From NCBI GenBank assembly GCA_965113315.1, contig OZ220377.1: a DNA stretch of 64,000 bases; one strand, 5' to 3'. The notes below the pieces were generated by a model. The model saw only the letters and a program-made list of their open reading frames with translations. It was not told the DNA's origin and did no database searches. The position numbers and the translations under genes are program-made. Below are positions 1-64,000 of the stretch, one piece after another (the stretch's first letter is position 1; each line of letters opens with the position of its first letter). Source of the DNA: Podarcis vaucheri (lineage: Eukaryota).

Positions 1-168
1 CAATCCATTTAGACTAATATTGCCTACTCTGATTTGCAGAGGCTCTCCAGGGTCTCAATCAAAGGCCCTTTTCCTAGCCTACCTGTCTGGGCTCTTTCAA
101 ACTAAGGATGCTGGAGATCAAACCTGGAACCTTTTGTATGAAAGCATCTGCTCTGCCACAGAGCTATG
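1..168 (-). mobile_element. Squam2-type tRNA-derived SINE, degraded, cut by window edge
   Basis: Reverse complement matches the dispersed tRNA-headed repeat also at 10733, 42045, 46956, 48720 and 59930 (GGCTCTCCAGGG...GAACC...GAGCTA). Confidence 0.6.
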
Positions 169-814
169 TTACAGTTTCCAGTTGACTGGTGAAGAAAACC
201 AGCACCCGCTCTTCCTGGGTACAGGTTTATGCGCATAGAGGCAGCCCAAGACCATTTTGCCTGCTTCGACTCACCTGCTTCTGCACATTAGAATTTCCAG
301 CCTATAACGATGGAGCAAAAAGGTTAATAGCAAAGCTTTAATACAGTATTAAAAACTGTTTTGCAATTCCCTGATGGCCAAGTCTCATTTAACCACCTTT
401 AATAGTTCTAGTGCCCCTTGTACCCATGATCAATAGCTTGCATGATCTACTATATATAAGGAGATAGTTGGGAAACTGCAGTTGGAAAACGATGCCCGTT
501 GTAAAGAGTGGGCAGACTGAGGTTAGAGGGCTGTGCCTCATTTGCCCTAACAGACTAGCCTCTGGAGGCAAATTAGTCCTTCCTAGCTACACCCTTTTCT
601 TGGATGCTCAGTATGTTTTGGCTTGTTTAAACCCACCAAAACACCTTGGGGGCACTGATGGGGTGCACGCATCCAGGCAGCAGAGATAAAGGGGGTATTT
701 ATGAGACCCCCCCCTTGAGCACACTGTGTTTTCTATGTGGACTTTATGATTTGCATTTTTGTTGTTGTTTAGCATCCAAAATGCACATTTTTGTTTAGCA
801 TCCAAAATGCATAT

Positions 815-1028
815 TTTTTTAAAAAAATAATTTTTATTTTTCAGTTTTTCAAAAATTTACTGACATACAAATCACAAACACACAAATTGCATAAATTTCC
901 CATAGACATATCCCCCCCTTTGTGGTTTCATTTTCATTTTTTAAAACTGCAATTTATACCTGAATCCACCCTGCTAACGAACTTATTTGGATACAAGAAT
1001 TTTTCAACTATTCCACAAATTTTCCCCA
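815..1028 (-). mobile_element. L1-like 3' end fragment (poly-A tail on minus strand)
   Basis: T-rich start (tttttttaaaaaaataatttttatttt). Flanked by an imperfect direct repeat, atccaaaatgcatat / atccccaaatgcacat. Confidence 0.45.
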
Positions 1029-1449
1029 ATCCCCAAATGCACATGTAAAAGGTTAATTTCAAGAGCTGTCAAACTGTGATTTTCTATGACTGAGGTAGTT
1101 ATTTGCAGTTGGTAGAGTTATGGCAGTTAGCTGAACAGTCTTAACAAAGCAGTGGGTATTTTATGTTGTGCTCCTGTTTGCCTCACAGTTAGTTAGTCTG
1201 TAACAGTTTAAGAAACATCCACCTGCATTGTATATTTAATCTGCAACTGCAAGGACACTTAGTAAAAGTTATTTGTCCTTTAAACTTTGAAAGAGAGTGT
1301 ATTGCATAGTTTTTATAGGAGGGAAAAGGAGAACTAATTAACAGGTCAAACGACCCAGGGCTGTCTTCCGCAAAGCCCTGCTAAATGGGAACTAGAGTTT
1401 AATTCCCACAAAAGCAACCTACCAAAAACGAAAAGAAAAAAAGGACATA

Positions 1450-1675
1450 CAGTGGTACCTCGGGTTACATACGCTTCAGGTTACAGACTCTGCTAACCCA
1501 GCAATAGTACCTTGGTTTAAGAACTTTGCTTCAGGATGAGAACAGAAATTGTGCTCCGGCGGCGCGCCGGCAGCGGGAGGCCCCATTAGCTAAAGTGGTG
1601 CTTCAGGTTAAGAACAGTTTCAGGTTAAGAACGGACCTCCGGAACGAATTAAGTACTTAACCCGAAGTACCACTG
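1450..1675. mobile_element. pogo/Tigger-like (Tc1-mariner superfamily) MITE
   Basis: TIRs CAGTGGTACCTCGGGTTA / TAACCCGAAGTACCACTG, with TA duplicated at 1448-1449 and 1676-1677. Confidence 0.9.
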
Positions 1676-1677
1676 TA

Positions 1678-2260
1678 CATTAAAACCAATGCAAAAAACT
1701 ACAATGGAGTAAAAGCTAAAAACACATTCATATTATAAAAAGGCAGGAATAGACCATCCCACTTACCAAAGGAAGCCATAGATGATAAAAGGCTGAAGGC
1801 CTGGAAGAAGAGAAACATTTCTGTTTGGTGCCTAGAGATAGGCAATGATGGTGCCAGACTTGCCTCCCTGGGGAGAGTGTTCCATAAGTGGGAGGCCACC
1901 ACCGAGAAGGTCCATTCACATGTCAACACCCTCTGCACCTACCTTGGAGAGGGCACAAGGAGAAGACCTTGCATGATGAATGCTGGGTCTTTGTTGGCTC
2001 ATGTGGGCTCCTGAGCTACATAAGGCTTTATAGGTTTAAAGCAGCACTTTGAGCTGAGCCCAGAAATTCCATGGAAGCCAGTGCAGTCATGCCAGAAGTG
2101 GTGTTTTATGTTCAGACTATCTTGCGTTGGTCAACAACCCGGCTGCTGAATTCTCAACCAGCAGCAGTTCCAAAACTGCCATCAAGGGCAGCCCCATGTA
2201 TATTGCATTGTGGTAATCTAACCCAAAAGATACCAGAGCCTAGACTACAGAAGCTATGCT
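1678..2260 (-). mobile_element. L2 LINE 3' fragment
   Basis: Minus-strand translation FSVVASHLWNTLPREASLAPSLPISRHQ is typical of the L2 ORF2 C-terminus. Homologous to 59345-59870. Confidence 0.75.
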
Positions 2261-3049
2261 ATCACATCCCCTATTTCCCCCTTTAAATGTACACACAGAA
2301 GCCACAGCCTCGAGGTGGAGGTGCCAGTTTGTCAGAAACAAAGCCTGCATACATCAAGGCTACCTGGCTGTGAGCCAGGCAACACCCTCCCAAGGTGCTC
2401 CCCCCCCCACTGCACACCAACCTTTAATTAATTAAAGGAAAGCATCTAAAACAAATGAAAATAAAAGCTCATTTTGCTGCAAACAATACACTTTTTTCTA
2501 GCTTCCTCCTTCTCTTTTGTCAGGAGAAGAAAGACAAGAAACGGCTAATTTCCAAATCAGGAAGAAGGCGAATATTGTTGGATCCCACTTGGAGAAAGCC
2601 ATTACCCAAATTAATGCTCCTAAAATGGACAAGGAACCTGTCCATTTCTGCTGTTTTTGTAGAGTCTGTCAGCTTTTTTCGGTGTTATGTAAGCACACAG
2701 GCCATCAGGCTAGCTCACTGCTCAGTGAGCAGAGGTGAGGTTCGTGATTTCAGGCATTATTATAACATCAAACTGTGTCTCCCTGTATCAGTCTTCATAA
2801 ACAACTGGGGTTCGTCAGCTCAAATCCTGCTTTGCATTTTGTCGGTAAGAGAGGTGAAATTTATGGTAGCTAGGGGGAGCAGCAGGGCCATCGTGGTGGT
2901 GTCTCCGAGGCTGTGAAATAGGAAGTTGCAGCTCTTCAACTGCTTTCAAGAGGGGCTGCAAAGTGTTCCTATGCTGGCTTGTCTTTGGTCTGTCTGGTCA
3001 AGAGTTAAACATGGAAGAGGCGGAAGTCAGGGAATCTTCTCTTTCAAAT

Positions 3050-3415
3050 CTTAGAATTGCAGAATTGCAAGCGAGGGTTATCTACTCCAACCCGTTGCAA
3101 TACAGGAATTTCAACTAGATCATACATGACAGATGGCCATCCAACCTTTGCTTAAAAACCTCCAAGGAAAGAAAGCCCATCACCTCTCATGGGATTCTGT
3201 TCCACTGTCAAACAGCTCTTACTGTCAGAAAGTTCCTTCCTTGTAATTTGAATCCATGGGTTTGGGTCCTAGCCTCTGGTGCAGGAAAAAGCAAGCTGGC
3301 TCCATCCTCCATGTGACAGCCCTTTAGATATTTGAAGTTGACTGTCATATCTCCCCTCAGTCGCTTCTTTACCATCCTAAACATACCCAATGCCCTCAAC
3401 CATTCATTGTAAGAG
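3050..3415 (-). mobile_element. CR1 LINE 3' fragment
   Basis: Translation LGMFRMVKKRLRGDMTVNFKYLKGCHMEDG aligns by eye with the C-terminus of the CR1 ORF at 54473-56206. Confidence 0.85.
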
Positions 3416-3445
3416 ACCCTTTTAAACCTTTGTACAGTAAGCTAA

Positions 3446-3450
<5 letters not shown>

Positions 3451-3498
<48 letters not shown>
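3451..3498. repeat. (AC)n microsatellite
   Basis: Perfect AC run, seen directly. Confidence 0.95.
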
Positions 3499-3500
<2 letters not shown>

Positions 3501-3817
3501 CTGTATACCCCCTCCAGGCAAAGAAGAGGCAGGATCAAACGTCAAGGAGGCAAAAACACTTGGGATATGAAGCTGGTGATGGGGAGGAGGCCTGGGAAGA
3601 GTTATGAGGGCCAGAGAGAGAGAGGCCTGGAGGGCCACAATTGGTCCCTAGGCCTGGGTTTTGGATCATGATGTTACCAAAGGTAGTACATAGCTCTGGA
3701 ACTGTAAAGAAAGTACACTACAGCTTCTGCCATCAGCCAAGGAAACTAGAGCCACTGGGAGGCTGTATACCTAGAGTTGCCATATTCTCAAAGTGAAAAT
3801 CTGGATAAAGTTGTTAT

Positions 3818-3876
3818 CCTTCCTTCCTTCCTTCCTTCCTTCCTTCCTTCCTTCCTTCCTTCCTTCCTTCCTTCCT
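3818..3876. repeat. (TTCC)n microsatellite
   Basis: Perfect tetranucleotide run, seen directly. Confidence 0.95.
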
Positions 3877-4555
3877 TTTGTCAAGGTTGTTGAGCTTGAC
3901 ATTTTTGGGCTTTTCTTGAATTTTAAAAGCATTAAGAATAAAATAAATTGTCCTGCTTGCCATACGTCCAGGTTTTCACAAACATTTTGCTGAGTCATCA
4001 AAAATCCATCCAGATGCCATTTTGCAGCCAATTCCCAGATGTGTTTGGAAAAAGCTGGATGTATGGCAGCCCTAATATACCCTGTCTCTTAGGATGATCA
4101 AAAGGCAAGAAGGAGACCACCCTGGTCCCAGTCACTGACTGGAGAAGGAGCAGCTGTAGGAGGCTTGCATCCCTGCCTGAAGGAACACTCAGCTCCAGCT
4201 GCCTGTAGCTCCAGGACTGCAAAAGCCAAGAGAAAGGTCACTCATGATCCAGCAATTGGCTGAAACCACAAGAACCATAAGTTGCTATTTGACCTTGAAC
4301 ACCAGCAAGGGAAGATTAGCCTGGTCTGAACTGTATAAAAATGGCTGCTTAAAGTCCAGAATGGGCTGATCTGTTGGCTTCTCCATTTCCGATTTTCCCA
4401 GACATAAGTTCATCCCTCCATATCTTCATATTTGTTTGAGAATTTTCTCCTTCACAAAAGAAGTACTCATGAAAAATTATCAGCAATTTAGTGTGAATTT
4501 GCCCTAATAGACACACCATTCTAGACACATTTTTGCAAAGCCATTTCCCCTTATA

Positions 4556-4770
4556 CAGTCATACCTTGGGTTGGGAATGTGATCTGTGCGGGAGGCATGT
4601 TCACAACCCTAAAGCGCTGCATCTGCGCACATGCATGACACAATTTGGTGCTTCTGCGCATGTGCGAGCGCTGAAACCCGGAAGTAACCCGTTCCGGTAC
4701 TTCTGGGTTTGGCGCGGTCCACAACCCGAAAACGTGCAACCCACAGCGTTCATAACCTGAGGTATGAGTG
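4556..4770. mobile_element. pogo/Tigger-like MITE nested in an older non-autonomous DNA element (about 4385-5013)
   Basis: TA + CAGTCATACCTTGGGTT ... AACCTGAGGTATGAGTG. The host element ends GAACTGAACTGAATTTCTCTGCCATTCCTA; related ends occur at about 16320 and 23859. Confidence 0.75.
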
Positions 4771-5250
4771 TGTCATGCATTGTGGCATGCTTGCTTCACT
4801 AATATATGCATTTTGTATGCACACTTCACCCCAGTATATGCATTTTTGTACACATTACTGGAGACATACTGCTAGAGAAATGCATTGCAAAATTTGGGGA
4901 AGTGCAAAATTCAGTGGAGGGTTGTATTTCAGTTCACATTTTGTTTTGGAACGTCTGAATTAGGTAGGTTTCCTCTTTAAATGAGAACTGAACTGAATTT
5001 CTCTGCCATTCCTATTTATAACCATCTACTTTTTGTGGCCTCTAATAACTGATCTGCCCTTCTCTGCCTTTCCTCTCTACTCATTTTCCCTTCTATGTCT
5101 GTCTTTTTAGCTTAGAAGGCTGGTGGCAACCACCCTCACTTTTAAAATTGATGTGAGTCACTCTGCGAAGCAAAACTGCGTGAAAAGCAGGAGACAAATA
5201 CAGGAAATAAATTAAGAAAAACAGTACTTGTCCAACTTGCAGTGTGAACT

Positions 5251-5301
5251 GGTGAATTGTATCCATGACATGGTCCGGTGAATTGTATCCATGACATGGT
5301 C
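5251..5301. repeat. Perfect 25-bp tandem duplication with 1-nt spacer
   Basis: GGTGAATTGTATCCATGACATGGTC at 5251-5275 and 5277-5301. Confidence 0.95.
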
Positions 5302-5364
5302 AAACAACAGAAGGAACTTTAATCCATGTCCCTGAATGCCAAGCCCAGGTCACTGCAGAACTCG

Positions 5365-5655
5365 TTTCTACAGGAGGCAGTCATGTATGTTGCTTTGGAT
5401 GGCTTTAAAAGAAGATTAGACAAATTTGTGGGGGACAAGGCTGTCAATGGCTACTAGACACAGCTGCTATGCTTTGCTTTAACTGCCAGAGACATCATCT
5501 CTAAATACCAGCTGCTAGAAACCACAGGAGGGGAGAATTACTGTTGTTCTCATATCTCACCTCTGGGATTCCTACAGGTACCTGGTTGGCCACTGTGAAA
5601 ACAGGATGCTGGATTAATGGACCATTAGCCTGATCCAATTGGAGGTTCTTACGCT
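5365..5655 (+). mobile_element. Old CR1-family 3' end
   Basis: Encodes DGFKRRLDKFVGDKAVNGY*. Its 3' UTR is shared with copies at 14985, 20428, 33359, 52968, 56400 and 61838. Confidence 0.75.
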
Positions 5656-6457
5656 CACATGGTGCATTATAAACAGTTTCATACTGCAAACCAGGTAATT
5701 GCAAATATTGGCTACATTGCCACTTAAGATGACATTTTGAGTGGCAGTTGAAAATGAGGTTTCTTTACATTTTCTGTTTTCATAGTAATGAAAGTGGAAG
5801 CCGAAAAATGTCCCTTTCTCCTTCAACTTGCCCAAATGACGTCCATGCTTCCTGCGCTTCCTGTTTATATTTATTGCCACCCCATTAACATCCCCCTCCC
5901 ATTGCATCCTTGCAGCAATTCCCTCCTCAGACCAGCACATTGGCACATTTAACCTTCTGCTATGTCCACATTATGCACTGAGCTACGGCAAATCGTTTAC
6001 CTGGGCAGTGAACTCTACCGAGCCGCATTCCAAATACAGCGATTTATTTGATACATTTCTGACAAGGGAAGCGACGTAAAAGGTCTCGCTTTTCTGACCG
6101 AGGTAAATAGCACATCATAATATAATCAGCAAGCAATACTAAAGAGCAATTCAAGGACTCTGGAGGGAAACATGTTGCCGGCTGATAAATGATTGGACAT
6201 GACATTCAACATTTCTGATAGGGGATCTGACGGTTAGGCCAGAAAGATGTGTTCACTGAAATGTGGCCTATAGTATGTAGAGAGGATGTGGGGAACATTT
6301 TTAAACTTGGGGCCAAATTCTTTCACAGGTAATCTTCTGGGGGCCACATGCAATTGGTGGGTGGGTTCAAAGCAAAAGTTGATGGGACAATGAATGTGTA
6401 GTAGACTATATTCCACCCATGCAAAAACCAGAGGTTTCTACACACAGCCATACACCT

Positions 6458-6497
<40 letters not shown>

Positions 6498-7531
6498 CCC
6501 CCCCATTCAGGTAAGCAATAGACATCATCACATTTCAAGGGAGTGATCTTCCTGGGTAGATAAACCACATAAATTGAAACCACATCCAAGGCACATTTAA
6601 AGCACACAGCTTCCACCCCAAAATCCTGGGAACTGCAGTTTCCCACTCATAGAGCTATGATTCGCAGTACCCTTAAAAACTACCGTTCCCAGGATTCTTC
6701 AGGGAACATCATGCACTTTACATGTGTGTTTAAATGTAATGGGGAACATTTTCCAGCCCAAGGGCCACATTCCCTTGTTGGCAACCTTCCAAGAGCCACA
6801 TGCCAGCTGTGGGTGTGGTCAAAGGCAAAAGTAGATGAGGCAACTCACATGAGTGGGCCAATGCATCCTACCTCCCAAGTGCTCCAGAAAAAAATGGGGC
6901 ATCCTATTTTTTTCATGCAAGATCATGGTGGCCACATGACGTGTGATGCTAATTATTTCCCCCAAGAGTTAAATGATAACTAATCAGAGGCAGCTACAGG
7001 AGAGCTATGAGATTCAGGTGAGGGTCAGATGCCTTGTCAATCCCAGCAGGCATCTGGCCTGCCCAGGCCTCCAGCCTGCCCACCATTCTCCTAAAGAAAA
7101 GAAGCATAGCATGGAAGACTTGTGTATAGTACACAGATCTGAAAGGGCCACAAAGGGTAAACCACCCAAAAGGTATCCTGAAGAGTTTGCTAAAACAGTC
7201 ATAGCAGATACAGATGTTGTTAGTAAATCAGAGAAGGTTTGGGAACTGTTATGTAGTGGGTTTAACACATTTTATGTTACAAGGTGCGTTCTAACCAATC
7301 GTATAAGCACTGGTAGACGAACATTCTAATGGCAAGTAAGCGCATGGACTTTCAACTGTCAACTGTCAACTGTCAACGGTCAGTTCATGCTCAGCATTAT
7401 GACTGTGTTGTCCAGTCAGTTCGGTTCTTGTTTTCCTATGAGCGAGCTGTGGTCACTGACAAATGTTGAATAAACATAGTTGAGAAACTTATACTGCCTT
7501 GGGCTTCTGACTTTTTCCGAACATTCAACAT

Positions 7532-7549
7532 TGGTGATGAGGATGGGGT
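7532..7549 (+). other. Primer-binding site, tRNA-Ser(GCU)-type
   Basis: TGGTGATGAGGATGGGGT directly after the 5' LTR. It matches TGGCGACGAGGATGGGAT (complement of the tRNA-Ser GCU 3' end) with two CpG transitions and one other change. Confidence 0.8.
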
Positions 7550-7711
7550 TGATGAGCTCCCACTGGCTGCCAGAGGCCCAAGACCGCACCGCCGCTTGCC
7601 GCCTCGCAGTAAGCGTGACCTTACTTAGCAAATAGTCCCGGAAATGAGACCGTGCCTGCAGCATCTTCGTAACCACCCACAATCGCACAAGTGACTGCTC
7701 CAGGTCCGAGG

Positions 7712-7834
7712 ATGGCCACCAGTCATAGTTGGCCACCACTGGACCTTGATGTGCGCCTAAGAAGGAGCTACGTCCGATTACAAGGCTTCACTAGGGAGGC
7801 AGACAAGGTGGATGTGCTACTGACGGTGCTGGGA
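7712..7834 (+). pseudogene. Gypsy gag N-terminal remnant
   Basis: ATG at 7712 reads MATSHSWPPLDLDVRLRRSYVRLQGFTREADKVDVLLTVLG, resembling the K-V-x-V-L-L-T-V-I/L-G gag motif. It is fused out of frame to integrase at about 7831. Confidence 0.6.
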
Positions 7835-8570
7835 AGTTCAAAGAATTTGTAACCAAGAATGGAATCCACCACATTCATTCCACTCCTTTTCACCGGGCCA
7901 CTAACAGCCAAGCTGAACGCATGGTCCGTAATACCAAAGATGCGCTTAGGCGCATAGTGCATGGAGACTGGACTCTCCAGCTAGCGGAGTTCTTATTGGC
8001 CCAACACATCACCCCAAGTGCAATGACTGGCTGGAGCCTGGCTGAGTTGCTTATGGGGAGGAGGCCAGTGTGGTGTAGTGGTTAAGAGCAGTAGACTCGT
8101 AATCTGGTGAACCAGGTTCATGTCTCCACTCCTCCACATGCAGCTGCTGGGTGACCTTGGGCTAGTCACACTTCTCTGAAGTCTCTCAGCCCCAGTCACC
8201 TCACAAAGTGTTTGTTGTGGGGAAGGGAAAGGAGAATGTTAGCCGCTTTGAGACTCTTTCGGGTAGTGATAAAGCAGGACATCAAATCCAAACTCCTCCT
8301 CCTCCTCTTCTTCTTCTTCTTCTCACTACCCTCCTTGATCATACGCACCCCGACCGGGCTCTTGAACAACGGCCATCCACTGTGGTGCGGGGGGCTCCAA
8401 GAGAGTTCTCCCCAGGAGACACTGTGTACGTCCGAAACTATGGGCCCGAACAGGGTTGGGTCCCTAGTATCATTGCCCGCTGTACAGGTCTGGTTTCCTA
8501 CGAGGTCGGGTTGGAGGGGGGACTGGTTTGGAAGAGACACCTCAACCAGATCAGAGCCAGGGCACCTCTG
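7830..8570 (+). pseudogene. Gypsy integrase C-terminal half, interrupted by a SINE
   Basis: FKEFVTKNGIHHIHSTPFHRATNSQAERMVRNTKDALR...TGWSLAELLMGRR | LTTLLD...FSPGDTVYVRNY...WVPSII...GLVSYEV...KRHLNQIR. This covers the catalytic Glu region of the DDE core and the C-terminal domain. Confidence 0.9.
8064..8321 (+). mobile_element. Squam3B-type tRNA-derived SINE
   Basis: A-box TGGTGTAGTGG, B-box-like GGTTCATGTC and a (CTC/CTT)n tail. Near-identical copy at 60559-60840. No TSD. Confidence 0.9.
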
Positions 8571-9036
8571 AACATGGAACTTCAAGTGGAACCAAAGGAC
8601 AGAGAAATGGGTACTTCGGGAGATTCTGTGCCCAGGCCAGAATGGGAACCAGACAGGTTGCCAGTGACTGAGTTACCCCAGCAGGGCAACTTCAGGCCGG
8701 GATCCTCAGTGGCTCCATTGGCAGTGACCCCTTCGGAGCCGGCCTTGCTGACCTCTCTTGCTGACTCAGACCACGGGTACCGGAGGAACCTCCTGGGTCA
8801 CCCACTTGGGCACAGGAACCACGACGGTCCCAGCAGGAACGGAAAAGGCCAGCACACCTTGATGACTATGTTTGTTCCTTTTGTTAGGAAGTTGGGGGGA
8901 GGAGTGTTATGTATTGGGTTTAACACATTTTATGTTACAAGGTGCATTCTAACCAATCGTATAAGCGCTGGTAGACAAACATTCTAATGGCAAGTAAGCG
9001 CATGGACTTTCAACTGTCAACTGTCAATGGTCAGTT

Positions 9037-9162
9037 ACAGATAGGTAGCCGTGTTGGTCTGCCATAGTCAAAATAAAAAAATTCCTTCCAGTAGCACCTT
9101 AAAGACCAACTAAGTTAGTTCTTGGTATGAGCTTTCGTGTGCATGCACACTTCTTCAGATAC
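9037..9162 (-). mobile_element. Penelope-like element pseudo-LTR fragment inserted in the Gypsy 3' LTR
   Basis: Absent from the 5' LTR. 12-bp TSD CAATGGTCAGTT at 9025-9036 and 9163-9174. Carries GTAGCCGTGTTGGTCTG...GCACCTTAAAGACCAAC and a hammerhead motif typical of vertebrate PLEs. Confidence 0.85.
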
Positions 9163-9163
9163 C
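9124..9163 (-). ncRNA. Minimal type-I hammerhead ribozyme
   Basis: Minus strand reads GGUAU-CUGAAGA-A-GUGUG(CAUG)CACAC-GAAA-GCUC^AUACC. It has the CUGANGA and GAAA core boxes, stem II, an NUH site and stem I (GGUAU/AUACC). Confidence 0.85.
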
Positions 9164-9679
9164 AATGGTCAGTTCATGTTTAGCATTATTTCTGTGTTGT
9201 CCAGTCACTTTGGTTCTTGTTTTCCTATGAGTGAGCTGTTGTCACTGACAAATGTTGAATAAACATAGTTGAGGAACTTATACTGCCTTGGGATTCTGAC
9301 TTTTCCCGAACATTCAACAGGAACCTTCAAGCTTCCAAAAGGTCCAAAGTTGAGCCTCAGAGCATGCTGAGTCATGGTTAAATGCCATGAAGGCTGAACT
9401 TGATTCCTTAGAGAGGAACAAGACATGGGAACTAGTTCCAGGCCTGCCCAGACCACAAAAGGTTTACAAAATTTAGTTATTGCAAAAGTTTTTCAGTATT
9501 AATTTTATGCATTTTTAAAAATCACCATGGTATTTAACAATACCAGTCTTTGATGGATGGATGGATGGATGAATAGAGAGATACCCACCCACCTCCATCG
9601 CCTCAAGCAAACAAGATGCATTCTGGCCAGGGAAAAGCACTTGAAGAGAGAGCAGATCAGGGCCAGTGAGGAGTGCTCT

Positions 9680-10124
9680 TGTCAGGAGCTCATCCTACAC
9701 TCGAGCAGGACCCTAGTAGAGACACATGCCCAACTGGCATGTTCTCTCCTTCCTGGTCATTCGTTCAGGAGCTTCAAAAACTTTCTTCACCCCAAACATC
9801 ACAGCGACCAATTCCAACAGACACCGACACACTTAGGGATCCGCAGAGTGTTCACAGTTTGTGTAACAGACCTCAGCAACTCAACATTTTGGCTAATCTA
9901 CTTTATTTACATATAAACACACACAGAGCACTGCAACATGGCTCCCTCTCTCTCTAGCATCAGACAGCAGAGAGCAAAAACAAAGGACAATAGTCCCACT
10001 TCACGGAACACAGTAACACAAACTTCCTGTCTTCGTCACTTCCCACTTTATGGAGTCAAAACAAGCACCGTTATGTGATAGACAAAAATCCCATGTCTGC
10101 AGTCATGGAGCAGGAATTCTAAGA
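9680..10124 (-). mobile_element. Solo LTR
   Basis: Ends TGTCAG...CTAAGA (degenerate TG..CA). Imperfect 5-bp TSD GCTCT/GGTCT. AATAAA on the minus strand at 9902-9907. Confidence 0.6.
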
Positions 10125-10732
10125 GGTCTGAGGGATGGTGTGTGGACTGAGCAGAATCCCACAGGCCAGATGGAAAGGTCTGGAGGGCCACATTCAAACC
10201 TCCAGGATGTTTCCCATTCCTGCTTTGGAGGTGAAGCAAAAGGCAAGCTTGATACCAGACCCAGGCAGTGCATAAATCTACCCACCATCCCTCCAGAAGT
10301 TCAAAGGCATGCAAAAAAGGGGAAGGGGGAAGCTAAAGTATGTCAGTTGGCAGATGCCTCCCCTCCAGTGATATTGCACGGGGTGTGGAAGGGGGAGGGG
10401 TTGCTGATGGCGATGATATGCTCTTGCTTTCTCTCTCTTCCTCCAGGCTGGCTGTGTACTCTGCACTGTGATGCTTTTGTTCTCAGACAACTTCCCCATC
10501 CGCTTTGCTGCAGGGGTCCGACTGTCTTTCAAGAAACAAAATCCCGGGGTTCTCCCTGAACTTTTGAAAATCTCTCTCTTCTCTTCTCTCCCCACCCTTG
10601 TACAGCTAAATGTACCATTTGAGAGAGAGTAGAAAGGCTGGAAGCGTGTGGGTGGTTTCATCCTGCTGCTGTGATGATGATCACTGCTAATATTGCCAAG
10701 TATAAAGCAGTGTTTGAGCATCGAAAGAGAAA

Positions 10733-10835
10733 GGGCTGTAGCTCAAAGGTAGAGCACCTGTTTTGTAGGCAGAAGGTCTCAGGTGTGAACCCTGGCATCT
10801 CCAGGTAGTGCTGGTGAGTGAGTGAGACCCTGTCA
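10733..10835 (+). mobile_element. Squam2-type SINE head
   Basis: GGGCTGTAGCTCAAAGGTAGAGCA...GGTGTGAACCCTGGCATCTCCA tRNA-like head, continuing into the SINE body GGTAGTGCTGG. Confidence 0.7.
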
Positions 10836-11380
10836 ACTTACAACACCTCTCCCCAGAGATCTGCATGCTTTGATGATTTGTTAGTGGGCCATTTTCAATG
10901 TGTTACTATTGATATACAAGACTTAATAGCTTGGGAGCAGTTTACTTGTGGGATCACCTTTCCCTCATATGTGCTCATTGAACCACTTTGATCTGCAGAA
11001 CTGGCACTATTACAGGTACCACTCGTGACTCAATTCACACTTGCAAGAAATCATCCTTTTAGTGTGGCAGCACAAGCTCCCTGCCTATTGACATCAAGCA
11101 GGCGACTTTGCTGTATCCTTTTGGTGCCTTGTTAAATCATTTTTGTTTAGGCAAGCCTGTTCAAGTGTATAGACATTGACATGTTTCCATCTCTTTTTAG
11201 TTCACTGATGATTTCAATTGTTTTTAAAATGTTTTTAATTATTTGTTTGTAGCTTCATTTATTAACTTTAATATAGCTTGTATACTGCTTTGATGTTTTG
11301 TTACAATTAAGTGGTGTATATACATTTTGCTTAATAAGTACAAGTTTATTAAATAAAATTAATAAAATAAATTTATTTTG
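10835..11380 (+). mobile_element. Degraded L2 LINE 3' fragment
   Basis: CCTTTTAGTGTGGCAGCAC...CTCCCTGCC motif, followed by a T-rich UTR and an (AATA)n-like tail. Confidence 0.55.
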
Positions 11381-11402
11381 GACATTAAATATAGATATAT
11401 AA

Positions 11403-11777
11403 GGGCCACGGGTGGCACTGTGGGTTAAACCACAGTGCCTAGGACTTGCTGATCAGAAGGTCGGCGGTTCGAATCCCCGCGACAGAGTGAGCTCCCGTTG
11501 CTCACTGCTCCTGCCAACCTAGCTCCCCTGCTCCTGCCAACCTAGCAGTTTGAAAGCACGTCAAAGTGCAAGTAGATAAATAGGTACCGCTCTGGCGGGA
11601 AGGTAAACAGCGTTTCCGTGTGCTGCTTTGGTTCGCCAGAAGCAGCTTAGTCATGCTAGCCACATGACCCGGAAGCTGTATGCCGGCTCCCTCGGCCAAT
11701 AAAGCGAGATGAGTGCCGCAACCCCAGAGTCAGCCACGACTGGACCTAATGGTCAGGGGTCCCTTTACCTTTACCTT
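11403..11777 (+). mobile_element. Sauria SINE (full length, with internal 19-bp duplication)
   Basis: tRNA head with GGTTCGAATCC B-box and (ACCTTT)n tail. 12-bp TSD TATAGATATATA at 11390-11401 and 11778-11789. CTGCTCCTGCCAACCTAGC is repeated at 11505 and 11528. Confidence 0.95.
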
Positions 11778-11931
11778 TATAGATATATAGCCTGCCTTTC
11801 TACTCCTAAAGCCCACAAGGCAGTGCATGATACTTTAAAACAATATCAAACAATTATTCTTTAATAAAAAAGCAGCATAAATAAATAAATAAATGTAGTA
11901 AAACCACAGATCGTTGAAACCTGCAATGTAA

Positions 11932-12935
11932 TGTTACAGCATGGAATACAGATGTTCAGGATTCCTGCAGCCCCATGAGCAGAGAGGGGAATCCAATCCC
12001 AAATAGTTTTGAGGGAGTTTCTGATTTCAGCCTCCTCCAAGGAAAATTCTAGCTGGATTTGTCAGTGCCTTAAATTCTGTCATGAGGCTGAGCAAATCTC
12101 TCTTCACCTGGGATTACCTGTGTAAATTGAATCTGATGGCACCAAACCCAGGAAGCAGCCTTGGTTAACTAACACTTGCGGAAATTGCTTTGAGGTCCCC
12201 AGACAGAAGCTTAAACAGAGTGTAGCAACTTACTCTCCGCAATTCAGAGTTATTTGGGGATCGATTTGAAGGTTTCAATACAGCCAGTCAGGGACAGGGG
12301 ATGGTTGTCATTGTGTGGACAACATTAGACGTTCCTCAGTGGCTCCCCCCACCCCAGGACTAAAAGAAAAGTGGAGGATGCTTGTGATTTGGAGCACCTC
12401 TGGCATGGATGGTGGCCTGAGCCCCAATTCTTGGGGTCCTGTACCCAGTGAGGGTTAGAATCTAACAGAGGGAGTTGCTAAAACAATCAGACAAGTTTCT
12501 GTGTAAGACAATGATCATAAATAGCCACTTACAGTACAAGTCTTCATCAGCATCCCCAAAGAATGTGCTACAGCTAAGTAATGCTGCCCTCCAGACTAAC
12601 AGTGGTCCTTTCTCTCACCCCTCACCTAGTTGCTAGGCAGAATGGTGTTTGAGAGCTGAGCTGGCAGTGGGCTGGAAGCTGGAGACACTGTGACATGCTT
12701 GTTCTGGACTGGATCCATAGCTGTGACTAATGAAGAAGCGAGACTGTTGGGCTGTTTATGCGGTGAGCCTCTCCATCTTATGCTCAGGTTGTCTATATGG
12801 GTAAATAAAACCATATACATTGCCCTAAAGAGAGTGCCGTCTCTGCTGATGTTCATTGCAAGGAAACCAAACCCTGGGTAAGTGCTGGAACCCTTGAATT
12901 CTCTCACTACTCAGAGATCAGGGTGGTGTGTAACG
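11932..12935 (+). mobile_element. Possible old solo LTR
   Basis: Ends TGTTAC...GTAACG, with AATAAA at about 12804 in an LTR-like context. No convincing TSD, and the left boundary is uncertain. Confidence 0.35.
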
Positions 12936-13789
12936 ATGCATTTATCCTCTTGTACTTGGCGGTACATGGCTGGGGGAGGAGGGTGTGAAAAGCGAGAGCA
13001 GGGAAGAAGAGCAATCGTCAATGAGCAAAGGGTGCTCCATTTCCTCCCCTCCCTCCACAATTTGATGCAAAAAGCAGGCGTAATTAAACAGCTGTTCTTA
13101 ATAATGCCCTGACAACTGTCCCCGCTTTAATTTGCTTTGGAGTAAAGATTAATATAACAATGCAGCGATACTTTACAAAGGGGAGAAAAGGGAAGCAGAG
13201 CTAATAAAATCCGGTGGCTTACATGGTATATTATTGTGTCTTTCTTTCTGCTTGTCTGGCGAATATTTGGCTCCTCTGGGAGCAGTTTTCATATTTATTT
13301 GTTCGCTCCTCCAAGCTAGGGGCTGACTTGGTGGCACATTGAGAGGGGATTAATGCCGGGGCACAGAGGTGTGCCAGGGACACTAGTCGCATCGGGGGTC
13401 TCCATGGTGATTCTCCCATGTGGTAGGAGAGATCCCAATGGCAATAAAGTTAGTAAAGCGATTAAGTATGACGAGCGGCCGGCAGAGGCTGCAGATCAGA
13501 GGTGGGTGGAAACTATTTCGAGCCTTGAGTCCTGGAGAAGCGAAAAGCACATGAACCGACGAAGCTTTTTCAAGAACCTAAGAAGAGCCCTGCTGGATCT
13601 GACCAAAGGTCTACAAAGGCCAGCATCCTTCCCACCCCCTCAGCAGCAGACCAGAAGCATCTGAGAAACAAAGCAGCAGGAAGTACAGTAGGAGTAGGAA
13701 ATCATTTTTTTTTAGCCTGAGGGTCTCATTTCCTTATGGGGAACCATTCAAGGGCCACACAGCAGTAGAGGGCAAAGCCAAGGGCATTG

Positions 13790-14023
13790 TTTATTTATTT
13801 GGTGCGTTTACACTCCACCTTTTTCTCAGAAGGAGCTAAAGGTGGTGTGTATGGTTCTTCCCCTCCTCATTTAATCCCCACAACTATCCTGCGGTATAGG
13901 TTAGGCTGATAGGCAGTGAGTGGTCCAAGCTCACCCAATGAGCTTCATGGCTAAATAGAGATCTGATCCCTGGAGCGCCAGGCCGTAGTCCGACACTCTA
14001 ACCATTGGACCCCACTGGCTCTC
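13790..14023 (-). mobile_element. Squam3A-like (older) tRNA/L2-tailed SINE
   Basis: Minus strand begins GAGAGCCAGTGGGGTCCAATGGTTAGAGTG and ends in (AAAT)n. Related copies at about 22312, 24998, 40040 and 48898. Confidence 0.75.
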
Positions 14024-14424
14024 AATTACTGAGTTTCAGTAGAAATTTAAATGCATTCCTGTTTACCCAGATACTGGCAATGACAACCTTGAAATTGACA
14101 GCTGTGAGAGCACGTGATTGTTTTTAAGTGTTTTTTAGATGCCCTAGATGCTTTTAAATGTCTTAGATGGTTTTTAATGGTTTCTACAGTTGTAAATGGG
14201 CTTTTATGTTGTTTTCTGTTGGATTGGGCCTTCATTTCCCCACATTCCTGCATCAGTTTGTGTTTTTTTCTTTTTAAAAGTCCTACTGAAAATTCTTCAG
14301 AATTTTACTGTGTGTTTTATTTTTTAAAAACTAAATATACAGATTTCTGTATACCATTTTAGCAGTTATGCACATTTTGCAAGCAATTTTCCCAAATAGA
14401 ATGAATGAATTTTATGCATTTTAT

Positions 14425-14940
14425 TTACTTTCTTTATTAGCAGTCAACAGACCATTAGAACATTTTTAATCGGTTTACAATTATAAATGGTGACATTAAA
14501 AAAATATACACAAGGCAGCTAAAAACACAAAATTAAATTAGTAGACATATTTGAATGGATATATCAGGTGGTCATTAGAAGTCTTTGTGGCAATTGCTAT
14601 GTTCAAAAACTTTGCCACTTGCTGTGTGATTAACTTGTTGGGGCTCTGAAACAAAACCAGAAGAAACACAGGGGAGTAACCTGGGAAGGATTGTACAATA
14701 GGCTATATTACATCTTTCCTAGCCCTTTGATAAAAATAAAATAGAAAAGGACATGCAATATATAGTCCAACTCAGAATTGTTTCAGGTGCAGCATTTGTT
14801 ATTTTGGGGATTTTGTTACATCTGCCATTTAATAAATTAGAGGGGAGAACACTAAACCATCTAAGGGAGAAAGCCTTCCTATACTTAGGTACAGTTAACC
14901 ATCCCAAGTATGACATTTTGTCATTACAGGAGAGACATGA
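14425..14940 (-). mobile_element. RTE-X-like LINE 3' fragment
   Basis: Frameshifted minus-strand translation YLGWLTVPKYRKAFSL..FSVLPSNLLNGR..KIP, then LHVLFY and ITQQVAKFL, followed by an AATAAAG tail. Confidence 0.6.
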
Positions 14941-14984
14941 TCTCCTCAGTGACTGGAGGGCGGGGAGAAAGATCCCCGTGCAGA

Positions 14985-15850
14985 GCCAATGACCCATCTA
15001 GTCCAGCATCCTGTTCTCACAGAGACCAATCAGATGCCTGCGGGAAACCAGCAAGCAGGATTTGAGCACAAGAACAGTTGTCTCCTGTGGTTTCCAGCAA
15101 CTGGTCTTTAAAGGTAAAGGTAAAGGGACCCCTGGCCATTAGGTGCAGTCGTGGCCAACTCTGCGGTCGCGGCACTCATCTCTCTTTATTGGCCAAGGGA
15201 GCCAGTGTACAGCTTGCGGGTCATGTGGCCAGCATGACTAAGCCGCTTCTGGCGAACCAGAGCAGTGCACGGAAACACCGTTTACCTTCACGCTGGAGCG
15301 GTACTTATTTATCTACTTGCACTTTGACGTGCTTTCGAACTGCTAGGTTGGCAGGAGCAGGGACCGAGCAACGGGAGCTCACCCCGTCGCGGGGATTCGA
15401 ACCGCCGACCTTTTGATCGGCAAGTCCTAGGCTCTGTGGTTTAATCCACAGTGCCACCCGCTTCTCAACTAGTCTTTAGAAGCATCTTTAGAAGCATAGT
15501 TATTATCGCTGCCTCCAACTGGAGGCAGAGCATAGCCTTCATAGCTAGTAGCCAACGATAGCTTTATTGTTCATGAATTTGTTGAATTCTATTTTAAAGC
15601 CATCCAAGTTGGTGATCATCACTGTGTCCCATGGGAGCAAGTTCTATAGTTTAACTGTGCATTGCACGAAAATGCGCTTTCATTTATCTGCCCTGAATCT
15701 TTCAACATTCAGTTTCGTTGGATGTTCATGAGTTCTAGTGTCATGAGAGAGGGAGATAACCTTTTCTCTGTCCACTTTCTACATGCCATGCATAGGAACA
15801 TCTATCATGTTGTCTCTTACTTGCCTTTTCTCCAATCTAAAAAGTCCCAA
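14985..15850 (-). mobile_element. Old CR1-family 3' fragment interrupted by a Sauria SINE
   Basis: Homologous to the other old CR1 copies. Minus strand encodes a degenerate LEKRQVRDNMI...HGM.KVDRE region. Confidence 0.8.
15111..15465 (-). mobile_element. Sauria SINE
   Basis: Full-length match to the 11403 copy. TSD CAACT(G/A)GTCTTTA at 15098-15110 and 15466-15478. Confidence 0.95.
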
Positions 15851-17058
15851 GGACTTAGTCCTCTAAGGAGAGTTGCTCTCTCTCGGAATCAGTATTCGAA
15901 AGCCTGTGCTTAATCACGGATTTGGCTCCCTTCAAATCTGTGGTTAGCAGGTAAGAGGGTGATAGGCCTATTAAAGTAACTTCTTGCACCATGGCCTTCA
16001 ACCAAGCTGAGTCAAAAGAATGGCGGTAGGGTAGGCACAATATGACAATGGAGCAAAAAATGGACAGAAGAAATCCACACTAAGAACCCAAAGGAATTCA
16101 AGCCAGCTTCCAAACTTAAAGGGAGCATTTTTAAGACACACTTTCCCTCAGCAGGCACATTTTTGTACCCATTACCCAGTTGGAAAGGGGCATGACAAAA
16201 GTCGGAGAAGTGGAAATTTCAAAGGGACACCTGTGTTTTGGTTTGTATGCCGCTTCAAGAAGTACAAATGAGGTAGGTTCACATTAAAATGTGATCAGAA
16301 CAGAGCTCTTCCCACATCCCTACACAACAGGTGCCTTCCCAGAGGATCTTAATGGCTCCCATATGACCTCACTTGTCCAAAAGGGCAGGGGCGCATTAGG
16401 TAAGAGTCCATGAACTTCAGGCCAGAGGGCTAGCTCTTTAAGACTCTGTTGTTATACATCAAAGGGGGCAGAGCCTCAAACAGGTAGACTTGGAGGCAGA
16501 GACTCAAAAGACCTCCGTTTGCCTCCAGCCCCCTTTTTTTTGGAGCAAGTTGCTTACTTGTTGTTTCTTTGCTGCCGTGACCCATGCACTCCCCTCGTCC
16601 TTGGGTTAGGCAAAGCACTGGATAATAGACTCAACAGCTAAATGGAGCTTTTACCTTTGCAAGCAGCAGACCTCAGAGTACCAGATGAGATGCTTGCGGG
16701 AGAAAATGGTGTTTGTGCAGCCCTCTGTGCTCTGTTTGTGAGCTTCCAGAAGCATCAGAGGAGGATGGGTGGGAGTGCTGTCGGAAAAACAGAACGCTGG
16801 TCTAAATGGACGCCCTTGCAATCCTCCTATTCTTAATTGCAAGATGTTGCCTGAACAGCAAATACACACCACATGAATCAATGCACTCCATGGCTTTCTC
16901 CCCCCTACCACCCCCCACTGCATGCAGCAAGGAGGATATTATATTAAGAACCGCTGCAGCCTGTGTTGAACGCTGACACTCTCTCCTTTTTCTTTTGCAA
17001 AAGTGTCTGCTCTGTCTTGCTCACACTCCTGCAAAGAGGGTGCAAGACAAAATGCATG

Positions 17059-17060
<2 letters not shown>

Positions 17061-17090
<30 letters not shown>
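17061..17090. repeat. (TG)n microsatellite
   Basis: Seen directly. Confidence 0.95.
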
Positions 17091-17095
<5 letters not shown>

Positions 17096-17762
17096 AGGAG
17101 ACAGCTGGTTTATGGATCATCTCATCTGAATTTTCCACCCCAAATCGCTCACATCCCAACAGCTAGGCAAACAACTGTGCTTGAAGGCTGCAGGCGGTTG
17201 GAGTCCGGAGGCATCATCTGGGCAGAACAAAAGCAGGGGAGCGGCAGGGAGATGTATGGGGAGGGCAGGGGGCTGCTGCACAGGGGCTGTAGGGCAGCCA
17301 AAGCCTGGACCTCCTTTGGCAAGGGGGAACAACATCTATGAACGCGAGAAAAGGATGCGAGCTGGAGAGAGGAACAATTTCCCCAGCATAAGCGCCTTAT
17401 CGCTGAGCCATGCTTTAAATATTTTAGAGCTCTGCTTGCGAGGCAATTTGAGAAGCTGTTAACAATAATGAAGCCCTTAGACAATAGTGGGGTGAAGGGG
17501 GGGGGCAGCGGAAGGAAGGCTGTAAGTTCAAGCGCGGAAGAAATGCTGCCAAGCTAAGTGTGTTGACCTTTGCTGAAATTAATGGTGCTTGCTTGCTGGC
17601 TGGCTTTTTACATCTTTCTGCCCCCAAATGTCAGATGTTTTGGCAAAAACCAGTGAACCCCTTCCCTTCTGCATCCCACCTCAAAGTCTGCAGCAAGTAT
17701 GTGAAATCTGTTTTGTTAATGACCAAATGGAAACCTCCAGCTCATTTGTACTATAAGTAGGG

Positions 17763-17896
17763 CAGAGTTTCCCAAACTTGGATGTCCAGCTGTTTTGGAC
17801 TACGACTCCTATCATCCCGAGCCAGCAGGACCAGTGGTCAGGGATGATGGGAATTGTAGTCCAAAAACAGCTGAACATCTAAGTTTGGGAAACCTG
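17763..17896. mobile_element. Palindromic hAT-like MITE
   Basis: Long inverted arms: TTTCCCAAACTTGGATGTCCAGCTGTTTTGGACTAC / GTAGTCCAAAAACAGCTGAACATCTAAGTTTGGGAAA. Confidence 0.8.
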
Positions 17897-18440
17897 GAAT
17901 TAGGGTGAGGTGGTTGGAGCAAATTCCCTGGAACGAACCTGGACAGGGCAGGGGGGCCAAGTAGGTGTCAAAGGACAGCTATTCAAATAATGCTAGATTA
18001 TGCTTTCCCCCTCTAGCAAAGAATAATTGAGCATGTTTTCAAGACGATGCAAGAAAATCCAGATATTGCCTTGCTCACAGGCTTAGTGAGGGGAGATGGT
18101 GAGTTGGGGAGTTGCTACAGCAATTGCTCATGACTGCAAGCTAAGGCAGTCAAGTGCATTCACTCCTGAAGCTGCTGGCCAGAGAGGAGAAGTTTTGAAA
18201 TTTCCTCTCCAGTGCCCATAAAGGTCCACAATTGTTCTCCACTTTCCCTAGCTTGCACCACTCACTCCTTACATGGAACAGTCTAGAGAATGTCTGGAGA
18301 GAGTTCCAACATGCATATATAGAGGCCTGGAGGGCTGCATTTGGCCCCCGAGTCTGAGGTTCCTTGCCGTACCTCTGTGAGCTTGGGTGGGGAAATTCAC
18401 AATGTGATAACTGACATGACACTTCTCTTCTCACCCAGCT

Positions 18441-18768
18441 CATACCCTCCACTGTTTCTCCGATAAAAATAGGGATGTCCCATTCTATAATGATAACTTT
18501 ACTGTTTATACCCCACACACCTTACTGGGTTGCCCCGGCCACTCTGGGCAGCTTCCAACATATATAAAAACGCAATAAACATAATCCTGAAGGCAGGATT
18601 GTCTTCAGACAGCTCGGGAATCGAATAACTCCATACCCTCCAACATTTCTCCAGTGAAAATAGGGATGTCCTAAGGAAAACAGGAACATTCCAAAATCAA
18701 ATCAGAAACTGGGACAGATTCTCTAAATCAGGGATGTCCCTGGAAAATAGGGGCACTCAGAGGGTCTG
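18441..18768. mobile_element. Composite non-autonomous DNA transposon with 6-bp TSD
   Basis: TIR CATACCCTC / GAGGGTCTG. TSD CCAGCT at 18435-18440 and 18769-18774. Repeated AAATAGGGATGTCC subterminal motifs, and a second left end at 18632. Confidence 0.75.
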
Positions 18769-20706
18769 CCAGCTTGCAAGCCTCCAACCTGCCTACCCGT
18801 TCCCTCCCACCAGCCCAATCCTTCCCTTAGCTGCTTCTTGGGTAGAAAGCAGGAAAGAGAGAGGAGGGAGGGTGGAGTCTCCTCCTTCAGCAATGTTGAC
18901 GAGAGCATTATGAGTCCCAGAGGTATGCATTTCCTAGGCAGGAAATATGTTAGGGCAATATCTCTACAACAGACAAGCTTTCATGTCAAATCAGCTGGGC
19001 TTTACTAATCCTGCTGGTTTTCTTATTGTGCTGATGCCCTTTCTTACCTGCATGGAAACACATAACACACTTCTTCCCAAGCCCCTCATTTTTACCTCTG
19101 TATTTACTTCTTCTAAAATGAACGTGCTTGTCTCATTAGGGTTAATTTGAAATTTATTGCATAGAGATTTGGTGCTGGAAGAGCTAAACCTATGCATAAT
19201 TCAAGCTAAAATATCATAATGGCATAGTTTAATTTTTGTCCTATTAATTTCATTTATGTTGTACTCTATACTGTTTTGTAATAATTGATTATAAACGGCC
19301 ATTAATAATAAAAAACATAGCCAAAGTTAAGCACTTCAGAGCCACATTGATTTTCAGTGGGAGAATAAGCATGTGCTTAAATCTCTTCCATTGAAACAAA
19401 TGGTGCTCTGAAGAACATAATTTTGACTAGTTATTTTTTGCTGGGGAGAAATGATGGTTGCTGCTATTAGTCAATTATTAAGGCAGGCCACAGAACCATT
19501 TGGCAAACGGTATCCCTGAATATTAATGGTGCTGGTACATTAACAAGGCAAGTGCATATACCCTCTCAGGTGGGCACCATTGTGGGCTGGAGCTCCTCCT
19601 GCCCATCACAATTTTGGACCACTTCCTGGGTTGCAAAGGATGTCCCAGGACTGAGCTTGCTGCTTGGGAAGTGAACAATTGTCCAATTGCTAATGGGCTT
19701 GGGGGTGGGCCACTCCCAAGGGGTCGACGTGACTGGTCTTGCTGGCTTTGCCAATTTATTTCAATGGAAGTGATTTATTTCAATCTATTTCACTGGAGGT
19801 GATTTCAAGCACATGATTAAACCTACTGAAATTTGGCCAGGTTTTGTCCACTGTTGATGCCTCAAAAATGGCCCTACATTCTCTGCAAGAAACAGCTGTA
19901 AACATTGGCAGATACAAGGTCATTTGGTCTAAACCCAACTCTATCTGAAAGCCAAACTGATATGAACCTCATTGAAATGGTGGGTGTTACTGCGACGGGA
20001 TGGCCATCGATGCTCCAGGCTTCAGTTGGCTTAACCTCACGATTGGTAATTATCTGATATGGCTTGGGGCACATTGCTCTCAAATGGTGTTCAGCCCCTG
20101 AAGCGATGTTTCTGGATGGAGAGGGAGGGAAAAGAGATATTTCCTTGCTGAAACAAGTCTTGGTCTCTGAGTGCTACAGCTGGAATTCTCGAGGATTTCA
20201 CCGGCTCCTGCTGCTTTAAACTAAGCTGATGTTGCAGCAGTAATTTGTGACAGCAAGACACTACAGGTAAAATTTGAAGGGCACTTTTAAAAAAACAAAC
20301 AGCCCCGTCTTAGAGCCAAGGTGGCTGCTGCTGTGCCAGAGTTTGCAAATAACGGGATGGAATGCAACAGCAAAGTGAATACCACCAAGATATTGCAAGC
20401 AGAGGAAAGAGTGAACATGCCAACATCTTAAGAACATTAGAAGACCTCATTAGATCAGGCCAATGGCTCATCTAGTCCAGCATCCTGCTCTCGCAGTGGC
20501 CAACCAGATGCCTTTGGGGTGCCTGGAAGCAGAACCTGGGCACAAAAGCATGCCCTGCTGTGAATCCCAGGAACTGATATGCAGAGCCATCACTTCCTCT
20601 GACAGTGTAGGCAGAACCTAGCTATTGTGGTGAGTATCAGTAGGTAGCCTTATCTCCCATGGATTTGTCTAAGCATCTTTCAAAGCCATTCCAAGTTGGT
20701 GGCCAC

Positions 20707-20930
20707 CAGTGGCGGAGCTTCATGGTCCAGCACCGGGGTGTGTGGAGAGCAGGCGGGGCAGGGCTGGTGCGCGTCCTGGGGGCATAGCATGCTGCCCACA
20801 GGGGCGTGGCACGCCGCCTGTGGGGGCATGGCACCCAGCACAGGCGGGGAGGCAGCCGCGATGGCAACCTACCGTGATTGCGTTGCTGGGGAAGGTGTGC
20901 TCCCCCCGCACTCCCCTTCCTCTGCCACTG
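20707..20930. mobile_element. GC-rich hAT-type MITE
   Basis: TIR CAGTGGCGGA / TCTGCCACTG. Perfect 8-bp TSD GTGGCCAC at 20699-20706 and 20931-20938. Confidence 0.9.
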
Positions 20931-21027
20931 GTGGCCACCACAACATCTCATGCAAATGAATTCCATCACCTTAACTATGCAGTTTTTGAAGAGGTGTTTT
21001 CTTTTGTCTATCCTAAATCTTCCAATA

Positions 21028-21258
21028 CAGTCAAACCTCAGTTCCCGAACGCCTCCGTTTTGGAACGTTTTGGCTCCCGAACACCAAAAACCCGAAAGTA
21101 ATTGCTCTGTTTTCCGAATAATTTTCTGAAGCCAAATGGCTTTTTTCATTTTGCCCCCCTTGACTTTGCAGCCAGCCCATTGATCCTCAGTTTTTGAACT
21201 TTCTGGAAGCTGAACGGTTTTCCAGAACGGATTAAGTTCGAAAACTGAGGTTCCACTG
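21028..21258. mobile_element. pogo/Tigger-like MITE
   Basis: TA-CAGTCAAACCTCAGTT ... AACTGAGGTTCCACTG-TA. Confidence 0.85.
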
Positions 21259-22555
21259 TATTTGGCTTTGTTGGAGGACCCCTGAATTCTGGTATGGGGT
21301 GAGGGGTTGGCAATGGGAATGGCAAGCAGAGGAAGCAGGGGTATAGCCTCTAGTAATATAAATTAAAGAATAAGATTACAGTATCGGCAAAAAACAAAAA
21401 CAAAAAACCCCCACCTGGCCTAGCCTCTTATTTCGGCAATTAGTGGCCCAAAAGCAAAATATTCAGTCAAGCTGTTTCTCCACTCCCCCGCCCCCCCATC
21501 CTCCTGGTCAGTTGGCAACCTTCCTGAGATAATGCTTGAGAAGTGTTTCAAATGTTCTAAAAAGTGCTAAATAAATGCTAAATATTGCATTAGCTTGTCT
21601 GTTAATTCCGGGCCTCCCGGGTGGTGCTTATGCTGTTGCTATCTCAGGGATGGGCTGGAGAACATGAGGTTCCCTTGGCATCTGTAAATAACACGGAGTT
21701 ACCGCAGGGCCTGGAGGAGCTTTTGCAAAAAGCTGGCTCCTCACCCAACAATATTCAATTAGTATGTTTTGTTGATTACCATCTGGGTCACAGTTGTCAC
21801 AGTTACAGCTGGCTCAGCCCTGGCCCATAGATCATATTTGAAAAAACCCACCTGGGGAAATAGGGATATTAAAATATATATAAAAAATAAAAAAATAACA
21901 GATCCTGAACGTAACACAATTTCCCCAGTGTTCCAGTGCTGCTTTATAGACCCTGTGAATGAGGCTCGCTTTATTAATTTTTGTCAAGATTAAATCACAG
22001 AAAAAAGTAAAATAGCGCTGGCTGTATATTGTGTGGGTGGTGTTGCTGTTCTGTTGTATATAGAAATTTGCAACTGTTCACAGCACCTGCACTCAGAGGC
22101 GCCATCTTCTGAAGAACATTGAGGGGGCCTGATGTGACGTCCTGATGTTGCGCATGCAATATCGTGTGACTCCCAGATGCCGCTATGTGTCTGGCTCTGT
22201 GTTCGGCCTCAACCATGGAGTCCCATGGCTCTCTCAAGAAAACTGAAGTGCCTCAGTCCCTAGGAGCCAGTCCCTGTGGCTGCACTCATTCTCCCCCCCC
22301 CTTTTTAAAGCAATTTATTCCTGCCCTTCCTCATGGCAGCAGACATGTGCTCCCACATTTCTCCACTCAAGAACCCTGTGAAGTAGGTCAGCCCGAGAAG
22401 CAGTGGCTAGCTCAAGGTCACCAAACAAGCTTTGTGGCTCAGTGAGGATGTGAATCTCAGCTAAGCACACTCCTTCTTCACTGAAATATGGTATGATGCC
22501 TGCATTTACTTGCTGGGCCCGAGAATTCTAACACTGGTGTCTAGGAATCTGGTGT

Positions 22556-23311
22556 TGTCAGGGGTTCAGGAGCAGAGGCGAGGGCAAGGGAGGAAACAGA
22601 GAGCGAGGGGGAGGAGGCAGAAGAAAGGATGAGTGATGACGACGACCCGAGATCTCCGAGTCTTTCCAGTGAATCAGAAGATTCACAAAAAGGAGCACCA
22701 GTGGCCAGGGCAAGGGGGGAGACTAGGGGGACACCCCAGGAAGAAAGAGCCAGAGGGGACTCAGAGGGGAGCAGTTGGAGATCGGGACCAACTTCACCGC
22801 CAGAGAGTAGGAAAGAGGAAGAGCGCCAGGGAGCAAGCGCTGGCAGCTCGCAACAGGAGGGAGGGCACGAGTCAGGAGTGGCCACACCTTCATCGGGGAG
22901 CGAAGTGACGGTTAGACGGAAAGTGGAAGGTTGGGCGCGCACGCCAAGTTCAAATGCACAGGAAGGTGGCGCAGTAGGCAGCCCGGAAAGGGAGCCAGGT
23001 CCTAAAGCCCGGCGCAAGGAGACAGGAGAGTCAGGGGGGTCAGCGTCAGAAGAATCCCGGAAGGAAGAGACCCAGGGGGGCAGAGGGACCCAGAGGAGAA
23101 CTGTCAGGCGGAAAAGGTGGAGCAGGGCTAGGATATTAAGTTGGTGCGCAAGGGGCGGAGACTCAGACGGAGCTTCGCCGATCTAAGCATAAGACGTAGG
23201 GTTGCACGCAGCAGCTCGAGAATGGAGACTGTAACTCAATAAAGACTTTTATTTAACGATCGCTGGCTAGCGTGATCCTCTGTGAGCTAGGATCTGGAAG
23301 TAACCCTGACA
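22556..23311 (+). mobile_element. Young solo LTR (756 bp) with an open reading frame in U3
   Basis: Ends TGTCAGGG/CCCTGACA. Perfect 5-bp TSD GGTGT at 22551-22555 and 23312-23316. AATAAA at 23238-23243, and CpGs are retained. Confidence 0.9.
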
Positions 23312-24997
23312 GGTGTATTTATCCTAAATATGCACACTTCCGTCTTTGTCCTATGGTATTTGTTTAGATAAGGTGTAGGATGACACCCACCTTCCAGACC
23401 TCTTTGCCTGGCCCTTAGGGTATCATTGGTATTTCAGCGTGTTCCATTTTTGGCAAACTAAGATGCTGAAACTGGAGAATATTCAGTTTGAGGTGATTTA
23501 AGTTCATATCTGGATGAGTTTCCTCATCTGTTGTGGGCAGATTTGCTTTGGACTACGTAACGTGAATTAGGAAGAGAACCTGCAAGTAAATCATTTTGAA
23601 TAAAGAAAGTATAAGAAAGGGGGTGGGAGAGACCAAATCCTTATTTCCTCTGAGATGTGCTGTTGGTTTGACATTCTCAAGGTCTAAGCGATGCCATCAG
23701 TCACAGCCAACTAGGCCTGGCCTCCTGGAAAGAGGCAGCCTATATTTTTAAAGCCAAGTAGGCACATGGGAGACAGTGGGTGGATTTCTGCATTTGCAAA
23801 GGGAGGAGGGTGATGGCTCCTGCCAAAATTCCTAGCTGTGGAATTGTAGATCTTAAACTAGGGATGGGGGAGAAGGTCAATTCAGTTCATTTTTAAAGGC
23901 AAAGTTACATCACACACACTTTTCAAAACACTACGAGAACTGAAGCACACCCATCCTTTGAAATCTTCCCTTCTCAGAATTTTGCAATCCAGCCTTGCCC
24001 ATGTTTGCATCTAGACTTCCCACTTCTGGCACGTGGCCCCTGAGAGATTCTCCATGAAGGAATGTGGCCCTGGGACTGGAAAAGGGTACCCAATCCTGTT
24101 TGCAATTCTATGAACTGAAGGGCTAGCTGCCACCCTTAGCTACGTATGTCTGGTTTTCAATCTCCCTCTCTCATTTCCATTCCATTCCTGTTTTTTGCAC
24201 AATTCTGTCTCCGCATCTTGCTGAAAATTGCTCCTTCCTGCAAAACTCCGCAGCTCATTACAAATCTGTATTTTAAAGCTCTCTGGACTCAGCATTGTTC
24301 CCACTTCTCTGTTTCACAAACAGTTATTTCTCCTGCGTGGCTGCAGCATTATTAATTTCAAGGAGGAGGAAACGGGGAAGTTTAATGAATTCTTATAAAA
24401 CGTCAAGATTTTTAAAAAAATAAATGGCCAGGCTGCAGCAGGACCTCATTAAAATACAACGAGATTAGCAGCCCTCATGCCTTTCAATTATTAACAATGT
24501 ACTTGTTCTCCAGAAAAGGACCCATGAAAATTTAAAACAGATGAAAATGGTTGTTCACTTAAAACTGCTCAGTTAATCTGTGAGTAATGTTTTATTCAGA
24601 GGTGTTAAATGAACACTGCAAAGTTTGATATGTGATAATCCATCATTCATGTGGCATAACACACAAGGATCAATAGAGCTCTGTGCCCAGAGGACAGGCA
24701 CGTGTGGCAGTTTGGGGGGACCTGGGCACAGAAGGCTCCATTTAATTCAGTGGCCAGCCAGAATCGATGGTGAGCCAGAGAGTTGATAAACCAGGAGCTG
24801 TCAGGGCTTCAGAGTCTCCAAGAGATCGGGAAGACTTTCAAACAGCAGGACGTGAAGCCACTACATGGAATCTGCGGCCCTCCAGCTGTTGTGGGGCTAC
24901 AACTCCCATCATCCTTAGCTGCTTGGCTGAGCCTGGTGGGAATTGTCCAACAACAGTACATGTTCTATATTTATGAATTAAAGATATCCCTCACATT

Positions 24998-25190
24998 AGA
25001 GAGCTGGTGTAGTGTAGTGGTTAGAGTGTGAGCCTAGGACTTGGGAGACTCACTGGGTGAACTAGGGCCAGTCACTGCCTCTTAGCCTAACCTAACCTTA
25101 CAAGGTTGTTGTGATGGTAAAATGGAGAATGCAGGGGGGAAGTGTGCATGCCACCTTCAGCTCCTTGGAGAAAAGATGGGACATAAATGT
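24998..25190 (+). mobile_element. Squam3A-like SINE
   Basis: GAGAGCTGGTGTAGTGTAGTGGTTAGAGTG head and GGTTGTTGTGA core. Confidence 0.7.
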
Positions 25191-25245
25191 TTCAGCAGGT
25201 CTTGGAGCTCATAGGGGGCTGAGCAAAGCAGCAGGAAGAAGTTTA

Positions 25246-25593
25246 AGTAAAGGTAAAGGGTCACCTGACCATTAGGTCCAGTCGCGGACGACTCTGGGGT
25301 CGTGGTGCTCATCTCGCTTTATTGGCCAAGGGAGCTGGCGTACAGCTTCCGGGTCATGTGGCCAGCATGACTAAGCTACTTCTGGTGAACCAGAGCAGCG
25401 CACGGAAACGCCGTTTACCTTTCCGCCGGAGCGGTACCTATTTACTTACACTTTGATGTGCTTTCGAACTGCTAGGTTAGCAGGAGCAGGGACCGAGCAA
25501 CGGGAGCTCACCTTGTTGTGGGGATTCGGACCGCCGACCTTCTGATCGGCAAATCCTAGGCTCTGTGGTTTAACCCACAGCGCCACCTGCGTC
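25246..25593 (-). mobile_element. Sauria SINE with 47-bp flanking direct repeat
   Basis: Full-length copy. Identical 47-mer at 25199-25245 and 25591-25637. Confidence 0.95.
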
Positions 25594-27353
25594 TTGGAGC
25601 TCATAGGGGGCTGAGCAAAGCAGCAGGAAGAAGTTTACAAAGAGTCAATTAGAGGCAGGGCTGCAGGACCAGGGACAGCTCACAAGGAAGCAGGAGACTT
25701 GAGGGCTCATCCATACTCCCATTTGTTCTGTGCCAGAAAGCACAGGGCCGGTCAGTTTTCCGCATGTCATGTGCTTTCCAGGCATGGGTCCAAGCGATTT
25801 TGCCATTGTTTTGCCACTTTCCCCTGGAAAACCCACTCTTTAGCGCTAAATTAACCGAAACGTCAGTCCAGAGAAAACCCCATTGATGTTTGCTCCAACT
25901 CAGCAGTAAAAGGCGGGTTTCCCAGGGGGGAAGCAGTGGGGGAAGTGGCAATGTGGAGAAAACCTCCATCCTCTTGCCTTCGCACTCTCTTTATTTCTCC
26001 AGTTACTGTGTCTTCCAGTGCCTGGTTACAGAAGGAGCACTGCTGATCTCAGCACATCAATTAGTGCTATCTCCCAAGAATAAGGTTCTGATCGCCTGTT
26101 ATCTGTATCCATAACAAACGGGGACATAATGGAGAAGTGCCAGACACCAATAATCAGCCAAAGTGCATTGTAAACAGGGCTGGGGTAATTCTGTTTGTTT
26201 TTCCTCTGTTAACAATACCAGAAAACTGCCAGGCTCCTGGAAGGAGATGGGCAGAAGATTCCTTGTCTATTTGCTAAGGTCTGGGGGCAGTGCCAACAAC
26301 ACCATGTGTGCATTTCCTAGTAATGCTTTCCAGCTTAAAGTCCAGAAATCTTGGGCAGTGGAATTCAGTGAATGGAATATAGGTGTCTCTTGTGGGTCCA
26401 TCTCTGGTCTGGAATTGACTAGTTATTAGATAGCAGACAGCTCTGGAACTACGATCAGGCTGCTGTAAGCTTTTGATTGGAAGATAATGAGATGATTAGT
26501 AGGAATTAGGGCTGTTCTGAATGGTCTCCTATTTTGATTTTTCAGATTAAAACCAGCGATGCTGGCAGGTTAGAAATATTTCCTGGAAAACACTTCAATT
26601 GCTGGATATTTGCCTTTCCTAGTCTGGTTAGATTCCATTGTTTTTACTCGTTGCTGCCTTTCTGCTTGATTATCTGCCCCCTCTTCACCAGCTGCCTCTC
26701 TCCTGGATTAGTTAAATGGGTGGTCTCAGGCAATCAGGGATCACACAGTGAATGGGATTCTATCACAATGGCCGGTCAGATTTGGCTGTGCTATACAGTT
26801 ATTGAGGGCAAGTGGTCAAGAGTGAGAGCAATGACAGGTCATTTAATGACATGTGGATGCTTGTGCAAGATGTGTCAAAATATAATGGAAAGGCATTTCC
26901 CCTCTTCCCATTCTATAACACCATGCATAGTTCCAGACCTTACTTGGTGGGAATCCAACATACAATATGATGCATGGACTATAAAGTTGAGCATCCACTT
27001 AGTTGGCCGGTACCCTCATCCTCCACATTAGGGATGGGGAGCAGGAGGAAGAAAGGAAGAGTTAAGTTATCAGCATGGCTCTTCCATGCATCTAATAAGT
27101 GCAGGACTTTCTGCTGGCCTCAGAAATATTTATGCTAATCCCATCATGCGCCTAATGAACTGGTACGAATCTCATCATCACACAAGGGGCTTGGGATAAA
27201 TATGCCTCTGGCCAATGTGTTCATTGAAGATAGGGATCACTGATGGAGAGCAAAGACTTATCATTGACCTCATTCCGCTACTCTGGCCAATGCTTTTGCT
27301 GGGGAAACTACAATGTGTGAGGCATGTCCTGCTGGCTGGATACAGGATGCACT

Positions 27354-28532
27354 TGTGGTTCGAGGACCCGACCCCCGCGAAGTAAAATGAAGACAAAGGG
27401 ACACGTGATATAAGGTTAATGGGCTAGAAAAGGCCACAACTTTATTGATTACAGCAATGAAAAGGTATTGGCTTAGGCATTGGATCGCAAAACAAGTGGG
27501 TTTATTCACCAGGGGGTCAACACCTGTTGATGCTAATCCAACTATAGGCTCACCCCTGATGTCACTGAGGGTCGTGCCATGGCCTCCCGCCAAGCAGGCT
27601 TCGGACGGAATACACGACCGCCAGATTCCTTTACCGGAATACCCCTATAAATTGAAGGCATAGGCGATGGCCACACCTAGCACTTCGACACACCACAACA
27701 CATTATTCCAATGCCTAACCTACCCACCAATACCACCAGAAAGTTGTGGAGTGAGGGAGCTCCAGGAAGGGTTTAAGGTAAAGCAATAAGCAGCAAAATG
27801 GGACAATAGCAAAATTGGGGCAATGCAGTTGTCTGAAAGAAGTTTTTAAATGGAGCTGCCGCCCCCTGAAATCGCGGAGGCGTGGGGGAGCAACACCAAA
27901 GGGAGAAGGCAGCACGTGGGGAGAGGGGGAGGAAGGGCTCCAAGCCAAACCACGGAGCCTACTAGTGAAGGCTCAGATTTCCCCCCTTCCAAGCACGCTG
28001 AGATGCTGCCCGCAAAGACACAGAGAGTGTCTGTTTTGAAGCCTGAAGAGCAGCACACACACACAGAGTGACTGATTTAAAGTCAGAGAAGCACACACAC
28101 ACAGAGTAAAGGCTTCGGGATCAGAGATGAAATTAGGAACAATTAGGAGGTATTTGGAAAAAAGTAAAGAGGGAATTAAAGGTGCAGAGTTGGGTGGGGG
28201 GATTAAAGTAAAGGTAAAAGGCAAAGTAAAGGGGGTAAAGTAAAGGAGGAATTAAAGGCTTCCCTTTCTCAGAAGTCCTCTTCCAAGTTAGCACCACGCT
28301 TCTCGCTGCAGGAACACTGAAGAGAGAGTATCCTCCTGACTCGCTCAGGATGACAAATAGAAATGAGGCCGGGGAGAGGCTGGCACTGCAGCCTAAAGGC
28401 TGCTGGACACGCCCCCCCCCCATGGCACCTGGTTGGGCGGCCACCGGGGGGGGGGCGTGAGTGCCAGCCAGGTGAGCTGGAGGCAGGGGGCAACGCCCCC
28501 TGCTAGGAGCGGTGTTCGGGCTCCCGCCCACA
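27354..28532 (-). mobile_element. About 1.18-kb CpG-rich LTR-like insertion (probable solo LTR)
   Basis: Ends TGTGG...CCACA, with AATAAA on the minus strand near 27440. CpG/GC content rises abruptly. Flanks GCACT/ACCACT give only an imperfect TSD. Confidence 0.55.
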
Positions 28533-28765
28533 ACCACTCCCCTCTCTTTCAGGGAGGAGAGTCTCTTATTTTGAGGCTTGTTTTAAGTTTGAGTAAGAAT
28601 CCCTTTTGACATAGGAGCAGGGATTGGCTTGCAGGAAGTTAGTTTCCCCCCTGGTTATAACTACTCTTAGCCTATTGACTGGGACAGGGGGCCAGCTTTG
28701 ATTGACCAGTACTGCTGAACCAATGATTTTGCATAACAATAACACCCAACTATGGCTGCATTCAT

Positions 28766-28969
28766 GGGATGCGGGTGGCACTGTGGGTTAAACCACAGAG
28801 CCTAGGACTTGCCGATCGGAAGGTCAGTGGTTTGAATCCCCATGAAGGGGTGAGCTACCATTGCTCGGTCCCTGCTCCTGCCAACCTAGCAGTTCAAAAG
28901 CACGTCAAAGTGCAAGTAGATAAATAGGTACTGCTCTGGCAGGAAGGTAAACAGCATTTCTGTGCACTG
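28766..28969 (+). mobile_element. Sauria SINE, 3'-truncated
   Basis: The 5' about 200 nt match the other copies. The tail is absent. Confidence 0.9.
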
Positions 28970-31900
28970 GGATCCTTTGGTGAAAGTTGGTGTAAATACA
29001 CCTAATTAGTGAAAATAAATAAATAAAAGTGAAATGCACAAGAAGAATGGATGCTGCAAAAATATCAAAGAGGAATGAAGGCTGCTACGGCAGCATCGTC
29101 TCTCCTAAAAAGCAGCTAGGGATGTCATCTTTGAGTTGGCCAGCAAATCCATCTCTGCCTACTAAACGCCTTTCAGGAGACAGAGGGGGGCATGATTAAC
29201 ATTGCTTTGCCAAGAGTTAAGTAAGACACTCGAAAATAGACACAAAGCAGCCTCTTGAGAAAGGCACCCAAACTACTGAAGCATTGATTTCCACTGACCT
29301 TCAAATAATGCTTGTGTACTTGAACATTGATCAGACGTGCCGCTGTTGGAATGGCTGACTTGCCACTTCCGTCTATCCAGCCTAGATCTGCCCCAAAGTT
29401 ACATTTTAGCTCTCAGCTTTGCTTTGTGATCAAAAACATCCAACGTTGCAAACGGAGGCAGTGGATCAGCGCCAAGTCTTGCCTCTTCCTTTGCTGTCTC
29501 TACATTGATTTTTACCTACTTCTGTTGATGAAGCTGCGTTTGCAACTAGCGATAAATCCATTAGACAAACATGACACTCCATTATTCACCATGTTTCCAT
29601 CACCCCGGGGATGCAAGCTTGCAAAAAGGAGGGGGGATAGAATCGGTGGCAGAGAGTCTGGGGGTTTAGCGTCTTTACTAACTGCCTGACCCTATGCACC
29701 AGCACACTGCTACTTGTGCGCATATGATCAGATGCTTAAATTGTAATAATCCCTCTTCTCCCCCATAGAATCCTGGGCAGAGAATTATTTAACAGAGATC
29801 TCTAGACCCCTTACAAACGAAATGTTCTCTAGGTTCCTTGGTGGAGAGCTATGATAGTTAAAAGTGGCTTAGTTTTTGGGTGCAGATATGCCCAGTGGAA
29901 GGGGAGCACATCTTTAGGACCCCCTCCCTCAGTGAAAGCAATGTTGTAATCTGCTGGAGCATCAGGTTAATTGATGGGCTCTCCATGTTCTGACAAGGGC
30001 ATGAGGCAATAATGAAGCTTTCGACTTTGTTTGTGACATAGCAGCATAAAGCTGCCTTCTTCATCCTGGTGACTACCAGAAGTTGGCAGACTACAACTTC
30101 CATCATCCTTGACCATTGGCCATGGTGATGGAGTTGTGGACAAAAAATCTGGCAAGGTGAAGGTTGGGGAAGGCCAGAATAAAGGCCGGATGCTTCTTTC
30201 CTTTTCTCTGATGAGGGTTCTTTCACCACACTAGCAGTTTTTATAGGACCACTTCTTAGCAAGATTGATTGCACTGTTCATTACAAGCTAAAGGTGCTAT
30301 TTCGTCTGGTTGAAGTATTTTTGTTAAAGCTCAGCATGCTTTCCAAGTAATCTGATGCAGTTAGAACTAAGCAGCACTGATTCCATTGATGTTACTCCTC
30401 AAGTAAGTATGCATAGGATTGCAGTCATGCTGATCCTAATAAATTGTGCTGCTGCTTTCTGATGTAAGCAACACAGCTGCCCCAATTTTGTGGCATTGCT
30501 ATGAGGGGCTGTTAGGATATGTTCCTACACTTGACATCTACTACCACACCACTGAATAAGCCAGTTGAGTTCTGTCATTCTCATAGAAGTACGATATTAA
30601 GACTATTCTAGCAGAGGCTGAACGAAAGGGTTGTGCAACTGCTCTGGACAGATCCTGAACTGAATCAGGCTGATTTGGGTTGACCTAGAGTTTGGCTGAA
30701 ATTGGTTGAGGCAGCTCCAAATAGCCTAGGGTCAGATTGGGGCAATCCCAGACTCAAAAAGAGTCACCACCCAGGCAGTTGAGTGGTGAGGATGGGAGAG
30801 AAGGAGATGGAGGTAGGCTCCTTCCTTCCCCACCTCCTAACTGCAAGTTCACTCTAGGTTAAAAACCCTAATTAAGGCCCCAATTCAGTTTGGGGCCTAG
30901 ATCCATGTCAGGTCAGCCTTGAGTTATCCTGGATTGGGGCCACAACAAAGCACTGGATAGGGATCTGAATTGGATTGGAGTGGCATGCACAGTTCTAAAG
31001 GATGGCCATCCATCAAGGATACGGAAGTTCTATTATACATTATGTTGGTACTAAAGGGTTAAGAGGTAACAAGTCGCTCTAATCACTGAGCAGCTGGAAG
31101 TCATTAAGCATCCAGGAATGTGAGTTAGTTTGTATAAATAGTCAGTTCACCCATGTGTTTTCTCTCTCTCTCCCCCCCCCCCGACCTGACTCGCAGACTC
31201 AGTTTGTGGCCATGGGCGTGTTTGCTAATATGAGTTAAGTTTAGAGTAAAGTTTTCTTTATCCCGGAGATAAAAGCATGTGTGCTTTATTGCCAGGGTTT
31301 TTCTTTTGTAAATAAAGTTTTTTTTCCTGAGTTCCAAAGTGCTTGCTCCAGGATTCTTCATTGAAAGGTACTGAATCTCCTGCCTTCTTCAACCACTGCA
31401 TGAAATTCTCTGCTGAGATAAGATTTATGGTGTTGGAAGCGCACTGGACGTTTACTTAACATTAAACTAATTAAAGTTTAATGGACACATTATAGAACCT
31501 GCATTGAGGTGGAGGATGGGTCAGGTGAGGTTGGCCTCTAAGGCCATGAACTCTATGACTCTGTGTACTCTCTAGATGTTTTGCCTAAGAAGGAAGCTCT
31601 AAATTTATTTCACCTTTCACCTTTCTGGCAAAATCCAGATAACTCAGGAAATTTAGACTCTCCCCTCCAGCCAAAAAAATTCACTAATTTTCATGAACTC
31701 TTTTCACTTCCATGAAATCTCCCCAGCATTAAGCTCCAGGGGGCTGGGGGGTGGGAGGCTTCCAAATTTGCTTAAAATATTATTTTATAGAAAACTTCAG
31801 GTGGCATATCTACAGGAGGCCACTACTAGCTTCATAGCTGCTGCACCTATACATACTTCACCCCCAGTATGATCCAGTTTAAAAAAATGGACCCATTTAC

Positions 31901-33358
31901 AACTGGCAAAGCCCATCCAAACTTTAGAAGTTCACATGCCATGTCCCTGATTCCTGCCAGCACGTCAGTCTAATAAAGAGATCATCTTTACCGCCTCTCA
32001 TTCTGCCTGCCTCTCATTCTTTGCCAGTTCAACTAATCTGATCTAATCTAATTTAATCTAACCGGCCATATGTAGCTATCTATATAGGCACCCACTTGAG
32101 AATCATAAACACAAAGAGCAATCATTTTCTGACCTGGAAAGATGTGGATGAGAACTAGGTTTGCTCCTCTGCCAAGTAATATTTTATGCAGAGGTTTTTT
32201 CAAGGTTGAGAACACTCCTGGCTGGGCGTTGCATTGTTTTCCTCCTGGCACCAATTCTGTTTTCATCCTCCTCTCCTCTGCCCACACTCTTACCCTCCTC
32301 TAAATTTTCAGGTTGTTCTGTCACATGGCTCTGATTAACAGTTTGCTATTATTTGCCTCACTTTTTGCAGTAATATCTCTGCCTCTTTTTCTTTGGGTCC
32401 ACCCAAGTTGCCAAGTCTTTGTGGAAATCTTTACCTTGTCGCATTTTAAGGATGCACAATACTGACTCCTTTATTCAATGTCTTAAATGTTCAGGGCTAT
32501 GTTAGTGCATAAAAAATAAGACACACAGGGAGCAGAGTGCTCTCTAATGCTCAATAAAGTCATTGGTCTATACACATGTTTAACATTGCACCCAGTTTTC
32601 AATGAATATACACCAGTATCAATCAATGAGTACATAAATCACCCTTTGCTACCCTGGTGCCCTCTGAATGTTTTGGAAGAAATCATAACCCCCTTTCCTT
32701 TCCTCCTCCCTCCATCCTGTAGAAGTTCAGAAATGAAAAATGAAGTCACTGGAAGTTGTCATTTTTATCAAATAAAAGCATCATTTCAAAAGTCTCCGTG
32801 TGTTGTTGTTGGTCTATATCAGTGTTCATTTGATATTGCGTAGGGGATAAAGTCGTTCCAAATGACATTAAAAAGACTTGGATTTCTTGCCTGCTCTCCT
32901 TTCCTGCCCATGTGTTGTTACTTTGTCTATTAATATCAGGCCCCACAATTGTGAAAGCAATGCTTTCATATAGGTCTGCTCCTGGCATCTTGCAATAGTG
33001 AGAATTGCCGCTGCCATAAAATGTGTTGTAAGACTTTTGCACAAAAGATCTTTGGCCTTCTTCCCATGAAAGGAAAACAGGACTTTTAACTGCTGGTCGG
33101 GGCTGAAGGGAGTTGTAGTCTAAACCATCTGGAGGGCTCCAGATTGTCTAAGGTTAGCATAAATAAGCAGTACGACTTGAGCTTCATGGTGTTTTCCACC
33201 CTGTGGCTTGGGATTTCTGTGGAAATGCCCTATCATGCCTTGGGTATCACTGCTGTGCCAGAGCTTACACAGGTGTAACCACTGGGGATGTAGGAGCAAA
33301 GTCAAAACCACAAGGATTTGGCAAGCAGAGGAAAAAGTGAGTGCACCAACAATGTGAA

Positions 33359-33680
33359 AACATAAGGGGGCCTCTGCTAGATCAGACCAAGCTCCTTTCT
33401 AGTCCAGCTTGCTGTTCTTACAGTGGCTGGGCAGATGCCGCTATGGGAAGCCTGCAAGCGGGATGTGAGGGCAACAGCATCTCTCCATTTGTGATTCCCA
33501 GCAACTGACATTCAGGGGCACATCACCTCTGACGTTGAAGGTAAAACCTAGCCATTGTGCCCAATAGCCATTGATTGCCTTATCCTCCCTGGATTGGTCA
33601 GGCCTCTTCTAAGGGCTCCACATTGGTAGCAACCATCACTACATCTTGTAGGAGCAAATTCCATACTTAAACTATGTAGT
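33359..33680 (-). mobile_element. Old CR1-family 3' end
   Basis: Homologous to the 14985, 20428 and 52968 copies (TAGTCCAGC...CAGTGGC...GCCATTGAT.GCCTTATCCTCC). Confidence 0.7.
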
Positions 33681-34097
33681 AGTAGATGTTTTATTTCTTC
33701 TTGCAGGCTGCTACAGGCAAAATGTATGCTTGCCGGCAGCCTAGATGCTTCCCTTTCTCTCCCTCCTACACTCCGTTCCCTGTTCCACTGGTTAGTTAAT
33801 CCTCTCTTTCTGCTTTCCCCCTCTGGCGCTTTCTTGAGCTTCCAAAGGCAGCTTGCGGAACGAGGCGTCTGAGGAACTGGTGAGGATGGCATTGGCTTTC
33901 AGCTTGCTCCCAGCCTGTACTGCCCACCCCTCTGGCCTGCATCACACTTAGCTTAAGTTGAAGTCTTGCGGAAAAGCTCTACTGCCTTCCTGCTATACAT
34001 TCACCACCGTACACTTAAAGAACTATGATACCACTTTAAGCACTTCCCCCAAAGATTTCTGGGAGCTGTCGTTTATTCAGGGTGCTGAGAGTGGTTA

Positions 34098-34449
34098 AAA
34101 AGGTAAAGGGACCCCTGACCATTAGGTCCAGTCGTGGCCAACTCTGGGGTTGCGGCGCTCATCTCGCTTTATTGGGCGAGGGAGCCGGCGTACAGCTTCC
34201 AGGTCATGTGGCCAGCATGACTAAGCTGCTTCTGGCGAACCAGAGCAGCGCACGGAAACGCCGTTTACCTTCCCACCGGAGTGGTACCTATTTATCTACT
34301 TGCACTTGGACGTGCTTTTGAACTGCTAAGTTGGCAGGAGCTGGGACCGAGCAACGGGAGCTCACCTTGTTGCAGGGATTCGAACCGCTGACCTTCTGAT
34401 CGGCAAGTCCTAGGCTCTGTGGTTTAACCCACAGCGCTACCCGCGTCCC
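34098..34449 (-). mobile_element. Sauria SINE
   Basis: Full length. 15-bp TSD TGCTGAGAGTGGTTA at 34083-34097 and 34453-34467. Confidence 0.95.
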
Positions 34450-37400
34450 TTCTGCTGAGAGTGGTTAGGAAGCCCCTATTCCCCACACAGAGCTACAATT
34501 CTGAGAATGGTTTAACAATCCATCACAGGGAACTCTGAGGACTCAAGTTCTGGGAGGGGAATAAGGGTCTCCTAACAACTCCCAGTATCCCAGACATCCA
34601 TTGCTGGATCAGCCAGACCCACATTCCCTCAACATCACCTGACTTGGAGATTTAGGTACCCTGCCCTTGTACATGCCTCAGGTGGGATGTCAACCTGGAC
34701 TGTGCATTGGATCCAGTTGAAACACAAACCAAACTGGCTTGAGGGCATCCAGGCTTGGGCTGAAGTGTGATAGGACTGCCCCATTTCACCCTGGGTTGGA
34801 TAGGCTTCCCAGAGTAATCTGGGGCTGTCAGGGTGCAGGGTGTTGGACGGCAAGGCTACAGGGGTCTGTTTCAGCAGCACATTCCCTGTAGGGAACATGC
34901 TGAGAAAACAGGGTACCGCAGGATTGAACTCTCCTGCACCTGGTAACAGGCGTGGTGTGGGGAGAGGAGATTGTCTCTTCCTCCCCACTCTGTCCCCACC
35001 CATATGCTGAATTAGGGTTTAAAAACTCTAATTGGGCCCACCCTGTAATTGATTCGGGGTTGGATCCAGGGTGGGGTCACCTTGGGTCAAGTGATTGGTG
35101 GGGGTGGAGGCGTGTACCCAGCCCTAGTGACCACCAGGGTGACAACCTCAGGGTGTCTATCAGAGTATGTTAATGCCCTGTGTCCCCAGAACATTTGGGG
35201 AGCAGATGTGGGTTCCTAGCCCTTCCCTTCCCTGCTTCTTCCTCCTTCAACATCCCCTCTAGTTTTGGGCACAGGCTGGCTCTGACAACTCTGCGGTGAA
35301 GATAAGTAGACTCCCGAGCTGCCTGTTCTACCAGGTGGCCTTTATTATAAAGAATTGTCTCTCATTCTACCATATCCCACTCCTATGAAACATAATGGAT
35401 ATCCTTTATTTCAGAGCACTGCTGCATTGCAGAATGGAATGTATGCCCCTTATTTCAGGCACCACAAGCCCAGAAGGTCCTATTTCTGAAGTTTCAAGCT
35501 GACAAACCTTATTGATAAAGCAGTTTCTGTAAGTTTCTGTATTGCTGCAAAAACGGAGAGAAAAACCCCCACTCCCTTTATTGCTTCCTGATGCATTATG
35601 TCCTTTATAAAGTAGATTTCCTCTGGTATTAAATACAATAGAAATGGTTAAACGGGCTAAAGAGTTGCTGAGTCATTTCAGTTCTCCTGCATTTCTCCTG
35701 TCTGTCTGGAGGGCATCTCTGGGTCCTGCGAGAAATGATGAAGTCTGGGCAGTAATTTCCCTCCCCTGGAACAGTAGACTAGAGCCACAGCATTTGAGCT
35801 GGTGTCGAAAAGAATGCTGCAGAAATTAATAGGGCTGATCTGAAACTGGGGGTAGGAGGAAAGAACACATAAGAATGTCCTGCCCCTAAAAAATGCCCTC
35901 TTGCATATTGGCCCACTCGGCTCGCCCTTTGCAAAAGGGCATGGAAACTTTTGCAAGGGGGGAGGGCGGTGTTGAGGGGGAAAGGGCTCTTTGTGATTCA
36001 GGTGGCCAGGGCAGCAATCTCTCCACTTCATCCAGTTGTGTGTAGTTATCTACCTCAGGCAGATCATTCAGAGGGATGCCTGTCCAAATGCAGGCACCAT
36101 TCATATGCATATTCAGTGGCATATACCCTCCCTCAACGGAGCATGTGCAACTACGCATTGCAAGCACACCCTAAAAGAAGACTCAGGAAACTATAATAGT
36201 GTTGAAAAAATGGTTATATATTTTTTCAAATGTCACAGGATAGAGGATCTGCAAACCACCAAATAAATATAATTAGCCCAATAAAAATATAGTCCTGGCA
36301 GGGAAGTTCCCTAAGGTGGAAGGGATTGGGTCCCTCCCTGCTCCTGGATATGTTTACAGGCTCCACCTGCAGCCCTGCAGCAAAGTACTGGAAGGGATTC
36401 TTCCTCCTTTCTGTGAGAAACTTGGGTCTGTGAACCTGACAAATTGCTTACATTCCCATCTATATCACCCCAAAGAAATAGCCACTTCTCTAGCCCTGCT
36501 ATTAAATATTACATTGCCCCCTACAACTGTGAATTCCAGTTTCCACAAATTCAAGGTTGGTTCTGAATGAGAATCCATAATCTCTGACTGTGCCATCTTT
36601 ATTGCATTTGGAACATGGTTGAAATGATAATTAAAGCTCAGGGTTCAGCTGTCTAGTGATGCCTGTATCTACAATGTAGCCTACAATGGCAATCTGGTTC
36701 CTGCTGGAGTGAATCCATCTGCCTTTTGCTACTTTGCATCTTTCTCTTCTAATCCAAATCGAAAGCCTACTCTGCAAACAAGTTTTCAGCTTCACTGCAA
36801 TTGTTCTGATAACTTACTGAGAAGCATTTGGACTTTTACCTAGCCAGTTTTATCGGATCCAGTATGGACTTTATCTGCCAGGAGGTAACCAGAAAAAAAA
36901 CTTGGCCAGTGTGGAGCAGAGCCTAAACTATAAGTTAATAAGCCCTTCTTGTATATTAATAGTAGATGGAATCTACTGGGGACTTGGGGAAGTCTTGGCA
37001 AACTACCACTGGGGACACAGTACCCCTGCCATGACCTGCACTGCTTGTTGTCTTTAAGTAATCCTTTTGCATCCTGACAAGCTATTCATTAATTAATTAA
37101 TTTCTGGGGACCAACCTCACTTAATAGTCAATTGTGATTGGTGGTCTGATGCTACATTTTAACCTTGTCCAGTCCAGTTCACCACCTGACATTTTAACCT
37201 GGGGAATCCCAAGGTTTCTAATGTAACACAAAGGTTTGTGTTCAAGGGAGCTTCTCAGTCTGTGACCTCTCTCTTCTTCAGCTTGAGGAAGATGGTTTAG
37301 CTCTTTACTGTTACCTGGTTACTCCCAGGAAGCAGAACACAACTTGACTCCATCTAGTGAATAGCTCCCCTATGTTGTTACATTCACTTCTTTTTTTAAA

Positions 37401-37790
37401 AACAAGAGAAATAAAGACAGCTGTGGTTATGGTGGGATTCATCAGGTCCCTTAAAGCATTTAATTTGCTAACTAGGGCAGAACCTTGATACTGGATGTGT
37501 CTTCTTTGTCTGACGCATATAAGGATGGATGGATATATGAGACCCTCCAGGCAAATTTACCTCTTGGTAAAATAGATCAGGATGACATTTCCTTGCACGA
37601 GGAAGAAACAGATCATTGCTCTTTATTATGAACATTATTTATTATTTATTACTGGAGTTGTCTCTTTGTCTCATAATGTTTGATGTGCTAATTAATCCAC
37701 TTAATTTGACAGTCCAGTTTTTCTTTTTAAAAACCTTTTTGCTTACAAAGGCTTTTCACATTCCATCAAAGCATTGGTTATATTTGTGTT

Positions 37791-37791
<1 letters not shown>

Positions 37792-37826
<35 letters not shown>
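37792..37826. repeat. (GT)n microsatellite
   Basis: Seen directly. Confidence 0.95.
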
Positions 37827-37833
<7 letters not shown>

Positions 37834-38162
37834 CCAAGGCGATTGCTCAGATTAAAAATAAAAGATTATATGCACAGAAAGAGCAAAATGGGTAAAAGGA
37901 ATGACTGAATTTCTGGGAAGTATATATATATCTGAGGTTAATGAAAGTTAAGTGATTAATGTAAGACCGTACAAAATGCACTTGAGATGTGCACTTTCTC
38001 CAAGGATGGTTGGAGATTGTGTAAATTGACCAGGGAATGTGCACAGTTCTGTCTTTAGAGACAGATTATGTGCACATTCTCCATGAGATGTGGTGTGTGC
38101 TCCCTACGGCTGGTTGTTATGTGCACTCCCCACTCAACTCACATCACCCTTAAGGTTTACAC

Positions 38163-38637
38163 TAGGGCTGTGTATGCCCAGCCTCTGCAACCTGACCTGG
38201 GGCCACCACCCCTGACCTGACTAGGGTCAACCCAGGGAACACCCAGCCCAGATCTGGCTCTGAATCAATCCAGGGATGGGGCTAGAGATTCATTAGAATT
38301 TTTTAAACTCAAATTAAATTTATGGCTGGGAAGAGATGGTGGAAGGAGATGTAGCATTTGCTTACCTCCCCTCCATCTCAGTAGAGGAGGGTTCAATGCT
38401 GCTGGGTGCTCCTTCACAAAAACCTTCCCTGCAGGGGAACACGCTGGTGAACCAGACAATTGAAGTCTTCTTGCCTGGTGCTGCACCCCCTCACAGCCCT
38501 GGATTGCTCTGAGTGGCTTTGGGTGCCAATCCAAGGTTGTTTCAACCAACTTGGTCCAAAGCTGGGTTCTGTCCCTCCGCCACACCCAATTTGGCCCAAT
38601 TCAGTTTGGGCTCTGGCTGAACCCATTACACAGCCAT
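38163..38637. mobile_element. Degraded non-autonomous DNA element (TAGGGCTGTG...CACAGCC ends); relative at about 30627-30998
   Basis: Short inverted termini and shared internal CCCAATTCAGTTTGGG motifs. Confidence 0.45.
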
Positions 38638-40039
38638 CAAATACCCTTCCCCACATGACGTACCACAGAGGGATGGACCCTTCCAATGCTACAATTCTAC
38701 GATTCCATGTATTCCTTGTTTTAACCCATTTCCCTATGTGGTTGGACACTGCAGGAGAAATCTTATAGAGATACAGTTTTCTTTCAAGGAATGAGAAATG
38801 AAGTCTATAAAGACAATGTTGTCATCTTTAAAGCTGCGTAATTTTTAAACAAAAACCAACAGCAACTGCAATAATTTATATTTGGCAGTCTCCAAGGCTC
38901 TCTCTTTCCAGACAGTTGTACCAGTCAAACACCCTGGCTTCTTCATCCGTCCAAGCAGATAGGTCTATCCAATAGCTAGTTGACACCAGATATCAAAAGC
39001 CACCGATCTTCATTTACGGCAGGGCTGAGGAATATGCAGTCCTGTCAGCATCATTGTCAGAAGTGATATGGCTCTGTATACCAACTCCTGAGAATTGCAA
39101 TAGGAAGGGTGCTGTTATGTTCAGGATCTTCTTGGCTTTAGAGAGAACAGGGTGCTGGATGAGATGAGCTTTTGGTCAGATCTAGCAGGGTTTTATGTTT
39201 CCTCCAGGTGTTGTTGGACTCCTAACTCCCACCATCCCCAGCCAAGTGGTCAAGGATAATGGAAGTTGCAATCCAGCGACATCTAAAAGGCCACAGAGTC
39301 TCTCTCCACTCCTGATTTAAGTAAGCATCCATTAGCTATCAACGTGGAAGCAACATGTCTAGCACTTTTTTTTTATCTACTTGATGACTAGAGCTATATT
39401 AACCCACTTTTAGGGTGCAGAGTGCAGCTTGTTTAATTCAATTGTGAATTGAGCAACAAACAACCTTCATTTGGCCAGCAGCACACTCATGTTCTTATGA
39501 AATCAATAGATTTGCATCTGCTTTATATATAAGCCCTACAGACAGAGTATCCTGAAGTTTACATTTTATTTGCTGGATTTATAGCCAGCAAATTTGACCC
39601 AACGTCCCTCTAGGTGGCTTAAAATTTAAAATCAATAATAATATCCTGTTATATATCCATAAACCATAGCCAATTAAAACAAGTTAAAATACAAGAAATA
39701 GAATGCTAAAATATAAACAGGAACATCAAGAAGACTCAGGGCTATTCTGCACACCCTATCTTCTCATGGTCTGCCAGAATAAGGATATTTTAGTGGCTTT
39801 CCCAAAAACTTCCAAGTGAACTAGTCTAGCAGGCTTCTCTAAAAAGGTTGTTGCTTAGGGATGGTGCCATTACAGAGAAGTCTTTTTCTATCCCTGGCTT
39901 CAGATAAAGAAAGAATCTGAAGCAGAGCCAGGCTTAAGGTTTCCATTCACAGGAAGGCAGGCTCATATGAAACCAGGCACTCACTGCGACTCCCCAGGCC
40001 AGGGCTGTCTGGACATTCACCCACTCATCCATCTACCCA

Positions 40040-40252
40040 TTGCACATATATTTGATCTTTCCTCTAAAGAGCTCAATGTGACATACAAGGTTCTTCCCTC
40101 TTCCCCACATTCTATCCTCCCAGCAACGCTGCAAGGTAGGTCAAGCTGAAAGAGAGTGACTGGCCCAAAGTTACCCCAGTGAGCTTCAAGGCTGAGTGGG
40201 AATTTGATCCCTGACCTCCAAGGTCCTAGTCTGACGCTCTAATCACTACCCA
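40040..40252 (-). mobile_element. Squam3A-like SINE
   Basis: Homologous to 13790-14023. Confidence 0.65.
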
Positions 40253-40462
40253 CTCTGCAATTAGGGCTTTAAAGGTCAAGACTACCATGTCGGTTTATGA
40301 ACTGCAGGCAGCCACTGAGCTTCTTCAGCTCTGGAGTTAGTGTCCTCCCCAAAGTTGATCCCTGTGAAAAACATATCCTCTGACATTTCACAGAACATAG
40401 GATCGTCAATGTGGCTTTGAACCGAAACTGCTTTTATATTTGAATTGACGGCAATTGTTTTC

Positions 40463-40775
40463 AGAATCATAGAATAGTAAAATTGGAAGGGACCCCAGGG
40501 GTCATTTAGTCCAAGCCCCTGCATTGCAGGAATCACAGCTAAAGAATCCCTTGCACATGACCATCTAACCTCTGTTTAAAAACTTCCAGTGGAGGAGAGT
40601 CCATCACCTTTCAGGGGAGCCCATTCCATTGTCGAACAGCTCTTCCACCAGAAGATTCTTCCTAATGGTTAGCCATCAATTTCCTGTCTTGCAATCTGAA
40701 TCTTTTGATTGAATCCATTGGTTGCTCTGGAGCAGCTGGAAAAAAGCTTTCTCCATGTTCCAGCCCTTCAGAATG
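40463..40775 (-). mobile_element. CR1 3' end
   Basis: CATAGAAT tail repeats and GGAAGGGACCCCAGGGGTCAT.TAGTCCAA. Homologous to 3050-3415. Confidence 0.8.
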
Positions 40776-42044
40776 TTTTACCTGTTTTAGGATGGTTCTG
40801 CTTTGTTTATTTTTGTTCTAAACTGTGTTTCTCTTTGCTGCCCTGGGCTCCTTGAGGAGGAAATCCAGCAAACAAACCTTCAGACAAACAAACAATTTAC
40901 ATAAGCAGTTAGGTAAATTACATAATTTAGATAATTTCACAACAGAGCACAGTGAGATTAATAATGTAGCTTCTGGCAGAAGATGAACTGCACTCAAATG
41001 GAAACAGTGCTGCATGCAAGCACTACAGGACAGACTGGGAAATCATGTCTTCTTACCTCCCTTGCCGTCATGCTGCAAAATTTTTCCTAGGAAAAGAAAT
41101 CTGAACTGTAAGCATTAACTAGCTAGAGTGATATTTCTCCCCTCTGCACCCAGATGGGAAATGTTGTATGCACATAACCCTCCTACCCTGTATGCACTGC
41201 TGTTTGCTTGATTGCTCTGCACCACCGAGGGGCAAATAGCCTAAGATATATAAAAAAGGAAGGTGTAAACCCTGTGTTTTCCAGCTTATTTGAGCTTCCC
41301 CACTACAAAGCAGCATGATGTACAAATGCTTAAGCTTCACTGGCCTTCCACCTCTTGATTGCATTCAGTATTCACCACCCCCTCCTTTTATATGACGCCA
41401 AGGATTATTCTAGTGGAATTACTGGAGATGGGGAAACTCTGCCTCTGCAGAGAAAACAATTTCACAGAAGACTTAACCGAGTTAGGACAGGAAACAGGGA
41501 TACAAAGGCAGTGGGGGGGGGGAAGGAGTCCAATCTCTCCAGGGTTCTCCAGAATGAAGAGACAATTAGACTGGAGTGCAATGTGGGCTGGCACCCTGAG
41601 TAATCATTTTCTTTTCAAAAAGCTGGGAAGGCAGAGAGATGTAAGGTGAACGGACTCCATGCAACTTTCTTTACAGCTTAATTACCACCGCATCTCCCAC
41701 CCATCATCTCGGGTGTATGTTTTGTTCTGTACATTGCTGTTTGGTAACTCTGGGAAGGAGGCATGATCCTGGTCTGTGGCCAAGGGAGATGGGCTGACAT
41801 CACAGGAGAATGAAGGAGTTCCCCTCTTTCAAAACTGGCTGTGTTCAAAGCCCAGCTAGTTTTGATCACCTTACTAATTGCTGTAAACCATGATGCGGGG
41901 AGTGCTCATCTGCTCAGGTTCATTCTGCTTGTGGGTTTCTCATAAGCATCTGTCTGGCCACTCTGAGAATAAGATGTTGGACTAGATGGGCCGTTGGCAG
42001 GATCTAGGAGGTGCTTCTTGTGTTCTTTTAGTCTTAGGAGAGAA

Positions 42045-42230
42045 GCACAGGAAGCTGCCGTATACTGAGTCACACCATCAATCCATCTAGCTTCAGTATT
42101 GCCTACACTAATTGACAGCAGCTCTCTAGGGAGCTGGCAGGAGTTTTCCTCAGACCTACCCAGAGATGTCAGGGATTGAATTTGTGACCTTCTGCATGCA
42201 AAGCAAGTGCGCCAACGCTGAGCTACATCG
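42045..42230 (-). mobile_element. Squam2-type SINE
   Basis: AGGAAGCTGCC.TATACTGAGTCA tail, with a tRNA-like head ending CTGAGCTAC. Confidence 0.7.
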
Positions 42231-42781
42231 CCTCTTCAACCATACGAAACACAGAAAGCTGTCCAATCCTAGGCCATATCATTGGTCCACCTAAAATCTA
42301 AATGAGTAATAAATACATGCTAAAGTGGTAACTGGAGGTTTTGATTGGGCAAACTGATATTTCTGTGATGTGAAATTTGCTGCCAGATGTGAGATGCCAT
42401 GCTTACAGGGCCAGCCCATATAGGTGTGCATTAAATACACAGGACCGTCTCCAGCAAAGCGCAAGGACTTCTGCTTGAGCAATGGCACTCCTTCTCCTCT
42501 TCCCATATGTTCCCTATGCTCCTGCTCCAAATCTGCTCTGGATGATTTCAGGAGAAGATCCTGAACAGATTTGGGGAGGGTCCAGGGGTACACAGGGAGA
42601 GGAGGTCATCTTGCACAGGCAGAAGTCTTTGTGCTATTGGGACACTTTCGCTGGACACAGCCAACTAAATCCCTTTAGCATAAATGAATTCCATACCTGG
42701 ACTAGATGAAGTTTTGGCCTGTGAGGAAAGAAGACTGCTCTTGTGTTTGAGGAACCCAAAGAGGAGAGATGACATTTCCAT

Positions 42782-42910
42782 NNNNNNNNNNNNNNNNNNN
42801 NNNNNNNNNNNNNNNNNNNNNNNNNNNNNNNNNNNNNNNNNNNNNNNNNNNNNNNNNNNNNNNNNNNNNNNNNNNNNNNNNNNNNNNNNNNNNNNNNNNN
42901 NNNNNNNNNN
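42782..42910. other. Assembly gap (129 N)
   Basis: Seen directly. Confidence 0.99.
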
Positions 42911-44647
42911 AGTTCCCGCACTGGATCTTCTATCATCATCATCATCTCATGAGATCCCCTTTCTTCCTAATCGCCTGGCCCCTGCCTTATCTCTCCTCAT
43001 CTCAGAAGGGTGATAGGAAAAATAAAATATTTTTAATGCTCTCTCCCTCAAACTTGACTTTTAGAGTAAATGATCAATATTAGGAATGTGCAGGCCCTCC
43101 CCCTCCCATTGCCGACGTTCTCGCTGTTCTTTGCTGCTCACTCTTTCGCCAGTGGAGAAAAGGCTGTGCGGAGACTTCTAGTGCGGTTATTCACAAATGT
43201 GATTGATGGAGACTCTGCTGCAGGCTAGGAGAAGATTGGTTTCTGGGTCTGATTGATAAAGTCTCTCATGCAGTATGAAACAGTTGGAAATGGGAGAGGG
43301 GTGGATGGTGTTGTTTGCTCCTAAGGGGGGTTAGTAGCAAGAGGGCTGTCAAGATCAGGGCTTGGCAACTGTTTTAGGTTTATGGGCTCATTTGGATTTT
43401 TGAGCAAGCGCTGTGGACACGGGTCACTTCTCCCCTGCCCTACCCCAGAGAGACAGAAAGAAAGTGCACACAAATCGCTTTCTCCAAAGATTTGGTGCAG
43501 AAGTTGGATCCGATAGAATTAATGTAAGTCTTGAAAAGCACATCAAGCTGAAAGAGGAAGTGGGGAAGAAAGCTGCTCTTCCAACTTTCTCCTTCAGCTT
43601 CATGCACTGCCTTGTGTGGTCAAGGGATGAAACACAAGAAGCTGCCCTCTACTGCGTCAGACAAAATCTGAGCTGAAAATCCCCGCCTTGCATTTATAGG
43701 TCGTCTACTGACACCCCTCTTTCCACAACAATACCTCTGGAATGAGGGAATTCCTGATGCGGCGTAGTTCCTAGTGAGGCCCTCTGATAGTGGTAGGGAA
43801 TATGACAGCTGTCACTTGTGACAATGACCAAGCAACAGGGCCGGCTCAAGATATTTTGCTGCCTGAGGCAAAGGACAAGGTGGTGTCTCCTCCCTGTCCA
43901 GTGTAAAGAAGCCAGCTGGACTGGCAGTTCAACAGTGGTGATGGAGCAGCATCCTGCGCTGCAACAACAGGCTATGCAGCATGCAAAGCTTTGCCCTCCT
44001 ATAGAGGGGAATAGCCCTGGGATTTAGGTACGGGGCCAGGGGCTGACCTGTTGGAACAGGCATCATGACTAATGGCTAGGGATGGTGGAAGTTGCAGTGG
44101 AGGGCCACCGGTTCCCTGCTTGTGCCCTAAGGAGTTGGGGTTGAAATAACAAACCAGACACAGAAGCAGGAAGATGGCATCCTTGCCACGCAGGGGCTAG
44201 CAGCCAAGCAACCTGCAACCCAAGTGCAGCAGCTGAGGGAACTGGGTCAAGCTTGAGCAACAATGCATTGGAGTATACCAGGAGCCTTTGGGTTTGGCGC
44301 TGAAGGTAGGAAGTGTAGGAACAGGGAGGCTTGTGCCTGAGTTACTCAGCTCATATGCTAAATCAAATGTGCCAACATCAGCCAAGAGGAGACTGGAACT
44401 TCCCTGCCATCAAGAAGTGGGGCAAGGCAGGAGTAGTCAAAGTAAGCTGGCGTCACTTGACAGGTGAAAGGACTTGTTTACAGGGATTCACTTGCTGTAG
44501 CCAAGACAGAGCATGAATTAATGATTGCGTGGGAGAGAGATAATGCCAGGGCTGAGTTTTTAGTGTGTTTTCATGTATATTTCATAGGCCCTGTTTGCTT
44601 TCCTGATGTGTACAACTCTTTGATGATTATTCTTTTTACTTTCATAG

Positions 44648-44702
44648 ACCTTCCCAGAATGCCAGGTGTGTTATTGCCTCCTTCTCTCGAAGACTGGTTC
44701 AG
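44648..44702 (+). other. Candidate 55-nt exon (unassigned transcript)
   Basis: Acceptor tctttttactttcatAG and donor CAG|GTGAGC. ATG at 44659 reads MPGVLLPPSLEDWF and ends in phase 2. Confidence 0.4.
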
Positions 44703-45036
44703 GTGAGCACTCCTATCGGTGTCTGGCTAGAGTGGGCTTTGCCTGGCTTCATGCCAAAGGAGAGCTGGTTGTTCCAGGCACACCTGCAAAACACTGAGCA
44801 GGCATGCAGTCCATGCAGTTTGGAGGGATAACATCAAACCTTGGTGTAGAAGTAGAGTTACAGTGCAGTCAAGCGGCAAATTGCGGTGGTGGAGGACTTC
44901 ACAACCATCTGGTTTGGAAAATGAAATTGGCATGCTCATAATGTGTGCCTGTGGTCCAGTCTGAGCGCCAACCCATGGGTTGTAATCCAAGCCACACGCT
45001 TACCTTTGACTGTTTGTTTTTCTTTTTCTTATGTAG

Positions 45037-45162
45037 CATTGGAAACTACATGGGAGCAGAGAAAGTGAGAAGTCTTTCTGTCTCTCCTTCTCTGGCACTT
45101 CAGATGCTGCTATGGCCAGCATCTGAGGGTCTGGGGGACATGGAAACTGCAATTTTCCCAAG
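45037..45162 (+). other. Candidate 126-nt symmetric (phase 2-2) exon
   Basis: Acceptor tgtttgtttttctttttcttatgtAG and donor AAG|GTAACC. Open in the frame compatible with 44648-44702. Confidence 0.3.
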
Positions 45163-45710
45163 GTAACCAGCATTTCCCAGGGTTCGGGGTCCTTAGGATG
45201 TTGCCATAACATTGTTCCAAGGAGAAAGAGATGAGTGTGGAGAGAGAAGGGGCAGGGTCTAGCAATGGACAATTTTGTCAAATTCACTTTTCCCCAGTTT
45301 CTCCCCCTCCCTCATCTTGCATTGCCTTGCTTTTGGAGTAGAAATTCTGCAAAACCCATCATCAGGGAGGCCAGTGTCATGTATGCAAGAGTGTGATCTG
45401 ACCACAGAATTCGTAAGAACCAGTTTAGGAGTAACCTAATGCTGGCTGTTAGAGTGAAAAACAACACCAGCTAAGTTGCGAGGAGGGCTCTGCACATGCA
45501 GTAAAAATGGATTGAGTGAAGTTGCATTTCAAGGACTATGGTTGGATGAAGAGATGGTGGGGTGCAGGGGTGGCAGAAGGTGGCAGCTGGTGATTGGCTA
45601 GAGAAAAAATACAGCAAATATGATGTCTATTTTCTATATAGGGTGTATGCTAATAAATATTTTCTCACGGATCTTTTTGAACTCTGTCTGGTAATGTATA
45701 ATTGGATAAA

Positions 45711-46053
45711 AGTAAAGGGACCCCTGACCATTAGGTCCAGTCGTGATTGACTATGGGGTTGAGGCGCTCATCTCACTTTATTGGCCGAGGGAGCTGGCGT
45801 ACAGCTTCTGGGTCATGTGGCCAGCATGACTAAGCTACTTCTGGCGAACCAGAGCAGTGCACGGAAATGCCGTTTACCTTCCCACCGGAGCGGTACCTAT
45901 TTATCTACTTGCACTTTGATGTGCTTTCAAACTGCTAGGTTGGCAGGAGCAGGGACTGAGCATCGGGAGCTCACCCCGTCACGGGGATTCGAACCGCTGA
46001 CCTTCTGATCGGCAAGTCCTAGTGGTTTAACCCACAGCGCCACCCGCATCCCC
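45711..46053 (-). mobile_element. Sauria SINE
   Basis: Full length with a small internal deletion. TSD GTAT(A/T)ATTGGATAAA at 45696-45710 and 46056-46070. Confidence 0.95.
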
Positions 46054-46955
46054 TAGTATTATTGGATAAAGCCATGCAAATTTAGAATTTGGCATGAGCT
46101 TCCAAATTGTACCCCTAAGAGCAATTTTCTCCCACATTTTGCTTGTGTTGTGATTGGCCTACCTTGTCACTTTTTGGAATTTGCCCATCACCCCGAGCTT
46201 GACCATGCACCTACCTCTGAGCCCCTCCAATCTTCCTTGAAGGACATAAGAAGAACTTGCTGGATCAGGTTGATCTGGACCTTGACTTCTGCCTGACCTC
46301 ACTTCACCCTTGCCTCTGACCCCTCTGATCTTTGTCTGCTGTTCTGGAAATAGCCTAATCTGGACATAGCCTTCCCAAATAGGCAGAGTAGGCTATGGAC
46401 CCATGCCTTTTAGGGCCCCAGCAACAATGAATCAAAATAATATTGATTTGATCTTGAAAAAAAAATTACAATCAAGTATTAGGAGATAATTTGTGAGGGC
46501 CCCCCTGAGATTTTGACTGCCTAGGGGCCTCCACAACATTTAATCCGACACTGCTTCCAGCTGACCACTCACAGTCCTTGAACCTCCTCTTGGCCCTAGG
46601 GCCCAGTCCCCATTGTCTGTGGCTTCCGGTCACCCCCTTTGCCCTCAGTGCACATGCAATCTCTTGCAAGCCTTTCTGTAACATCCTTCACAATCTATGC
46701 AAGGGCTGCTTTTCAGCAAATGCTTTTTCATCATATGCTGCCTCCCACCCAAAAGGATGAAAATAAAAATTGAAAATCCTTTGGAGGTTCCGAATGTAGC
46801 AGCAAATGGTGTCCTCAAAGGCTTTATCACCCATAAAAGAGGTGTGAGAAACAACAGGGGGATAATGAAAGAGGAAGCTATGCACTCAATGTGGAGACTT
46901 CACCCCCTTCAGAAAAGTTGACCCAGCAAGCAAACAAACAAGGCAGGAGGAGACA

Positions 46956-47545
46956 GGGCTGCAGCTCAGTGACAAGACAAGAGCTCAGTGGTAGTGCAGC
47001 TGCTTGGCATGCAGAAGGTCTGAGGTTCAATCCCTGGCATTTCCAGGTAGGGCTTTTGTTGTTTAGTTGTTTAGTTGTGTCCGACTCTTTGTGACCCCAT
47101 GGACCAGAGCATGCCAGGCATTCCTGTCTTCCACTGCCTCCTGCAGTTTACTCAAACTCATGCTGGTAGCTTCGAGAACATTGTCCAACCATTTCGTCCT
47201 CTGTCGTCCCCTTCTGCTTGTGCCCTCCATCTTTCCCAACATCAGGGTCTTTTCCAGGGAGTCTTCTCTTTTCATGAGGTGGCCAAAGTATTGGAGCCTC
47301 AACTTCACGATCTGTCCTTCCAATGAGCACTCAGGACTGATTTCCTTAATAATGGATAGGTTTGATCTTCTTGCAGTCTATGGGACTCTCAAGAGTCTCC
47401 TCCAGCACCATAATTCAAAAGCATCAATTCTTCAGCGATCAGCCTTCTAGGAATGTCCTAAAACCCTGAGGAGTTGCTGCCAGTCTGTGCAGACTAGCTA
47501 GATGGATCAATGGTCTGAATGGGTTTAGATCGGCTCCCTACATTC
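46956..47545 (+). mobile_element. Squam2-type SINE split by a BovB insertion
   Basis: tRNA head at 46956-47053 with GGTTCAATCC B-box. The body resumes at 47449. Confidence 0.75.
47054..47448 (-). mobile_element. BovB (RTE clade) LINE 3' fragment
   Basis: EGQIVKLRLQYFGHLMKREDSLEKTLMLGKMEG...WHALVHGVTKSRTQLN is the BovB C-terminus. It has a (CAA)-type tail. Confidence 0.92.
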
Positions 47546-48719
47546 CTATCCATGGTGTCCTGGAAAGTCAGCATCCTGTATTTGAAGCTTCTGCCACACC
47601 TTCCTTTCAAAAAGAGCCAAGATTAATTTCTGGGGGTTGCTCTGCTCATTTCTCCTGCAGCCTTCTTTGATGGCACGTGCAGTGCAGAAAGAAAAAAGTG
47701 GCCATGCCATGCCACGAATGGCATACTCACAAGCAGCCAGAGGAAGATGGGTCTGACCTTTCCACTTCATTGTTTACAGAAGCTGCTGAGCTTCTGACAA
47801 GGCAGCGTGCCCTTTTCAGAGGGCAGTTGGGTGAGGGTCAGCATGGATGGGGAGAACTCGTCTGCCCCAGAGCTGGATATGTCTGATCTGAAGGAAACAG
47901 ACAGTGAGGTGGCGGGGACAGCAGAAACTCCAGCTGGAATGAATTTGGTACTATGAAGAAGTCTCCAGCAAACCTTTCCTCTTGGTTTGTTCAAACAACT
48001 TATTCTACAAAGTAACTTATTCTGCCCTCCTAATATTCCCCATGATGGACACTGTTGATATTCTGAAAACAGCTGCTTATGACTACACAAGCCATCAAGC
48101 AGTGTGACTGTGAGAAAAATTGCCTGTGCAAAAACATTCAAAACCTTTAATGAAACTAAGCAATTAATAGTTTGCAACACTTGAGTTCTGCTTGGTTTCT
48201 TTTGTGGTGGGGAGGGGTGTTTGGGAGGAGGAGGTTGGGTGGAGAATAGTGGGAGACGCAGCAGTGAAAAGTGTAACATTTCCAGAGACCAGTGTGTGCC
48301 TTTTGAAAGTGGTGGTAGCAGCAGCAACAACAGTGGCACATCCCTGTTTCCTCCTTTACTGTAGCAGGATCATTCAAGGCCGGTCCTGCCATTAGACAGA
48401 GAGAGGTAGCTGCTTCAGGTGGCAAATGCTGGACTGGCAGGAAGCCGTGTCAAGAGGACAGAGTTGTGTATGCCAAATGACCTGTCCTGAATCCCTTAAT
48501 CTGGCCTCCTGGCCTCAGTTGTGGTGGAGGGTGTTTTTCCATTGCCAGGACTAAACTAAGATTCAGCTGCCAATCCAGTCAGATACTGTATGTAGAATGG
48601 AGGCCCTTTTTCGCCCTTCGCTGGAAGAAGCAGAATGTCTCTGGGTCCATTGTAGCCTTCGGATAGCCAGTTCCCCTTCTCCAATGGTGCCTATGAAATA
48701 ATGATGACAGCATGGCTTA

Positions 48720-48875
48720 ACTGTTGTGTATGCAGAAGGTCCTGGGTTCAATCCCCAGCATCTCCAGGCAGGGCTGGGAATATCCCACCTGAAACCCTGG
48801 AGAGCCACTGGCAGTCAGTGTCGGCAACACTGAGCTAAATGGATCCAGGATCTGACTCAGCTTAAGGCAGCCTGT
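48720..48875 (+). mobile_element. Squam2-type SINE
   Basis: ATGCAGAAGGTCCTGGGTTCAATCCCCAGCATCTCCAGG...GACTCAGCTTAAGGCAGC. Confidence 0.75.
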
Positions 48876-49049
48876 TGTGTAGAGCCAGTGTGGGAAGTGA
48901 GAACCAGCGTGGTGTACTGGTTACAGCATTAGATCAGGACTGGGGAGACCCGGGTTCAAATCCTGACTCTGTCACGAAACTCACTGGATGACCTGGGACC
49001 AGTCACGGCCTCTCAGCCCAACCTACCTCACAGAGTTGTTGTGAGGATA

Positions 49050-50233
49050 CGGTGAAATCTGCTATGATTAAATGGGCACAAGATGTTGGACATAACATTA
49101 TGATGGCTGACTGGGAACAGTTATGGACCACAGGTATGAAGTTTATTTTTTTTTTATAATAATTTTTTATTACATTTTTTCCAAATTACAAAGAAAACAA
49201 AAGGAAAGACAGAACAGAAGAAAAAAAAAAGAGAAAAAAGAACAGAAAATCATAACCATTTCGACAACTCACTTCAAATTTCCATTGGACTTCCCCACAT
49301 CTCCCACATAATGCATTCTTGATAATAAAGTTATCAGCAAATTATACCACAGGTATGAAGTTTACGGCATGTAATGCCTTAAGAGAGAATATTACGAAAA
49401 TGATATACAGGTGGTACATGACACCAGTCAAGCTTGCAAAAATCTATCATTTGCCCGATAATAAATGTTGGAAATGTAAAGAAACTGAAGGTACATTCTT
49501 TCACCTTTGGTGGACGTGCCCAAGGATTAAGGCTTTCTGGGAGATGATCTATAATGAAATGAAAAAGGTATTTAAATATACCTTCCTTAAGAAACCAGAG
49601 GCCTTTCTCCTGGGTATGGTTGGCCAATTGGTGCCAAAGAAGGATAGAACTTTTTTTATGTATGCTACAACAGCAGCAAGAATACTTATTACAAAGTACT
49701 GGAAGACACAAGATCTACCCACCCTGGAAGAATGGCAGATGAAGGTGATGGACTATATGGAATTGGCGGAAATGACTGGCAGAATCCGAGACCAGGGAGA
49801 AGAGTCGGTGGAAGAAGATTGGAAGAAATTTAAATACTATTTACAGAAATACTGCAAAATTAATGAATGTTAGAATGATGTCAGAATGAAGTTAAGTGGT
49901 TTTAGCAGCAATGTTACAAAGGAGTATGTAAAAATGGTTTGTTAACAGGTGCGAATCTAAAGTTACAATATATTAAGTTAAAGAATTAGGAGAAAAACAA
50001 AGAGGGAAAGGATCTGCTGAATTAATTAACTGAACTGGAATACAAAAAAGCGAGGTGTGAGGAGGTCAGGGAAACAAGTAAATGAAAGACAAGACATGGA
50101 AAGATTGATTTGTTTTTAAGTGTTTTTATTTTTCTGTATTTTGTATTTTTGCTCTTTCCCCCCCTTTCCCCCCTTTTTCTTATTTTTGTAACCTTTTTTG
50201 AAACTTTAATAAATATCATTTAAAAAAACAAAA
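49050..50233 (+). mobile_element. 5'-truncated L1-clade LINE (ORF2 C-terminus, 3' UTR, A-tail)
   Basis: VKSAMIKWAQDVG...WTTGMKF|TACNALRE...CWKCKETEGTFFHLWWTC (CCHC knuckle), stop at 49873. AATAAA at about 50208, then the A-tail. TSD core TTGTTGTGAGGATA at 49036-49049 and 50239-50252. Confidence 0.92.
49146..49345 (-). mobile_element. 200-bp poly-A-tailed retro-insertion (L1-like 3' UTR) inside the L1
   Basis: Poly-T at 49146. Perfect 19-bp TSD ACCACAGGTATGAAGTTTA at 49127-49145 and 49346-49364. Confidence 0.9.
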
Positions 50234-52872
50234 CAGGATTGTTGTGAGGATAAAACGAGGAGGCGGAGAACCATGCAAGGCACCTTGAGAGCCTTGGAGA
50301 AAAAGGTGGGACAGAAATGCAACCAACCAATCAAATAGTCTGTGTTCCTAAATGACTGTCAAAATGTCACTGCAGTTGTTGAAACTGCATCCCTGCAACT
50401 TGCACTGAAGAGGGGGTTGGACTACATGATCTAATCGGTTCCCTTTCAAGTCTGAAAATTCTATGGTTCCACACACACACACACACACACTTGAAAAAAC
50501 CACTTTCACCTGCCCTGATCCTGTGTGCATGCATACATGTGCATGTGCCGTGATATTTCTGCAAAACATTCACTTGCCACCACCTTTGGTCTGATAAATC
50601 ACTCTTACATTCGCTTCTTAACATCCCTCCATGCCTGAATTTTCCCTCGGAATCCAGACCGAGCGCTGCCTGCTGCTTTTCCAGCTTCTGTATACACTTT
50701 TCTCAAGTTGGGTTAACTTAATGGAGATGTGCAGGCTTGTGATGGATCAGACTTCCTGCTCTCTCTTTCCTTTCTATCCCCTTCGTCTTTTTTTAAAAAA
50801 ATAATAATTCCTAAATAGACCAATCTGCCTTCTGTTCATCCTCACTGCAGGATTAATGGACGCAGTGTTTTGTGGTTGGTTTATGTAAATTACTGACAGC
50901 AAAGCAACCATCATAATACTCTTTGATGCAATGAAATGCAGTTTGTAGTGAAATCTATTATAGTTCAAATATAAATTAATTATAATCCCTTCTGCTGTGG
51001 CAAACCTTCATGTATAATTAACGTTTGCTGTAGGGGAAATTGAAGGGCGGGGGCGAGTTCCTGGCTCTGCAGGAACCTCAGGCTCTCATCCAGGGCCTCC
51101 CTAAGCTGCTTCCTTCTTCTGGATGAGAAGGTTGCACCTGCCCCAGTGCACCATTCCAGCTGCACCTCTCCTCGAGGCCTTCTGCCGAATCCCCCAGAGG
51201 ATGCAGGGAAGAATTGGACTATTCAGTTCTGGGAGTGGGAACTCTGAACACTCTGGTAAGGCTCTGAATCACCTCTTACAACCCTCCTGATCAAACGTTG
51301 GCTCTCTCGCTCCCTCTAGTGGCTGGTTCTTGATGCTCGCTCCCCCTTCGCCAACATTTGTGCAGTTTGGACACGTCTTAACAAATGTTTGTTTTTGAGT
51401 AGGTTTAAAAAAGGTTATGAGATGTGCCCTCAAATCAGGCGCAGTAAGGTGCAAGCAGCTCATGGAGTCTCAAGAGAAAGTTTTGAAGAAGCAGACAGTT
51501 TGGACAACTCACTTTTTCCTACCACCGAGTTTCAGTTATGTCAGAACCTGAACCTAGTGTAATTCTCCCTTCTTTGCTTCGGTGTACCTTTTTACCTAGC
51601 AATCCTCTTATAGATAGTTGTAGAGCAGAGGTGTGACAGGGACATTTTCACATGCTGGAGATCTTCTGGATTCTAGTCCTCATTGTGCTGTGACTTGTCT
51701 GCTGATTCATTTGCAGCGTGACAGTTTGCGAGTTTGCAAGCCATTTGGCATGAGCTTCATTCAGGCCTGCACAAATTGTGAGCTACAAAGCACAGCCTTG
51801 CAACATGGTTTTCCAGATGCCTGGCAGCCCCCATGTTTTGGCTGGAAGGGGCATAGCCAGGGAGATAATATAGCCACTGGCAGACACAAAGCATGGCTGG
51901 TGAGCTGGAGTCAGCTTGACAGTTCACAAGTTGCACAGACCTGTTTTGGTTAGGGTACAGGATGAGTTGTGTTGCAACCTTTCTTTGCTTTCCCTTTTGC
52001 TAAAACAGGTTTGCACAACTTAGCGGGCCCTTGGGGCAAGCGCAACATACAACTTATTTTATGGTGTCCGCTACGGGCTTAAGAAACTGTCTGTGTTCGC
52101 TGACTGGTTGAGACAGCGGAGAGAGGGAGGTTGTCCAACATCTGCTGAGCCATCATCATGCACAACTGGTTTGCTACCAAGTTCTTTGGTTTAGTGCTGG
52201 GGTGGGTAACTGGTGACCCTAAGCATACCTTTATGTGGCTCTTGTTTTAGTTTCATGCAGGTGGTAGAAAGGGAGAAAAGAGGGTGGAAGAAAGAAAAAG
52301 AGATGGGGAGGGAGAGACATGACTCAACCCACCTTTGGCTGCAGCCCTGCCCATAGCTAGTGGCTCCTGACACCTAACTCAGAAGAATATACAGCCTTTG
52401 CCCACTTCTGGTTTAGGAATTCTTGTTCTGCAGGACTCAACAAAGTGATGAATGCAGGAGAGGACAGCAGGGACCCCCCTCCTTTCCCCCGCAACAGCCC
52501 TGCTGAAGGGGGCCATGCAGGGCTGAGCACTAGTGGCCTCCACAGAAAACCCTTCTTCTGCACAGCTATTTAGGATACAGTAGCTCTGTCCTCCCTTTGC
52601 ATCTCTGGCCACCCTAAATCCGAAGAGGAGGAAACGTCTTTCTCCGGTTTCCTAATGAGAGCAAATTGTAGCTGGGCTCTTTTTCCACTCCCCCCCTTCA
52701 TTTTTTACATAATAGCTTTTTTTTGCTTGTTCTGCAAATTATGCAGAAAGTGAAAAAAATGGCCTATTAGATGAGAAACTGGGGCATTTTTTCATAACAC
52801 ATTGGAACCTATTTAGCTGCTTTAGGTCAGGCGTGGGGTGAAATCCAAAGGCTCTTCATTATCTTTCTGCAG

Positions 52873-52926
52873 GGAGCAGCAGTTTATGCTGCTGGTGCTC
52901 CGTCTTACTGCAGAGGACCTAGCAAG
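52873..52926 (+). other. Candidate 54-nt symmetric exon (unassigned transcript)
   Basis: Acceptor cttcattatctttctgcAG and consensus donor AAG|GTGAGT. The phase 2-2 frame reads EQQFMLLVLRLTAEDLA. Upstream flank is TE-free. Confidence 0.45.
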
Positions 52927-52967
52927 GTGAGTGCTTGGCACTGTTTCAAAGTGATCAGGTGGTCTTG

Positions 52968-54280
52968 GCCAATGGCCCATCTAGTTCAGCACCTTGTTCT
53001 CACAGGGGCAAACCAGATGTGTGTGGAAACCCACAAACAGGTCCTGAACACAAGAACGCCCTTCCCTCCCGTGGTTTCCAGCAACTGATATTCAGAAGCA
53101 TTTCTGCCTCTGACTGTGGAGGCACAATACAGCCATCATGTCTAGTAGCCATGGACAGGTATCTCCTCCATGAATCTGCCCAATCCTGCTTTGAAGGCAC
53201 TCAAGTTAGTGGCCATCACTGCCTGTCAGAGACTGGGCAAATGAGGAGGAGTGGAGGAGACCGCCACCTCAAAAGGCATCTAGGCGGGAAGAAGATGACG
53301 ATTGTATGGGCCCAGATTCATGTCAGTGGTGAACAGAACACACCTGAGAAGAAGAAACAAAGAGCTGGGAAATAATGGAGGATGAGGAACAGGAGGAAGC
53401 TAGCTGATGCTCTAGTTCTGAACAGAGAAAGGACACAAAAATGGAATAAACAATACAGCACACAGTGGACTTTACATCACCTGAAATCCTGGTAGAACCT
53501 CCTCCTTCTCCAAGGACCAGGCGATCTCTTCATATCTGAGAGCAGAAAGCCAAACAGAGTGAGAAAGATTCCATTGTCGGCCACCGTAGGCAGTAAGGAG
53601 GGGTTTGGAAGCTAGGAAGTGCCGCAGGGGGAGTGGATTGGGCACTCTGAGCAAAGTCTCGAAACTGAGGAGAGCATCATCCATGGTCTCTCTGTGTATT
53701 CTGTTGATTTAAATAAAAGAACTAGCAGAAGCTCTCTACTTCTCTGATTTCACTAGGGCAGCTAGCCTGGGAGTTGTGGCACTGCCTCCTGTGGACGTGA
53801 GTTCCATAGTTTAACTATGTGCTGAATGAAGAAGTCCTTTATTTAATCTGTCCTGAACATTCCAATATCCTGCTTCATCAGAGGTCCACAAGTTCTAGGG
53901 TTATGAGGGAAGGAGAAAAACTTTTATCTACCCACTTTCTCCATGCCATGCAGAATTGCATAAACTTTTTTCAGGCAATTGAAAAAAAAAAAGTTTTTTC
54001 AAGTCCAAAATGCTGCAACCTTTCCTCACAGAGCACTTGCTCCATCCTCTTAATAACTATTTTGCTTGCCCTTTCCTGAAATTTATTTTAACTCTGCAAT
54101 CTCTCTCTCTCTCTTTTTTTTTTAGGTGAGGCGATCAGAACTGTACATGCTATTCCAAAGGTGGTCACACCGCAGCTTTGTTTAATGGCACTATGATACT
54201 GGCAGTTTTATTTTTAATTCCTTCTTAATGATCCCTACCATGGAATTTGCCTTTTTCACAGCTGCCATACACTGGGTCTA
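52968..54280 (-). mobile_element. Old CR1-family fragment interrupted by a solo LTR
   Basis: CR1 3' UTR at 52968-53223. RT C-terminal sequence resumes at 53782-54280. Confidence 0.8.
53224..53781 (+). mobile_element. Solo LTR (558 bp)
   Basis: TG...CA ends, perfect 5-bp TSD CTGCC at 53219-53223 and 53782-53786, AATAAA at about 53712. It cleanly interrupts a CR1. Confidence 0.85.
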
Positions 54281-54470
54281 CACTACCCACCTCTTCCCTG
54301 CCTGGAGATACCACCACTGTCCCACCCTGAGGGAAATGGATTTCTGTGGGTCATCATAGTGGCATCAAGTGACATGTAGATCTCAGAATCTCCATTATTG
54401 TAACTTGAATCCATTGGTTCAAGACATACCCTCCAGAGCAGGGGAAAACAAGCTTGTTCCCTCTTCCATT

Positions 54471-56285
54471 CTAGAGAGGTTAAAAGCAACAAAAAAGGCT
54501 TTTATGGGTATGTTCGTAGCAAAAGGAAGAACAAAGAAACAGTGGGGTCACTCAGAGGAGAAGATGGTGAAATGCAAACAGGGGACACAGAAAGGGCTGA
54601 ACTCCTCAATGCCTTCTTTGCCTCAGTCTTCTCCGATAAAGAAAACAATGCCCGACCTGAAGAATTTGGAGCAAATGATTCAGCAAAGGAAACACAGCCC
54701 AGAATAACTAAGGAGATAGTACAAGAATATTTGGCTAGTTTAGATGTATTCAAGTCTCCAGGGCCAGATGAACTGCATCCAAGAGTATTAAAAGAACTGG
54801 CAGATGTGATCTCAGAACCACTGGCAGTCATCTTTGAGAATTCCTGGAGAACAGGCGAAGTCCCGGCAGACTGGAGGAGGGCAAATGTTGTCCCTATTTT
54901 CAAAAAGGGGAAAAGAGAGGACCCAAATAATTACCGCCCAGTCAGTCTGACATCAATACCAGGGAAGATTCTGGAACAGATCATTAAGCAAACAGTCTGT
55001 GAGCACCTAGAAAGGAATGCTGTGATCACCAATAGTCAGCATGGATTTCTGAAAAATAAGTCATGTCAGACTAACCTGATCTCGTTTTTTGACAGAATTA
55101 CAAGCCTGGTAGATGAAGGGAACGCAGTGGATGTAGCCTACCTTGATTTCAGCAAGGCATTTGACAAGGTGCCCCATGATATTCTTGTAAAGAAGCTGGT
55201 AAAATGCGGTCTTGACTATGCTACCACTCAGTGGATTTGTAACTGGCTGACTGCCCGAACCCAAAGGGTGCTCATCAATGGTTCCTCTTCATCCTGGAGA
55301 AGAGTGACTAGTGGGGTGCCACAGGGTTCTGTCTTGGGCTCGGTCTTATTCAACATCTTTATCAACGACTTGGATGATGGACTCAAGGGCATCCTGATCA
55401 AATTTGCAGATGACACCAAACTGGGAGGGGTGGCTAACACCCCAGAGGACAGGATCACACTTCAAAACGACCTTGACAGATTAGAGAACTGGGCCAAAAC
55501 AAACAAGATGAATTTTAACAGGGAGAAATGTAAAGTATTGCACTTGGGCAAAAAAAATGAGAGGCACAAATACAAGATGGGTGACACCTGGCTTGAGAGC
55601 AGTACATGTGAAAAGGATCTAGGAGTCTTGGTTGACCACAAACTTGACATGAGCCAACAGTGTGACGCGGCAGCTAAAAAAGCCAATGCAATTCTGGGCT
55701 GCATCAATAGGAGTATAGCATCTAGATCAAGGGAAGTAATAGTGCCACTGTATTCTGCTCTGGTCAGACCACACCTGGAGTACTGTGTCCAGTTCTGGGC
55801 ACCACAATTCAAGAAGGACACTGACAAACTGGAACGTGTCCAGAGGAGGGCAACCAAAATGGTCAAAGGCCTGGAAACGATGCCTTATGAGGAACGGCTA
55901 AGGGAGCTGGGCATGTTTAGCCTGGAGAAGAGGAGGTTAAGGGGTGATATGATAGCCATGTTCAAATATATAAAAGGATGTCACATAGAGGAGGGAGAAA
56001 GGTTGTTTTCTGCTGCTCCAGAGAAGCGGACACGGAGCAATGGATCCAAACTACAAGAAAGAAGATTCCACCTAAACATTCGGAAGAATTTCCTGACAGT
56101 AAGAGCTGTTCGACAGTGGAATTTGCTGCCAAGGAGTGTGGTGGAGTCTCCTACTTTGGAGGTCTTTAAGCAGAGGCTTGACAACCATATGTCAGGAGTG
56201 CTCTGATGGTGTTTCCTGCTTGGCAGGGGGTTGGACTCGATGGCCCTTGTGGTCTCTTCCAACTCTATGATTCTATGATTCTATG
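54471..56285 (+). mobile_element. Young 5'-truncated CR1 LINE
   Basis: Uninterrupted RT ORF, short 3' UTR and (ATTCTATG)n tail at 56262-56285. Inserted antisense into an older CR1 (54384-54469 / 56286-56381). Confidence 0.97.
54473..56206 (+). pseudogene. CR1 ORF2 reverse transcriptase, 5'-truncated (no endonuclease domain, no native start)
   Basis: Motifs [48 protein letters not shown] and RPHLEYC. No stops over 577 codons. Confidence 0.95.
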
Positions 56286-56399
56286 TGAGTGCCTTTGAGA
56301 TCTCTGAAGATGGCTATCATATCTCCTCTCAGTCTCCTCTTTCCAGGCTAAACATACCCAACTCCTTCAACTGTCCTCACAATCAGCCATCCTCCTTCA

Positions 56400-56955
56400 G
56401 ACTTGTCCTCACAGTGGCCACCCAAATGCTTGTGGGAAACCTCCAAACAGGACCAGAGCACAAGAAGACTCTCCCGGAACTCCCATGGTTTCCAGAACTG
56501 GTATTCAGAGGCATTACTGCCTCTGACTGTGGAGGCAGAGCATAGTCATTGTGGCAAGTAGCCATCAATAGCCTTCTCCTCCATGAATTTGTCTAATCCT
56601 CTTTGAAAGCCATCTAGGTTGGTGGCCATGACTGCCTTCTGTGGGAGTGAGTTCCATAAGGAACACAAGTGAACAGCAAAGAACCTGCACAAGCAACGCT
56701 GACACCAAACCCTACATATAGTAAGTAAAATAGAAACATCGCCACCCGACCTCCCCATCTCCCTCTCTCCACCTCTTTCCCCCTTTTCTTCCTAATATCT
56801 CAACAAATTAAACTGATTTGTAAAAATGTTACATGGAAAAAAAATACAAGAGAGAGACATTGCACACACTTTTGTAAACCAAGAAAATATTTAATTAAAA
56901 ACAAAAACAATGTGCTACATGAAGAAGTTATTTCTTTTATCTATCCCGAATCTCT
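56400..56955 (-). mobile_element. Old CR1-family 3' end with a + strand A-tailed insertion at about 56661-56910
   Basis: Reads LWNSLPQKAVMATNLDGFQRGLDKFMEEKAIDGY. CR1 sequence resumes at 56911, after an insert ending ATTAAAAACAAAAACAA. Confidence 0.75.
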
Positions 56956-58846
56956 CCTCCCCCAGCCCCAAGATCAGAGAGACTCTCCCATTCTTATTTT
57001 CATACCAGTCTACTAAACTCAGCTTAGGCAATCTGCTTTTGGCACAGCCTCCCATGATATAATGTGCTCCCTGGTATCCCCTCTCAAATGTAGAATGAGT
57101 AAATGTCCTCTCTCTTGCTTGCCCGTCTCCCAGGTGAAGTGTCCCAGCTAATCAGAGGCATCTCTCAGAGGCTCTAAAGCTCTTGACACTTGGGGAACCT
57201 TTGCTCCACCATCTCTTTGGCTGAGATGGAATTACCCATAGCTCTCCTTGTCTCTGTGCACCAGGCCACACAGAGAGGGAGAGTCTGAGCAGATGGAAGC
57301 AGAACAAGGTCACCTACAATCAACCTCGCCTCTCCTGATCAGCTTTGAAACAAGTCAGCTCTGTCCTTCCATGTCAGCCTTCTGAACTCCATTGCCTGTG
57401 ATCTCTGCTCTTTTAAGGAAAAGGAAAAGGAATGGGAAGCCTCACTCCCCATTGCCAAACAGAAGTTGTTAGCTGACAAAATGTCTCCCTTTGTTTGTGT
57501 ATGTGTGTGAATTATGTGGGAGGCACAGGGAGGGGGAATCTGTAGAGGGTGCAAACACAGCCCATAATTTCTAAGTCATTTGCATCATAAATGGTAGCAA
57601 CATAAAGATGAGTTCTGCTGGAGTGGACAAATCTCAGGCATCGGGAACCAGTGGTTCTCTAGATATACGTGGGGCTGTATGCTCCATCATGTTTCATTGC
57701 TGTCTTGGACTGATGGGAGATGGAGAACAACAACATCTGGAGGCACTCTGAACTTAAGAAGTAGTTTCTCTCTCCCCCACTCCTCACTGCCTGTCCTGCA
57801 CCTGCTGTTCAAGTCAAGTTTCATCGGATGGCACACATGCCCCTCCAGTTCTGTCATTATGAAAGAGGGAGAAAAACATCCAGCCTGCAAGATGGTTGAG
57901 ATTATCTATCTGCCAGTTTATTCACAAACTTATTCCTCCAAACCACGTTCGCTGCCTCAGCATGCAGTTCCCAACGAACTTGGGGACAGATTTACATGAG
58001 TCTTTATCCTCCAGGTACTGAATCCTTCATTTGCATTTAGTCTACCACTCCATTCAGGAGGTAGTAGATATCCTTTCCTTGAAATGAACATGTACACACA
58101 CACACACACACACAGCTTCTATGTTTGTGCTGCCTCACTCCCTTGTAGGGTCAACACTTGCAAGGGACTGAAATCACAGTGGTGGGCCCGGGACGGTTGC
58201 ATTTTCCAAACGCTTGCTATTTTATTGCCAGTAGCTAAGTGCATTTGCTGAACATCTGCTTTTATTTTCCCCACGCAATCTTCTTCTCAGGCTGTGGCTT
58301 TCTCTCCTCTTAAAGAGCCCAAAGAGCCACTCCATAAAGTGAAATGCCTGACCTACTTTCACGAAATCATTCCAGCACGTTGCCCTGCCTCTTTCTCTTC
58401 CCTCTCCGGCTGTTCTGAAAAATTCCCCCTTTCCTCCCAAACCTGTGCATACTCCAGCAATGATGCCATGGGGATTATTTACATGCCGTGGTCTAGAAGC
58501 AGCATATGCCACCGAACGCCACTTGCTTGGAACAGCAGCGGGAGAGAGCTATGTCTTGCATTTGTGCCCTGTTTTGCGGGCTTCCCATCATTAATCCAAA
58601 AAGTAGCATAACAAGGAAGGAGCTGGAGTCAAACCTCTTTCCCTGGTGTGCATTATTTAACTTCAGGGAGTTGTTTTGACATGAGGGGTGGAGGAAGAGG
58701 CAAAATTGTTACCCCTACTGCTACTCTAAATTAGCACAGTCCCATTTACCACCTAAGGATTCTGGCTTCCTCATTTGGATATCTGGTGTAGACCTCAGCA
58801 TCTACACCTAGCCCAGCTAGTCTCCTTTCAATGCACTCCTGATATT

Positions 58847-59203
58847 AGGTAAAGGTAAAGGGACCCCTGACCATTAGGTCCAGTCATGGCCGACTCTGGG
58901 GTTGCGGCACTCATCTCACTTTATTGGTCGAGGGAGCCGGCGTACAGCTTCCGGGTCATGTGGCCAGCATGGCTAAGCCGCTTCTGGCAAACCAGAGCAG
59001 TGCACAGAAACACTGTTTACCTTCCCGCTGGAGCGGTACCTATTTATCTACTTGCACTTTGACGTGCTTTCAAACTGCTAGGTTGGCAGGAGCAGGGACC
59101 GAGAACAGGAGCTCACCCCGTCGCGGGGATTTGACCTCCTGCTGACCTCCTGATCGGCAAGTCCTAGGCTCTGTGGTTTAACCCACAGCGCCAGCCGTGT
59201 CCC
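58847..59203 (-). mobile_element. Sauria SINE
   Basis: Full length. TSD CACTCCTGATATT at 58834-58846 and 59203-59215. B-box disrupted by a TGACCTCCTG duplication. Confidence 0.95.
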
Positions 59204-59344
59204 ACTCCTGATATTGTTAGACTCCAATTCCCACAATCCCTTGCAATTTTCCATGCTGACAGGGACTGACAGGAGGTAGAGTCCAGCAATATCTGGTTTC
59301 CCCTGATCCAGTCAATATGGTATCCTAGCGTGGCTGTCTATCCC

Positions 59345-59870
59345 AAAAACCAAGAACTGACCTGGACCCTATGATAATCATCTGAGGCCCTTCTTCATGT
59401 GCCTCGTCCATGAGAGGTCCACAGGGCAGCAATATGAGAACAGGTCTTTTCTGTGGTGCTCCCCATTTGTAGAATGCTCTTCTAAGGGAGGCTTGCCTGG
59501 TGCCTTCATTACATAGCTTTAGGCACCAAGAAAAACATTCCTCTTCTCCCAGGCCCTTGATCAATTAATCAATCTATGGCCTTTTAAACATCACGCATGT
59601 GTGTGTAGGGGTTATTTTGTTTGCTTGTTACTATGGTATGTTATGGCTGCCATACGTTCCCAATTTCAGTGGAAATTGCTGAAATGTCCAGGAAAATCCA
59701 GACATATGGAAGCCCTTGTCAGAAGTGCAGTTTTTGGCGAATTTCTTTTTTTTAAAGAAAGCTCAACAATTTTCACTTTTTGAAATATGGCAACTCTGTG
59801 TGTTTTTATATTGTAAACAGCCCTGTGATCCTCAGATGATGGGCGGTATAGAAATTTTAACAACAACAAC
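59345..59870 (+). mobile_element. L2 LINE 3' fragment with nested hAT-like MITE (59642-59798)
   Basis: L2 3' hairpin TGTAAACAGCCCTGTGATCCTCAGATGATGGGCGGTATAG with an (AAC)n tail. MITE ends GGCTGCCATA / TATGGCAACTCTG, flanks TATGT/TGTGT. Confidence 0.75.
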
Positions 59871-59929
59871 CAGCACCATCACATCCACAATGTGTCTCAA
59901 TGCCTTGTGGCTTTCCGATCTGGGAAACA

Positions 59930-60085
59930 GGAATATAGGAAGATAGGAATCTGACCACTGATCCATCTATCTCAGCATTGTCTACCCTGACTGGCAGTGG
60001 CTCTCCAGGGCTTCCAGCCCAACCTGGAGATCCTGGAGACTGAACCCTGGACCTTCTTCATGCAAAGCACATGCTCCACAGCCCT
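59930..60085 (-). mobile_element. Squam2-type SINE
   Basis: Homologous to 48720-48875 in reverse orientation. Confidence 0.7.
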
Positions 60086-60558
60086 TCCCTGTGGCACCAA
60101 CTCAGCTGCAGCATCAGCTGAGAATCGCTTCTTTGCAGAAGAGTGGCAAATGGAATTAAACAGAAGGTATGCAATGAAAGCAAACACTGCAATGGAGCTA
60201 ATTTTAACAAACCACTAATGAGCAATACACCTCTCTACATTTTGTTTACCCTTATGGCCAACCTCCTAATGTACCTTCTCTGCATTGAAGAGATTAACAA
60301 CTTACCTGCTGCCCTCTTTTTAGAAAATATATTTCTCCTGAGCTCTCTTACCATGGGGATCTGAAAGAACTTTTCCAATCAGCAGTTCATTGATTGGAAT
60401 CTTCAGAAATGGGATGTTATCCTTTTTCCCCCAGAGACAACCTCAAACTATTTAAAATGAGTCAGATCTCGGCACTGTGATCCAACAGGTCCCCCGATAG
60501 ACTTTTCTCTTTCAGTGTTGGGTAAGAAAAGAGAGCTTCTTTTCACTACACTTCTTGT

Positions 60559-60840
60559 AGAAGAAGAAGAAGAAGAAGAAGAAGAAGAAGAAGAAGAAGA
60601 GGAGTTTGGATTTGATATCCCGCCTTTCACTCCCTTTAAGGAGTCTCAAAGCGGCTAACATTCTCCTTTCCCTTCCTCCCCCACAACAAACACTCTGTGA
60701 GGTGAGTGGGGCTGAGAGACTTCAAAGAAGTGTGGCTGGCCCAAGGTCACCCAGCAGCTGCATGTGGAGGAGCGGAGATGCGAACCCGGTTCACCAGATT
60801 ACGAGTCTACCACTCTTAACCACTACACCACACTGGCTCT
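60559..60840 (-). mobile_element. Squam3B-type SINE with expanded (CTT)n tail
   Basis: Near-identical to 8064-8321. (GAA)n run at 60559-60600. Confidence 0.92.
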
Positions 60841-61837
60841 TTGACTTGTAGTGTCAAAGACGGCAGTTTCTACATTATAAAGAGAGGGGAGCACGAGAGA
60901 AAATCCTACCATCAAAAGGGGAGCCTGAGGATGGTGAGCTGTTTACAGGAAGTAATTGTCCCTCAATTAATCGTTTATTTACACTATTGATCTTGCAATG
61001 TTTATGTGTCCCCTTTCGGTTCCACCCCTATTTGGAACTAGATCTTAGAATCATTTGATTGAATTCTGTATTCCATTATCTATGCTCTAGTAACTATGCA
61101 GTGACACAACACTCAGTGGAGACTATGCATACTCACCGGAGAATGTGCATATTGTCCAGAGAATGTACAAAATGCAGTTGAGATATGTACATTCACCAAG
61201 ACCTGTTGGGGTTTATAAATTAGTCAATATGCAAAAGGATAAAAAAGAAGAGAGAAATGAAAAAGGGAAATGGATGCACCTTAAATGCAGATACGTTTGT
61301 GAGGCACACATAAGGATTTGAAGATAGGAAGCTGCTGAGTCAAACCAGTAGTCCATGAAGTCCATCATGGCCTACTTTGACATTCAGCAGTGACTTTCTG
61401 AGTATTATAGGACTGTGAAATTTCCCAGCCCCAGAATTCTAGGCTTGGCTGGTGGGACACACTTACACAAGAGCTTTTCGAGCAAGAAAAATCCCACGGG
61501 AGATGTTCAGTTGTTTGGATTTGCTTAAAGCAGCTCTTTGGATCCTTTCCTTTGACTCTGAAAGCTCAGGGGAGGAACAAGAGAAACACACTCATGCTTC
61601 AAAATGGCTTAGCACTTGTACTAATAAAGGAAGAAGTTAAGTGGGGAAAGAGCAAGCTGTGATGGTTGTCCTTGACCTCTTCCCTAGTGTGCACCCCTCA
61701 GTTCCTCCATTCTCCCCCAAGGAGCCCTGCAGGAGCCTCATGTGGTAGGATGGGCAAGGATGCCCATTAGCACTGGGTTAAGTGTGGGTGCTGGAGATCG
61801 TTGTTCTAGCAGAATGGTACTGGAGCATGGAGGAACA

Positions 61838-62058
61838 GAACATACGAAAAGCTGCTGGATCAGGCCAATGGTCCATCTAGTCCTTCATCCTGTTCTCACA
61901 GTGGCCAACCAGATGCCTGTGGGAAACCCACAAGCAGGGCCCAAATGCAAGAACACTCTCCCATCCTGTGGTTCCAAGCAACTGGTGTTCAGAAGCATTA
62001 CTGTCTCCCATCATGGAGGCAGAACATAGCCATCATGGCTAATAGCTACCAATAGCCT
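61838..62058 (-). mobile_element. Old CR1-family 3' UTR
   Basis: GGATCAGGCCAATGGTCCATCTAGTCC...CAGTGGCCAACCAGATGCC, shared with the other copies. Confidence 0.75.
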
Positions 62059-62059
62059 T

Positions 62060-62200
62060 GATGGTGTGGATTGGCACATGAGGCTGAAGCTACGCAGCTC
62101 TGGGTCTGGTCAGTGCCTGGATGGGTGACCCCCATATTGGGTTCCATGGTAGGAGAAAGGAAGGTGGGGCAGAAATGCAAGAAAATAAATACATCCATCC
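62060..62200 (+). mobile_element. 5S rRNA-derived SINE fragment
   Basis: 62086-62130 matches the 5S rRNA internal control region GAAGCTAAGCAGGGTCGGGCCTGGTTAGTACTTGGATGGGAGACC at 35/45 nt. An L2/Squam3-like tail follows. Confidence 0.7.
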
Positions 62201-63869
62201 ATGCATATCCACCAACATTTGTGCTTTCCAACTTGTCTGATGCAGCACTTAGCTTTCAAAAATATATCCATCATATCTGAGTTTCTTTAGATGAATATAA
62301 CATACCCGAAAATGGATGACTGGCTTTAGCTGGAATTGCTGATCTCTGTCTGCCCTGTGTAAGTTTTTCATTTATTTTCTGCATTTCACTAGTAATTATT
62401 AGTACTCTTGTGATAACAATTTTTTTAAAAAAAGGAATTATAACAAAAGGAGTGTTTAAAAACGTGCATTTCAAAAGCAAATATTCATAGGAGTGTGTAT
62501 TTCAAGAGAAAAATGGTCTTAAAATATGTATTTGAATGCATTAAAAATGCAAATTGGTATTTATTTTTAAATGGCAGATTGATGAAGAAAGAATGGATTG
62601 ATGGGTGAAGAAGACATGCAGGAATGATGTGAGCAGGAAACAGTCTGTCTCTACTTTCTAGTCCCAATCATTTCCTGTAGCTCCCAAGGGCACCCAATGA
62701 GCTTCATCTGTGGTTCCCACAGACCACGTTCAAAAACTCAAATCTTTGCACCCTATGGGCTCTTGACAGCACAAAGAAAACCTCCACAGTGTCAGAGGTG
62801 GATTTAGGGCAGTGCGACCGGTTCCCCCACTCTGGGTGCTGAAGAGGCCACTGCAGGGCATTGCAACTCAAAAGGCAAGAGGCTGGGGGGATTGCATTTC
62901 GGCCTCACACAGGATGCTGCTGAAATCTGAAAGACCAAAGTCTGCCCCGACAGTATTGCCTTCCTGACTGGCAATCCTGCTCCACAATCCTGTTTCCTTG
63001 AGGCACAAACCCGAGTTCAGCTTCCCTCTCTCCTTCCAATGAAAAGGTTAGAGGGTGAGCAGAAAGGGCCTTTGGCTAATGAGGACACATCTCTCTGGCC
63101 CGGCATGATACATGACAGAAGAAAAGCCACTTCTGAGAAGATGAGCAGGGGAAGATGCAGGCAAACTCCTTCCCAGCCTCACATCCACTTCCTCGGCTTG
63201 TAGGAGAACCAGAACCAACCGACTTAAGAGAAACAAGGTCATGTTGCCTTGGCAGGGAAGCTCCTTTGAGATGAGAGAGACCACAGACTCTGTCACTCAA
63301 TTACTTGGGAGTTTTGCCTGACATGTGTACAATAAAGAATGCATAGGGGAAATAAGATCTGAATGGTTGGAGGCTTCATAGGTAAGGCAGCCTCCCCCCC
63401 CCCAATCTTTTGGAGGATGGCGGAGTTTGCAGAGCAGTAGTGTTGCCCACTGGTTCTCAATCTGTGCTTTGGAGAACCCTCAGGTGTCTTGGAAAGAACA
63501 AGAACCACAAGGGCAAACAATTCTTGTTAAAAGACAGCTGGCTGATTGCTGTCAATCTTTCCTTCCATATCAAGCCAGAGGGAAGAATTAGGCATCTCCT
63601 TGCTTGCAGTCTTGGTTCATATGGAGTAATGCTGAGGTTAGGGGTTATAGCCGGGGGGAGCACCCCACATGGTCCAACATGAATTTACCCCACCCAGTAA
63701 TGTTTAAAACAGACACCCCAGAATTCTAAATTGGAGCCTAAATTTAGGAGTTTTATTTTAGGCAAAAATGAGCTTTATTTTGAGATAGGAACATTTCCCA
63801 TTGGTGGTGAGGGGGTGGATATCCTTGGGTGTGGGTTTCCTCTATCTATATGCCCTGACCTTTGAATCT

Positions 63870-64000
63870 CATGGAACCATAGAACTGTAGAATAGGAAGG
63901 TACCCCCAGGGTCATCTAGTCTAACTGCCTGCAATGCAGGGATCTCAACTAAATCATGCATATAGAACACACAAGATTCCCCCAATTGCCACGCCAGGCC
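63870..64000 (-). mobile_element. CR1 3' end (runs off window)
   Basis: CATAGAACTGTAGAATAGGAAGGTACCCCCAGGGTCATCTAGTC, as at 40463. Confidence 0.7.

Follow-up and report, generated by a model that had tools for sequence, protein, structure and literature searches.

A hammerhead-bearing insert splits one LTR of a Gypsy-like element

The question raised by this locus is whether a minimal hammerhead ribozyme, brought into an LTR by a short Penelope-like element (PLE) fragment, forms a mobile RNA-cleavage module, as a sequence-only reading had proposed, or is carried along by an ordinary insertion. The window (the whole 64-kb stretch of Podarcis vaucheri DNA that was analysed) displays an insert of 126 bp between exact 12-bp direct repeats (Table 1). 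This TSD is the sole repeat of at least 8 bp between the two flanks of the insert, and the sister (left) LTR does not carry the 126 bp; flank and LTR comparison thus agree with the earlier claim of an insert with a perfect TSD in one of two sister LTRs. The last 33 nt of the insert form its tail. On the minus strand, the first five nucleotides of the TSD copy next to the tail equal the element's own continuation (microhomology), so the 3' boundary of the insert is ambiguous by 5 nt.

Table 1. Coordinates of the insert, its hammerhead and the surrounding LTR element in the window
Feature	Position	Strand	Basis
PLE insert, 3' part of pseudo-LTR plus tail, probably Neptune-type	9037..9162	-	sequence comparison
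PLE tail with the first nine ORF codons (ATG at 9065-9063)	9037..9069	-	ORF comparison
TSD copy at the insert's 3' end	9025..9036	.	
TSD copy at the insert's 5' end	9163..9174	.	
Minimal type-I hammerhead: 4-bp native stem I, core, bulged A, 5-bp stem II, palindromic AGCU replacing stem III	9125..9162	-	
Three TSD bases that pair with 9124-9122 and give a 7-bp stem I	9163..9165	-	
3' LTR, Gypsy-like, split by the PLE insert	8905..9319	+	
5' LTR without insert, 5.8% diverged from the 3' LTR	7247..7530	+	
Internal region, short and decayed: PBS-like start, integrase remnants, nested SINE-like repeat (8064-8226), purine tract	7531..8904	+	
LTR element 5-bp TSD, left copy	7242..7246	.	
LTR element 5-bp TSD, right copy	9320..9324	.	

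The host element has paired LTRs with TG...CA ends and a 5-bp TSD on each side; inside, a PBS-like stretch follows the left LTR and a purine tract precedes the right LTR. The element is Gypsy-like, and its 3' LTR contains the hammerhead insert. Over 277 aligned positions the LTRs show 16 differences, and the decayed interior of about 1.4 kb gives a weak integrase match (rve_3, E=0.12, below the cut-off); we take these remnants to resemble Gypsy integrase. Since a Gypsy transcript would carry the antisense of the hammerhead, the LTR location adds nothing and is incidental. Among the fetched loci, identical 126-nt copies of the insert were found at 11 distinct places, and the insert is therefore far younger than the LTRs that it interrupts. 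Other repeats of the window lie at 54404-56206 (+, a 600-aa open frame), at 49256-49873 (+) and at 15116-15415 together with four similar copies; they are presumably a CR1-like LINE RT, an L1-like 3' end and SINE-like sequences, respectively. Repeats that resemble Sauria SINEs would fit a squamate genome.

The hammerhead is intact-looking and its stem I is lengthened by the TSD

The minus strand of the insert holds every core base of a minimal type-I hammerhead as published for PLEs, in agreement with the sequence-only reading. From 5' to 3' on this strand, one side of stem I (9162-9159) is followed by CUGAAGA (9158-9152) and an unpaired A (9151), then by stem II (9150-9146 paired with 9141-9137), GAAA (9136-9133), GC (9132-9131), UC (9130-9129) and the other side of stem I (9128-9125), with the cut predicted between 9129 and 9128. 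Stem II, of 5 bp and closed by a 4-nt loop, reads as a perfect palindrome of 14 nt. The features of the class are present, namely a CUGANGA / GAAA / UH core, no helix III, a palindromic 15.1-16.1, an extra base before stem II and G10.1-C11.1. The motif is single: no second hammerhead turned up when the 64 kb were scanned on both strands with a descriptor. A covariance-model match had been named earlier as one check of the motif, and no Rfam 15 hammerhead model matched the window insert or a full element at E up to 10. The window hammerhead is nonetheless real, intact-looking and minimal.

The sequence-only reading had assigned one TSD base to stem I. TSD bases do pair there, but they contribute three pairs (the 5th to the 7th), the native stem I being of 4 bp, and the extension lowers the predicted energy from -6.8 to -12.6 kcal/mol. 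The 47-nt hammerhead region folds with a z of -2.5. Stems I and II of the window copy are predicted with a probability of about 0.99, and stem I reaches 0.99 in three window contexts, as opposed to 0.00-0.02 in its native context; the window copy is therefore predicted to be better pre-formed than the parent element. In a short fragment of the native context the upstream leader pairs with the core instead, with a probability of just 0.12 in a longer fragment. By nearest-neighbour energies, which contain no tertiary terms, a catalytic dimer is predicted at -24.3 kcal/mol, two monomers at -26.8 kcal/mol and a dimer through the palindromic stem II at -43.8 kcal/mol. Monomers of PLE hammerheads are reported not to cut and dimers to cut weakly (Cervera and de la Pena 2014, PMC4209133). 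From this analysis, the window hammerhead is likely unable to cut as a lone copy.

The insert is an ordinary member of an abundant and young PLE family

In the 1.61 Gb of genome searched, a 33-nt core pattern gave 9,482 matches (control, 0) and a 24-nt anchor downstream of the hammerhead gave 14,719, numbers that count places and not insertion events, many places being in inverted pairs. A search for the PLE protein returned at least 151 matches (150 of 2,639 candidates scored), most with 93–99% identity and with open frames of up to 921 aa. The Penelope-like nature of the insert is upheld by the link of its family to an intact ORF with RT and GIY-YIG: at locus L005, RT, thumb, a CX4CxxC linker and GIY-YIG lie directly upstream of the hammerhead motif, and the ORF is intact in L105. 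The latter (L105:2333-6900, G000:C25:3428500-3438000) sits inside a LINE-like RT remnant and is a partial tandem made of a truncated copy, a pseudo-LTR (pLTR), a 910-aa open ORF and a second pLTR, its 1,549-bp repeats being 99.8% identical; its PLE family looks recently active. Along its entire length the insert matches the pLTR of an autonomous copy, with 96.8% identity. With at least 9,482 near-identical places and a 12-bp TSD that is the mode of the family, the window copy is not as remarkable as it had seemed; it is an ordinary member of a young family of about 10,000 near-identical copies. Published PLE supplements (PMC4209133, PMC11167929, 10.64898/2026.07.22.740005) may already list this family.

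The 910-aa ORF, which is carried by other copies and not by the window fragment, displays RVT_1 (E=3e-12) and GIY-YIG (E=3e-5) in Pfam, both above the cut-off, and it has a CX2-5CxxC linker and two cysteines inside GIY-YIG (residues 770-778 and 808-824); no PDB sequence matched it. The family has pLTRs from partial tandems, inverted truncated copies, a 30–40 bp tail and TSDs of variable length. Neptune EN+ PLEs (Craig et al. 2021, PMC8557442) are described with the same single ORF, RT, CX2-5CxxC linker and C-terminal GIY-YIG with two cysteines between motifs, as well as with partial tandems, inverted 5'-truncated copies and an optional tail of 30–40 bp, and we found no difference from the present family in the available part of that report. 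There the linker finger marks Neptune or Nematis and not Penelope or Poseidon. The family is thus probably a Neptune-type EN+ PLE, a placement made by a linker motif that Nematis shares.

At one locus (L032:1941-2402, G000:C1:5631940-5632401) the family forms five head-to-tail units of about 101–104 bp, each with an intact hammerhead core. This array is retrozyme-like and is the best natural dimer candidate.

Stems covary across families while dispersed copies show no core protection

A looser hammerhead pattern that excluded the stem base of the main family gave 112 matches, with at least two older families among them. In 18 aligned sequences from three families, 7 of the 9 stem pairs change on both sides, and the covariation score is 0.366 against 0.179 in shuffled alignments (0/500) and at most 0.122 in slid controls; in this set the search pattern dictates the core but not stem I or most of stem II, and relatedness inflates the shuffle test. 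The stems covary across families, and the element lineage therefore keeps the ribozyme. By these sequence comparisons, the hammerhead is under selection somewhere. The older hammerhead-bearing repeats (L229-L258, L131, L132, L220-L227 and L113, L122, L126, L228) make up at least two families, and one older family shares with the young one a well-kept 20-nt motif downstream of the ribozyme.

We looked at one old family at 30 of 60 places, picked by an anchor outside the hammerhead motif. Its majority bases agree with those of the young family at 10 of the 11 core positions; the remaining one, the G of a decaying CpG, is split between A (15) and G (13). The free position N7 and the stem pairs differ between the two families. 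The catalytic G is kept in 13 of the 30 old copies and all 11 core bases in a single one, some of the 30 being truncated. Among 117 anchored copies of the young family, 90 span positions 1–48 with at most four mismatches. In these 90, core mismatches amount to 10/990 and those elsewhere to 16/2880 (p=0.17), a comparison that leaves out positions 1–4 and the polymorphic cut-site base; the idea that the core of dispersed copies is kept better than its flanks is accordingly not borne out. The catalytic G, which lies in a CpG, is the most mutated core base (6/90 young copies). Dispersed copies show no sign of keeping a working ribozyme.

The 5' ends point to an uncut RNA template

The insert starts exactly at the ribozyme, as claimed earlier, and this is the commonest 5' end of the young family. 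It begins 34 nt upstream of the cut site; therefore, the template RNA was uncut. Across the 117 copies (inverted-pair members and three units of one array were counted singly, so that not all are independent), 46 have their 5' end within 8 nt around the start of stem I, 26 extend at least 107 nt upstream and none starts at the cut site. Concomitantly, a genome-wide pattern for starts at the cut site, which catches about 3/8 of such starts, gave 37 matches; 29 of them have the prefix expected from a fold-back, and 15 of the 20 that were fetched lie directly behind an inverted piece of the element. With none of the 117 starts at the cut site and the fetched genomic matches mostly behind inverted pieces, we rejected the idea that the copies were made from ribozyme-cut RNA.

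Full elements display a TATA motif, 20 nt and an Inr-like motif whose A lies 3 nt before stem I, and the same TATA-Inr spacing is reported for a rotifer pLTR (PMC3846280). These TATA/Inr-like motifs suggest that transcription likely starts at the beginning of stem I. An internal TATA-less promoter is described for the D. virilis element (PMC2377424). The TATA/Inr stretch of L105 (3752-3785) has, besides, the look of a splice acceptor, and its final four bases are able to pair with CUGA of the core; RNA reads of a related species gave no splice junction at this acceptor-like site. A T directly precedes the start in 16 of the 19 copies that begin at -1, and a G in 6 of the 11 that begin at +1; these bases could stem from microhomology at inversions, from the addition of a base or from copying of a cap.

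Tail junctions share a few bases with the element's continuation

A TSD of at least 9 bp was found at 76 of 99 tail junctions, with lengths of 9–17 bp, plus one of 24 in a simple repeat, and a mode of 12 bp (25/76). Two classes of 3' end lie about 35 nt apart, which matches the published PLE tail (PMC11167929, PMC8557442). The target overlaps the element's continuation by 2 nt or more in 32 of 47 junctions, and the mean overlap is 2.15 nt against 0.74 expected (two-sided geometric null; 0/200,000 simulations reach the observed value); L045-L074, selected by their long match to the tail, are not among these 47, nor are the window copy, a duplicate and four TSDs that lie in simple repeats. The window copy itself has a 3' microhomology of 5 nt. 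Such overlaps suggest pairing between the nicked DNA and the template immediately beyond the tail.

On the 5' side, the junction that gives the window copy its 7-bp stem I occurs at 320 places, while nine other junction prefixes occur at 730, two of them making up most of the first 100 matches listed. The window junction is therefore neither unique nor clearly favoured, and we dropped the notion that this TTG junction is uniquely favoured.

RNA reads of a related species are flat across the cut site

We followed the family in RNA reads from a related species (4 runs from 2 studies, 6–12% of each run, pooled loci, libraries not made for cut ends). The family motif is present on both strands at a depth of 150–400 per strand, and 88–91% of the placed reads continue into unrelated sequence. 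Depth is flat across the cut site in all 4 runs (in X23, 381/299 before and 359/297 after), with no end pile-up or dip there, standard RNA-seq being a weak detector of cut ends; the only end pile-up listed lies 49 nt upstream of the cut site, in one run. Reads of the PLE ORF are mainly in one orientation in two bulk runs. In runs X21 and X22, 19 reads on L105 show a back-joint from 3974 to 3782, i.e. from the ORF start to the base before stem I; since similar duplications exist in genomic copies (L068), this joint is probably genomic and not a circle. The flat depth in a related species, the absence of core protection and the inactivity of published monomers give no support to a mobile RNA-cleavage module, and cleavage of host RNA by dispersed copies is unlikely.

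Comparison with known PLE hammerheads

As far as the available portions of the reports describe them, the PLE minimal hammerheads of PMC4209133 resemble the present motif in being type I, in lacking helix III, in a palindromic 15.2-16.2, the extra base before stem II and G10.1-C11.1, and also in a helix I of 4–5 bp, a location in pLTRs and thousands of solo copies. They number about 9,000 in Xenopus, were reported from frog and coelacanth as solo copies by the thousands, and occur in turtle and snakes as well. In contrast, the present motif has a perfect 14-nt palindromic stem II, the window copy has a junction-made 7-bp stem I, and the family is young and uniform. PAc, the Poseidon of Anolis carolinensis (Frangieh et al. 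2024, PMC11167929), is likewise a lizard PLE with a hammerhead at the pLTR-ORF junction, with two RT start sites that define the tail, with uncut RNA as the dominant insertion substrate and with no RNA-seq ends at the cut site in the portion available. However, it belongs to the Poseidon clade and is without the linker finger, and its ORF starts in stem II, whereas here the ORF starts 63 nt past the cut site. The Anolis ribozyme cut only with protein, and its cleavage was not needed for insertion. Vertebrate non-LTR retrozymes (Li, Clavereau, Pollet 2026, 10.64898/2026.07.22.740005) also carry type-I hammerheads derived from PLE pLTRs, with many monomers; they are defined by tandem units, whereas the window copy is a solo insertion with TSD and tail, the family itself being in tandem at L032.

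Origin of the insert and rival explanations

Altogether, we consider it probable (about 0.82) that the insert is a short copy of the pLTR end of an abundant young Neptune-type PLE, likely made by TPRT of uncut RNA, and that its lone hammerhead is likely inactive. Starting from the observed family link, ORF, TSD, boundaries and copy number, we infer the steps as follows. The element's GIY-YIG nuclease would have nicked the old Gypsy LTR with a 12-nt stagger, and the nicked end would have annealed to some 5 nt of RNA immediately beyond the tail, within the ORF start, and served as primer. From there RT would have copied 126 nt as far as the start of stem I, the most likely 5' end of the RNA, and the cDNA end would have been joined to the target, possibly after a 3-nt snap-back. 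Such internal priming at the tail would copy just the 126–131-nt leader. The ribozyme would serve the cycle of the element itself, probably when dimeric in tandem transcripts or when aided by the element's protein, the dispersed window copy then being a neutral passenger.

The 5' boundary is the step at which a different account has some weight. With the same origin, RT fall-off or cDNA snap-back after the stem I/II hairpin, and hence the fold of the ribozyme and not the transcription start, could set this boundary; we regard it as a tentative possibility that falls clearly short of even odds. Fold-back junctions are common, many head-to-head inverted pairs are joined in the ribozyme region, and the 5' peak is split between -1 (19 copies) and +1 (11 copies), but native stem I is predicted hardly to form and simple non-inverted copies, the window's among them, end at the same place. 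The acceptor-like reading of the upstream motif, together with a D. virilis PLE intron that ends at stem I (PMC4209133), also speaks against a transcription start; yet no forward-skip joint is seen among the 13 RNA joints listed, and the TATA/Inr spacing fits a transcription start. A copying route through ribozyme-made circular RNA, with the insert as a monomer of an independent non-autonomous retrozyme or SINE family, is very unlikely: the five-unit array at L032 and the reported descent of vertebrate retrozymes from PLEs (10.64898/2026.07.22.740005) would suit it, but the insert matches an autonomous pLTR over its full length and holds the first ORF codons, and neither end of the insert copy falls at the cut site. 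That the hammerhead is a chance look-alike within a repeat is scarcely credible, since the missing Rfam match is set against stem pairs that change on both sides and against an old family, anchored outside the motif, which has the same core at 10 of 11 positions with a different N7 and different stem pairs.

Whether dispersed copies, the window's included, cut host transcripts, alone, in trans or with the element's protein, is a separate matter, and we hold it to be improbable. The core bases are all intact, the 7-bp stem I is predicted to form, the motif is present in RNA on both strands in a related species, the Anolis ribozyme cuts with added protein (PMC11167929) and tandem arrays exist. 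However, stem III is absent and the catalytic dimer is predicted to be less stable than the monomers or the palindromic dimer, of 9 natural Xenopus dimers a single one was active in vitro (10.64898/2026.07.22.740005), RNA reads of a related species show neither dip nor end pile-up at the cut site, and the catalytic G is the most mutated core base of young copies and is kept in 13 of 30 old ones. Besides, a crude exon scan recognised no host gene on the minus strand. A stronger version holds that insertion upgrades the ribozyme: copies that start at stem I have lost the leader, and hundreds have gained a 7-bp stem I, hence would be better than their parent, and would cut host RNA with a second copy or the element's protein. 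We find this version highly doubtful; were junction-stabilised copies to cleave host RNA, thousands of conditional cut sites would lie scattered through a reptile genome.

Significance of the insertion record

The preferred reading, a passenger copy of a young PLE, leaves the window locus of little importance, as one dispersed copy of a known kind of motif. What matters is the family: because it is young, has kept an intact ORF and numbers about 10,000 near-identical copies, its junctions record PLE insertion in vivo. We did not find the stop at the ribozyme start or the microhomology priming in print, in a search that covered few subscription papers. In this record, uncut RNA is the template, and a large share of copies stop at the ribozyme start, which is likely the 5' end of the RNA. 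Tail priming would use a few bases of pairing between target and template (mean overlap about 2.1 nt), unlike the in vitro report on the Anolis Poseidon, where priming proceeds without homology to the cut DNA (PMC11167929).
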